IMG/VR virus record: IMGVR_UViG_3300017716_002032
Location: 1 to 42,381 of that record
Source: a virus
Lineage: Duplodnaviria; Caudoviricetes
DNA: 42,381 nucleotides
Direction: 5' to 3' (one strand)
In this document: one piece after another, positions 1 through 42,381 of the stretch
How positions within the stretch are numbered: the stretch's first letter is position 1
Layout: each line of letters starts with the position of its first letter
Program-made: the position numbers and the translations under genes
The notes under the pieces: model-generated
Databases searched by the model: none
What the model saw: the letters and a program-made list of their open reading frames with translations, nothing else
Told to the model about the DNA's origin: nothing

Positions 1-123
1 ACAACAAAAGCGGGCTTTCCAACGTTGCGCCGTGCCGGACAGTTAAGGCTTTTAAGCGCCACCTTCGCCGCCATGCCGATGTGTTGTCTGGACGGCTAGT
101 CGTCTGGACCGGGCGCTTTGATA
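1..123 (+). repeat. Terminal direct repeat / assembly overlap, copy 1
   Basis: ACAACAAAAG...GCGCTTTGATA identical to 42259-42381. Confidence 0.97.
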
Positions 124-206
124 GCGTGACCGCTGACCTTCGACCCTAGCGCAAAGCGCGAATGACCTAACCCCAATGTTTTTTAAGGGGAGGGTGGAGA
201 TAGGAC

Positions 207-261
207 TTGACGCATAGGGCGGGACGGGCCTAGGGTCTGTGTGTCGAGGGCAATCAAGCCC
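207..261 (+). promoter_or_regulatory. Sigma70-type promoter of cassette A with leader hairpin GGGCAATCAAGCCC
   Basis: TTGACG 207-212, 17-nt spacer, GCCTAGGG -10-like; AGGGCAATCAAGC (247-259) recurs in cassette B leader (31826-31838, minus). Confidence 0.6.
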
Positions 262-275
262 CGAGGAGAAGACCG

Positions 276-506
276 ATGGCAAAGATTACCAAACGCAAAG
301 CCCCGGTTGGCTGGCGCATTCACATTGACGGTTGCCCGACGCGGCTGCTGATTTCTAAAGGCGATGCGCCACGATACCGCGAGCCGCAAATGTATAATCT
401 GGTCGCCGAGTATGAGGGCGACGAATGGCCCCGCTTTGTGTTTGAGGCCAACGGGGTCGGCGCGATCATGCAGCGCCTTGAAATGATCTACGGCGAGATT
501 GCATGA
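276..506 (+). CDS. Small hypothetical protein (cassette A cargo)
   Basis: GAGGAG RBS, 76 aa, ATGA coupling to the next gene. Confidence 0.8.
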   Translation: MAKITKRKAPVGWRIHIDGCPTRLLISKGDAPRYREPQMYNLVAEYEGDEWPRFVFEANGVGAIMQRLEMIYGEIA

Positions 507-736
507 CGCCTGACACTTACCGCGCCGCTATCGCCGCCCTCAACCTAAGCCAGAGGGCGGCGGCTAGGGTTATCGGCGTGAACGAGCGCACTAGCCGCAC
601 CTATGCTGCACACGGCGTCCCCGAGAAGCATTCTGCATGGGTCCGGGACAAGCTGGCAGCCTACCAAACATCTCAATGGGCCGAGACATTCTCGCTCATG
701 ACAAAAGCATCAAAACAAGAGGGAGAAGACCAATGA
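503..736 (+). CDS. Small XRE/Cro-like HTH regulator (Aca-like)
   Basis: TPDTYRAAIAALNLSQRAAARVIGVNERTSRTYA is an HTH pattern; paralog at 31369-31542. Confidence 0.75.
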   Translation: MTPDTYRAAIAALNLSQRAAARVIGVNERTSRTYAAHGVPEKHSAWVRDKLAAYQTSQWAETFSLMTKASKQEGEDQ

Positions 737-933
737 TTGACCGAGCAGAACACACCGATCACCGCCGCCACGCCGCGATGATGACTGACCACGGTTCATC
801 GCGTGGATGGGACTTCCGCCCCTCCGACGAGCCGCCGCTGTGGTTCCGTGCCGTGGCCGAGGTCCTGCGCCCGCGTAGCATCATCATCCTGCTGGCCCTC
901 GCTGGCGTTATCAGCCTCTTTTGGATTTCCTGA
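733..933 (+). CDS. Small protein with C-terminal transmembrane helix
   Basis: GGGAGAAG RBS, ATG 733; ends SIIILLALAGVISLFWIS. Confidence 0.65.
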   Translation: MIDRAEHTDHRRHAAMMTDHGSSRGWDFRPSDEPPLWFRAVAEVLRPRSIIILLALAGVISLFWIS

Positions 934-934
934 T

Positions 935-1600
935 ATGACCGACCTGATTATCCCCGACTGCACCTGCCCGGTCATCGCTGCCTTTATGGTCGCGTGGAAT
1001 GACGGGTTGCCGTCCGATGATGACCGCGTCCGCTTGTTTCTGCCGCTCATTCCGGTTCTGGCCGGGACGCGCGGGTCAAAGGCGCTTAAAACCCGCCGCG
1101 CCAACATGGCGACTGACTGGTATGTCCGGGTTCAGACGCCCGCATGGCTGCGGCTTGCCGGACTGACGACGCAAGCCGATACACTGGAAGCGTTCCCCGA
1201 GATTACTGACTTTTCCGCCGTGCCGTCGCTTAAGCCAACACTGGACGCCATCCGAAAAGACGCGGATGCGGCGTGGGCTGCGGTGGGGGCTGCGGCGGCG
1301 GTTGCGGCGGGGGCTGCGGCGTGGGCTGCGGTGGGGGCTGCGGCGTGGGCTGCGGCGTGGGATGCGGCGTGGGATGCGGCGGCGGCTGCGGCGGCGGCTG
1401 CGGCGGCGGCTGCGGTGGGGGCTGCGGCGGCGGTTGCGGCGATGGATGCGGCGTGGGCTGCGGCGGGGGATGCGGATGCGGCGAGGGCTGCGGCGTGGAA
1501 TGCGCTCGCTCCGACCGTCACCAGCCTACAGGACAGCGCCGTCGATCTTGTCAAGCGTATGTGCGCGCTGACTGACGAAGCCACAGGAGAAGCATCATGA
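935..1600 (+). CDS. Phage protein with Ala/Trp (AAW) low-complexity repeats
   Basis: Likely start ATG 935; CTCPVIAAFMVAWNDGLP motif then AAWAA/DAAW repeats typical of a common phage family. Confidence 0.75.
   Translation: MTDLIIPDCTCPVIAAFMVAWNDGLPSDDDRVRLFLPLIPVLAGTRGSKALKTRRANMATDWYVRVQTPAWLRLAGLTTQADTLEAFPEITDFSAVPSLKPTLDAIRKDADAAWAAVGAAAAVAAGAAAWAAVGAAAWAAAWDAAWDAAAAAAAAAAAAAVGAAAAVAAMDAAWAAAGDADAARAAAWNALAPTVTSLQDSAVDLVKRMCALTDEATGEAS
1262..1498 (+). repeat. Degenerate 9-12 bp tandem repeat (GCTGCGGCGTGG-like) encoding the Ala-rich tract
   Basis: Directly visible; produces repetitive shadow ORFs in other frames. Confidence 0.9.
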
Positions 1601-1857
1601 CCACGATACCTTTTGAAGTCCGCAATCGTTTCACTGGCGAAGTCCAGAGAAGCATCATGAAGCCGACGGTTACGTGGTCACCGACGCCGTTTTCGACCGT
1701 TCGGGTTTACGACCGGACCCGCGATGAGTTTGCAATGGCCGCACTGACTGGGCTTGTGGCGGCTCGTTCATACCATGGTGCCATTGAGGCCAGCGTCTAT
1801 GCGTCAGACGCCTACATCCTCGCAGACGCCATGCTTAAGCAGAGAGAAGCATCATGA
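1587..1857 (+). repeat. Three exact 14-bp gene-junction repeats GAGAAGCATCATGA (1587, 1647, 1844)
   Basis: Each is an RBS-like purine tract plus ATGA. Confidence 0.9.
1597..1857 (+). CDS. Hypothetical protein (possible second in-frame start at 1657)
   Basis: RDEFAMAALTGLVA...AYILADAMLKQRE is a common small phage protein motif. Confidence 0.75.
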   Translation: MTTIPFEVRNRFTGEVQRSIMKPTVTWSPTPFSTVRVYDRTRDEFAMAALTGLVAARSYHGAIEASVYASDAYILADAMLKQREAS

Positions 1858-2168
1858 CCCCCGACGAACTCCCCGCTGACATGGAGGGGCGGCTGGACCA
1901 TTACCTGAGCGAGCGGGCCAAGATGTCTCAAATAGACCGCGACCTCATTCATGGTTTGAACGTCGGTGACATCCGAGAGGCGGTGTTGACCGTTACCGAC
2001 CTCCGCGCCCTCCTGAAAGCATACCAAGAGCAGCGCCGGGCTTTGGAGTTTTACGCGGACCCGATCTCTTACGCGCTTACTCAAGTCAGTGAGCCTCGCA
2101 GCGCAGTGCATGGCGACGACGGAAAGCGCGCCCGAGCCGCCCTCAACCAAAAAGGTGATGAACGATGA
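1854..2168 (+). CDS. Hypothetical protein
   Basis: Coupled ORF; ALEFYAD...DDGKRARAAL phage motif. Confidence 0.75.
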   Translation: MTPDELPADMEGRLDHYLSERAKMSQIDRDLIHGLNVGDIREAVLTVTDLRALLKAYQEQRRALEFYADPISYALTQVSEPRSAVHGDDGKRARAALNQKGDER

Positions 2169-2923
2169 ACGAGAAACTGTCGCCTTGTCCGTTCTGTCAA
2201 AAGCCGCTGACCCTGGGTGGTGGCGTCAACCCTTATGGTCGGTGCGAGACGCCCGATTGCTGGCTGAATGAACGGCGCATTTCCATATCGCTTGATGTCC
2301 CGAAACAGCTTGAACAATGGAACCGCCGCACCCCTGCACCAGAGGGGGAGGCTTGGGGTTATGCGGTTCGGCGCATCCGTTTTGACAGCCACGATGCCGT
2401 CATCCCCGACGCGCCTTGGCGTCTGGAACGCGGCCTTGCGCTTCAAATGATCCGTGCTGATCCAGAGCGCTGGGAAGTCCAGCCCCTCTACGCCTCCCCT
2501 GTCGTTCCGGTAGGGAGCGGGCAGGCTGACAAAATGGCCCATGTTCTTCGCGGCATGGTGAAGCGCGGAACCTTGATCGACGACGAGGCGATTGAGAGCG
2601 CATTGACGCTGGCCACCTACAGGCAAGACCCGGACGACGATGACCGCGCATGGGCCGCGTCACAAGCAGAAGTCATCGGCCAGCCTGTCGTTCCGGTAGG
2701 GAGCGGGGAGCCGGTGGCGCGGGCTACCTGTCAAGATTGCGGTGGCCATATCGAGGGCTGGATTTGCCAATCGTGCGGCCGAGAGTTCCGGGAAAATGAC
2801 GCGGGCAATCTCGTCTTTGAGAACCAGCCTGTCGTTCCGGTAGGGGTGAGCAGGGAGGAGATCGTGCGGCTTCTCGACGCCATCATCGCAGCCCTTCGCC
2901 CTACCGATACAGGGGGGGAGTGA
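2165..2923 (+). CDS. Modular protein: Lar-like N-terminal CPFC zinc motif, three PVVPVG junctions, second zinc ribbon
   Basis: KLSPCPFC...C...C...WNRR pattern of the Lar restriction-alleviation family; CQDC..CQSC ribbon. Confidence 0.7.
   Translation: MNEKLSPCPFCQKPLTLGGGVNPYGRCETPDCWLNERRISISLDVPKQLEQWNRRTPAPEGEAWGYAVRRIRFDSHDAVIPDAPWRLERGLALQMIRADPERWEVQPLYASPVVPVGSGQADKMAHVLRGMVKRGTLIDDEAIESALTLATYRQDPDDDDRAWAASQAEVIGQPVVPVGSGEPVARATCQDCGGHIEGWICQSCGREFRENDAGNLVFENQPVVPVGVSREEIVRLLDAIIAALRPTDTGGE
2498..2845 (+). repeat. Three exact 18-bp in-frame direct repeats CCTGTCGTTCCGGTAGGG (2498, 2684, 2828)
   Basis: Spacing 186 and 144 bp, both multiples of 3. Confidence 0.92.
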
Positions 2924-3117
2924 TGAATCTCTACGACGACGAAAATGAGGATCTGCTGGACGCAATCGAGCAAGATGCTGAAGACGCAGCAATCCACGCA
3001 TGGGGGCCGCTTGCCGCTCCGACGCACCGGCCCTGCCCGCACCCAGAAGGGTCAGACGAAGCCGAGGCATGGTGGATAGCTTTTCACAGAGAATACGAAC
3101 GGGAGCACGGCAAATGA
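2920..3117 (+). CDS. Small acidic hypothetical protein
   Basis: Coupled ORF, Asp/Glu rich, CPHPEGS..AEAWW motif. Confidence 0.7.
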   Translation: MMNLYDDENEDLLDAIEQDAEDAAIHAWGPLAAPTHRPCPHPEGSDEAEAWWIAFHREYEREHGK

Positions 3118-3626
3118 TCACTCTATCAAACGAAACAGAAGCCCGTCTGCGGGCCGAGGTCGAGAGAAACACCGCGCCGTTCCGCACCCCTGACATAGCC
3201 GGTCTGTGCGAGAGGCTGCGGGCTGCGCTGGAAGGCACTACCGAAGCTCCGTGGTTTGCTGGCCCGCTCCAGCCCGAAGACGAATGGGGCGGACCCGGCG
3301 GCGTCTCCGTTGGGCCCTTTGACCTAGCGGAGCGGTATGGCAATCGACCCGACTATTCCCCGGACACGTTCAACAGTCATTACGAAAGTACGATTGCGGA
3401 GGTTTCCGGCTGTAACCACGACGCGGAAAGAAACGGGGCCTTCATCGCCCTGTCCCGCGAGGCCGTCCCCGCGCTTCTCGACACCCTTGAACGCCAAGCC
3501 GCTGAGATAGAGAGGCTGCAAAATCTGCTCAACGGCAGGGATGACTTCATCGTGGGCGAGGGGCTGTGGCCGAAGTTCTGCGACGGCTTGCCGCCCCGAG
3601 CCGCCCTTACAGGAGAAGACACATGA
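3114..3626 (+). CDS. Ead/Ea22-like phage protein
   Basis: Start ATG 3114; TEAPW...NGAFIALSREAVPALLDTLE matches the Ead/Ea22 pattern. Confidence 0.7.
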   Translation: MITLSNETEARLRAEVERNTAPFRTPDIAGLCERLRAALEGTTEAPWFAGPLQPEDEWGGPGGVSVGPFDLAERYGNRPDYSPDTFNSHYESTIAEVSGCNHDAERNGAFIALSREAVPALLDTLERQAAEIERLQNLLNGRDDFIVGEGLWPKFCDGLPPRAALTGEDT

Positions 3627-3787
3627 CCACGGATGAAAAGCTCGCCGTCATCGCTCGCGCTATTTTGGAGATCGAACAGAAAGCCGTGCGAACATGGGAT
3701 AACGACGGCGAGGACGCATACGGGGCCGGGTTGTTTCTGACCAGAAACCTCACCCAAAAACTAGAGGAGATGGCCGACCATGACTGA
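3623..3787 (+). CDS. Small hypothetical protein
   Basis: AGGAG RBS, ATG 3623, MTTDEKLAV... Confidence 0.65.
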   Translation: MTTDEKLAVIARAILEIEQKAVRTWDNDGEDAYGAGLFLTRNLTQKLEEMADHD

Positions 3788-3869
3788 CATCCTTTTGGCG
3801 ATATGGGAGATGACATACCCAGCCGGGCCGCCGGGAAAAACGCAAAGAAAACGTAGAGGCGGGAAGCGG

Positions 3870-3898
3870 TTGACGTTTCGATGCAACGGCGCCTATCT
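3870..3898 (+). promoter_or_regulatory. Promoter for the passenger wHTH gene / tRNA-like RNA
   Basis: TTGACG-17-CTATCT; imperfect palindrome CGTTTCGATGCAACG in the spacer. Confidence 0.5.
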
Positions 3899-3931
3899 AC
3901 GTGCCTGTCTCCAAAACGTGATTCCCCCGAC

Positions 3932-4372
3932 ATGTCTGACGCGCTTACCGACCTGAGCCAAATGATCGAACGCATCCGAAGGGAAGCGCTCGCGGAAGGT
4001 CATGCCGCAGGTTACGCACTGGCGATGGCCAAGGTCGCGGCCTTCGCCATGGATGAGCGGCCAGAACCAGAGTGGGCGAAGCCGAAGGCGGCACCACAAG
4101 AGGCCGCGAGGGCTCCGCGCGGCAAGAACCGAGACCTTGTTCTTGGTGCGATGGCGAGCCTGCAAGGCGCAACCAGCGTCAAGACGATTCAGGACCATCT
4201 AGAAGATCAGGGCCACAGCATTCCCTATTCCAGCATCCAAGCCGTCATGGCGCAGCTGACCCGCGACGAAATCGTTGAAATGGTCGGGCGCGGCGAGTGG
4301 CGGCTGAAAACGAACACGGCCTCCGATGCCGAAGCAAGGGAGGCCGCGCTGAACGCCGGAGCGTTCGACTAG
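3932..4372 (+). CDS. Passenger protein: N-terminal helical region, linker, C-terminal winged helix
   Basis: NRDLVLGAM..ATSVKTIQDHL...YSSIQAVMAQLTRDEIVEMVGRGEWRL is a wHTH pattern; start ATG 3932 lies after the promoter. Confidence 0.75.
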   Translation: MSDALTDLSQMIERIRREALAEGHAAGYALAMAKVAAFAMDERPEPEWAKPKAAPQEAARAPRGKNRDLVLGAMASLQGATSVKTIQDHLEDQGHSIPYSSIQAVMAQLTRDEIVEMVGRGEWRLKTNTASDAEAREAALNAGAFD

Positions 4373-4375
4373 TCT

Positions 4376-4447
4376 GGGGCCGGAGGGCTGGTGCCCAGGA
4401 ACACTTTGCAACGTCTCCCCTGGGGTTCGATTCCCCCCGGTTCCACC
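4376..4447 (+). tRNA. Non-canonical tRNA-Ala(UGC)-like RNA with 8-bp acceptor / 4-bp T stem
   Basis: GGGGCCGG/CCGGTTCC acceptor with G3:U70, A discriminator then CC; D arm GGGC-TGGT-GCCC; loop TTTGCAA; GGGG-TTCGATT-CCCC T arm; anticodon stem imperfect. Confidence 0.6.
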
Positions 4448-4570
4448 TTCATTCCGTCGTCGGGTCAGCCTCTGAAAAGTCAGGCCCGGTCGCCGGTTCA
4501 CCCACCCAACTGGGGCCAAAGGCCCTGCTAGGAGCATCCCATGTGGCAAGCCGCCAGATTAGGATGACTA

Positions 4571-4599
4571 ATTGTCCCCTTTAGGGGACTCGCTGTCAA
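4571..4599 (-). promoter_or_regulatory. Convergent antisense sigma70 promoter with palindromic operator
   Basis: Minus strand TTGACA-17-GACAAT; GTCCCC-TTTA-GGGGAC at 4574-4589 spans the spacer and -10. Confidence 0.6.
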
Positions 4600-4601
4600 G
4601 G

Positions 4602-4635
4602 GAAGGCTCTGGCCGGTCGGTCAGGGCCTTCTTTT
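4602..4635 (+). terminator. Intrinsic terminator
   Basis: GAAGGCTCTGGCC-GGTC-GGTCAGGGCCTTC-TTTT. Confidence 0.75.
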
Positions 4636-4779
4636 GCCTTTCATCGGCTTAATGCTGCGGCTAACGACGCCATCAGCGGCGCAAAACGGGCAAACAGGAC
4701 CCTCTGGCCAAACGCGCGCTTCGACGTAAGCGAAGGCGGCGGCTTCGGAATGGAAATGTTTGGCGGACAGGTTGGACAC
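4621..4779 (-). pseudogene. Truncated IS1595-family transposase (N-terminal zinc-ribbon part only, 52 aa)
   Basis: AAGGA RBS, GTG; MSNLSAKHFHSEAAAFAYVEARVWPEGPVCPFC...KPMKGKRRP*; WPxGPVCPxC is the IS1595 Zn-ribbon signature; no DDE domain. Confidence 0.85.
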
Positions 4780-4913
4780 AGCGATTTTCCTTGCCGTGTC
4801 TACATTAGCGGGCCGCTAGGGTATGTCAAGTCACATATCGCCATCCTTTTAGCCGGGTTCTTTACCGCCGTAGCCGTGTTTTGTCAGTTGTGGATTCGGG
4901 AGGACCAGAGGCG

Positions 4914-5189
4914 TTAGAAGGGCCACCACCACACGCGGTTTTGACTTTCTGCGATAGCGACGATTGCCTCGCGCTTTACGTCACAAACGCGGAGGTCACC
5001 ATCTTGAGCGACTATTGCACGGCCTAGATCGCCAACGGTCTGTGCCGTGCTTACGTCCACAGTTGAGACGCAAGGGGATTTCAGGCTTTCCGGGATGACG
5101 ACGTTAGCCGCCCCTCCGCACCCGCTCAAGCTCGCTAGCGAAACCAGCAGGAAGGGGAGTATCAGCGCCTTGGATTTGTTCGACTTCAC
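4914..5189 (-). CDS. Outer-membrane spanin (Rz1-like lipoprotein)
   Basis: Signal peptide with lipobox LSGC, overlaps the i-spanin. Confidence 0.8.
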   Translation of the reverse strand: MKSNKSKALILPFLLVSLASLSGCGGAANVVIPESLKSPCVSTVDVSTAQTVGDLGRAIVAQDGDLRVCDVKREAIVAIAESQNRVWWWPF

Positions 5190-5403
5190 GTTGCTTGTCC
5201 TCTTGATCTTGTCGGATGACAGGGGTTTCCGCTGCGACCCGGTCTAACTGTTTTGCGACGGCTGTAGCGACCTTGGCTTCATTCTTTGCAGACGGCTTGT
5301 TAAGCATGGTGAATACGGCGAGCGCGAATAGCAGGACGACGACGAGCGCGCCAATCTGGACGATGCGGGTTGCGGTGCGGTCTAAACCAAACATGGGTTG
5401 CAT
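5104..5403 (-). CDS. Inner-membrane spanin (Rz-like)
   Basis: N-terminal TM helix then coiled coil, downstream of endolysin. Confidence 0.75.
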   Translation of the reverse strand: MQPMFGLDRTATRIVQIGALVVVLLFALAVFTMLNKPSAKNEAKVATAVAKQLDRVAAETPVIRQDQEDKQREVEQIQGADTPLPAGFASELERVRRGG

Positions 5404-5523
5404 CCTATTCGTTTTCAGGCATTATGGCTAGGCGAGATGCCTAATCGCGTGAAGGCGCATATGCCTAACGCTTCCGCTGCCACCACAGCGGTTCTGGTGG
5501 GAATAGGGCGCTCGCTTCACCCC

Positions 5524-6132
5524 TTATTTAGCCCAATGCCCGGTTTTGCGGTGAAGCCAAGTCAGGAAGTCGCCGACCGTCTTTCCGCCGCCGAGGATTG
5601 ACGGATTAGCCGCAATCGCCGCACTCCCTACATGAGCGTCAATCCGGTCTGTGTGGTCGCCCTCAAGCGCCTTGATAGCCGTTCCTGCGCCGAGGAAATG
5701 CGCGGCATACAGAGAGGCGTTGTTAACCGGGATTCCGGCCTTCCTCAGCGCCAACACGTTCTTTTCGGTAAACGTGCGCGCCCGCTGCAACTGTTCAGCC
5801 TCTGACGGCGTAAAACCGCCAAACGCGGCAGACATATCAGGCCCCCACTTGCCGCCCTCTGCTTGCCATGTGGACTTGATGAACTGATACAGGCCCGAGG
5901 CGCTAGATGTCGTCGCCTTGATATATGGACGGTTCCCGCTTTCGATCTTCGCCAGCATTGGCCAATAATCGTTTGGGATGGTCGAATCCGTCACAACGCG
6001 CTCTGCCACCTTTTCGGGCAGATACTTGTCCAGCGCGGCGTTGGTCGCCGGACCCGCCTCGCCGTCTTCTTTCAAGCCCGCGCCGTATTGATTGAGGCGG
6101 TGTTGAACTCGCAGAACGAACGGTTTACTCAC
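5524..6132 (-). CDS. Endolysin: peptidoglycan-binding domain plus lytic transglycosylase
   Basis: LKEDGEAGPATNAAL PG-binding motif; IESG...SSASGLYQF...TW SLT motif. Confidence 0.9.
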   Translation of the reverse strand: MSKPFVLRVQHRLNQYGAGLKEDGEAGPATNAALDKYLPEKVAERVVTDSTIPNDYWPMLAKIESGNRPYIKATTSSASGLYQFIKSTWQAEGGKWGPDMSAAFGGFTPSEAEQLQRARTFTEKNVLALRKAGIPVNNASLYAAHFLGAGTAIKALEGDHTDRIDAHVGSAAIAANPSILGGGKTVGDFLTWLHRKTGHWAK

Positions 6133-6386
6133 GGTTGATTCTCCTCAACAGGCGGCTGGCCAGCCGGGTTTTGAGCGTTCTTCGCCCCTACACTGCTACC
6201 CCACCGGAACGCGCCGTAGGAGACCGGGATGCCAAGGATTGCCGTGGCCAAGGCCGAGACGATAGGAGCAACAGCCGGGTCGAGCTTGACGACGAACAGC
6301 CCGAACACGATGCCCGCAACAATGACGAGCGAGCCGATGACGGCCAGCGCGTCGAGCGTGGCATAATTGCGCTCTGGCAGGTTCAT
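6129..6386 (-). CDS. Holin (2 TM)
   Basis: Two hydrophobic helices and FRWGSS motif, directly before the endolysin. Confidence 0.75.
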   Translation of the reverse strand: MNLPERNYATLDALAVIGSLVIVAGIVFGLFVVKLDPAVAPIVSALATAILGIPVSYGAFRWGSSVGAKNAQNPAGQPPVEENQP

Positions 6387-6580
6387 CAGGACAGCCCTAG
6401 CACTTCGGCAATCTTTGGCAGGAGCAGGGTCATAATCGCTCCAAACCCCACTGCGATACCCGTCTGGATATCACCTTTTCGCGATGATGCTTCCTCTTTG
6501 GCTTCTAGCTTTTTAACCCGATCAGTTAAATGGCGCACGTCGTTTGCGACCACGTCCAGACTTGGCGTCGGATTGGTCAT
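6386..6580 (-). CDS. Small coiled-coil plus TM protein (holin/antiholin-like)
   Basis: Coiled coil then C-terminal TM, in the lysis cluster. Confidence 0.65.
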   Translation of the reverse strand: MTNPTPSLDVVANDVRHLTDRVKKLEAKEEASSRKGDIQTGIAVGFGAIMTLLLPKIAEVLGLS

Positions 6581-7062
6581 TGTCCAGCATCCTGTGCAAG
6601 AGCCGAATGCCTGCGATCAGACATCCAACCGCGAAGACAATCCAAGCCATGACCCACTCCGATGGTCGCGAGGGTAAGAAGCTGGACGACAAAAATGACG
6701 TTGACGACAACCACATATGTCCACAGTCCGTGCTCGGTCAGCGCGCCGGTTTTCCACAGCCCGATAGTCACCGCATGAGAAGCAAGCTGTGCAACCAGTG
6801 TGCCGACCATCAGCGTTTTCCAGACTTCCGGGTTTTGCTGATTTGACCGGAAGATCATCCCGACGAGAAAAAGGTCGAGAATGGGCGAGGCCAGCAGCGC
6901 ATCCGGGAAGTGATACAGGACCGTGATTGCGTTCCCGATGCAAAAGACTAAGGCCAGCAAGGCGCTGACACCCATCAGGTCCGCATACTTCTCCGGCCTC
7001 GACCGATAGGCCAGAAAACAGATCAAGAAGACTGCAACGGTCGCGTAGAGATACCAGATCAT
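6577..7062 (-). CDS. Multi-pass membrane protein
   Basis: About 5 hydrophobic segments; coupled to neighbours. Confidence 0.75.
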   Translation of the reverse strand: MIWYLYATVAVFLICFLAYRSRPEKYADLMGVSALLALVFCIGNAITVLYHFPDALLASPILDLFLVGMIFRSNQQNPEVWKTLMVGTLVAQLASHAVTIGLWKTGALTEHGLWTYVVVVNVIFVVQLLTLATIGVGHGLDCLRGWMSDRRHSALAQDAGQ

Positions 7063-7349
7063 GGCTTCACCGGCTTGTCGGGGTCAGTGACCGGCGGTTT
7101 GTCTGTCCCCCCCGAGAAGGCGACGATGTTCTTGCCGTCGCGGGTGGCCATGTAGGCTTTTTGCGCCCGCTCCAATCTCGCGTGGAGGAGAGCAAGGCTC
7201 TTCTCGGCTTGCTCCGTCGCCTTCCGCATGGCCTTTGCAGTGGGGTCCCGTTGGTCGGCCTGCTGTGTCGCGTTTTGCATGACCTTGACGGCAGCTTCCA
7301 CCTGAATAATAGCGCGCCCGATGGCTTCGATGTGTTCTTGAGCAGTCAT
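7059..7349 (-). CDS. Coiled-coil hypothetical protein
   Basis: AGGA RBS, helical composition. Confidence 0.7.
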   Translation of the reverse strand: MTAQEHIEAIGRAIIQVEAAVKVMQNATQQADQRDPTAKAMRKATEQAEKSLALLHARLERAQKAYMATRDGKNIVAFSGGTDKPPVTDPDKPVKP

Positions 7350-7357
7350 GTTTAATC

Positions 7358-9400
7358 CTAGAAAATGAATCCAGTAAAACCAACAGAGATAAACTTGCCT
7401 ACGGGAAGCGTTGATGCGACGTTGTAAATTGCGCCAGTTGCCGCCACTCGATACTCAATAACTATGCGCTTGGCAGTGACCCCGTTAACTGTTGCATCAT
7501 AAACCAACAGCGCCACATCTAGCGCAGTGCCAGAGTCGTTGAGCGTGATTGTGCCTTGAACGGTCTGCGTTGCTTCAACCTGAGCGTTTGTCGTGTTGAG
7601 CGCAAGCTGGCCACCACTAGCGAGCAATGACGCACCCGCCGAAAACGCCGCCGCACCGGTTGGAGTGGTCGTAAACGACGTGCTTGAGCCGGCGATTTTC
7701 GTGCAATAGGTCCCCGCCAAGCTCGCGTCGGCCAGACTGCCAATGCGGTGCTTGATTGTCCCGGCGTCATTGTAAAGCTGGACCGTGATCGCCTGATACA
7801 GCGCGTCACGCAGCCGGAACGCGCCCGTCTCAATGTTCAGCGCCGAAATGATCGACTTGCCTGAGAACGCGGTCGGACTAGTCCCGCCTTGATACAGCGA
7901 CCCGACCTTGACGATGCCATTAGTAACAGTAACCGAGCCAGTAACCAGCATGGTCGGATTAGTCAGAGAGAATTGATTGTAAGTTGTGGTGTCAACCTCA
8001 ACTAAATGGCTAAACGTCGTTCCGTTGGCGGAAGAGATTAGATATTTGTCTATCTGACAATCACCCGTCATCCGAAACGGAAGACCGCCGGACGTGGTTG
8101 CTTCAATCTCAAATTGATCGCCCACGCAGCCAGACAGATCAAGCCCGCGCACGTTGACAGGACCCCCGGCAATCGCGCCGGTCGAACCTTCCCCCGCTTG
8201 CATACTTTCGATGCAGAACAGTTTGTTGGCGTCACCCGTAATCCGCATATTAGTGCGGCAACTTTGTCCGGTCAGATTCTGGAAACGCCCGACGTTTCCG
8301 TTTACATTCCAGCCGTAAGCATTGCGGAAGTCGCGCACGATGATATCACGCAACAGCCCCTCAGTTCCAAATTGGACGCCGTTGTTGCCAAGGTCGATGC
8401 CTGCCGTAACCGCCGTGTTGTTTCGGCCATAGATAGTAAAACCCGACAAGTTGGTTTTGGCGGCGCTCCCGTTGTCAGTGATAAACCGCCCCGTTGTCCC
8501 GGTTTTACACCAAAAGGCAGACGTGTGCGACCCCGTGCCGATGATGCACGTTGTTGGGTAGGTAATGAGGTTGCCGGAAAGGAAGTTCTTGGCGGTCATC
8601 AGGATAGCGCGGGCTGCCACCGTGCCGCCGCTAAAAGCCCAGTCGAGAGCAGCCTGAATGGCTAGAGTATCGTCAGTCCCGGTTCCGGTTCCGCTATCGT
8701 AGTCGCCTACAGCGCCGAAGTCCTCAAACGAGCGGAAATCTCGCAGCTTGCTTTCAACCGTGCGGTCAACGTCGCCCGTTACCCCGGCATTCCATCCAAC
8801 GCCCGACGAGCCGTTGGGAGCCGAAAGTGTTGCCGTGCCAACAGCAGCGATAGCCGCGCGAAATGCCGCGATATTAGCACCAGTGATGTTATCGCCGTTG
8901 AGGTTTGCCTTGTTAAGAATAGATGGGGCTTCAGGTGCGTCCGCGATAATTGCTTCAATAGCCGCTAGATCAGCCGTGGTCTGTGCCGCATTTGCGGCTG
9001 TCAGCACCACATCTGCTGCCGTTTGCACGGCGTCCGCTTCCGCTGCCGCAGCCGCCGCCTCAGCAAGCGCAGCCGCCGCCGTCTCCCAATCCACCGAAGG
9101 ACGGTAGTTGTCAAAAGTGAACGGATTGCCGGGGCTTGCCCCCGTCGATGTCGTAACGCTGACACGGTAGAGAACGGGCGAGGCTTCCGTTCCGGCTTCC
9201 GCATAAACCGCCGGAAACTGGCCAGAGCTATTAGCAATCACCGGATTTGCGGAAAGAACAGTCAGGGCTTCATCGATATAGATGCTCGCTTTTTCCGTTG
9301 TCAGGTTTGTATAGACATAGAGTTTTGCCCCCGAAAGGAGGTCAAAGTCACGGTTGCGAGCCGGAAAATACGGCGGAACGACAATGCGACCAGCAGCCAT
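7358..9400 (-). CDS. Tailspike / receptor-binding protein with beta-helix (pectate-lyase-3-like) domain
   Basis: N-terminal head-binding-like LSANPVIANSSG; RTVESKLRDFRSFEDFGAVGD...DDTLAIQAALD motif. Confidence 0.88.
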   Translation of the reverse strand: MAAGRIVVPPYFPARNRDFDLLSGAKLYVYTNLTTEKASIYIDEALTVLSANPVIANSSGQFPAVYAEAGTEASPVLYRVSVTTSTGASPGNPFTFDNYRPSVDWETAAAALAEAAAAAAEADAVQTAADVVLTAANAAQTTADLAAIEAIIADAPEAPSILNKANLNGDNITGANIAAFRAAIAAVGTATLSAPNGSSGVGWNAGVTGDVDRTVESKLRDFRSFEDFGAVGDYDSGTGTGTDDTLAIQAALDWAFSGGTVAARAILMTAKNFLSGNLITYPTTCIIGTGSHTSAFWCKTGTTGRFITDNGSAAKTNLSGFTIYGRNNTAVTAGIDLGNNGVQFGTEGLLRDIIVRDFRNAYGWNVNGNVGRFQNLTGQSCRTNMRITGDANKLFCIESMQAGEGSTGAIAGGPVNVRGLDLSGCVGDQFEIEATTSGGLPFRMTGDCQIDKYLISSANGTTFSHLVEVDTTTYNQFSLTNPTMLVTGSVTVTNGIVKVGSLYQGGTSPTAFSGKSIISALNIETGAFRLRDALYQAITVQLYNDAGTIKHRIGSLADASLAGTYCTKIAGSSTSFTTTPTGAAAFSAGASLLASGGQLALNTTNAQVEATQTVQGTITLNDSGTALDVALLVYDATVNGVTAKRIVIEYRVAATGAIYNVASTLPVGKFISVGFTGFIF

Positions 9401-12400
9401 TACTCTTCGTCTCCTGCCATTTGCCCGGATTGTTGCGAGATTGCAAAACGAATAGACCGAAGCGTGCTTCGCGCATCTTGCCGGTTCATGCGACGAGCAA
9501 GCATATCGATAACTTCTCGGGTGCGATTCGGGTCGATAGCCGCCTCAAGCAACGCTTGAGCCTCCGCATCAGAATACCCCAGCCGCACCAGTCGGGCCAA
9601 CGAACCCGCCGCGCCACGCATATTTCCGACCATCGCGCTACCGACAGCCGACGCCGCATCAAGGCCAGCTTGCGCTTGATCGCTCAAAGCCGGAGCGGTT
9701 GGCGAGCCTTGGCCCGGATCAATACGGCGCGCAGCCATCAAGCCTTCGCGTTCACCCCGCATTGCCTCTTGAAACGGAATGGGGTTTTCCAACAACGCCG
9801 CGTTCCGCATACTTTGCTCGCGTCCCGACGCTAGACGTTGAGCGATGCCCGGCGCTGCCCCTTGCGTTCCAACGCCCCGCTCAACCGCTCGCCTTGCCGC
9901 CGCAAGTGCGACCTCGCGTTCCGCCGGACCGAGGCGAGAAACAAGCCGCGAAAATTCATCGGCCTCCATTGTAAGGAAGCCTTCTCCTAATTCCGTCGCG
10001 CGCTGAAGAGCGGCGGTGCTAGCATGAGATGCGCGGGCGGCGGCGTAATCGGGGTTAAGCCGGTCAAGTTCCGCACGAAAATCCCTACGCAATTGTTGAA
10101 TTGCGCGCCCGTTGGTATCAAGAACGAGTTGCCCCGTCGCGTTGCGCGAATCCTCTAGCACATCATCAAGCCCGCGCTTGACGTAATCCAGCGTTTGCAT
10201 CGACGGAGTTTCACCGGGGATTAGTTCTACGCGAGGCCCCGGAGATTCCCCCTCCAAAAACGCCATCGCCCGCGCTTCCGCGTCGTCAGCGTCCCTCAAC
10301 GCCCGCGCAATATCCGCGTTGCTGGCGCGAGAAATGTCAATTCCCTCGCGCGCCAACCTCTCCTCAAGGGCGTCACGGCGAGACGAACGCAGCGCCGCAT
10401 TTGCAGAACGGTCAGTATCACCAACCGCCCGCGCAAACCGATGGCTTCCCCGCAACTCGCCTTCGATTGCCCTGACCATATCTTGCGAGGAGATGCGCTG
10501 ATAGTTGTCCGCGCTATCCGCCGTAGCGTCTGCCACATCATCAAAATAACCCGCAGCCCTCGCGCGGTCAGCCATTTGCTCCAAAGACAAACCGTCATCC
10601 CGCACGGCCCGAGAGCGCCATGAGCCTTGCCGGTTCCACGTGTCAGCGCCAATGGACGCCAGATCACCGCCATCGTCACGAACACCGCCGTTTTTGGAGA
10701 TAAATTCTAGCAGGCTGTCACCACGCGCCGGACCTTGAGTGCGACGGCCCGCGCGCATCGCGTCCAAATCAGCAAACAACTCAGGATCGGCAGGACGGCG
10801 CGACGGTGCCGCCGGGCTACCCACATCCCGCGTCGCGACAAACATTCCCAACTCGTTAGGATTGCGACCCTCATTGCGCGCAATTGTATAGGCCCGTTGA
10901 AGCGCCGCACGACCCGCAGGCCGTGAAAGCAAATCTTCAATAACCGGCGACGGCGGCATTGATCGTGCATAAGCCGCCTCATAAAGCGGCGCGGCCTCGC
11001 GGCGACCCGTAGCTGCTAGTTGTTCCCTAATTTCCATAGGTGAACGCGGATCGGCGCTGAGATTACGGCGCGCTTGCCGCGAAATGCGGTCCGGCAAGTT
11101 TTCCGCGCGGCCTTCAGCAAAGTCCCGCACGGCTTGGCGAGCCGGTGTCTGACGAGTAGCCAACGCACGGGTCAAGCCTTGCTGGCCAGCATCCATCAAA
11201 TCGACAAATGTTGTCTCAAGCCCTTGTGCGGCGCGTTCATCAGCGCGTTGCGCCAAAACACCCGCATCAGGATTAAAACGACGACTGAAACGGTCAGTCG
11301 CGCTTTCAAGAGCGTTAGGGCGAACCACCCGACGCGCCGCGTCTCCTACCCCGCGAATAGCGTTCACGCCAAGCCGAGCAACAGGTTCTGCGACAGGCCC
11401 TAGAACGCCGCCAATAGCAGCGCCTTCGAGGGCGTTGCCGCCACGTTCCGTTAGCCCACCTTCACCCGCGCCAGCACCATAAATGCCGCCGGTCACCGCG
11501 CCGCCCGCCACGCGAGGCGCGTTTCGCGCTCCAAAAGATGCCAGCCTGTTGACGACACCAGCACCCCGCGCCGCTTGCGCTACGTTTGCCCCTCGGCCCA
11601 ACATCCCCACCGGAAGCGCCGTCGTGCCAGCCGCACCCACCAAACCACCCGCAATGCGCTGGCGCCGATTCGTCTGGTTGTCGATTTGCTGAAGAGCCTG
11701 ATAACTGTCGCGGACATCGGAATAACCACGCCCGCTGATAGCCCCTGCCGCTGCCACCGCCGCTTCATCAAGGAACGGCACTTGTTCCGCTGCCGCCATA
11801 GCAAACGCCCGCGACTGATCGCCAAGATTGCGACCGCGCGTCATCACGCCACCCAAGCCCTGATTGTTCGCAGCGTTTTCGTCGGTGTAAGGGTCTCCGG
11901 TTAGCCGAGAGACCGTTCCGTCTGGTTGCTGCACATACATCCCGCGCGACAGGTTCGCGACCGCGCGGCGTTGAGCATAATCGTCCTCTGAATCCAGATC
12001 GACGTTTTTCAGAACAAACGGGTTTGCAGCCGACGAACCGGGGCCGGTATATGTCGGGCCGGGGCCAGCAATAGCGGCGGCGGAATCTGGATAGTAGTTT
12101 TCCGGGGTGCGCAAACTAGGGCGCGAAACGTCGTTCGGGTCGGCGTTAGCAAACGGCTCTCCACCTCCAATCGTCGATAGCGCTGCAACCTCACGGTCGG
12201 TTGAAGTGTCGGCAGGATTTGCCAAATCCTGTTCTGTAAAAGCGGGCGGGCGACCGATTCCGGCAAGAATGGCATTAATGCGGTCACGGCGGTTCGCAGC
12301 CTTCCGTCGCAAGGTTTCCGCGCTATCCCCCAGCGCTGGAAAGTCAGCACGGATTTGGCGCGCGGCCTCCGAAGCCGTAACGCTCGCTCCCGACTGAATG

Positions 12401-12900
12401 GGCATCAAAGATGCCTCATAGGTGCTAAGAGCCTGCTGCGCGTTCTGATAATCTTGACCGCCCCAAAGGTTAGCCAAAGGCGCAAAGGGCCGAAAGCTGG
12501 AATCGCCACGCGGGTCTAGGTCGATAGCGTTTAGGGTAACAGCGCCCCAATCGCGATTAAGCGGGTTGCCACGTGCCTCTTCGACCGCAAGGTTCCGCTC
12601 TGCCCGGACCAAAGGGTCAGCGCCAATATTGTAACGCCCGCGCTGATCGGCGCTTACAAGTCCGCTTCCGCCCGCACCACCGCCCGCACCACCAAAGTTT
12701 TCGACAGTTTCTTGGCCACCGCGAGGGCCTTGACGAACAATATCACCATTCGGCAGTTGAAAGTGGTTGGCCCCATAATCGGGGCGCGGGATGCGCTGAA
12801 GCGGGCGTCCGTCTTGTTGCGACGGATACCAGTCATTGCCACGACGAACGAGAAAGTTGCCCTTGCCGTCTGCCGCGATATCGCCTTCTTGCGGCTCCAT
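9400..12900 (-). CDS. Large internal virion / DNA ejection protein
   Basis: 1166 aa, Ala/Gly rich, AAPLYEAAY and TLDYVKRGLDD motifs; position after two other ejection genes. Confidence 0.8.
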   Translation of the reverse strand: MEPQEGDIAADGKGNFLVRRGNDWYPSQQDGRPLQRIPRPDYGANHFQLPNGDIVRQGPRGGQETVENFGGAGGGAGGSGLVSADQRGRYNIGADPLVRAERNLAVEEARGNPLNRDWGAVTLNAIDLDPRGDSSFRPFAPLANLWGGQDYQNAQQALSTYEASLMPIQSGASVTASEAARQIRADFPALGDSAETLRRKAANRRDRINAILAGIGRPPAFTEQDLANPADTSTDREVAALSTIGGGEPFANADPNDVSRPSLRTPENYYPDSAAAIAGPGPTYTGPGSSAANPFVLKNVDLDSEDDYAQRRAVANLSRGMYVQQPDGTVSRLTGDPYTDENAANNQGLGGVMTRGRNLGDQSRAFAMAAAEQVPFLDEAAVAAAGAISGRGYSDVRDSYQALQQIDNQTNRRQRIAGGLVGAAGTTALPVGMLGRGANVAQAARGAGVVNRLASFGARNAPRVAGGAVTGGIYGAGAGEGGLTERGGNALEGAAIGGVLGPVAEPVARLGVNAIRGVGDAARRVVRPNALESATDRFSRRFNPDAGVLAQRADERAAQGLETTFVDLMDAGQQGLTRALATRQTPARQAVRDFAEGRAENLPDRISRQARRNLSADPRSPMEIREQLAATGRREAAPLYEAAYARSMPPSPVIEDLLSRPAGRAALQRAYTIARNEGRNPNELGMFVATRDVGSPAAPSRRPADPELFADLDAMRAGRRTQGPARGDSLLEFISKNGGVRDDGGDLASIGADTWNRQGSWRSRAVRDDGLSLEQMADRARAAGYFDDVADATADSADNYQRISSQDMVRAIEGELRGSHRFARAVGDTDRSANAALRSSRRDALEERLAREGIDISRASNADIARALRDADDAEARAMAFLEGESPGPRVELIPGETPSMQTLDYVKRGLDDVLEDSRNATGQLVLDTNGRAIQQLRRDFRAELDRLNPDYAAARASHASTAALQRATELGEGFLTMEADEFSRLVSRLGPAEREVALAAARRAVERGVGTQGAAPGIAQRLASGREQSMRNAALLENPIPFQEAMRGEREGLMAARRIDPGQGSPTAPALSDQAQAGLDAASAVGSAMVGNMRGAAGSLARLVRLGYSDAEAQALLEAAIDPNRTREVIDMLARRMNRQDARSTLRSIRFAISQQSGQMAGDEE

Positions 12901-13649
12901 TAGCGCCTCTGAATCGTAAAACCGGGCGGCAGATCGCCCGCGCCGTTGTTCGCTCTCGGATCCGAAGGCGGCGCTGACGGTCCTCTAGTATTAGAACGCG
13001 GACGAGGAGGCGCGCGGCCTGCTGCCGACAACTGGCGTTGGCCTTCGACGTAACCGGGACGGGGCGAAATGCTACCGTCTTCGTTCATCATCCAGCCGGT
13101 CGGGACGTTTGGCGCTGCCGCCGGAGCTTCATAAACCGTGCCGTATTGGCCAGTGTAAGGGTCAGGCCGAATGACATTGCCGCCAGACATACGGTCGCCA
13201 GCGGTCATTGACGGAAGCTCACCGCCAACCGCCGTCACCAGCGAGCGCAGTTGAGCGTCGCTCATTTCCGACGCATCAAGTTGCGCCAAAACGTCGTCCG
13301 GGTAACCCATCTGTTGAAGCACCGGACGCAGCGTGGTCGTGTAAATCTCACGGCGCTGCTCAGGCGGGGCCTGCAACAGACCCTCCGCACCGCGAAGGAT
13401 GAATTGTAGCTTTTCCGTCCGTTCCGCTTGCTCGCGTTCGCGCATTGCATCCGCTTCGGCTGTCATGTCGTTTTGCAGCACACGCTGGCTTTGCAGATCA
13501 CCCGCCTCGCCAAGAATGGACGCCGCTTCCGCCTGATTGCCGGTCGCCAGCGCGTTACCCGCTTGCCGCCGTGCGCCCGCCTGCCGAACGCCTTGCAAGG
13601 CGTTGAAAGTGCGGAACATCCGATTAGAGCCTTCGTATTCTTGCGGCAT
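12900..13649 (-). CDS. Ejection protein (P22 gp20-like position)
   Basis: Gln/Ala-rich, syntenic. Confidence 0.7.
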   Translation of the reverse strand: MPQEYEGSNRMFRTFNALQGVRQAGARRQAGNALATGNQAEAASILGEAGDLQSQRVLQNDMTAEADAMREREQAERTEKLQFILRGAEGLLQAPPEQRREIYTTTLRPVLQQMGYPDDVLAQLDASEMSDAQLRSLVTAVGGELPSMTAGDRMSGGNVIRPDPYTGQYGTVYEAPAAAPNVPTGWMMNEDGSISPRPGYVEGQRQLSAAGRAPPRPRSNTRGPSAPPSDPRANNGAGDLPPGFTIQRR

Positions 13650-13652
13650 CGC

Positions 13653-14606
13653 TTAGTTTCTCCGACCAGAGAAATAATCCATCCCGATACCGCCGAGGTC
13701 TTGAAGGGCATTGCCCCACAAGCCTGCTTGCGTCCCGTAGCTGGATTGAAGGGCGTTCGAGGCGTTTTGGTTGTTCATCCCGACTTGTGCGCCGTATTGA
13801 CCCGCCAAGGCGTTGCCCTGACCCGTAGCCGTCTGGCCAAGGCCCGCCACACTGAACAGTTGGTTCAGTTGGGTGTTGTATTCGTTCGACGCATAGTCCT
13901 GACCATAGCGGGTCAAGGCTCGCAGCGTGTCGCCGCTTTGCATCATGCCCGACGCCGCGCGGTTGGCGTTAACCCCGCGCTGGCCTTCATCGAACCGGAA
14001 CTGATAGCCCGGCGAGGCATAAAAGCCGCCGTAACGGTTCTCAGGGTCTAGCGCATTAACGCCAGCCGGAGCCGTTCCCGGGGCGGGCGGAAGCGTGGTC
14101 GGAGCAACGCCCGTGGGATTTGCCATGCCCGGTTGACCCGGCAACACTTGCGGGCCGGTCGCGCCATCATATGACAACACCCCGCCCATCGCTTGCGGAA
14201 CCATGCCGCCCTTGTCAGCGGCCATAGCCATCGCGGGGGCCATTTGGGCAACGTCGCGTTGGTCATAACTTGCACCGCCCGCGCCATAACCGCCGCCACC
14301 ACCGCCCATCGTCGGAGTAAGGGTTTGGCCACCACCGCCCATGACAGGGCCAGCGCCTTGACGCGGAGTCGCCGGAGCCGTGCCGCCCAAGCCAAGGCGA
14401 CGGTTAATCTCTACAAGAGCCGCTTCACCAGACGCCCGCCACGGGGCCAGATCAGCGCGCTGTTGGTTAAAGATGTTCTGTTGTGTTGCGTTGTTCTGGT
14501 TGGCTACATCTTGAGCCGCGTTGGCTTGACGCCGCGAACCGCTAGACGCAATAGCAGCCCCGCCGATAGCAGTCGCGCCAGCAATAAGAGGAACCGCTAC
14601 CGGCAT
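13653..14606 (-). CDS. Ejection protein, P22 gp7-like
   Basis: SPGYQFRFDEG...SGDTLRALTRYGQDYASNEY motif. Confidence 0.8.
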   Translation of the reverse strand: MPVAVPLIAGATAIGGAAIASSGSRRQANAAQDVANQNNATQQNIFNQQRADLAPWRASGEAALVEINRRLGLGGTAPATPRQGAGPVMGGGGQTLTPTMGGGGGGYGAGGASYDQRDVAQMAPAMAMAADKGGMVPQAMGGVLSYDGATGPQVLPGQPGMANPTGVAPTTLPPAPGTAPAGVNALDPENRYGGFYASPGYQFRFDEGQRGVNANRAASGMMQSGDTLRALTRYGQDYASNEYNTQLNQLFSVAGLGQTATGQGNALAGQYGAQVGMNNQNASNALQSSYGTQAGLWGNALQDLGGIGMDYFSGRRN

Positions 14607-15238
14607 CAGATAGCCTCCAGATCAGGGCCGTGGAGAACCTTGCCGCACTCGACCATGAGGGGCGTCACCGAGACAAGACTAATCAGCGGCGCGAAACAAA
14701 CCGCAGCCCACTGATTGTAATGCCAGACAGCTTTCGCCGGATTAGTCGGTAGCATCAGAAACGCCGCTCCAGCAGCATGAGAGGGGATGATTGCCTCTAG
14801 TTTCTCATGAAACTGCTGACCGGCCTGTAAGCAAGCATCGCTCGCCTGAATCCAATCCTCAATGCAGAGGACGTGATATTCCCCGAACCATAGCCGAAAA
14901 CCTGCTATCCGCGCAAGTGCCCGCGCGGCCACATTACCTTCCGGCAACTGCGTCACAAGTTTAACCGCGTCAGTCTGCAAGAACACATACTCTAGCGCGG
15001 CCTTTAGATTGTCTCGAACCTTTGCCCCTCTAACCTCCGGGACAAACATCGAGTGAACCTCATACTGACAAGCGCCGAGGCTCCTTAGCACCCATCCACC
15101 ACCCTCAAACTGCAAGGCGATATTCGACGGGTCGCTAATCATGGGCGACAGATCAACGTGCCCCTCACCCTTAAGCCACGGACGGACTTTTGGATGATTG
15201 GCGACCTCGTTCAAATATGACGGGTCTAGCGTCCTCAT
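14606..15238 (-). CDS. GNAT-fold virion assembly protein (P22 gp14/DUF2824-like)
   Basis: YEVHSMF..EVRG...N.AARALARIAGF; syntenic position. Confidence 0.7.
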   Translation of the reverse strand: MRTLDPSYLNEVANHPKVRPWLKGEGHVDLSPMISDPSNIALQFEGGGWVLRSLGACQYEVHSMFVPEVRGAKVRDNLKAALEYVFLQTDAVKLVTQLPEGNVAARALARIAGFRLWFGEYHVLCIEDWIQASDACLQAGQQFHEKLEAIIPSHAAGAAFLMLPTNPAKAVWHYNQWAAVCFAPLISLVSVTPLMVECGKVLHGPDLEAI

Positions 15239-15570
15239 GCTTGTTGGTCTGTTGTGTAATAGTTTAGGGACAGATTGACGCTCGTTCCGCTATCAATCTT
15301 GGCATGAAGCGACGCTCCATTGGCAATAACCACTGCGCCAATTGAAATAGATTGTGATTGTCCGGCATAGACGGATTGCGTCAGCAATTGATTAGTTACC
15401 CCCGACACGCCGCCAGACGGCACTTGATACAACGTCACCACCCGAGCCGTTGTGTCCCGGTTCATTGCAATCACGTTAGTAAAGACAATCGCTTCATTTA
15501 CACCGGCTGCCAAAACTGACGTGGCCGTTGTCGTTAGCGCCGCAGTTGCGCCAGTTGCTCTTGTTGCCAT
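15235..15570 (-). CDS. Small virion protein
   Basis: Likely start ATG 15570; beta-rich. Confidence 0.7.
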   Translation of the reverse strand: MATRATGATAALTTTATSVLAAGVNEAIVFTNVIAMNRDTTARVVTLYQVPSGGVSGVTNQLLTQSVYAGQSQSISIGAVVIANGASLHAKIDSGTSVNLSLNYYTTDQQA

Positions 15571-16676
15571 CAGTAATACTCCAACACCCAAACGCGGCCT
15601 TGACCGCCAATACCGCCCGGACGCGCGTTGCCGGGTCGCGCAGCGCCACCGCCACCGCCCGCCCCGTTATAACCGGCCCCACCAGACCCGCTAGCGCCTA
15701 CCGCACTGCCGCCGCCACCACCGCCAAATCCGGGGCCGATAAACGTTGCCGAAATCGGATTGCTGCCGCCGTCGCTGCCCGTGCTCAAACCTCCAGAACC
15801 GCCGCCGCCCGTAGCTGAAAGAGACCGGCTATTCCCCGCGCCGCCATTTCCGCCAACAGAAGGCGTTCCCGCATAGTAAGCGCCACCGCCACCGCCCGGA
15901 GCGCCGGGGTAATCGTTAGGTGCGCTACTGCCATCACCACCCGTCGCTCCCGCGCCTCCGGAACCACCTCGGAACATCCCGCCGTATGTTTCATTGACAG
16001 CGCCAGATGTTCCCGTTGCCAAACCGCCATAACCGCCCCGCGCGGCACAGAAACCCCCGAACGTGCTATCACCACCAGCACCGCCATTGCCGCCAGACGT
16101 TCCTGCTGTGCCGCCAGCGCCAACAGTAACCGCGACAGTCTCTGGCAAAAGAGAACCCTCGATAAACGCTAGCGAGTAGTTTGCGCCGCCGCCGCCACCA
16201 CCACCGTTCGTTCCGGCGGTGCCACCGGCCCCACCGCCACCACCACCGACAGCAAACGCCACAATAGCTTTGATGTCGGGATTAAGCTGCCAAGTGTCGT
16301 TCTGGGCAAACGAAACAACCCGCGTGGGGATAGGGACCCGAAACCCCGAGGTTATCACACCTTGCAACAAGTTCACTTGCTGGCCAAGCGCTGCTAGCTC
16401 TTGCGACAGTCGGTCGATAGAGTTTAGCCGCCCTTGCGCCGCAACATCTCCTAACTGGCGCGCCAGCGCCTCGTTCTGTCCCGTTGCGATTAGCCCCTGA
16501 ATCTGGCCAAGATTGGCGACCGTCAGTATTTCAAAGAACTCATCCGTAAAGCCGCCGGTCCGTTCCCAAAGATTAAGCAGAAACCTTTGAAACGTCTCGG
16601 TTGCTCGACCCGTTGTAAGGTCCACAACAGGAAAAGCATTCTGGATTGGCGAAACACTGACAGGACGACTAACCAT
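15570..16676 (-). CDS. Tail needle/fiber-like protein with glycine-rich C-terminal domain
   Basis: N-terminal FQRFLLNLWERTGG tail-attachment motif; long GGGG repeats ending GGQGRVWVLEY. Confidence 0.75.
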   Translation of the reverse strand: MVSRPVSVSPIQNAFPVVDLTTGRATETFQRFLLNLWERTGGFTDEFFEILTVANLGQIQGLIATGQNEALARQLGDVAAQGRLNSIDRLSQELAALGQQVNLLQGVITSGFRVPIPTRVVSFAQNDTWQLNPDIKAIVAFAVGGGGGGAGGTAGTNGGGGGGGANYSLAFIEGSLLPETVAVTVGAGGTAGTSGGNGGAGGDSTFGGFCAARGGYGGLATGTSGAVNETYGGMFRGGSGGAGATGGDGSSAPNDYPGAPGGGGGAYYAGTPSVGGNGGAGNSRSLSATGGGGSGGLSTGSDGGSNPISATFIGPGFGGGGGGSAVGASGSGGAGYNGAGGGGGAARPGNARPGGIGGQGRVWVLEYY

Positions 16677-18067
16677 CAGAACGGCTCGTTAAAAACGGCA
16701 TACTGGAAAGTCGTCTGCACATTGTCAGAATCTATCACTTCAAACAAGAAACCGGGAGAGCGATACTGCCCACACCGCGTCCAGAACACGCGCTTGTTAT
16801 ACTGTCCGGTAAAGCCGAGGTTCGCTTGCTTTTCGTCGCCCCATGTATTCCCGCCGTCCTTTGAAAATCGGATGCGGATTAAAGGCAAATAGTCAGGGTC
16901 CGACGAATAGCCCGTGTTGCATTGCATCCACAGACTATCAATCGACTGTCTGCGAACCGTAGGAACCCCACCGCCAACCACGCGGTAAATCGGGTCGCCG
17001 TCGTCATTGCCTACAGTCGGGTCAAGCGTGAACAGCTTGGCGCTTTCACTGTCCCCAAGAACCACGGGCGAGCCTGCCGAGGCAACCGCCACATGACCAC
17101 GGAACCTTGGAAACCCATAGGACTGCCATTCGCACCACGCGCCGGTCGAAACGTCATAGGCAAACGAGCCTTGATCGCACGACACGATATAGAACGCATG
17201 GCCGTCCAGAATGAACGCAATGGCGGTCAGGTCAGCACCCGAAAGCCGGAACCGCTCCTCAATCGCCGTCGTGCTGATACGTTGCGGAACGTCAGCCGCA
17301 CGGTAGGCAATCCGCCCTTGCTCGTTATCCTCGCCCACGAAGAAAACGGTGTTATCAAACTGTAGGACGCAATCGCGCGAGGTCGCCCCACGCGAGAAGA
17401 TGCGCCCCTGATACCGCTGGAATGGAGCATCGCTATTCCCGGTCGGAAGCCATACCTCCGCGCTTTCCGCATCAAACAGCCATAGTTCCGACGCCGTCGC
17501 GACCGTGGCCACAGACCCGTCTGGCGAGCTTTCCGACGTGAAGAAATCCAGCGGATCAATCGTAATCTCGCCGGGTCGGATAAAGTAACGCCTCCCGCTT
17601 CCCCCGACTTGCACGACAATGTAGCCGTTAATCTCGGTTACATCGGTTGCCGTCAAGCTATCCGGCACTGTGACTTCGCTAACGTCCGTCCCGTCGTAGA
17701 GATAGAGAACGCCGCCCCCGACAAAGAACAGACCATCAACAAGGTCTGTCCCCGCCCATCGGATTAGATCAGTGCCTTCAATCTCCGTCACACCGCCCGC
17801 AAACGGAACCGCCACACCTTCACGATAAAGCACGTCGGGGGCTACATTGAACAGGTCGCCATCGAACAACCCGTCTTCTCGAAACACCCCGCGTTGTTGC
17901 GTGGCCCCGACCGTCTCCTTCAGCACAAGCCCCGGCCTTGGCAGGATAGCCACGCCGGTTACCTGATTAGCCGTCGCGCTTTCGACATACCGGTTTATCA
18001 GCCGGACAGGCGGGAGCTTGCCGACGACTCGCTTGTCATAGGTTGTGCCGATAAGCGCCGGAGGCAT
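16676..18067 (-). CDS. Tail hub / packaged DNA stabilization protein (P22 gp10-like)
   Basis: FFTSESSPD, RISTTAIE, DGHAFY, SKDGGNTW motifs. Confidence 0.85.
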   Translation of the reverse strand: MPPALIGTTYDKRVVGKLPPVRLINRYVESATANQVTGVAILPRPGLVLKETVGATQQRGVFREDGLFDGDLFNVAPDVLYREGVAVPFAGGVTEIEGTDLIRWAGTDLVDGLFFVGGGVLYLYDGTDVSEVTVPDSLTATDVTEINGYIVVQVGGSGRRYFIRPGEITIDPLDFFTSESSPDGSVATVATASELWLFDAESAEVWLPTGNSDAPFQRYQGRIFSRGATSRDCVLQFDNTVFFVGEDNEQGRIAYRAADVPQRISTTAIEERFRLSGADLTAIAFILDGHAFYIVSCDQGSFAYDVSTGAWCEWQSYGFPRFRGHVAVASAGSPVVLGDSESAKLFTLDPTVGNDDGDPIYRVVGGGVPTVRRQSIDSLWMQCNTGYSSDPDYLPLIRIRFSKDGGNTWGDEKQANLGFTGQYNKRVFWTRCGQYRSPGFLFEVIDSDNVQTTFQYAVFNEPF

Positions 18068-18101
18068 TATTCTTTACCTCGCTACCATCTTACGCTGTTT
18101 T

Positions 18102-18302
18102 TCAAATGACAGCATCGGACGGTTCGTCAACGGGCGCGGGTTCGGTAGGCAACGCGGCAAAGTCAGCCTCGTAGGAATCTGCGTAGGCTTGCAGATCAGC
18201 CGGTTTCTTAAGCAGAACGGTTTGCTCGAAAGCCTGATCTTTGAACTCGACCAAAACGCGAGTGTAGGGGCCGTTTTGGTCCAAGACGGTGAAAGTTGCC
18301 AT
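18102..18302 (-). CDS. Small hypothetical protein
   Basis: GAGGA RBS, coupled to the upstream gene. Confidence 0.65.
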   Translation of the reverse strand: MATFTVLDQNGPYTRVLVEFKDQAFEQTVLLKKPADLQAYADSYEADFAALPTEPAPVDEPSDAVI

Positions 18303-20440
18303 TATGCTGTCCTCGAAAGAATGACCTTGACCTGACCAGCAGCGACCGCAGTTGTGTCACTGTCCGCCGCGCCGCCCGTAATCGCAAGGCCAAGCCCGAG
18401 CGCAAAGCGGTAGCCGTTGAAGCCCGGCGTGATTTCTTTCTCTCCGGGGACGCCAGCTACGGCAGCCGGAACGGTAATCAGCATGGCCGGAGTGTCCGTC
18501 CCGACCGTTGGAGCGGTCGCCTTGTTATAGAGCTTGACGTAAGCCGGTGTCGCCCCGGTATTGGACGCAAACAAGGCTTGCAGGCCGCTCGTGCCGGTCA
18601 GGACCAGTTGCCCGTTCGTGGTCGCCGCCGAGTTGATAATCAGCGGGGTGGCGGGGGCAGCGGGGGTGCCCGCCGTGGTGACAGCCGTAACCGCGCCAAC
18701 AGTGGTGACAGTGGTGACAGTCGTAACCGTGCCAGACGACACTGTGACCGCCGGAACGTTCTGCACGTTGACAGGGGCCGCACCCGAGATGTCACCGGTC
18801 GGGCGGTTCAACATCTCGACCCGTTGGCGTTCAAAGTCGAAAATGCGAACGTAGGACAGCCGCAAGCAAGTGCGCTTAACGACAGCGCCAGCCGAGTTGG
18901 TCAGGGCGAAATCAGCGGGCAAGCTCAAGGCGAACGCATCCGTTGCAGGAACAAGCGTCAAAGCGGTCGTGACCGAGTTCGCCACCTTCCATGCCCCGTC
19001 AACGCCAAGGGTCGCGCCGTTGGTGGTGTTCGTGACGCCTTCCACGTTCACATAGTCGCCGATTGCGCCAATCGACCACGCCGACGCCCCGGTTAGGACA
19101 AGCTGGCGAGTTCCGTCCGTTAGAGTAGACAGGGTGGCGTTTACGCCGGAGTTGTTGGCCACCCCAATGGCCGACAACAGGTTGCCGCCTTGCACCTTGG
19201 CAATCACACCGCCGTAGCCGGTCACGGTCGCCGCCGTGCCGATTGCAGCGACTGTGAAGGTCGTCGGGGTCAAAACAGTGACCGCCGTGGCCGTCGTCAG
19301 GTTCGGGAAGGCCGACGCAGCGACGTTGCTGTTGCCGTAATAGACAATCAGATCGCCGGTGGTCAGGCCGTGGTCAGTGGCCGTCGTGAACGTGCCAACC
19401 GTCGTTCCCGGCTTGCTCACGCTGACCACGCGGGCAGTCAAAACCGTCAGCGACTTGTTGTTCGTCGCCCGGACGCGGAACTTGTAAGTTTTTGCCGGAT
19501 TTGGGCAGACTTGAGTGCGCAGAACGCGATTGTTCGACTGCGCCAGCGAATCCACAAGCGCGTCCGATGTTTGAACGCGGTCAGCTTGCGGAACAATGCG
19601 ATACTCGTTGGTCGGTGAAAACGCATAGGTGTAGGGCGCGTTGACAAGCTGCACCGACGCCGTAGTGCCAACCGTAATCGAATGGTTGCCAATCACCGTG
19701 CCAGACGGGAGAGCATCGCCGCTTTCCGAACGAATATAGAAACTGGCGTTCGTAGCCGTCGCGTTCTCAAAAATCTGCGACACACCATCGTTTGCGCCGC
19801 CGAGACGCCTACGCTCATACACCGACCCCTTGGCACCGACCGGGTTGGTAATGGTCTGCGAGGGAATGGTGCCGCCCGGTCCCGCCGTAGCCGTAAACTG
19901 GCGAGGCGACGGAATAGAGGCAACCACAAGCGCCGGATAGTTGGCCAATTGGTTCGAGCACCCGACAATGCCGATTGCCTTGCCGGGGACAAGGCCGTGG
20001 TCGGCAACTGTGTCAACGGTCAGCGTGGTCGTGGCTTGCGTGATCGACGAAATCGCGATGTCGGGATAAGCCGGGGTCGCCGGGTCAGTGTCCACAAGCT
20101 CAAGCGAGAACTCTTGCCCAAGCGTGGCTTGCGAGCGATGCGCTCCGACCGCCAATTCAATCGGCATGTCAAAGGTCGCGACCGTCTCTAGCGAGGTCTC
20201 GGTGCTAGCATCCCACGGGGATTTGGAGATGGTAAGGTATGACGCGGCGGCGGCGTTGCCATCAACCTGAACAATGTCGCCGGTCGCGGCTACAGTCGTC
20301 CAGTGATCGACGCTCAAATCCTCGAACGCCTCACGGAACTTGGTCGTAATGTTGTTAGGGCTAACCGGCATCGGCTTTTCATAGCTAACCGGAACGTCTT
20401 TGCCGTTGGGGCTTTCAAAGAAGCGAGTAACGCCGCTCAT
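18302..20440 (-). CDS. Large beta-rich virion protein (fiber/appendage)
   Basis: 712 aa Thr/Ala/Val rich; two T.T..DHGL..G repeat modules; in the structural cluster. Confidence 0.7.
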   Translation of the reverse strand: MSGVTRFFESPNGKDVPVSYEKPMPVSPNNITTKFREAFEDLSVDHWTTVAATGDIVQVDGNAAAASYLTISKSPWDASTETSLETVATFDMPIELAVGAHRSQATLGQEFSLELVDTDPATPAYPDIAISSITQATTTLTVDTVADHGLVPGKAIGIVGCSNQLANYPALVVASIPSPRQFTATAGPGGTIPSQTITNPVGAKGSVYERRRLGGANDGVSQIFENATATNASFYIRSESGDALPSGTVIGNHSITVGTTASVQLVNAPYTYAFSPTNEYRIVPQADRVQTSDALVDSLAQSNNRVLRTQVCPNPAKTYKFRVRATNNKSLTVLTARVVSVSKPGTTVGTFTTATDHGLTTGDLIVYYGNSNVAASAFPNLTTATAVTVLTPTTFTVAAIGTAATVTGYGGVIAKVQGGNLLSAIGVANNSGVNATLSTLTDGTRQLVLTGASAWSIGAIGDYVNVEGVTNTTNGATLGVDGAWKVANSVTTALTLVPATDAFALSLPADFALTNSAGAVVKRTCLRLSYVRIFDFERQRVEMLNRPTGDISGAAPVNVQNVPAVTVSSGTVTTVTTVTTVGAVTAVTTAGTPAAPATPLIINSAATTNGQLVLTGTSGLQALFASNTGATPAYVKLYNKATAPTVGTDTPAMLITVPAAVAGVPGEKEITPGFNGYRFALGLGLAITGGAADSDTTAVAAGQVKVILSRTA

Positions 20441-21135
20441 CAGGAATATCCTCTATGGGGGTATTGGGGCTGAAGGAATACTGCCGAGGGCCGATCAAAC
20501 CCGCTCAACTTATCATACAGGCTTGCGGCCTTTGATGCGATACTCGCCGCCAATACAGGCCGCGTTTCCGTAATACCAAAAGTGTCCAGCAAACGTGCGG
20601 CAAGATTATAGGTCACCGTCTCCGACCATTCTTGCGGAACATCCACATTTTGGTCGAGATCAGTAACGTCTTCAATCACACGCGCCGTTGTGCAGAAGAT
20701 GTTTATCTCTGTCGTAGGAACCGGCCACAACGTCAAAGTCACACTGTCACGCAAGCGACGAAAATAGAAAATCGTCGGCTGGCCCGCCGCGCTCTTATTG
20801 GGAAGGACAATGTATTCGCCACGCTCCCAACGGTCCAGAATACGCTGAAACGTCGGGCTAATCTCCGCACGAGCCTCTTGCACATCCATTACTCGCGGGT
20901 CGAGTGTCACTGTTGCAGTCGCCGCCGGGAAAACAATTGTCTCTTCCTCTTCGCGCCAGAGGTTACAACCATCCGCTTGCCAGCTTTTCAGCATCCATTG
21001 GAGTTGCGTCAGCCCTTGCGCCGCATCGTCCGCAGACGGCGTTTCACCACCGCCAAGCACCGTAATCAGTGACAAGGCTTGCGTGACAAAAACCCGCGCG
21101 GTCAATAGCTCCGTGATGCTGCCACTTGTGGCCAT
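20440..21135 (-). CDS. Head-to-tail adaptor (P22 gp4-like)
   Basis: GGETPSADD...LQWMLKSW; DVPQEW..TVTYNLA motifs. Confidence 0.8.
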   Translation of the reverse strand: MATSGSITELLTARVFVTQALSLITVLGGGETPSADDAAQGLTQLQWMLKSWQADGCNLWREEEETIVFPAATATVTLDPRVMDVQEARAEISPTFQRILDRWERGEYIVLPNKSAAGQPTIFYFRRLRDSVTLTLWPVPTTEINIFCTTARVIEDVTDLDQNVDVPQEWSETVTYNLAARLLDTFGITETRPVLAASIASKAASLYDKLSGFDRPSAVFLQPQYPHRGYS

Positions 21136-21137
21136 CG

Positions 21138-21413
21138 TTACAGGTCTTCCGGGAGGACGGGGTTTTCAGGGTCAACAAACAAGTCAGGCGGTCGCGGGGT
21201 AATGTCGGGAAGCGGCACCCCCTCTGGCCCTACGTTAGGAGCCGTAAGGATAGCAGGCCGAGGGTCCCAACAAGTGTCCCTGCAAACCATCAGCCCCGTC
21301 CATTCCTTCGCAATGTCAGGACGCCGCCGCTTGAACGAACAGCGCGCACAAATGGCCCAGACCCCACCGGGTATATAGTTTGGTGCGCCGCGTGTGTCGG
21401 GACGAATGGCCAT
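21138..21413 (-). CDS. Small Cys-rich protein
   Basis: CARC...EWTGLMVC..CWDPR conserved podophage motif. Confidence 0.75.
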   Translation of the reverse strand: MAIRPDTRGAPNYIPGGVWAICARCSFKRRRPDIAKEWTGLMVCRDTCWDPRPAILTAPNVGPEGVPLPDITPRPPDLFVDPENPVLPEDL

Positions 21414-21431
21414 GACTTACCTTGTGATATT

Positions 21432-21457
21432 CCCGGCGACCCGAAAGCCGCCGGGAA
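21432..21457 (-). terminator. Stem-loop after the major capsid gene
   Basis: TTCCCGGCGGC-TTTCG-GGTCGCCGGGA on minus; weak U tract. Confidence 0.45.
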
Positions 21458-21464
21458 ATCAGAC

Positions 21465-22379
21465 TTAGGCCGCGCCTTGGACGCCGAACGCACCCCGCCA
21501 ATCGCCCCAGCCGGGGACGAAACGAGCGGTTGCCTTGGCCTTCAGGTTCTCGGTGTCGAAGTCGTTGTCGCGCTCAAGCTCGACTTCACGACGCCACATC
21601 GACTTCAGGCCACCCGGAACGTCCGTCTTCAGGAACCACGAATCGAGGTCCGTCAGATAGGGGTTCGAGACATAGCCGTCCTGAAGCAGGCCCATCGAAC
21701 GAATGGCATTAATGTCATTGTTCGCAGTGCCGGGACGCAGGTTCGACTTGATGATCCGTTCCGCGTTGAAAGCCTCGGTCGGATTGACCATCAGCTTCGT
21801 CGGGGCAACCGGAATGTTCAGGCCGCGCGAGTTGCGCATCTGCATCAGAACCTTAATGGCATCCTCAAGCGAGGCTTCCGAAAGGTCTGCCGCAACGGCA
21901 AGCGTGTTGGCCTGATCGCCCGAAAGCGTCGGGTGACCAGTCGAGAACAGAGCAACGCCATCACCACCGGCATAAGCGCCGCCGGTAAAGCCACGGTTGA
22001 GGATGTTCGCGTGAACAATCTCAATGGTCGTGGACATGGAGAAGGCCAGCGACGAAGCGCGGGTCTCGGAGACTTCCCGATACAGGTCATCCTCTTGCTC
22101 TTCGCGGGTCACGATGTAACCCAGACCGTAAACGACGTGATACAGGGTGTTTTTGTAACCCTGTTGGTCCGAGTCGTAAGCAATCGACGCGCCTTCGGTC
22201 TTGACCGGGGCCAGACCAAAGCCAGTGGCTTCAATCAGGTATTCCCATGCCTTGTCCGACTTTTCCTTGTCGAAGAACTGAGTGTAGAGCTTGGGGTATT
22301 TCCCATACTCTTTACCGAACCACAGCTTTACGCCGGGCCAAAGAGCATCGGGGTGATTTGAGCGAGTAATCACAGCCAT
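21465..22379 (-). CDS. Major capsid protein
   Basis: FGLAPVKTEG, GGDGVALFSTGHP, YLTDLDSWF, DFDTENLKAKATARF..GWGDWRG motifs; strong RBS. Confidence 0.9.
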   Translation of the reverse strand: MAVITRSNHPDALWPGVKLWFGKEYGKYPKLYTQFFDKEKSDKAWEYLIEATGFGLAPVKTEGASIAYDSDQQGYKNTLYHVVYGLGYIVTREEQEDDLYREVSETRASSLAFSMSTTIEIVHANILNRGFTGGAYAGGDGVALFSTGHPTLSGDQANTLAVAADLSEASLEDAIKVLMQMRNSRGLNIPVAPTKLMVNPTEAFNAERIIKSNLRPGTANNDINAIRSMGLLQDGYVSNPYLTDLDSWFLKTDVPGGLKSMWRREVELERDNDFDTENLKAKATARFVPGWGDWRGAFGVQGAA

Positions 22380-22394
22380 TGTTCAAACCCTCCC

Positions 22395-22976
22395 TTAAAT
22401 GCCAAGGCCGCTGGCATTACCAGCTTCAGTCGGCAGATTGATACGAACGAGAACGTTGGCGTAAGCCCCGACCTCGTTATTGATTTGCGGCTCAAGGCCG
22501 AGAACGCGAAGCTGGAAAGTCGCATCGGCAGCGGGCGTGGTGCCGTCCAGAATGAAACCCGATTGCTTCGTCGCGGTTGAACCGGAACCCGCAGTCAGGT
22601 TGGCATTGAGGCCAATCTGGGCAGCCGCAATACCGTCCACGTCCGCCTGAATCGCGTATTCGATGTCCGGGTCATCAGCGATCAGAACATACATATCGGT
22701 CGAGGCCGGGCGGTAACCGAACGGCACAAACGCCGGGTTGGGCTGGAAGCCCACCACAACGCCCGTGATGCGGTTGGTCGCGCCAGCGGTAGCACGGGTG
22801 ACGGTCGGGGCAACGCCCGCCGTGTCAGCCGAACCAGCGAGAATGACAGGGTCACCGATAAACAGCGCAGTCGCATCCGTCGAGGGGACGAAATAAGTAT
22901 TGCAAGCTCCGCTGTAGGGAGACCCGTCACGCTCTCGCACAGGCCGCAGCCCATACGGAGAATTGACGTTAGCCAT
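22395..22976 (-). CDS. Capsid-associated / decoration protein
   Basis: MANVNSPYGLRPV...IFIGDPV-like...DDP family upstream of the MCP. Confidence 0.7.
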   Translation of the reverse strand: MANVNSPYGLRPVRERDGSPYSGACNTYFVPSTDATALFIGDPVILAGSADTAGVAPTVTRATAGATNRITGVVVGFQPNPAFVPFGYRPASTDMYVLIADDPDIEYAIQADVDGIAAAQIGLNANLTAGSGSTATKQSGFILDGTTPAADATFQLRVLGLEPQINNEVGAYANVLVRINLPTEAGNASGLGI

Positions 22977-22990
22977 AGGAAAAGACTCCT

Positions 22991-23548
22991 TTAGGGCTTG
23001 AAGCCCCTGATGGTGTTATCGGAAGGGGCGTAGATGCCCGCAGGAGACGGAGCCGAGGCCCCCGAACCTTCACCCTGAAGCGCAGCCTTCTCAACTTGAT
23101 TGAGACGGTCCAACTTGGCTTTCCGGTCCTCTACCGCGAACTCCTTGGGTTTCCGAAGGAGTCTAGCGACTATCGGGGCACCTTGGGAGTTTGTCCCCAC
23201 AGTGCGCCCCTCGACCCCATCAACCACATCATAGTAGTTCCTCTGGGTCAGTTGTTCGATGCGTCCACCTTCATCATGGACCCACCGAAGTTCACAATCA
23301 GCGTTATCACGGATTACTTCCTCTGGCAAGCCAAGGCGCATGACCGTCATCGTGTCAAGCGTTCCGTTACTGCGCTCACGTCTTTCGCGCATCTCCTGAA
23401 GACGACGCGGCGAGATACCGGACGACTTGGCTTCCGGTTTTGGAGGAGCAACCTCTTCAATCGTGTGCGGTGCATCAAGAGCAATAGCGGGAGTAACCCG
23501 GACAGGTGCTTCGGTCATCTTGGGCTTTCTGTTGTAAGGGCGGGCCAT
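22991..23548 (-). CDS. Conserved head-module protein
   Basis: RWVHDEGGRI motif, syntenic. Confidence 0.7.
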   Translation of the reverse strand: MARPYNRKPKMTEAPVRVTPAIALDAPHTIEEVAPPKPEAKSSGISPRRLQEMRERRERSNGTLDTMTVMRLGLPEEVIRDNADCELRWVHDEGGRIEQLTQRNYYDVVDGVEGRTVGTNSQGAPIVARLLRKPKEFAVEDRKAKLDRLNQVEKAALQGEGSGASAPSPAGIYAPSDNTIRGFKP

Positions 23549-24324
23549 CAGCGCATCTTCTCTTCGTCATACATATCGAGGTATTGCTGCACACTATCGG
23601 CCCGCTTGCGCTCAACGGCTTGGCGGGCGGCATTCAGAACAGCCGGGGGATAGGTTTTCTTCGGCGGGGGAGTGCCACGCTGGCCACCCTCGACAGACGG
23701 GGCATTGCGTTGCACCGGCTTGGCATCAAACAACTCAGGGAACCGCTTTCTGACCTTCTCAGCCGCATACGCCAGTTGAGCGTCCGGGTCTTTGCCTTCC
23801 TCATTGGCGACCGCCGCCATAGCAACAGCGTAAGCAGTCGCTTCCTTGTCGTCACCAAACCACGGGTTATCCGCCTTGAACTTGGCCCTGTAGTCCTGCT
23901 GGACCGGCTGGCGTTCAAGTGCATCAATCTCCGCAGACACCCGGCGAGCCTCGGTCGGGTCGTTCGCATCCACCGCTTGAGCAAACTTGCGCTCTAGGGC
24001 CACACGCTGCTTATCCAGTTCCCGCTGAAGGATTTTCTCATTGGTCTTGGACAGACCTTTGATCGTGTCCTTCACCTCGCCAAGCTCGCGCTTGAGCGTC
24101 CGGTTAGCATCGACCGTATGCTTGACGAACTCCCCGGCATCACGCCAGCCGGAATCGTCGCCTTTCCAGTCCTCCTTCGGACGCCAACCCATTTCCCTTG
24201 CAAGGGCCTCCAGATCGGGCGGAGAAGCCGCCTCACGGGCGGGCGCGTCATTCGGGATGTCGGGAGCCGCTACATCAGGGGCGGGGGCCTCTTGAGCCTC
24301 TGGGGCCATTTGAACGTCGGTCAT
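23548..24324 (-). CDS. Capsid scaffolding protein
   Basis: AREMGWRPKEDW, coiled coil, NPWF, VRKRFPELF. Confidence 0.75.
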   Translation of the reverse strand: MTDVQMAPEAQEAPAPDVAAPDIPNDAPAREAASPPDLEALAREMGWRPKEDWKGDDSGWRDAGEFVKHTVDANRTLKRELGEVKDTIKGLSKTNEKILQRELDKQRVALERKFAQAVDANDPTEARRVSAEIDALERQPVQQDYRAKFKADNPWFGDDKEATAYAVAMAAVANEEGKDPDAQLAYAAEKVRKRFPELFDAKPVQRNAPSVEGGQRGTPPPKKTYPPAVLNAARQAVERKRADSVQQYLDMYDEEKMR

Positions 24325-24617
24325 TCGATCACCGCTGCAATCGCCTTGTCTTTCACAAGGCGGAATTCATCCTCGCCATCCTTCACAAGGATGCCGTCGT
24401 ATCGGGCAAACAATACTCGGTCACCGATTTCAGGCTTCCCACCTTCCGGCCACTCCGCATAATCGAAAGCCGCCGGAGACATAGAGACAATAACCCCACG
24501 CTGTTGCGCGTGTTTGTCGCTCTCTACTGTCTGGTCAGAGAGGATAATCCCCCCCTTTGTCTTTTGTTCTGCCGCATCGGGCCGAACCAGCACGTTGTAT
24601 TCAATCGGTCGAATCAT
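24321..24617 (-). CDS. groES: Co-chaperonin GroES-like
   Basis: IRPIEYNVLVRP...KTKGGIIL...GDRVLFARYDG. Confidence 0.9.
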   Translation of the reverse strand: MIRPIEYNVLVRPDAAEQKTKGGIILSDQTVESDKHAQQRGVIVSMSPAAFDYAEWPEGGKPEIGDRVLFARYDGILVKDGEDEFRLVKDKAIAAVIE

Positions 24618-24834
24618 GCATCTTCCTCACATCTTCGAGGGCTATTTCAGACAGAGCGCGGTATGCGTCTGCCCGTGTTCTAAGCGTCGTAAGCAACAGC
24701 GGGTCGCTCTCACCCGCCTCCCACGACGCGGCTACCCAACCGTCACGTTGGGCCGTAGCCGCCTTGTTCAAAGCCGACAGCACCCATTCCGTCACCGGAT
24801 GGTTGCGCCACTGTTCCCAGTCCTCCATTTCCAT
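24601..24834 (-). CDS. Small conserved protein downstream of portal
   Basis: WEQWRNHPVT motif. Confidence 0.7.
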   Translation of the reverse strand: MEMEDWEQWRNHPVTEWVLSALNKAATAQRDGWVAASWEAGESDPLLLTTLRTRADAYRALSEIALEDVRKMHDSTD

Positions 24835-26719
24835 TCGTCACTCCTCGCTCTGCCACTAGGGAGAGCTTGTCCATCGCATCAGCGCGATTCTTTGCAGCCG
24901 TGGCCTCGTTGAGACCGGCTTTGCTTTCCTTCTCCCGAATGTCCGCAATCATCAGCGGGTTAGGCGGGGGAGGCCCTTCAGGTTTAGGCGGAAACAGTTT
25001 CTCAATGTCCGCAATGTCAGCAGCCTCAAAAATACGCTTGAGGATTTCCTCATCATTAAGCCCCTTGCCGAGGAACCCTTGCAGGAACCCGGCCTTGGCC
25101 ATCCGCTGCATATTCGTCACAGACGCCGGGTCCGCTACCGGCTGGATATCCAGATCAGCCTCGTTAAAGTCAGCCGCCAGTGTCGCGCCGGGAATGTCCA
25201 GCACCCGCGCATATTCGTCCGGGTCGCCGTATCTCGACACGCAATCATAGAGCAGTTGAAACTCTTGTTTGGCGCTCCGGTAAATACGCTTGTAGATCGC
25301 CGTGAACGTCTGAAGCCCTTGCTCAATCAGGGCCAGCGTCGCCGTGGCCGTCTGTGACTTGCCAGCCTCTCCCGTCAGCACGTCCTTAACCGACGAAATG
25401 TCCTTCGCCGCGTCCATGAGCATCCCAAGCAACTCAAACAGGACAGGGCTAGGCGAGGGCATGGGCCGCTCGTAGATCGCCTTGGCAATGTCCCCGCCCG
25501 GCGCGTTCACCACCTTGTATTCACTCGGGCTGAACCGCAACACGTTCGTCTGCCCGGACCCCTGAAGCCTCAGACCCGCCGCAAGAAACCCGCCGCCCGC
25601 AACCTGTGCATGGCCCGCGTCCAGAAGCTGATTGATGATCGTATTAACCACCGCATTGAGCGGGGCCAGCAAGTGACCGAACCCGATGTCATAGAAGCCG
25701 CCCTTCGGATCAGGCAGGAAGCTATACTTGACGAACGGGCACCACCGCTCAATCCGAATGACCGTCTGGCCATCCTCCGCAATCTCTAGGTCAAGCTCAT
25801 CATAAGCCGCTTCAATCCGCATGACCTCTGACGACTCAACGTCAACCGTGATGACGTAAGGCTCCTCAACCCCGTCTCCATCCAGATCATGCAGGCGGTG
25901 TTGCTCGATAAACTGGCGCGGCGCTTGATCGTCCTCGTTCCCGTCAAGCAACAGCGGAACGTCTCGATACATCCCCGACCGCTGGCGTTCACTCACCTGA
26001 TAGGGGAACACCTCAAAGTCCTGTGTAATCCGGGGCGCTTCCTTAAGGCTTCGTGCATCGCTTGGCACAGTCAGATGAAGGGCATTCACGAACTCGCTGC
26101 ACGGACGGCGCTTGTGCGGGTCGTAATAGACCTTGCGGAACCCGCACCCGCTAATCGGCAACTGGTTAAGCAGAACGTCCGTGTCCCCTTCCCAGTCGGC
26201 AATCCGGTAGAACAACTGATAGTTCAGGTAGTCCTTAACCCGGTCAGCCCGCGCTTGTTTCTGGCCAGATTCATCCCGACCGAGAACCGCCACGCTAACC
26301 GCATCCCCCGGCTTCACAATGGCCGGATAAGCCCTCGCCGCGAATTGTTGCGCCGCCACAGTAACCAGCGGGTATTGCACGTTCGCTGACCTGTCGAATG
26401 GATAGTTCTTGTCATCCGGCTTATCTTGAGCAGCAGCAGCCAAGGCCGCTTCCGTCTGTGTCTTCCATTGATTCCGCGCGCCATCGTCCATGCGCCATTC
26501 TTGAACGCATTGCGACCCAAGCGTGGCTAGTGCCGTCTCGCCCAGATACTGGATGATGATGTCAGACACATCGCCAGTGGACGCAGCGAGCAACAGAACA
26601 AGCGGGCGATCATCCTCTGGCCCACCGGCATCGTCCAGATCGACACCTTCCGGCATCCCCTCGATCTCTTCCGGCTCAGGCGCTTCGTATTCGCCGCCGT
26701 AGTCTTCGACCATGCTCAT
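24743..26719 (-). CDS. Portal protein
   Basis: 658 aa after TerL; SANVQYPLVTVAAQQF.ARAYP, DLDGDGVEEPY, GFYDIGFG motifs. Confidence 0.9.
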   Translation of the reverse strand: MSMVEDYGGEYEAPEPEEIEGMPEGVDLDDAGGPEDDRPLVLLLAASTGDVSDIIIQYLGETALATLGSQCVQEWRMDDGARNQWKTQTEAALAAAAQDKPDDKNYPFDRSANVQYPLVTVAAQQFAARAYPAIVKPGDAVSVAVLGRDESGQKQARADRVKDYLNYQLFYRIADWEGDTDVLLNQLPISGCGFRKVYYDPHKRRPCSEFVNALHLTVPSDARSLKEAPRITQDFEVFPYQVSERQRSGMYRDVPLLLDGNEDDQAPRQFIEQHRLHDLDGDGVEEPYVITVDVESSEVMRIEAAYDELDLEIAEDGQTVIRIERWCPFVKYSFLPDPKGGFYDIGFGHLLAPLNAVVNTIINQLLDAGHAQVAGGGFLAAGLRLQGSGQTNVLRFSPSEYKVVNAPGGDIAKAIYERPMPSPSPVLFELLGMLMDAAKDISSVKDVLTGEAGKSQTATATLALIEQGLQTFTAIYKRIYRSAKQEFQLLYDCVSRYGDPDEYARVLDIPGATLAADFNEADLDIQPVADPASVTNMQRMAKAGFLQGFLGKGLNDEEILKRIFEAADIADIEKLFPPKPEGPPPPNPLMIADIREKESKAGLNEATAAKNRADAMDKLSLVAERGVTNGNGGLGTVAQPSGDGMGAVGFEQGGYGPT

Positions 26720-28312
26720 CTAGTATCCCGTCACGCTGGATTGACCGCGCGGCGCATGGCCACGGTCGTCTTCTTCAAAGTCATACCCTACCGGCACGGC
26801 AAATGTAAGCGCAGCAGCATCGCCCAAGTCGGGGCTAAATCCAAGCCGCTCTCTAATCTTGTCCTTCGACTCCAACGTAAGCTCATTGTTCGAGCTATGC
26901 CGTGTCGCGCCAGAACCCCACACCGCCGAAGTCTCATCCGCATGGAACACATCGTCATCCGGCACTTGAACCCCTGCCGGGTCCATATACCAATCCCGCT
27001 TGATGTCCCACATCTCAGCCCGGCGATTGGCGTAAAGCTCGTCACCAGTCGGCCCAATACCCAACGGACTAGACCCAAAGTTCACCGCATTAACCCGATG
27101 ACTTAGGCCCATCTCCGCAAGTCTGTCGTAAACGCCCGCACCCAGCCCGCCTACGTCGATGTTCATAATCGCGCGAGGGTATTTCTTCAGCAGCGCAAAC
27201 GCCTTGCCCGCCACCACCATCAGGTCGCGGTCATCCCACCGCTCGCAGACGAACGAACCCATCACGCGGCCCACACGATCCACCACGCCGGTCTTGTCTC
27301 CCCCACCCCTCGCCGGATCGAGGCCGATCACCATAGCCCCAATGGGCGGTATCTTGTTCTTACGCGCCACGGCCACGGCAGGCGACGGGATGAAGCTGTT
27401 ACCGGCCGTCTGGAATGCCTCGTCAGCACTGGCAGGGAACTCTTGCATGAACTTCCAGCACGGCTTGTCATCCGGCTCGCCAAGGGCCGACGCCATGTCG
27501 CGGTTCTTGCAGAAAGCCCAATAAAGCTGTTCTCGGGTTAGCGAGTTATTGTGCTGATAAAGCTCCCACTCACCGGGCGGGAACCAGCCCTCGGGAGCCT
27601 CGCGCTCATAATCCTCGCCCCAATACCACGGGATGAAGATCGCCTCCTCGTCCCCATCACCACGTTGAGCCGCCGCATAGCGCCGCTGGAACACGTTGCC
27701 GATCCCGTTTGCCGTGCTCTCCAACAGGCGCTCAGTTCCCGCTACATCGGCAATAGCCTGGAACGCGCCGTCGATATGCGTCTCAGCGTTAGGCCAGAAC
27801 CCGACCTCCGAGCCATGGAAAAGCTGCAAGGTCGATGATCGGCCCACCCCCTTAGTCCCCGCCGTGCCGACTGAATACGAACAGTCATTATCCGCAAAGG
27901 CCAATTCCTTCGCGTTCGCCGCCTTCGTTCGGGGCTTCACGAACACTGGCGCTCCATCATGGAACCGCTGGGCCATCGCGAACATATTGTCAGTCGCGGC
28001 CTGTTCATGCGTCAGGATGAACGCCTTAAGCCCCTGCCCGCCCCACAGACGCCAGTAGAACCGGCCTTGGAACAACGTCGAGGCCCCTACTTGGCGACCC
28101 TTAAGGACGATAGCCCGGACCTTGCCGGTCTTGCGACGTTGAGCCTCTAGCCTCTCATGGAGAAACCGCTGCGCCCGGTTGAGGACGAACGGCTTAACCT
28201 CACCTGTCTTTGTGCGGATGCGAAGGACGTTCCGTGCGAAAAACTCAAAGTCATCGCGGAGCCGCTGAACCTTGGCTTGCTCCTCGGGGCTTAGTTTGCC
28301 GTCGAAAGCCAT
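26720..28312 (-). CDS. terL: Terminase large subunit
   Basis: Walker A LKGRQVGAST, FHGSEVGFW, LESTANG, nuclease GLDPARGGGD and SPDLGDA. Confidence 0.95.
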   Translation of the reverse strand: MAFDGKLSPEEQAKVQRLRDDFEFFARNVLRIRTKTGEVKPFVLNRAQRFLHERLEAQRRKTGKVRAIVLKGRQVGASTLFQGRFYWRLWGGQGLKAFILTHEQAATDNMFAMAQRFHDGAPVFVKPRTKAANAKELAFADNDCSYSVGTAGTKGVGRSSTLQLFHGSEVGFWPNAETHIDGAFQAIADVAGTERLLESTANGIGNVFQRRYAAAQRGDGDEEAIFIPWYWGEDYEREAPEGWFPPGEWELYQHNNSLTREQLYWAFCKNRDMASALGEPDDKPCWKFMQEFPASADEAFQTAGNSFIPSPAVAVARKNKIPPIGAMVIGLDPARGGGDKTGVVDRVGRVMGSFVCERWDDRDLMVVAGKAFALLKKYPRAIMNIDVGGLGAGVYDRLAEMGLSHRVNAVNFGSSPLGIGPTGDELYANRRAEMWDIKRDWYMDPAGVQVPDDDVFHADETSAVWGSGATRHSSNNELTLESKDKIRERLGFSPDLGDAAALTFAVPVGYDFEEDDRGHAPRGQSSVTGY

Positions 28313-28665
28313 TCATGCACCGTATGCGTCTGCTCCGACTTATCGACCACAAGGCCGTTGAGCTTGGCCGCGTCCATCATCGATGCGCGAGACGCCTGAA
28401 AGCCCGAAGCATCGCCTAGAGCCTCAGCCTTCTCGGCCAGCTTCAGCAGGTGCGCGGTCGCCGACGCGATGGTGATTTCTGCTCTGGTGGCGGCGCGACC
28501 GAGGATTTCAGCGACACGCGATGAAACCTTTTCATTTCCTTTCAGCCTTATGGCGTTTCCGTCATTGGCTGAGTAACCAGCCAGAACGTAAGCCTCCGAG
28601 GCTGATGCGCCCTTGGCAAGCTCTTGCGCGAAACGCTCATGCTTGGCGTTGGTGAGCTGCGGCAT
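28291..28665 (-). CDS. terS: Terminase small subunit
   Basis: KHERFAQ...SASEAYVLAGYS HTH; AKLNGL; start ATG 28665. Confidence 0.88.
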   Translation of the reverse strand: MPQLTNAKHERFAQELAKGASASEAYVLAGYSANDGNAIRLKGNEKVSSRVAEILGRAATRAEITIASATAHLLKLAEKAEALGDASGFQASRASMMDAAKLNGLVVDKSEQTHTVHEWLSTAN

Positions 28666-29183
28666 TAGACCGTCCTCCACGCTTTGTATGACCTTGGGTC
28701 CTCTGCAAACCGGTCCCGCATTTTCTGCTCAATGCGTTCCAGCAAAGCAGGCAAGCCGCGAGTTTTGGCGAACATACGGACCCAGTTGTATGTGTCGCGG
28801 ATTAGGGCTTCGCGGGAGTCTTCGCCCTTTGTGTTTGTGCCATTTAAAAAGCGAGCGATGCTTTTGCGTCCGTTCTCTCTTCGGACTTCAACGGGGCAAA
28901 AAGGTTGGTCGCCGCCATCAGCCACGTTCAGCAGCTTATCGCCGCGCTCCCGTGCCTCTCGAATAAGACGGCGCTCTGCCTCTTTCCAATCCACGCAGTT
29001 GGCTTCCAAAACGCGCATTTCAGGAACGCCGTGCTTTCGCATCCACGCGTAGAGCGGTGTGTTCTTTTTCAGGCTGTCCCGGATATGGCCCTTGAGGCGT
29101 TGCGCTGGATTGTTGGCTTTGCCCACATAGCGCAAAAGCCCGTCCTTATCGAACAGGCCGTAAATGCTGGGCAACGCGGTCAT
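28665..29183 (-). CDS. GIY-YIG family (homing) endonuclease
   Basis: SIYGL...RYVGK...RLKGH...E..LI...LLNVADGG. Confidence 0.85.
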   Translation of the reverse strand: MTALPSIYGLFDKDGLLRYVGKANNPAQRLKGHIRDSLKKNTPLYAWMRKHGVPEMRVLEANCVDWKEAERRLIREARERGDKLLNVADGGDQPFCPVEVRRENGRKSIARFLNGTNTKGEDSREALIRDTYNWVRMFAKTRGLPALLERIEQKMRDRFAEDPRSYKAWRTV

Positions 29184-29284
29184 CTAGACTGCTCTCAATG
29201 GGGTTAGTCGTATTCCGTTTGGTCGCTTAACCTTGTGCCGTAGCTGGGGTGTAAGCTGTAGGGAATATGGACTAGGTGGAGGGA

Positions 29285-29461
29285 TTAGGCAAGCGGAGCA
29301 ATCAGGGCCTTCACCGCATCCGTTAGGTTTCTGTGACGCCCGCGCACTTTGAACGCCTCAAGGGCTTCCGCTTCCTCTTTGGTTAGATACAGGTCCAGAC
29401 GTTTGCCTCCGCTATGGGCTAGACGGGAACGTTGAATTTGCTTTCGGAGGGTGGCAGTCAC
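29285..29461 (-). CDS. Small RHH-like regulator (cassette D), not in ORF track
   Basis: GTG coupled to upstream stop; MTATLRKQIQRSRLAHSGGKRLDLYLTKEEAEALEAF...NLTDAVKALI; paralog of 31973-32179. Confidence 0.7.
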   Translation of the reverse strand: MTATLRKQIQRSRLAHSGGKRLDLYLTKEEAEALEAFKVRGRHRNLTDAVKALIAPLA

Positions 29462-29637
29462 TGCGCCGCCTCAACGGCTTGATTGGCCTGAACGCCAGAG
29501 ATGTATTCAGCGGAGCCGATGAAGGCCGAGGCCAGATCGTAACCACGGCGACCGAAGGCGTCCGCAATCTTGTTCAGAACGGCGGTGCGGTGGTAGCGGG
29601 CGGCGGTTCCGTTTGCGGTCCAAGTCTTGAAGGTCAT
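29458..29637 (-). CDS. Small hypothetical protein (cassette D cargo)
   Basis: AAGGAGAG RBS, MTFKTWTANG... Confidence 0.75.
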   Translation of the reverse strand: MTFKTWTANGTAARYHRTAVLNKIADAFGRRGYDLASAFIGSAEYISGVQANQAVEAAQ

Positions 29638-29659
29638 GTCGTTCTCTCCTTGTTGATCC

Positions 29660-29688
29660 CTTGTCCCACAGTGACCGGACGCGGTCAA
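29660..29688 (-). promoter_or_regulatory. Cassette D promoter with palindromic operator
   Basis: TTGACC-17-GACAAG; TGACCG-GACG-CGGTCA at 29672-29687 overlaps the -35. Confidence 0.7.
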
Positions 29689-29855
29689 GCACTATTTTCG
29701 GGCTTTTCGCTTTTTCTTACGGCGTCCTCGAACTCCGGGCCGGTCATATCCGTTGCATCTATGTCGCCCGGCAGAACCTTTTGACGCCATCGCCAGCCCT
29801 CGCCGGTTCGGTATGTGAATCGAAACCCGGCACCGGGAAGCGTTAGGGGGATCAC
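29685..29855 (-). CDS. Small hypothetical protein (cassette E second gene), not in ORF track
   Basis: GTG coupled to upstream stop; MIPLTLPGAGFRFTYRTGEGWRW... Confidence 0.55.
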   Translation of the reverse strand: MIPLTLPGAGFRFTYRTGEGWRWRQKVLPGDIDATDMTGPEFEDAVRKSEKPENSA

Positions 29856-30037
29856 GCCCCCCGCCGCCGCATGATGTAACCGAAGTTTTGTTCGGCGTTG
29901 TATTCGCTGACCTCGCCGCCATTAAGAAAATATTGCACCGCGCCGTTCGCCTTCAGAAAGGCGGAAAGGGCGACACCACAGGCGCTTTCGATGCGCGGGG
30001 CGTTAACGGCGTTGTTTTTGAAATCTGCGAAGGTCAT
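29852..30037 (-). CDS. Small hypothetical protein (cassette E cargo)
   Basis: AGGGAGAG RBS, MTFADFKNN... Confidence 0.72.
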   Translation of the reverse strand: MTFADFKNNAVNAPRIESACGVALSAFLKANGAVQYFLNGGEVSEYNAEQNFGYIMRRRGA

Positions 30038-30059
30038 TTCGTCTCTCCCTGTTGAAGAG

Positions 30060-30088
30060 AGTAAACCCGATTAAGTCCGGTCACGCAA
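30060..30088 (-). promoter_or_regulatory. Cassette E promoter
   Basis: TTGCGT-17-TTTACT; contains GTGACCGGAC, also present in the cassette D operator. Confidence 0.6.
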
Positions 30089-30315
30089 CCCCTTTGACAG
30101 ATTTATTTTACACGCCGTCCAGACGCAGCCAGCCGATGCTCACAAGCTGGGCCATAAGCCCCGACGATTGCGGCCAGTCTCGGCGCGTCACCATAGTCCG
30201 CAACGGTACCCGGACGGCTCTGGATCGCATCTGCCGGGTCATTCCATCTCCCGCAACACCGTCACCGCCGCTGTAATGCAACAGGCAATGGCGATGATTG
30301 TCAGGAGGAATGTCG

Positions 30316-30498
30316 TCACTTGGCCTTGGCTTTCGCTTTGGGCCTTTCAGGCTCGGCCTCTTGACTGGCGCGGGCAATCTCTCGCCAAAACTCACGCTGG
30401 GCTTCCGTGGCACCTTCCCAATCCGCGTAAGGGGTATCGGTCAGAATGCCACGGAGTGCGCTTGCCTTGTCAGCTAGACGCCTTGCAACCCGGTCCAT
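30316..30498 (-). CDS. Small hypothetical protein
   Basis: Coupled ORF in the late operon. Confidence 0.6.
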   Translation of the reverse strand: MDRVARRLADKASALRGILTDTPYADWEGATEAQREFWREIARASQEAEPERPKAKAKAK

Positions 30499-30665
30499 TA
30501 AACAACTTCCCGGCGCTTTTCACCGTCAACCTCGGTCAAGCGCCACCGCAAACCGTCCCCGCGTGTCCAATACTCTTCGCCTTCGCGAATGATACCGGGC
30601 ATCGGGAAAGCCCCCAACATGGGGCGCGGCTTTACCGGAAGCGCAAAGAACTCTTCGGTTGTCAT
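30498..30665 (-). CDS. Small hypothetical protein, not in ORF track
   Basis: MTTEEFFALPVKPRP...EKRREVV*, TAATG coupling. Confidence 0.55.
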   Translation of the reverse strand: MTTEEFFALPVKPRPMLGAFPMPGIIREGEEYWTRGDGLRWRLTEVDGEKRREVV

Positions 30666-30667
30666 TG

Positions 30668-31099
30668 TCAGACGGGGACCGCGTAAACGATAAAGAGGTT
30701 GAGCGTTCCGTCCTGAAGGTTTGCCGTGCCGCCAGAGCTTGCTACCGTGTAATGGACGGTTTCAGCCGGATTGCGGCCCGCGTAAACGATAGTCGCGTTG
30801 ACGACGCCCTGAGCCTTTACATCAACGTCAGCGACGTATTGCTGGCCATTGGCAGCAGAGCCGAGGCGAATGTTCGTGTTAGTCGGGGTGCCCGGAATAG
30901 CTACCGGGGTTTCGATGTAATAGTGATCGACAAACGCACCGGCTGGCATAGTGAAAGTGCCAGCGGCAGCACCGTCCACAACGGTCACCACGACCTTTTT
31001 CTGCGCCATTGCGGCATCACCGCTAACCGTGGCCGCATCAAACGTGCCGACATCGGCCTCGACACTGCCCGTGCCTTGATCGTTTCTAAAGTTCGTCAT
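30668..31099 (-). CDS. Beta-rich virion-like (decoration-type) protein, first late gene
   Basis: AGGA RBS; TFTMPAGAFV...NIRLGSAANGQQYVADVDV resembles phage decoration proteins. Confidence 0.7.
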   Translation of the reverse strand: MTNFRNDQGTGSVEADVGTFDAATVSGDAAMAQKKVVVTVVDGAAAGTFTMPAGAFVDHYYIETPVAIPGTPTNTNIRLGSAANGQQYVADVDVKAQGVVNATIVYAGRNPAETVHYTVASSGGTANLQDGTLNLFIVYAVPV

Positions 31100-31102
31100 C
31101 TT

Positions 31103-31275
31103 TGTTCCTGAATGTGAAAAAGCCCCACGAAGGGGCTAGGCCATGCCGTAGGGCTTGCCGGTAGGGCCTCCAACTTTCGTTGGGATTCCCATTGCGAGAC
31201 GCTTGTGTTGCGGAATCAGCTTCGGTTGAAGCTTGGGGCCGGTTTTCTTCATCGACTAATCTCCACCGAAGACCC
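31103..31275 (-). ncRNA. Structured late leader RNA (about six tandem hairpins)
   Basis: GCCGG..CCGGC; AGCTTC-AACC-GAAGCT; GATTCC..GGAATC; CCAAC-GAAA-GTTGG; AGGCC..GGCCT; terminator. Confidence 0.5.
31117..31137 (-). terminator. Intrinsic terminator in the late leader
   Basis: AGCCCC-TTCGT-GGGGCT-TTTT on minus. Confidence 0.75.
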
Positions 31276-31279
31276 GGCG

Positions 31280-31308
31280 AGTATCGGCTCAAATGCCTAA
31301 ATAGTCAA
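31280..31308 (-). promoter_or_regulatory. Probable late promoter
   Basis: TTGACT-17-GATACT pointing into the virion operon. Confidence 0.65.
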
Positions 31309-31351
31309 TGCCGCCGCCCGCCTGTCGTCACTTCCCTTCTTGTGATTGGGG

Positions 31352-31380
31352 ATGATGCATTGTGACCGTCACTCGGTCAA
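31352..31380 (-). promoter_or_regulatory. Orphan cassette-type promoter/operator
   Basis: TTGACC-17-CATCAT with TGACCG-N5-CGGTCA (31363-31379); followed by an RBS-like tract but no substantial ORF. Confidence 0.45.
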
Positions 31381-31542
31381 GCCGTGCTTAAGCGCCATCA
31401 GGATAGCCCGGTGGGCTGGACCGCTTGGGCCTAGCTTGGCGTAATTTTGTGCGGTCTTGGGACTGACCATGAGCCACCGGCCCGCCGCTTGCTGCGACAG
31501 GCCGAGGGTTGAGAGGGCGGCGCGGTATTCAGCCGGGGTCAT
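31369..31542 (-). CDS. Small XRE/Cro-like HTH regulator (cassette B), not in ORF track
   Basis: MTPAEYRAALSTLGLSQQAAGRWLMVSPKTAQNYAKLGPSGP...; clear paralog of 503-736. Confidence 0.8.
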   Translation of the reverse strand: MTPAEYRAALSTLGLSQQAAGRWLMVSPKTAQNYAKLGPSGPAHRAILMALKHGLTE

Positions 31543-31802
31543 GCTTCCCTCGCAAATTTTTCAGCATCTTTGGCGCACTCATTCCAGTCAACGCGCTCGC
31601 CTTTCATTTGATCGAAAACCATGCATTCGGTGCCGTCTGACTTAACGACAAACGTTGCGCGGGTGTCGTTCCAGCCTTCGCGTTTGACCCGCTCTTGCTT
31701 GACGGTCATGCCCATCGCCTCGACGGCGACGACGAAATCAGCCTTGGTGTTTACATCAAACTGGCGGCGGTTGTGATGCATATTGCTAACGGGGCGAGCC
31801 AT
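31539..31802 (-). CDS. Small hypothetical protein (cassette B cargo)
   Basis: 87 aa, follows promoter and leader, ATGA-coupled to the HTH gene. Confidence 0.75.
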   Translation of the reverse strand: MARPVSNMHHNRRQFDVNTKADFVVAVEAMGMTVKQERVKREGWNDTRATFVVKSDGTECMVFDQMKGERVDWNECAKDAEKFAREA

Positions 31803-31825
31803 CTGTCTGTTTCCGTCCGGCTAGT

Positions 31826-31880
31826 GCTTGATTGCCCTGCGCCGATGAACCCTTGTCCCACATGGGCAGATATTACGCAA
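31826..31880 (-). promoter_or_regulatory. Cassette B promoter and leader motif
   Basis: TTGCGT-17-GACAAG; inverted repeat CCCA-TG-TGGG; leader AGGGCAATCAAGC identical to cassette A. Confidence 0.65.
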
Positions 31881-31972
31881 TAGGGAAAATGCGTGAGGGG
31901 CAAAAAAAGTTGAGCAAGGCGCGGCGGGTCCGGTGAAACCCGTTATTCCGCGCCCACTAGGCCCTCTACCTC

Positions 31973-32179
31973 CTAGCTGCTCAATGGGGTGTCCCGCGCC
32001 ATAACAACCAGTGCGGCGCTAATAGCGTAGGAAATAGCGTCTGCCGTCGTATAATCGTAACGGTCTTTGATTTGTTGCAGGACGGCGAGGCGGGCAGCGT
32101 CTAGCACTACCTCAACGCGCTTTGCTCCAGATTGGGCTTGGCGGGAACGGGCGCGTTGAGTGCGGAGGGTGGCGGTCAT
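31973..32179 (-). CDS. Small RHH-like regulator (cassette C)
   Basis: MTATLRTQRARSRQAQSGAKRVEVVLD...TTADAISYAI; paralog of 29285-29461. Confidence 0.72.
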   Translation of the reverse strand: MTATLRTQRARSRQAQSGAKRVEVVLDAARLAVLQQIKDRYDYTTADAISYAISAALVVMARDTPLSS

Positions 32180-32790
32180 GCGGCAAACAAGCTCATCTGG
32201 GGGTCACTCCATGTTCCGTCCCATTGATCGGCCATAGCATCAGCAATTCCTTGAAAAGTCTTGCTTCGCTCTTTCCATCGGGTTGGGCTTGGCCGGAGGT
32301 AATGCAGGCGTTCACGTTCTCTTTTCGGCAACAACATCATTTCGCTGTAAACCATAGCAGTGGGGCGCAAGGGCGGCAGACCCTTGAGCCAAAGGCAGGT
32401 TGCCTTCTGTTCCATGTGTCCAAACATCCACGGCTGAACGACTTGATCGGCTTTGCGAATGTGAGTGCTGATAACCGAAACCGGGTTTTCAATGCAGATG
32501 CGAGGAATAGGCGCGTCCATTAACGCCCTGACAAACGCCAATGACGCCGCTTGCCGACCATCTGCTATCTTTTCCTTAAACCATGCCGCACCACTAACCG
32601 CCAAGTCTGTGCAAGGCGGGTGGCCTATCATCAAATCCCAGCCGTCATCCAGAATGTCCAAAACACTGCCCTCGTAATGAGGTCCGGGCGCGTCGGTCGG
32701 CAATAGATCGCACGACATGGCATCATGTCCACGGGCGCGAAATGCGTCTCGAACGGTTCCGCTGTATTCGCAAGCGACCAGAATACGCAT
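32176..32790 (-). CDS. DNA cytosine methyltransferase-like protein
   Basis: ILVACEYSG, HPPCT (PC motif), IENPV (ENV-like), RSKTFQGIADAMADQW. Confidence 0.8.
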   Translation of the reverse strand: MRILVACEYSGTVRDAFRARGHDAMSCDLLPTDAPGPHYEGSVLDILDDGWDLMIGHPPCTDLAVSGAAWFKEKIADGRQAASLAFVRALMDAPIPRICIENPVSVISTHIRKADQVVQPWMFGHMEQKATCLWLKGLPPLRPTAMVYSEMMLLPKRERERLHYLRPSPTRWKERSKTFQGIADAMADQWDGTWSDPQMSLFAA

Positions 32791-33059
32791 TAGGCGTTAT
32801 TGAGGCAGGCAATGGCCGCATCAGCCGTCCAAAAGGTGCCAATCGGGCGAACGTCCGCGCCGCCGACAATGCGGCCAGCCGAGTTGGTGGCAAACGCTAA
32901 AGCGTTGACGTGGTATGCCCCATTTTTAATGGATACGCCCATACGAACGCCGGTGCGCTTGGCTGCGGCCAATGTAGCTGCTTGAACGGCGTTAATAACC
33001 GGAACGGCGTCGATTTTAGCAATCTCGCGGGCCGTGAGGCGTTCGGTCTTGAAGGTCAT
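32790..33059 (-). CDS. Small hypothetical protein (cassette C cargo)
   Basis: AGGGAGA RBS, MTFKTERL... Confidence 0.75.
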   Translation of the reverse strand: MTFKTERLTAREIAKIDAVPVINAVQAATLAAAKRTGVRMGVSIKNGAYHVNALAFATNSAGRIVGGADVRPIGTFWTADAAIACLNNA

Positions 33060-33083
33060 GTCGTTTTCTCCCTTTGATGCACC

Positions 33084-33112
33084 CTTATCCCATACCGTTT
33101 CCGGTTACGCAA
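33084..33112 (-). promoter_or_regulatory. Cassette C promoter with operator
   Basis: TTGCGT-17-GATAAG; ACCG-TTTC-CGGT at 33094-33105. Confidence 0.65.
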
Positions 33113-33290
33113 TAGCCCGCGTGATTATTTTTGCGCTTTTTGAAATTGCCGCATAAACGCTCCCGGCGGCTCCCCATGCTTATCAGCGATGCGGAAAACA
33201 GGCATTCCAGCCTCTGCACGGTGGGCAAGCCATCGGTCACGCGCGGCCCTGCTTTTTGGACAGGCGTAGGAACGGACGGAGGTGATCGGG

Positions 33291-33677
33291 TCATTCATGG
33301 CTAAAGGTCACTCCGTTTTGCGCTCCCCACGCGGTCATAAATTCTATCAGGTCGCCCATCTCTTGCCGGTCAAGATCGGATGACCGGAGGCCAAGCGGAA
33401 ACCAGTTCTGGCCGTCCAGCGTCGGCATCATCACCATCTCAGCGCCTAGCGCCTGCATCATCACGGCTTTCCATTTCACCGGGTCCATTGGCAGATTGCA
33501 ATGCACCGGCTTTTGCTCGGCAAGCTCGGTCAACATTGCCCACATTTTATCATTCTGGGGCAGGCTACGTTTCGGCCTTGCAAGGGTGATGCGGGACAGG
33601 TCGGGGAGCGCCCAGACCCATCCGCACACCTTCTCTCTATCCTGTTTAGATCGCAGGACGATAGCGGCCTTTGTCAC
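33291..33677 (-). CDS. ninB: NinB/Orf-family recombination protein
   Basis: KRSLPQNDKMWAMLTELAEQ...RSSDL...MGDLIEFMTAWGAQNGV. Confidence 0.88.
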   Translation of the reverse strand: MTKAAIVLRSKQDREKVCGWVWALPDLSRITLARPKRSLPQNDKMWAMLTELAEQKPVHCNLPMDPVKWKAVMMQALGAEMVMMPTLDGQNWFPLGLRSSDLDRQEMGDLIEFMTAWGAQNGVTFSHE

Positions 33678-34405
33678 TAGACCACCGTTTGCACTTCGAC
33701 GACATCGAAGCCGGGAATGTCACGCCTCCCCGACGCCACGTCCGCATCCGCCAGCTTTTGCAGAAACGCATTGAACGCGGACGGGTCGCGCTTCCAATAT
33801 GCCCCGGCTGCCACTTGGGCATCCACCAGAACCGCGTTGTAAGATGTTCTTAGGGTCGCGGCCCTTCCCATACCAGACGCTTGCGGGCGAGCGTTCTCGG
33901 CGTCCCTAGCGGCCTTTTGCGCGGCTTGGGCTTCCTGTATTTTTTGCTCCGCGTCCTCGCGTTCTGAAAGGTTAGCGCTCTGGGCTTGGCGCATAGCTTC
34001 CGCCGCGTCCTGAATAGCCTTCTCAGCTACCAGACGCGCGGCTTCCGCCTTGGCCTTTTGTTCGTCGTCCAGCTTTTTCAGCCACGGCGCGAGGCAAGCC
34101 TTAAGAGCCTCGACCGCTTGAACCGTCTTACCCTTGACGGCTTTCGTGTTGCCGATGAGCGGAGCGTATCGGGCTTGGACCTCGGCCTTGCCAGCATCGA
34201 AAGGCTCGTTTTCCTTTACGCGCTCCGCATCCGCCGCCTTTTCCGCTTGCTGGATTTGGCGCATCAGGGTTTGCACGGCCTCGGCCTGACCCGGCGTGGT
34301 GATCGGCTCGCCGTCTGCAAAATTTCGCGCCTCCGCATAAAGGTCGTCGATACATTCGCAGATCAGGTCATAGGGCCGCGCGTTGGGGATAGGTTCAGCA
34401 CTCAT
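33677..34405 (-). CDS. Coiled-coil phage protein of the recombination module
   Basis: Start ATG 34405; EKAADAERVKENEPFDAGKAEVQARY, ends RDIPGFDVVE. Confidence 0.75.
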   Translation of the reverse strand: MSAEPIPNARPYDLICECIDDLYAEARNFADGEPITTPGQAEAVQTLMRQIQQAEKAADAERVKENEPFDAGKAEVQARYAPLIGNTKAVKGKTVQAVEALKACLAPWLKKLDDEQKAKAEAARLVAEKAIQDAAEAMRQAQSANLSEREDAEQKIQEAQAAQKAARDAENARPQASGMGRAATLRTSYNAVLVDAQVAAGAYWKRDPSAFNAFLQKLADADVASGRRDIPGFDVVEVQTVV

Positions 34406-34793
34406 GGCTAAACGCCGGGCGAATGAATGGCACATCGTCGTCGAGAGCAAAATCTCGCAAACTGGGCTTGTTGGAATATTCGCCACCGCCGCCCGCCGCC
34501 TTCAGAGCGCTTTGCAGGGTCAGGCTATCAACGCGGACGGTCAAGTAGCTCTTGCCTTCATGCTCGCGCTTGGACAAGTCGCCACAGACCGTCACGCTTG
34601 ACCCTTTCGTCAGGTATTGCGCCAGACTATCGCCACGCGCACCCCACAGGTTGCAGTCGAAAAAGATCGTTCCCTTTTCCTTTCCAGATCGATCATCAAC
34701 CGCGACGGAAAACGCCGTCACCTTATCGCCTCCCGTTATCGTCCGTTGTTCGGCGTCTTTGGTGATGCGCCCGGCAATCGTAATGTTTTTCAT
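34395..34793 (-). CDS. ssb: Single-stranded DNA-binding protein
   Basis: ITIAGRITKDAE, FSVAV, YLTKGSSVTVCG, DDDVPF. Confidence 0.92.
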   Translation of the reverse strand: MKNITIAGRITKDAEQRTITGGDKVTAFSVAVDDRSGKEKGTIFFDCNLWGARGDSLAQYLTKGSSVTVCGDLSKREHEGKSYLTVRVDSLTLQSALKAAGGGGEYSNKPSLRDFALDDDVPFIRPAFSHEC

Positions 34794-34796
34794 AGG

Positions 34797-35033
34797 TCAG
34801 CCCTCCACGGCTTGCAGATAAAGATCGAGGATTGTTTCCTCTTGCTGGCGCTTCGCCTTGTCCTGTTTAATCAGGCGCAGAACCTTTCTCATGACTTTCG
34901 GGTCATAACCGACCGCCTTCGCCTCCGCGAAAACTTCCTTCATGTCGGCAGCAATGGCGGTCTTATCCGTATCGAGGCGTTCCAGCCGTTCCATGAACGC
35001 TTGAAGGTGGCCGGTGTTAATCGCGTCCGTCAT
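34797..35033 (-). CDS. gapR: GapR/DUF2312 nucleoid-associated protein homolog
   Basis: LQAFMERLERL...DMKEVFAEAKAVGYDPKVMRKVL...EETILDLY. Confidence 0.88.
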   Translation of the reverse strand: MTDAINTGHLQAFMERLERLDTDKTAIAADMKEVFAEAKAVGYDPKVMRKVLRLIKQDKAKRQQEETILDLYLQAVEG

Positions 35034-35701
35034 TTTGCTTCCTCTTTGGTGAATGGGGTTTGCGAGGCCAAGTCGATCAGCCCCTCATAAAGCGTCGTCA
35101 GTTCCGCCAGCCGTTCGGGCAAAGCGGCGTCCAGTTCTGCACACAAGCCGGAAGCCTTCGCCCATACCTTCGACAGGTCGTCCGGTTTCGTCCGGCGCAA
35201 CACGTCCTCAAAACGGTCGGCCCGTTCGGAAAGGGTCGGAGGCTTAACAGGCTCAGGCGGGGTCTCGACCACGTTCGCTTGCGCCTTGTCGTAAAGCGCC
35301 AGACCAAAGGCATTGCCAAAGGTCATAAGCGCCCGCTTCATTGCGTCGCTCTCAGCCTCTTTGACGGCGCTTTCGTGGGCTTGGTCAACGTCCCGGTCAA
35401 TGCCAGACCCAAACCCGCAACCCTCGCGGACGATAACCGTGTCACCCGCGCGAACGGTAATCCGAACGCGGGCGGAATATCCGACGCGGGACTTTCCATC
35501 GACTAGGCGCGGCTCGCCAAGCTGGCGCATCTCGACTGTCTCGCGGTCCCATTCCGCAAAGCCGAAAATCCGGTTAGCCTCCGCGATAACGTGCCACGCG
35601 GCAAGATACGAAAGCGTCTGCCCGGCTTGCTGGCGGGTGGCCACATGGGCCTTATTGAGCGGAGCCGTCAGGGCTATCCGCTGTTCATCCGAGAACGTCA
35701 T
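35030..35701 (-). CDS. sak: Rad52/Rad22-family single-strand annealing protein (Sak)
   Basis: LSYLAAWHVIAEANRIFGF.EW, REGCGFG, AVKEAESDAMKRALMTFGNAFGLALYDK. Confidence 0.92.
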   Translation of the reverse strand: MTFSDEQRIALTAPLNKAHVATRQQAGQTLSYLAAWHVIAEANRIFGFAEWDRETVEMRQLGEPRLVDGKSRVGYSARVRITVRAGDTVIVREGCGFGSGIDRDVDQAHESAVKEAESDAMKRALMTFGNAFGLALYDKAQANVVETPPEPVKPPTLSERADRFEDVLRRTKPDDLSKVWAKASGLCAELDAALPERLAELTTLYEGLIDLASQTPFTKEEAK

Positions 35702-35921
35702 CGGCTTCCTCCATTGCCTTGTCGTATTGATTGATTGCCTCCGAGAGCTGGCGTTCATATTCCGCGCTCAACGGGGGCGGACCGGACCAAACTTTGGTAT
35801 GGTGGGCGAAACTGGCGCGAAGGGTATTGACCTCCGACCGGCACACCGGCTCATAACCTGTAAGGCCCTTGTCTAGCCACAACCGGCCTTCATGAAACCG
35901 GGCGAGAGGTCTGTCAGTCAT
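35685..35921 (-). CDS. Hypothetical protein
   Basis: Coupled ORF in the early leftward operon. Confidence 0.65.
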   Translation of the reverse strand: MTDRPLARFHEGRLWLDKGLTGYEPVCRSEVNTLRASFAHHTKVWSGPPPLSAEYERQLSEAINQYDKAMEEADDVLG

Positions 35922-36114
35922 CGGCTTGGCCTAGCGAGTGTTTATAATACGCGGCTGTTAGTCGGGTAACCGCGCTTCTCAAGCGTTCGATCTGGGCTTC
36001 ATCCAGATCAGTCAGCCGCTCAACGTCACCGATTGCAACGGTAAGGGTTGAAAGACACGGCTCGAACTTGCCGGAGTGACGGATGGCGCGGAGGGCGTCG
36101 ATAACGTCAGTCAT
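35914..36114 (-). CDS. Hypothetical protein
   Basis: GGGAG RBS, start ATG 36114. Confidence 0.65.
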   Translation of the reverse strand: MTDVIDALRAIRHSGKFEPCLSTLTVAIGDVERLTDLDEAQIERLRSAVTRLTAAYYKHSLGQADD

Positions 36115-36356
36115 TTCGCGGCTCCCATTACCCGCCGAATATCCGTTCTGAACGCCGAAGCGCGAACAGCGGCCATTGAATAATCTTGAACGCAAAGCCG
36201 GTAGCGGCCTTTATCCGCCAAAATCCGGTGCCGCATTTTTTCCGCATACGACAGCGCGTCCAGCCGGTCTTCCCACGACAACGCAAGACGAGCGCGGGAA
36301 ATCGCATTGCGATACGCCCATTTGTAAGTGAATCCGCCTCTTGGCCTCGGTGTCAT
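36111..36356 (-). CDS. Hypothetical protein, first leftward early gene
   Basis: AAGGGAGAACGAC-ATG 36356. Confidence 0.7.
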   Translation of the reverse strand: MTPRPRGGFTYKWAYRNAISRARLALSWEDRLDALSYAEKMRHRILADKGRYRLCVQDYSMAAVRASAFRTDIRRVMGAAK

Positions 36357-36378
36357 GTCGTTCTCCCTTGTTGCCACC

Positions 36379-36460
36379 ATAAAACACGGCACCGGGGAGA
36401 GCGTCAAGCGATATTTGTTAAACATTGCGTTTGACAGGCGCGCCGCTTTCGGCCTTTATG
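36379..36460. promoter_or_regulatory. Divergent early promoters with shared inverted repeat
   Basis: Leftward TTGACG (36402-36407)-17-TTTTAT; rightward TTGACA at 36431; TGTTAAAC-N5-GTTTGACA at 36416-36436. Confidence 0.6.
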
Positions 36461-36493
36461 TCGGCAGCGGGATTGGCCCGCGTGGAGAACATC

Positions 36494-37210
36494 ATGGCGA
36501 TGCCAACTCATACCATCACCGCCGATCAAATTACAGACGGCCTTTATACCGGGTCTGTAGATGTGACGGATTATGCCGGTCACATTGTGATTGCAGAGAA
36601 CTTGGGAACCGTGCGGTTTTCGGGCTATGTCCGCGCCAAAGGCCGCGTGGAGGCAAAGGCAGGCAGCAGCATCTCCGCAGGCGACGGCATCTCCGCAGGC
36701 AGCAGCATCTCCGCAGGCTGGGGCATCTCCGCAGGCTACGGCATCTCCGCAGGCAGCAGCATCTCCGCAGGCTGGGGCATCTCCGCAGGCTGGGGCATCT
36801 CCGCAGGCGACGGCATCTCCGCAGGCCACGGCATCTCCGCAGGCCGCAGCATCTCCGCAGGCGACGGCATCTCCGCAGGCAGCAGCATCTCCGCAGGCGA
36901 CGGCATCTCCGCAGGCAGCAGCATCTCCGCAGGCTGGGGCATCTCCGCAGGCTACGGCATCTCCGCAGGCTGGGGCATCAAGGCCAAATGGGTTGACGTT
37001 GCCCTCCGCATTTTCGTCGGCTTGTGTCTCTGGCGTGAGCCGGAAGGCGAAGAGCGCCAACTTCGCGCCGAACTGCACCGTGGCGTTCTGGCGTTTGGCG
37101 AACACGTCCCTCCCGTTGTCGAGGAAGCGTCCGCACCCTTGGCCGACGAAATCGAGCCGCTGACCGCTTGTGAGATTGCCCGCGTCCGGGAACTTATCGC
37201 TAGTGCCTAA
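36494..37210 (+). CDS. Hexapeptide-repeat (ISAGxx) beta-solenoid protein
   Basis: GGAG RBS, ATG 36494; 17 ISAGxx units. Confidence 0.82.
   Translation: MAMPTHTITADQITDGLYTGSVDVTDYAGHIVIAENLGTVRFSGYVRAKGRVEAKAGSSISAGDGISAGSSISAGWGISAGYGISAGSSISAGWGISAGWGISAGDGISAGHGISAGRSISAGDGISAGSSISAGDGISAGSSISAGWGISAGYGISAGWGIKAKWVDVALRIFVGLCLWREPEGEERQLRAELHRGVLAFGEHVPPVVEEASAPLADEIEPLTACEIARVRELIASA
36671..36976 (+). repeat. 17 x 18-bp tandem repeat, invariant ATCTCCGCAGGC plus variable 6 nt
   Basis: Directly visible. Confidence 0.97.
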
Positions 37211-37370
37211 CCCGACCAAACCAATCGGCGTGAGGCCGAAACAAGGGACCGCCCTGCAACGCATTATCGACCGGGCACGAGAGGATAACACGCCTCTCAG
37301 CCCTATCGTTCATCAAATGGCGGAAGCGCATGAACGCGCGGAACGTCGGAAATCTAAAAAGGGAGAATGA
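37203..37370 (+). CDS. Small RHH/Arc-like DNA-binding protein
   Basis: GTG 37203; TKPIGVRP..ALQRIIDRAREDNTPLSPIVHQM fits a strand-helix-helix pattern. Confidence 0.5.
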   Translation: MPNPTKPIGVRPKQGTALQRIIDRAREDNTPLSPIVHQMAEAHERAERRKSKKGE

Positions 37371-37639
37371 CCGTGCTTGCTTTTATCCGCCGCCTGTTTA
37401 GCCGCTACGGCTTTCATCGCCAGCCGCCCGCTTGCCCGGCAAACCCCGATTGGGCCGATGATGCGTTCTTTACCGCTCACAAAGCCAAGACAGAAAGGCT
37501 TGCAGCTATCGCCCGTGAACGTGATGCACTGAAAGACCAACTGGCGAAGGCTATCAAGGCCAAAAAGGCAAGAGCGCCGATCTATGCGGCCCTTAGGGCG
37601 TTGTCGATTGAGGAACTGCGAGTGGAGACGGGGAAATGA
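37367..37639 (+). CDS. Hypothetical protein
   Basis: AGGGAG RBS, coupled. Confidence 0.7.
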   Translation: MTVLAFIRRLFSRYGFHRQPPACPANPDWADDAFFTAHKAKTERLAAIARERDALKDQLAKAIKAKKARAPIYAALRALSIEELRVETGK

Positions 37640-37837
37640 TCGGCCTTAAAACCGCGTTAGCTGGCTTTGCTCTGTGGTTTGTTTTTGGGCTGCTTACAAA
37701 CAGCATGGACGAGCGCGAGGACCGGGTGTGGTGGTATTCGTTCGGGACAGTTGCTCTTTTTGGTGTCGTCCTAGTTCCTGTCGGTCTGATCGTTTGGATA
37801 TTTGAATGACCCCACCCCCTTGGATAGATGAGAGGGC

Positions 37838-38191
37838 TTGTCGATGATCGAGCTTCCCTTGCCCGCTAAAATCCTCTGGCCTAACGGTCGGGGCCACTGG
37901 GCTGCGAAGGCTAAGGCTTTCAAGGCTCACAAAGAATGGGCTTACCTCGCTGCAAAAGACCCTCTTTGGCGCTGCTACATTGACACAGTGGAACGGGTCA
38001 ATTGGTCCGTCACTATACACCCAAAGACCGCTCACGCGATAGACGACGACAACGCGCGGGCTAGTTTGAAGGCTTATCAAGACGGCTTGGCACTAGCGCT
38101 AGGCGTTAATGACAGTCAGTTCAATGCGCCTTCTCTGACCTTTGGAGAGCCTATTAAGGGCGGGCTTGTGCGGATTGTGATTGCACAATGA
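37838..38191 (+). CDS. RusA-like Holliday junction resolvase
   Basis: IELPLP...PNGR, DDDN...LKAYQDGL...VNDSQF. Confidence 0.75.
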   Translation: MSMIELPLPAKILWPNGRGHWAAKAKAFKAHKEWAYLAAKDPLWRCYIDTVERVNWSVTIHPKTAHAIDDDNARASLKAYQDGLALALGVNDSQFNAPSLTFGEPIKGGLVRIVIAQ

Positions 38192-38559
38192 CAGCCGCGC
38201 CACCCCGCCCGGCCATGTCGAAAGCCCGCCGCCTTCGCCTATTCACTCGCGACGGTGGCCTCTGCGACATCTGTAAACGGAAGGTTCTGGCCGGTGAAGC
38301 GTATGAACTAGACCACATCATCCCATGGGCTTTAGGGTTTGACGACAGCGATGAGAACTTGAGGCTGGTCCACAAAACCTGCCACCGGACGGATAAGACG
38401 GGAGGCGACGTTGCCCGCATTGCCAAGGCGAAGCGCCAAGGCCGGGAGACGGGCCAGCAAGCCAGACGGGCAGTCAAAGGCGGTTCAATCCCGTCTCGCC
38501 CGTTTCCAAAGACTAAAACCACATGGCCTAAGAGGCCTTTTAAGGGGAGAGAGACATGA
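38188..38559 (+). CDS. HNH endonuclease
   Basis: CDIC...ELDHIIP...DENLRLVHKTCH. Confidence 0.88.
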   Translation: MTAAPPRPAMSKARRLRLFTRDGGLCDICKRKVLAGEAYELDHIIPWALGFDDSDENLRLVHKTCHRTDKTGGDVARIAKAKRQGRETGQQARRAVKGGSIPSRPFPKTKTTWPKRPFKGRET

Positions 38560-38921
38560 GACAGACAGTCGCTAATATCTTGCGGGAGGTCGCTCAGGAA
38601 TACGGGCTAACCCTCGCCGCGTTGACCGGGAAGGGTCGCTCCCGTCATATCGCATGGCCAAGGCAGGAGGCTTATTACCGGGCTTTCACAGAGTGCCCGC
38701 ATCTCTCTTATCCAGAGATCGCCCGGCGCATCGGTGGCCGTGACCACACAACAGTTTTGCACGGGGTCCGCGCTCATTGCGAACGGAACGGGCAGTCATA
38801 CGCTCGTGCCGTGCAGATTAGGAAGTATGGCGGGCCGGACTTTGCCTTCTATGAGTTGGCCAAAGGTTATGAGCGGACAATGGTTAGCGCCAGATCGGGA
38901 GGCGAATATGCGTCAGCCTAG
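38556..38921 (+). CDS. DnaA C-terminal (domain IV)-like HTH protein
   Basis: RSRHIAWPRQ...LSYPEIARRIGGRDHTTVLHG. Confidence 0.88.
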   Translation: MRQTVANILREVAQEYGLTLAALTGKGRSRHIAWPRQEAYYRAFTECPHLSYPEIARRIGGRDHTTVLHGVRAHCERNGQSYARAVQIRKYGGPDFAFYELAKGYERTMVSARSGGEYASA

Positions 38922-39267
38922 AGACTGGTTCACTTCCGTTCAAGATAACACGCTTCGCAAAATGAAGCGACTAGGTTTCACCCCCGCCGAGATTGGCGAG
39001 AAGCTGGGCCGAACGGAATACACTGTCCGGGAACGAGCGCGGTCGCTTGGCATCCCGTGGCAGAAAGACCCCGGAAGCTCCGTTCTGGTAAACAAATACG
39101 CGGACGGCTTTGACAAAGACCGGGAGACCGAGGCACGGCAAAGGGTAGCAGACGAACGCTTTGTCTATGCCCTAGCCCTTGCGTTTCAGCGGGGAGACGA
39201 TTTGCCTGTGAGGAAAAGGCCGGTCCCTGCCAAGCGGCCTTCAATGTTTAGCGTCTGGGAAGAATGA
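38908..39267 (+). CDS. GcrA-like N-terminal HTH protein
   Basis: GGAGG RBS, ATG 38908; WFTSVQDNTLRKMKRLGFTPAEIGEKLGRTEYTVRERARSLG. Confidence 0.6.
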   Translation: MRQPRDWFTSVQDNTLRKMKRLGFTPAEIGEKLGRTEYTVRERARSLGIPWQKDPGSSVLVNKYADGFDKDRETEARQRVADERFVYALALAFQRGDDLPVRKRPVPAKRPSMFSVWEE

Positions 39268-40001
39268 CGATGCGTGAGGAGGTCATTGGTGATTGTCGGC
39301 TGATTCTTGGCGACTGCCGGGACATTTTGCCAACGCTTGGCCCGGTGGATGCAGTTGTTACGGACCCGCCTTATGGAATCAACTATCGCCATAGCGGCGG
39401 AGGCCGCTGGGGTGGAAATGGCCTGACAGGAAAACAGAAACCGGTTTGCGATACGCGTGGCGTCATCGGGGATGATAAGCCATTCGATCCAATACACCTT
39501 GTGGCTCTGGCCAAAAAGGTAATCCTTTGGGGCGGTAATCACTACGCTTCTCGGCTTCCTGACCAGCCGTCATGGCTGGTGTGGGACAAGGTAGCGACCG
39601 GACCATCTTTTGCCGATGTAGAGATGGCGTGGACCAACCTTGGCTTCCCCGCCAAACTGCATAAACAACTGTGGTCCGGCTGTTTGGTGTCGGGAGAGGA
39701 GCGGACGAACCGCGTAATGCGCGGCACGGGTCGCGCAACAAGAGAACACCCCACACAAAAGCCAATTGCCTTGATGGACTGGTGTGTCTCACTACTCGGT
39801 GAATGCGGTATAGTGCTCGACCCATACATGGGAAGCGGGACGACGGGCGTTGTTTGCGCCCGGAGAAATATAGCATTTATCGGTGTTGAGATCGACGCTG
39901 GTTATTTCGACATCGCCTGCCGCCGCATTGAGGAGGCTTACAAACAGCCCCGCCTATTTGCGGAGCCGGTTCAAAAGCCGGTTCAAGATGTTCTGATATG
40001 A
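39264..40001 (+). CDS. N6-adenine/N4-cytosine DNA methyltransferase (beta class)
   Basis: DPPY before HPTQKP and VLDPYMGSGTTG. Confidence 0.92.
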   Translation: MTMREEVIGDCRLILGDCRDILPTLGPVDAVVTDPPYGINYRHSGGGRWGGNGLTGKQKPVCDTRGVIGDDKPFDPIHLVALAKKVILWGGNHYASRLPDQPSWLVWDKVATGPSFADVEMAWTNLGFPAKLHKQLWSGCLVSGEERTNRVMRGTGRATREHPTQKPIALMDWCVSLLGECGIVLDPYMGSGTTGVVCARRNIAFIGVEIDAGYFDIACRRIEEAYKQPRLFAEPVQKPVQDVLI

Positions 40002-40100
40002 AAAAGACCCCGGCGAGCGCGAAGCATCACCGGGGCCTCCTTCCTCCGCGACGGGGACAAAGAGGGAGCAAAACCCCCGCCGCGCTCCCTTGTTCCCGCC

Positions 40101-40129
40101 TTGACCTTTTAGGGCCAATGACGGATAAA
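40101..40129 (+). promoter_or_regulatory. Promoter upstream of replication genes
   Basis: TTGACC-17-GATAAA followed by hairpins. Confidence 0.5.
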
Positions 40130-40246
40130 GGTCGGTGCGGGTTAGCCACGAACTGACCCGCGAAACGCCAACGGCTTGCCTAAGGAGCCATCGACCATGC
40201 GGTTTTACCGCCACCAGACCATTTGTGCAAGCCTTTGGGTGATGCC

Positions 40247-40747
40247 GTGAGCGTTCCGTTCATGCAGCTCTATGTGGCCGACTATCTGGGCGACACTAGG
40301 CACCTGACAACCGAACAGCACGGCGCGTATCTGCTCTTGCTTATGACGCTCGGGCATCCCGGCGGTTCTCTTCCGAATGACGACAAAAAGCTGGCGCGGA
40401 TTGCTGGATGTTCGCCGTCGCGATGGGGGAAAATCAGAGAGGACGTGCTGGCGTTTTTCACGGTCACCGATGACGGTCTAACGAGCAAGCACATTGAGCG
40501 GTGGGACATCGAGACGCGCCGCCGTGAGAACCGGCCTCCGCTTCCCGCCATCACACGCGCCTTCGTGCTGGAGCGCGACGGGTATCGTTGTGCCTATTGC
40601 CAGACGACTGACGGCCCGTTCGAGGTTGACCATATTCTGGCCGTCGCCCTTGGTGGCAGTAACGCACTTGAGAACCTGACTTGCGCCTGCAAGCCGTGCA
40701 ACCGCAGCAAGGGTGCAAAGCGGCTCAGTGATTGGGTGGCCGCATGA
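40247..40747 (+). CDS. DUF1376 (YdaU-like) domain fused to an HNH endonuclease
   Basis: PFMQLYVADYLGDTRHLTTEQHGAYLLLL; RDGYRCAYC..EVDH...NLTCACKPCN. Confidence 0.85.
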   Translation: MSVPFMQLYVADYLGDTRHLTTEQHGAYLLLLMTLGHPGGSLPNDDKKLARIAGCSPSRWGKIREDVLAFFTVTDDGLTSKHIERWDIETRRRENRPPLPAITRAFVLERDGYRCAYCQTTDGPFEVDHILAVALGGSNALENLTCACKPCNRSKGAKRLSDWVAA

Positions 40748-41583
40748 GCCTCCCGTATTACAAACGCTTCCCCCGCGATTTTCTCGACGGGACGATAGGC
40801 TTGTGTCTGGAAACCAAGGGCGCTTACGCCATCGTTCTTGACCTGATTTATATGCGCGACGGACGGCTTGCCGATGACGCGCGTTACATCGCTGGCCAGC
40901 TTGGGTGCAGCGTCAGGAAGTGGACGGCTATCCGAAAAGAGCTTCTTGCGGCCGGGAAGATTCAGTGCGCCAACGGGATTATCTCGAACTTTCGCGCAGA
41001 TTATCTCACCGAAGAATCGAGAAAATATCAGGATAATCAGCGCGAAATCGCAGGGCTTCCTCGCAAAAACAACACGTTACGCCAGCCAAAACCTAGCCAA
41101 TCAGAATCAGAACCAGAAAGTAAGAGAGTTACTAACGTAACTCTTGTGCGACCGCCTGATTTGTTCGCTGAGTTTTGGTCGCGCTGGCCAGTCAAGAAAT
41201 CCCGCAAAGCCGCCCATGCGGCATACCTGAAAGCCCTGAAGGAAACCGATCATGGAACTCTTGTCGCCGCAGTCGATGCTCAACGCCGTTGGCCTGAGTG
41301 GGCAGTCGCGAGGTATATCCCCTACGCTGCAACGTGGCTCAACCGGGGTGGCTGGGCTGACGAGCCAAGAGGAAGCGAAGGCGAGGGCGTGGCTGGGAAC
41401 CCGAAAGCCAACGGAAACCGATCAGGCGATACATCATTCGCTGACATCGCAGCTAGGCGTAAGCGTGAACGTGAAGCGGGAATGGAGATACCCGGAAAGC
41501 AAGCCGCCGTATCAGGTGACGACTTCGGCTGGGGTATTGGCGCAATCGACGGACAATGTGCGGCTGGCGATTGGCAAGGTTGA
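40744..41583 (+). CDS. Replication initiator-like protein (DUF1376 N-terminus)
   Basis: LPYYKRFPRDFLDGT...GAY; FAEFWSRWP.K...YIPYAATWLNRGGW.DE. Confidence 0.82.
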   Translation: MSLPYYKRFPRDFLDGTIGLCLETKGAYAIVLDLIYMRDGRLADDARYIAGQLGCSVRKWTAIRKELLAAGKIQCANGIISNFRADYLTEESRKYQDNQREIAGLPRKNNTLRQPKPSQSESEPESKRVTNVTLVRPPDLFAEFWSRWPVKKSRKAAHAAYLKALKETDHGTLVAAVDAQRRWPEWAVARYIPYAATWLNRGGWADEPRGSEGEGVAGNPKANGNRSGDTSFADIAARRKREREAGMEIPGKQAAVSGDDFGWGIGAIDGQCAAGDWQG

Positions 41584-42115
41584 GTTTGCCTCCGTCCCGC
41601 CAAGCCATGAGGAGGCGGAACTTATGGTTTCGCAACTGCAACAGGCTTTGGCCCGGCGGGCATCTAGCGAGGACGCGGCAGAGGTCGGATTTGACTCTTA
41701 CGTCCATTGCCTTCGTCGTCACCCGCTGGACGTAGCGCAAGCCGCCGTCATGGAGCTGGCGAACGAACCTAGACCGGGTAACGCCGCCGCGTGGTTTCCT
41801 ACCCTCCCCGAACTTGAGGGGGTTTGCCGGAAATACGGCAGGGACCGAGAGGCGATGCTTGAGGCTTTGCGCGGCTGGCGTGAACCGTCGCCAGAGGCTG
41901 TTGAGGTCCGGCGTTTGGAGCAAGAATGGAAAGCCCTGCGACAAAGGGCCAGCGAACTGAGTATGAAGGCCGGGCCGGGGCCAGCGACTGACACAGGCCC
42001 ACGCGGCGAGCGGTTAGCCGCCGCCCGTGAGGCCGAACAGCAGTCCATCAAGGCTCGTGAGGCTTTTCTTGTAGCCGAAAAGACCACGCAACATCACAAC
42101 GCAAACAGCTTCTAA
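41252..42115 (+). CDS. Replication accessory protein (helicase-loader-like position); start uncertain
   Basis: Y..CLRRHPLDVAQAAV...WFPTLPEL motif typical of genes following phage initiators. Confidence 0.65.
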   Translation: MELLSPQSMLNAVGLSGQSRGISPTLQRGSTGVAGLTSQEEAKARAWLGTRKPTETDQAIHHSLTSQLGVSVNVKREWRYPESKPPYQVTTSAGVLAQSTDNVRLAIGKVEFASVPPSHEEAELMVSQLQQALARRASSEDAAEVGFDSYVHCLRRHPLDVAQAAVMELANEPRPGNAAAWFPTLPELEGVCRKYGRDREAMLEALRGWREPSPEAVEVRRLEQEWKALRQRASELSMKAGPGPATDTGPRGERLAAAREAEQQSIKAREAFLVAEKTTQHHNANSF

Positions 42116-42122
42116 GGAGATT

Positions 42123-42381
42123 ATGATGAAAGACCTTGTTCTAGTCCATGAACATCCCGTTGGCTCGCGCTGTATGCGCTACGGCTTCGGTGTCTCTGTC
42201 ATGAGCGGAGATGCGCTTTGGTGGTGCGACGAGCGCCGCGCGTGGACAACACTTGATGACAACAAAAGCGGGCTTTCCAACGTTGCGCCGTGCCGGACAG
42301 TTAAGGCTTTTAAGCGCCACCTTCGCCGCCATGCCGATGTGTTGTCTGGACGGCTAGTCGTCTGGACCGGGCGCTTTGATA
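42123..42381 (+). CDS. Hypothetical protein spanning the circular junction (continues to TAG at 147-149)
   Basis: AAGGAGA RBS then ATG 42123; MMKDLVLVHEHPVGSRCMRYGFG...GRFDSVTADLRP* reads open across the overlap. Confidence 0.75.
   Translation, partial: MMKDLVLVHEHPVGSRCMRYGFGVSVMSGDALWWCDERRAWTTLDDNKSGLSNVAPCRTVKAFKRHLRRHADVLSGRLVVWTGRFD
42259..42381 (+). repeat. Terminal direct repeat / assembly overlap, copy 2
   Basis: Identical to 1-123. Confidence 0.97.

Follow-up and report, generated by a model that had tools for sequence, protein, structure and literature searches.

A transposase-deleted IS1595 element in a small phage gene

The stretch of DNA analysed, referred to below as the window, comprises 42,381 nucleotides and is a complete virus record with direct terminal repeats. 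It encodes a terminase large subunit and, at positions 4914-5189, an Rz1-like lysis gene. The segment at 3797-4842, located past the 3' end of a rightward block of genes and ahead of the convergent lysis genes, was shown to be a passenger-carrying element of the IS1595 family, deleted for its transposase and inserted in a small phage gene. Its cargo comprises a gene for a 146-aa protein, a tRNA-like gene and a run of hairpins. A homologue of the cargo protein in Brevundimonas sp. (71% identity) is the sole hint of a host. Elsewhere in the window, short repeated junctions separate small early genes at 2680-3630, and contigs of related phages omit or exchange genes between them, as in a modular gene-shuffling region. 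Low-complexity ORFs with AAWAA-type and GISAG-type pentapeptide-like repeats are located at 845-1600 (+) and 36425-37210 (+).

As described in the initial annotation, the element is bounded by 24-bp terminal inverted repeats that match at 21 of 24 positions (3797-3820 at the end distal to the transposase, 4819-4842 at the transposase end). They are the longest among 161 inverted pairs in region 3300-5400 (36 nt at 81%), and the repeat at the transposase end shares 18 of 24 positions with a majority sequence derived from 57 related elements. The exact 8-bp target-site duplication, ATCCTTTT, was likewise recovered at 3789-3796 and 4843-4850, and these are its only two copies in the 42-kb window. 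Exact 8-bp duplications were found in 53 of 57 complete relatives, with a scoring scheme that favoured 8-bp matches. When the flanks were joined in silico, an open 27-codon phage ORF resulted, the 5' part of which lies at 3780-3796 (+) and the 3' part at 4851-4917 (+).

Contigs from public sequencing runs (X1-X4) were aligned to window positions 2800-5800 at 85% likeness. Those from X1 had the same form as the window and, as a possible source sample, were left out of the count of empty sites. In three of the four runs (X2, X3 and X4, from two studies) related phages carried the empty site that the annotation had called for: position 3627 is joined to 4842 with three letters between, which spells exactly the predicted empty site and establishes a discrete insertion. 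These phages also lack the gene at 3623-3787. DNA of the region gave no match to annotated phages and plasmids. The terminal-repeat pattern matched nothing in viral contigs and eight places in genomes, none with a partner repeat (best 13-15 of 24), and five phages related by their endolysin all lacked the region.

The remnant of the transposase is encoded at 4621-4779 (-). It matches the Pfam family Zn_ribbon_IS1595 (PF12760) above cut-off (E 2.4e-8), as anticipated, and is 60% identical to annotated IS1595 transposases; the catalytic DDE domain is absent. The subgroup of the element may be ISNwi1. Of the 52 residues originally assigned to the transposase N-terminus, 49 are native codons, and the last three derive from a deletion join at 4632-4637, where six bases are common to both sides and approximately 954 bases of the parent are missing. 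Contig 13 of run X2 (2083 bases) matches 3793-4637 and 4632-4842 and has record bases 240-1193 (954 bases) in between. It differs from the window at 36 of about 1056 bases and its ends do not match the phage flanks; a copy of about 2.0 kb thus exists at a site other than the phage locus. Since this contig carries the 954 bases, the phage copy can be regarded as a non-autonomous deletion derivative that lost them between two 6-base repeats, in line with the initial annotation. The size of the parent falls within the span of 56 relatives (1.85-4.3 kb). As the transposases of related elements are about 300-320 aa long and mostly have an ORF of about 50 aa behind them, the missing bases probably held a full transposase and such an ORF. 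In most related IS1595 elements the small ORF contains a motif like DKFREAARELETDD, and it would fall in the part deleted from the window. The persistence of the cargo after the deletion had been read as a sign of selection; a single event of this kind, in one phage, is not sufficient to demonstrate it.

The winged-helix gene and the tRNA-like gene

The gene at 3932-4372 (+) encodes a 146-aa protein of an unnamed family, for which five homologues were collected by a word-based search and 70 by a profile search (E<=1e-3). A structure model built from a 53-row alignment (pLDDT 86.8) places a linker between a long N-terminal helix (residues 2-41) and a winged helix (65-125), which bears out the earlier assignment of the gene. 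A Foldseek search with this model returned nothing at E<=0.001, and its top rows consisted of generic winged-helix folds (e.g. Rok, BlaI-like, Fur, Z-alpha). The predicted winged helix can be superposed on Z-alpha domains (1.2-1.3 A, 60 columns), as may be true of any small winged helix. Matches to Pfam were all sub-threshold, those in the ESM Atlas were all below 0.9 and unnamed, and the protein gave no match in NCBIfam or PHROGs. PADLOC did not match it or the proteins of the related loci L097, L106 and L055 described below, and no toxin protein was recognised in the cargo with Pfam, PADLOC, NCBIfam and PHROGs. Proteins of the window, L097 and L106 had no counterpart among annotated phages and plasmids, and no relative of the window protein was found in viral, genome and metagenome contigs apart from the record of the window itself. 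The phage-type protein P0005 ends with about 40 residues of the cargo protein (88%), which suggests that a phage gene was joined to the terminal part of this cargo by another deletion.

The last 20 residues of the protein overlie a DNA hairpin that had escaped the first reading. An A-run followed by this GC-rich hairpin (4307-4346, with the hairpin proper at 4317-4346) resembles a terminator on the - strand and is predicted to end - strand transcripts; the corresponding scanner call (4335-4319) is at chance level by itself. A hairpin occupies the equivalent position at the gene end in L055, L109, L129, L097, L150, L163 and L196. The KTNT tail that opens the hairpin-coding stretch is present in seven of ten homologues of alignment A8, which suggests that the hairpin is kept among homologues, as judged from the protein.

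Three nucleotides past the stop codon begins a 73-nt tRNA-like gene (4376-4448, +), where the initial annotation had placed it. The acceptor is of the alanine type, with G3.U70 and A73, and its eight base pairs are combined with a 4-bp T stem (TTCGATT loop). The D arm is a 4-bp hairpin with a 4-nt loop, and the anticodon arm is irregular, with a broken stem around TTTGCAA. Of the canonical marks of tRNA-Ala, G3.U70, A73 and the UGC loop are present; a 5-bp anticodon stem with a 7-nt loop, a full D loop and a CCA end (here CCT) are not. A73 counts among the alanine identity marks. G3.U70 is the mark for AlaRS (PMC7609411). The cloverleaf is predicted at -29.0 to -29.7 kcal/mol, 1.7-2.4 kcal/mol above the best fold (-31.4 kcal/mol), and the folding energy of the RNA alone is not unusual (z -0.5). 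The Rfam tmRNA model scores the RNA at 25 bits (E 1e-7), under its gathering score of 47. ARAGORN made no call at 4376-4448 and gave noise at a lowered threshold. An acceptor plus T-arm pattern matched 11 viral sequences, eight of them ordinary tRNA-Ala genes, and a narrower pattern none; no RNA data set appeared among the public runs listed. Phage tRNA-like genes with an alanine acceptor and without an ARAGORN call were noted at L013:2499-2582 (-), where the gene stands alone between two protein genes, L018:813-888 (-) and L019:1785-1860.

The low Rfam score, the missing ARAGORN call and the CCT end would all be expected of a worn passenger, that is, a captured tRNA beside a small regulator that has become a decaying pseudogene in the window, the derivative persisting by drift in a dispensable gene. 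Related phages manage without the element, and the RNAs of L109 and L055 form a series from near-canonical to degenerate, which also fits. We nevertheless consider this improbable, given the compensatory changes across six related RNAs, the occurrence of the same layout in different transposon families and the conservation of a stop-reading anticodon beside proteins that are just 26-71% identical (see below).

Signals for transcription are unevenly supported. For the + strand promoter of the cargo, the initial annotation was not upheld: the scanner called no + strand promoter, and the uncertain candidate at 3870-3899 (+), seen in the sequence, consists of TTGACG at 3870 with a weak -10 box. 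The 6/7 inverted repeat around it is, by estimate, at chance level, and no convincing operator was found in the element. The convergent sigma70-type promoter fared better, being called by the scanner at 4571-4599 (-) with 10 of 12 matches (one found against 0.3 expected). Transcription from it would run across the tRNA-like gene and end at the 4307-4346 hairpin. Downstream of the RNA, a run of hairpins at 4454-4590 (+; fold z -1.95) had no clear match among 120 related loci (best blastn E 0.027). It includes an 8-codon ORF, MWQAARLG (4541-4567, +), preceded by AGGAG (4530-4567 together), and a hairpin around this ORF may hide the ribosome site. The further hairpins annotated before were corroborated, as 4500-4645 folds better than all of 200 shuffles (z -3.8). 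A long hairpin with a T-run at 4597-4636 (+; inverted repeat I7, fold) is the likely terminator of the cargo transcript; the scanner made no terminator call there.

The convergent promoter, the hairpins and a tRNA-like shape that RNase P could process are also compatible with an antisense-type regulator, in which the loop of the tRNA-shaped RNA would pair with the leader of its own operon in the manner of c4 and CI RNAs, the antisense RNAs of phages P1 and P4. This appears very unlikely: the element contains no complement of at least 7 nt to the anticodon loop, Rfam C4 or similar families were not matched at E<=10, and such a regulator would have no use for amino-acid identity marks.

Winged-helix genes and aberrant tRNAs on related transposons

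Related loci were gathered by transposase alone, from plasmid and genome matches and the best 80 of 245 viral matches. After earlier short or duplicate loci had been left out, 120 were analysed, 115 of them distinct and 56 with both ends. A detector for acceptor stem plus T arm was run over the passenger regions; in an earlier version, the RNA at 4376 had been its only match in the window. It reported a tRNA-like gene in 11 of 115 loci (nine complete, two open-ended) and in none of 50 shuffles per complete element. RNA models added L150, L163 and L179, which brings the loci with an aberrant tRNA to 14 of 115. A profile of the window protein family matched seven of 1467 passenger ORFs, and all seven, from two lineages, adjoin a tRNA-like gene; the predicted recurrence of the pair on IS1595 elements was thus observed. 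As six of the seven represent one lineage, the hypergeometric value of 1e-8 is overstated by kinship, and about four independent cases can be counted for this protein family, the window included.

The closest arrangement was found in L097, the protein of which is a full-length homologue (probability 97.6%). As in the window, gene, hairpin and RNA follow each other antisense to the transposase; the RNA has a UGG loop in what we assume to be a leucine-type body. The large lineage comprises L085, L098, L100, L106, L162, L176 and L179, IS1595 elements from genomes and viral contigs in which an intact leucine-type tRNA with the ochre-reading anticodon UUA is located just upstream of a small winged-helix gene. 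ARAGORN labels the tRNA of L085 'tRNA-Stop'; an ORF of about 38 aa lies downstream in that locus. A profile of six long-type proteins detected one new ORF among the 1467, that of L179, with a UUA tRNA upstream. L055, L109 and L129 form a second protein family with the order gene, hairpin, short RNA, and L150 is organised likewise. A relation between the L055 and window proteins was not detectable (probability 0.3%), and by our own reading of the sequences the proteins of L055, L109, L129 and L150 are probably winged-helix proteins too.

The stop-reading tRNAs raise the possibility that a suppressor tRNA permits read-through of an interrupted transposase gene and thereby controls transposition. 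Seven elements carry such leucine-type UUA tRNAs, but in-frame stops are absent from the transposase genes of all 11 tRNA-bearing elements that were checked, and the elements with a mid-gene TAA (L076, L099) lack a tRNA. This explanation was ruled out.

Anticodons are often at odds with the tRNA body in the family: a leucine-type body is combined with UUA in seven loci and with UGG in L097, and an alanine acceptor with UCC (L192), ACC (L129) or UCU (L196), where the loop registers of the short RNAs are our own reading. Covariation among the six short RNAs extends to 12 of 20 pairs, a value reached in none of 500 shuffles and not in slid controls; relatedness of the RNAs and their selection via a tRNA-shaped model inflate this figure. 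G3.U70 and A73 are kept in five of the six, although the set is biased towards G3.U70, since a model derived from the window RNA served in part to assemble it.

A model built from the six short RNAs was run on 141 genomes, with 35 candidates scored per genome, so that misses are likely. The best match, in L196, scored 66 bits, followed by one of 43.6 and others of 34-41 bits; three of four lower matches checked were ordinary tRNAs. The L196 RNA follows a gene whose 159-aa product is recognised by the family profile (E 9e-6; 34% identity to the window protein over 41 aa). The locus (L196:1034-1655) has the gene-end hairpin and a short RNA with G3.U70 and a UCU loop; farther downstream come a second odd tRNA, the anticodon loop of which has 8 nt, and then an IS1 transposase split over two frames. 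A search for terminal repeats at L196 returned none. Conversely, a profile search of 251 genomes with the protein family returned 13 places in 12 genomes, among which L063 is listed. Up to 1.5 kb from this homologue (profile E 2e-8) there is no T-loop; the other matches listed are presumably Fur/BlaI-type or other regulators.

The expectation that homologues would always be followed by the RNA and lie in IS1595 elements held for the recurrent pairing but failed for L063, which lacks the RNA, and for L196, which adjoins IS1. Other departures include homologues of the L055 protein outside transposons (0 of 3 with the RNA), L057, with a related domain and no RNA, L192, where the RNA has no winged-helix gene, and L163, where it follows an unrelated 357-aa gene. 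The pairing of winged-helix protein and aberrant tRNA is real and beyond chance; it is neither obligate nor confined to IS1595. L076, L143, L189, L170, L197 and L198 were examined and are not counted as members. At L198:1501-1589 lies an 89-nt tRNA-like gene of unusual form, which has a loop reading UAU and a long extra arm and is not called by ARAGORN. A winged-helix neighbour was not found in this locus, and the RNA resembles the allo-tRNA-UAU group as presented in the sections of Mukai 2017 (PMC5389517) drawn on here.

Retention of the acceptor and T arms while the D and anticodon arms decay is what a decoy or sensor would display, that is, a tRNA mimic acting off the ribosome that soaks up or reports anticodon nucleases or tRNA-modifying toxins, or that is itself the ligand of the winged-helix protein. 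On a phage it would serve counter-defence. The Z-alpha overlay mentioned above agrees with this, with the reservation that any small winged helix may give it, as does the account of irregular tRNAs that are charged yet unused in translation in the part of Mukai 2017 (PMC5389517) consulted. Still, we judge a decoy to be rather unlikely: in seven loci the long type retains UUA as its anticodon within an intact cloverleaf, which fits decoding better, and the parent element is bacterial transposon cargo, not part of a phage gene set.

A proposed tRNA poison and its relation to known systems

Our tentative interpretation, to which we assign somewhat less than an even chance, is that the cargo is an autorepressed operon whose aberrant tRNA acts as a conditional translation poison. 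The protein gene and the RNA would be co-transcribed and the RNA excised by ordinary tRNA-processing enzymes. It would then be charged by a synthetase blind to the anticodon, namely AlaRS through G3.U70 in the window type and LeuRS, which does not read the anticodon, in the long type. Once charged, it may misread, shift frame or stall, a step suggested by anticodons that, within the family, contradict the acceptor or are placed in 8-nt loops; an 8-nt anticodon loop is a mark of +1 frameshift suppressors. The winged-helix protein would repress the operon, in the window perhaps aided by an antisense RNA, for which the promoter at 4571-4599 (-) is suitably placed. The A-run and hairpin at the gene end would halt opposite-strand transcripts past the RNA and before the gene, as fits antisense control. 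Loss or shut-off of the protein would free the RNA and lead to addiction or abortive infection.

A mis-decoding charged tRNA under repression is the simplest single account of the acceptor marks, the anticodons and the winged-helix gene. Misreading is least well supported for the window RNA, whose UGC loop is the one expected for alanine. With its cognate loop, broken stem and CCT end it may be a poor ribosome substrate, and it fits a decoy or a worn-out passenger about as well. A wider proposition, which we regard as doubtful, is that an undescribed tRNA-toxin module of anti-phage or toxin-antitoxin function travels on insertion sequences from two or more families. Its tRNA, charged by a synthetase blind to the anticodon, would misread, shift frame or read through stops unless silenced by the winged-helix protein, and phages would acquire the module and strip it of its transposase.

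With 14 of 115 loci, roughly every eighth of the related elements has an aberrant tRNA, mostly adjoining a small winged-helix gene. Such tRNAs are probably largely unannotated, since tRNA finders miss many of them (e.g. in the window and L055). If they are charged and ribosome-bound, transposons move natural missense, frameshift and ochre suppressors among bacteria and phages under a dedicated regulator, which would be a source of compact natural suppressor tRNAs. It would also offer a testable explanation of why irregular tRNAs adjoin mobile or toxin-antitoxin genes, a question left open in the portion of Mukai 2017 (PMC5389517) available to this comparison.

The vehicle is of a known kind. 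Like the transporter elements (tIS) of the IS1595 family, it has a zinc-ribbon transposase start, terminal repeats of about 24 bp and an 8-bp duplication, and passengers lie between the transposase and the far end; it differs in that the catalytic part is deleted and the cargo includes a tRNA-like gene. The passengers of tIS named in the relevant part of PMC11891212 (citing Siguier et al. 2009) are regulators, methyltransferases and resistance genes. With the tRNA-like domain of tmRNA (RF00023) the window RNA shares the alanine acceptor, the T arm and a reduced D arm, but it has no mRNA-like domain or tag frame, and its 25 bits fall short of the gathering score (47). Modules of a DUF3800 protein and a non-coding RNA are likewise protein plus RNA cargo on the same transposon group; there, however, the protein is another one and the RNA is not tRNA-like. 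L054 scored 39.8 bits with the Rfam model DUF3800-VIII (cut-off 40.2). DUF3800-like passengers are, we assume, common on related elements (L054, L080, L082, L083, L089), and PIN- and NYN-like passengers presumably recur as well.

Toxin-antitoxin systems of types I, III and VIII have RNA components. They resemble the present cargo in being two-part modules on mobile DNA, with a possible antisense RNA or autorepressor. Here, no toxin protein is recognised and the proposed toxin is the tRNA-like RNA itself; the comparative data favour the reading in which the aberrant tRNA is the active component over that of an RNA antitoxin. In the literature searched, with subscription journals and the supplementary loci figures of PMC5389517 outside its scope, a winged-helix plus aberrant-tRNA cargo on IS1595 or other insertion sequences was not found, and the module is new to this literature.

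The nearest known RNAs are the allo-tRNAs, as far as they are covered in the excerpts of Mukai 2017 (PMC5389517) and PMC7609411 used here. Allo-tRNAs are marked by an acceptor branch of 8/4 or 9/3 type. An 8/4 branch and a D tetraloop are shared by the window RNA; in it the 8/4 branch has a G8-C65 pair and a T.C mismatch at the fifth T-stem pair. In these excerpts, some allo-tRNAs also have G3.U70, their anticodons are at odds with identity, and irregular tRNAs occur near toxin-antitoxin and transposon genes; two of six irregular tRNA variants tested killed E. coli (Mukai 2017, PMC5389517). In contrast to the allo-tRNAs so described, which are shaped like tRNA-Sec, the short RNAs lack a long variable arm (0-3 nt in the window), have A73 instead of G73 or U73 and measure 71-73 nt, and the other five fold 7/5, unlike the 8/4 form of the window. 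Within the same limits of the sources, the RNAs reported here differ further in being tied to winged-helix genes in bounded insertion sequences of alphaproteobacteria and phages.
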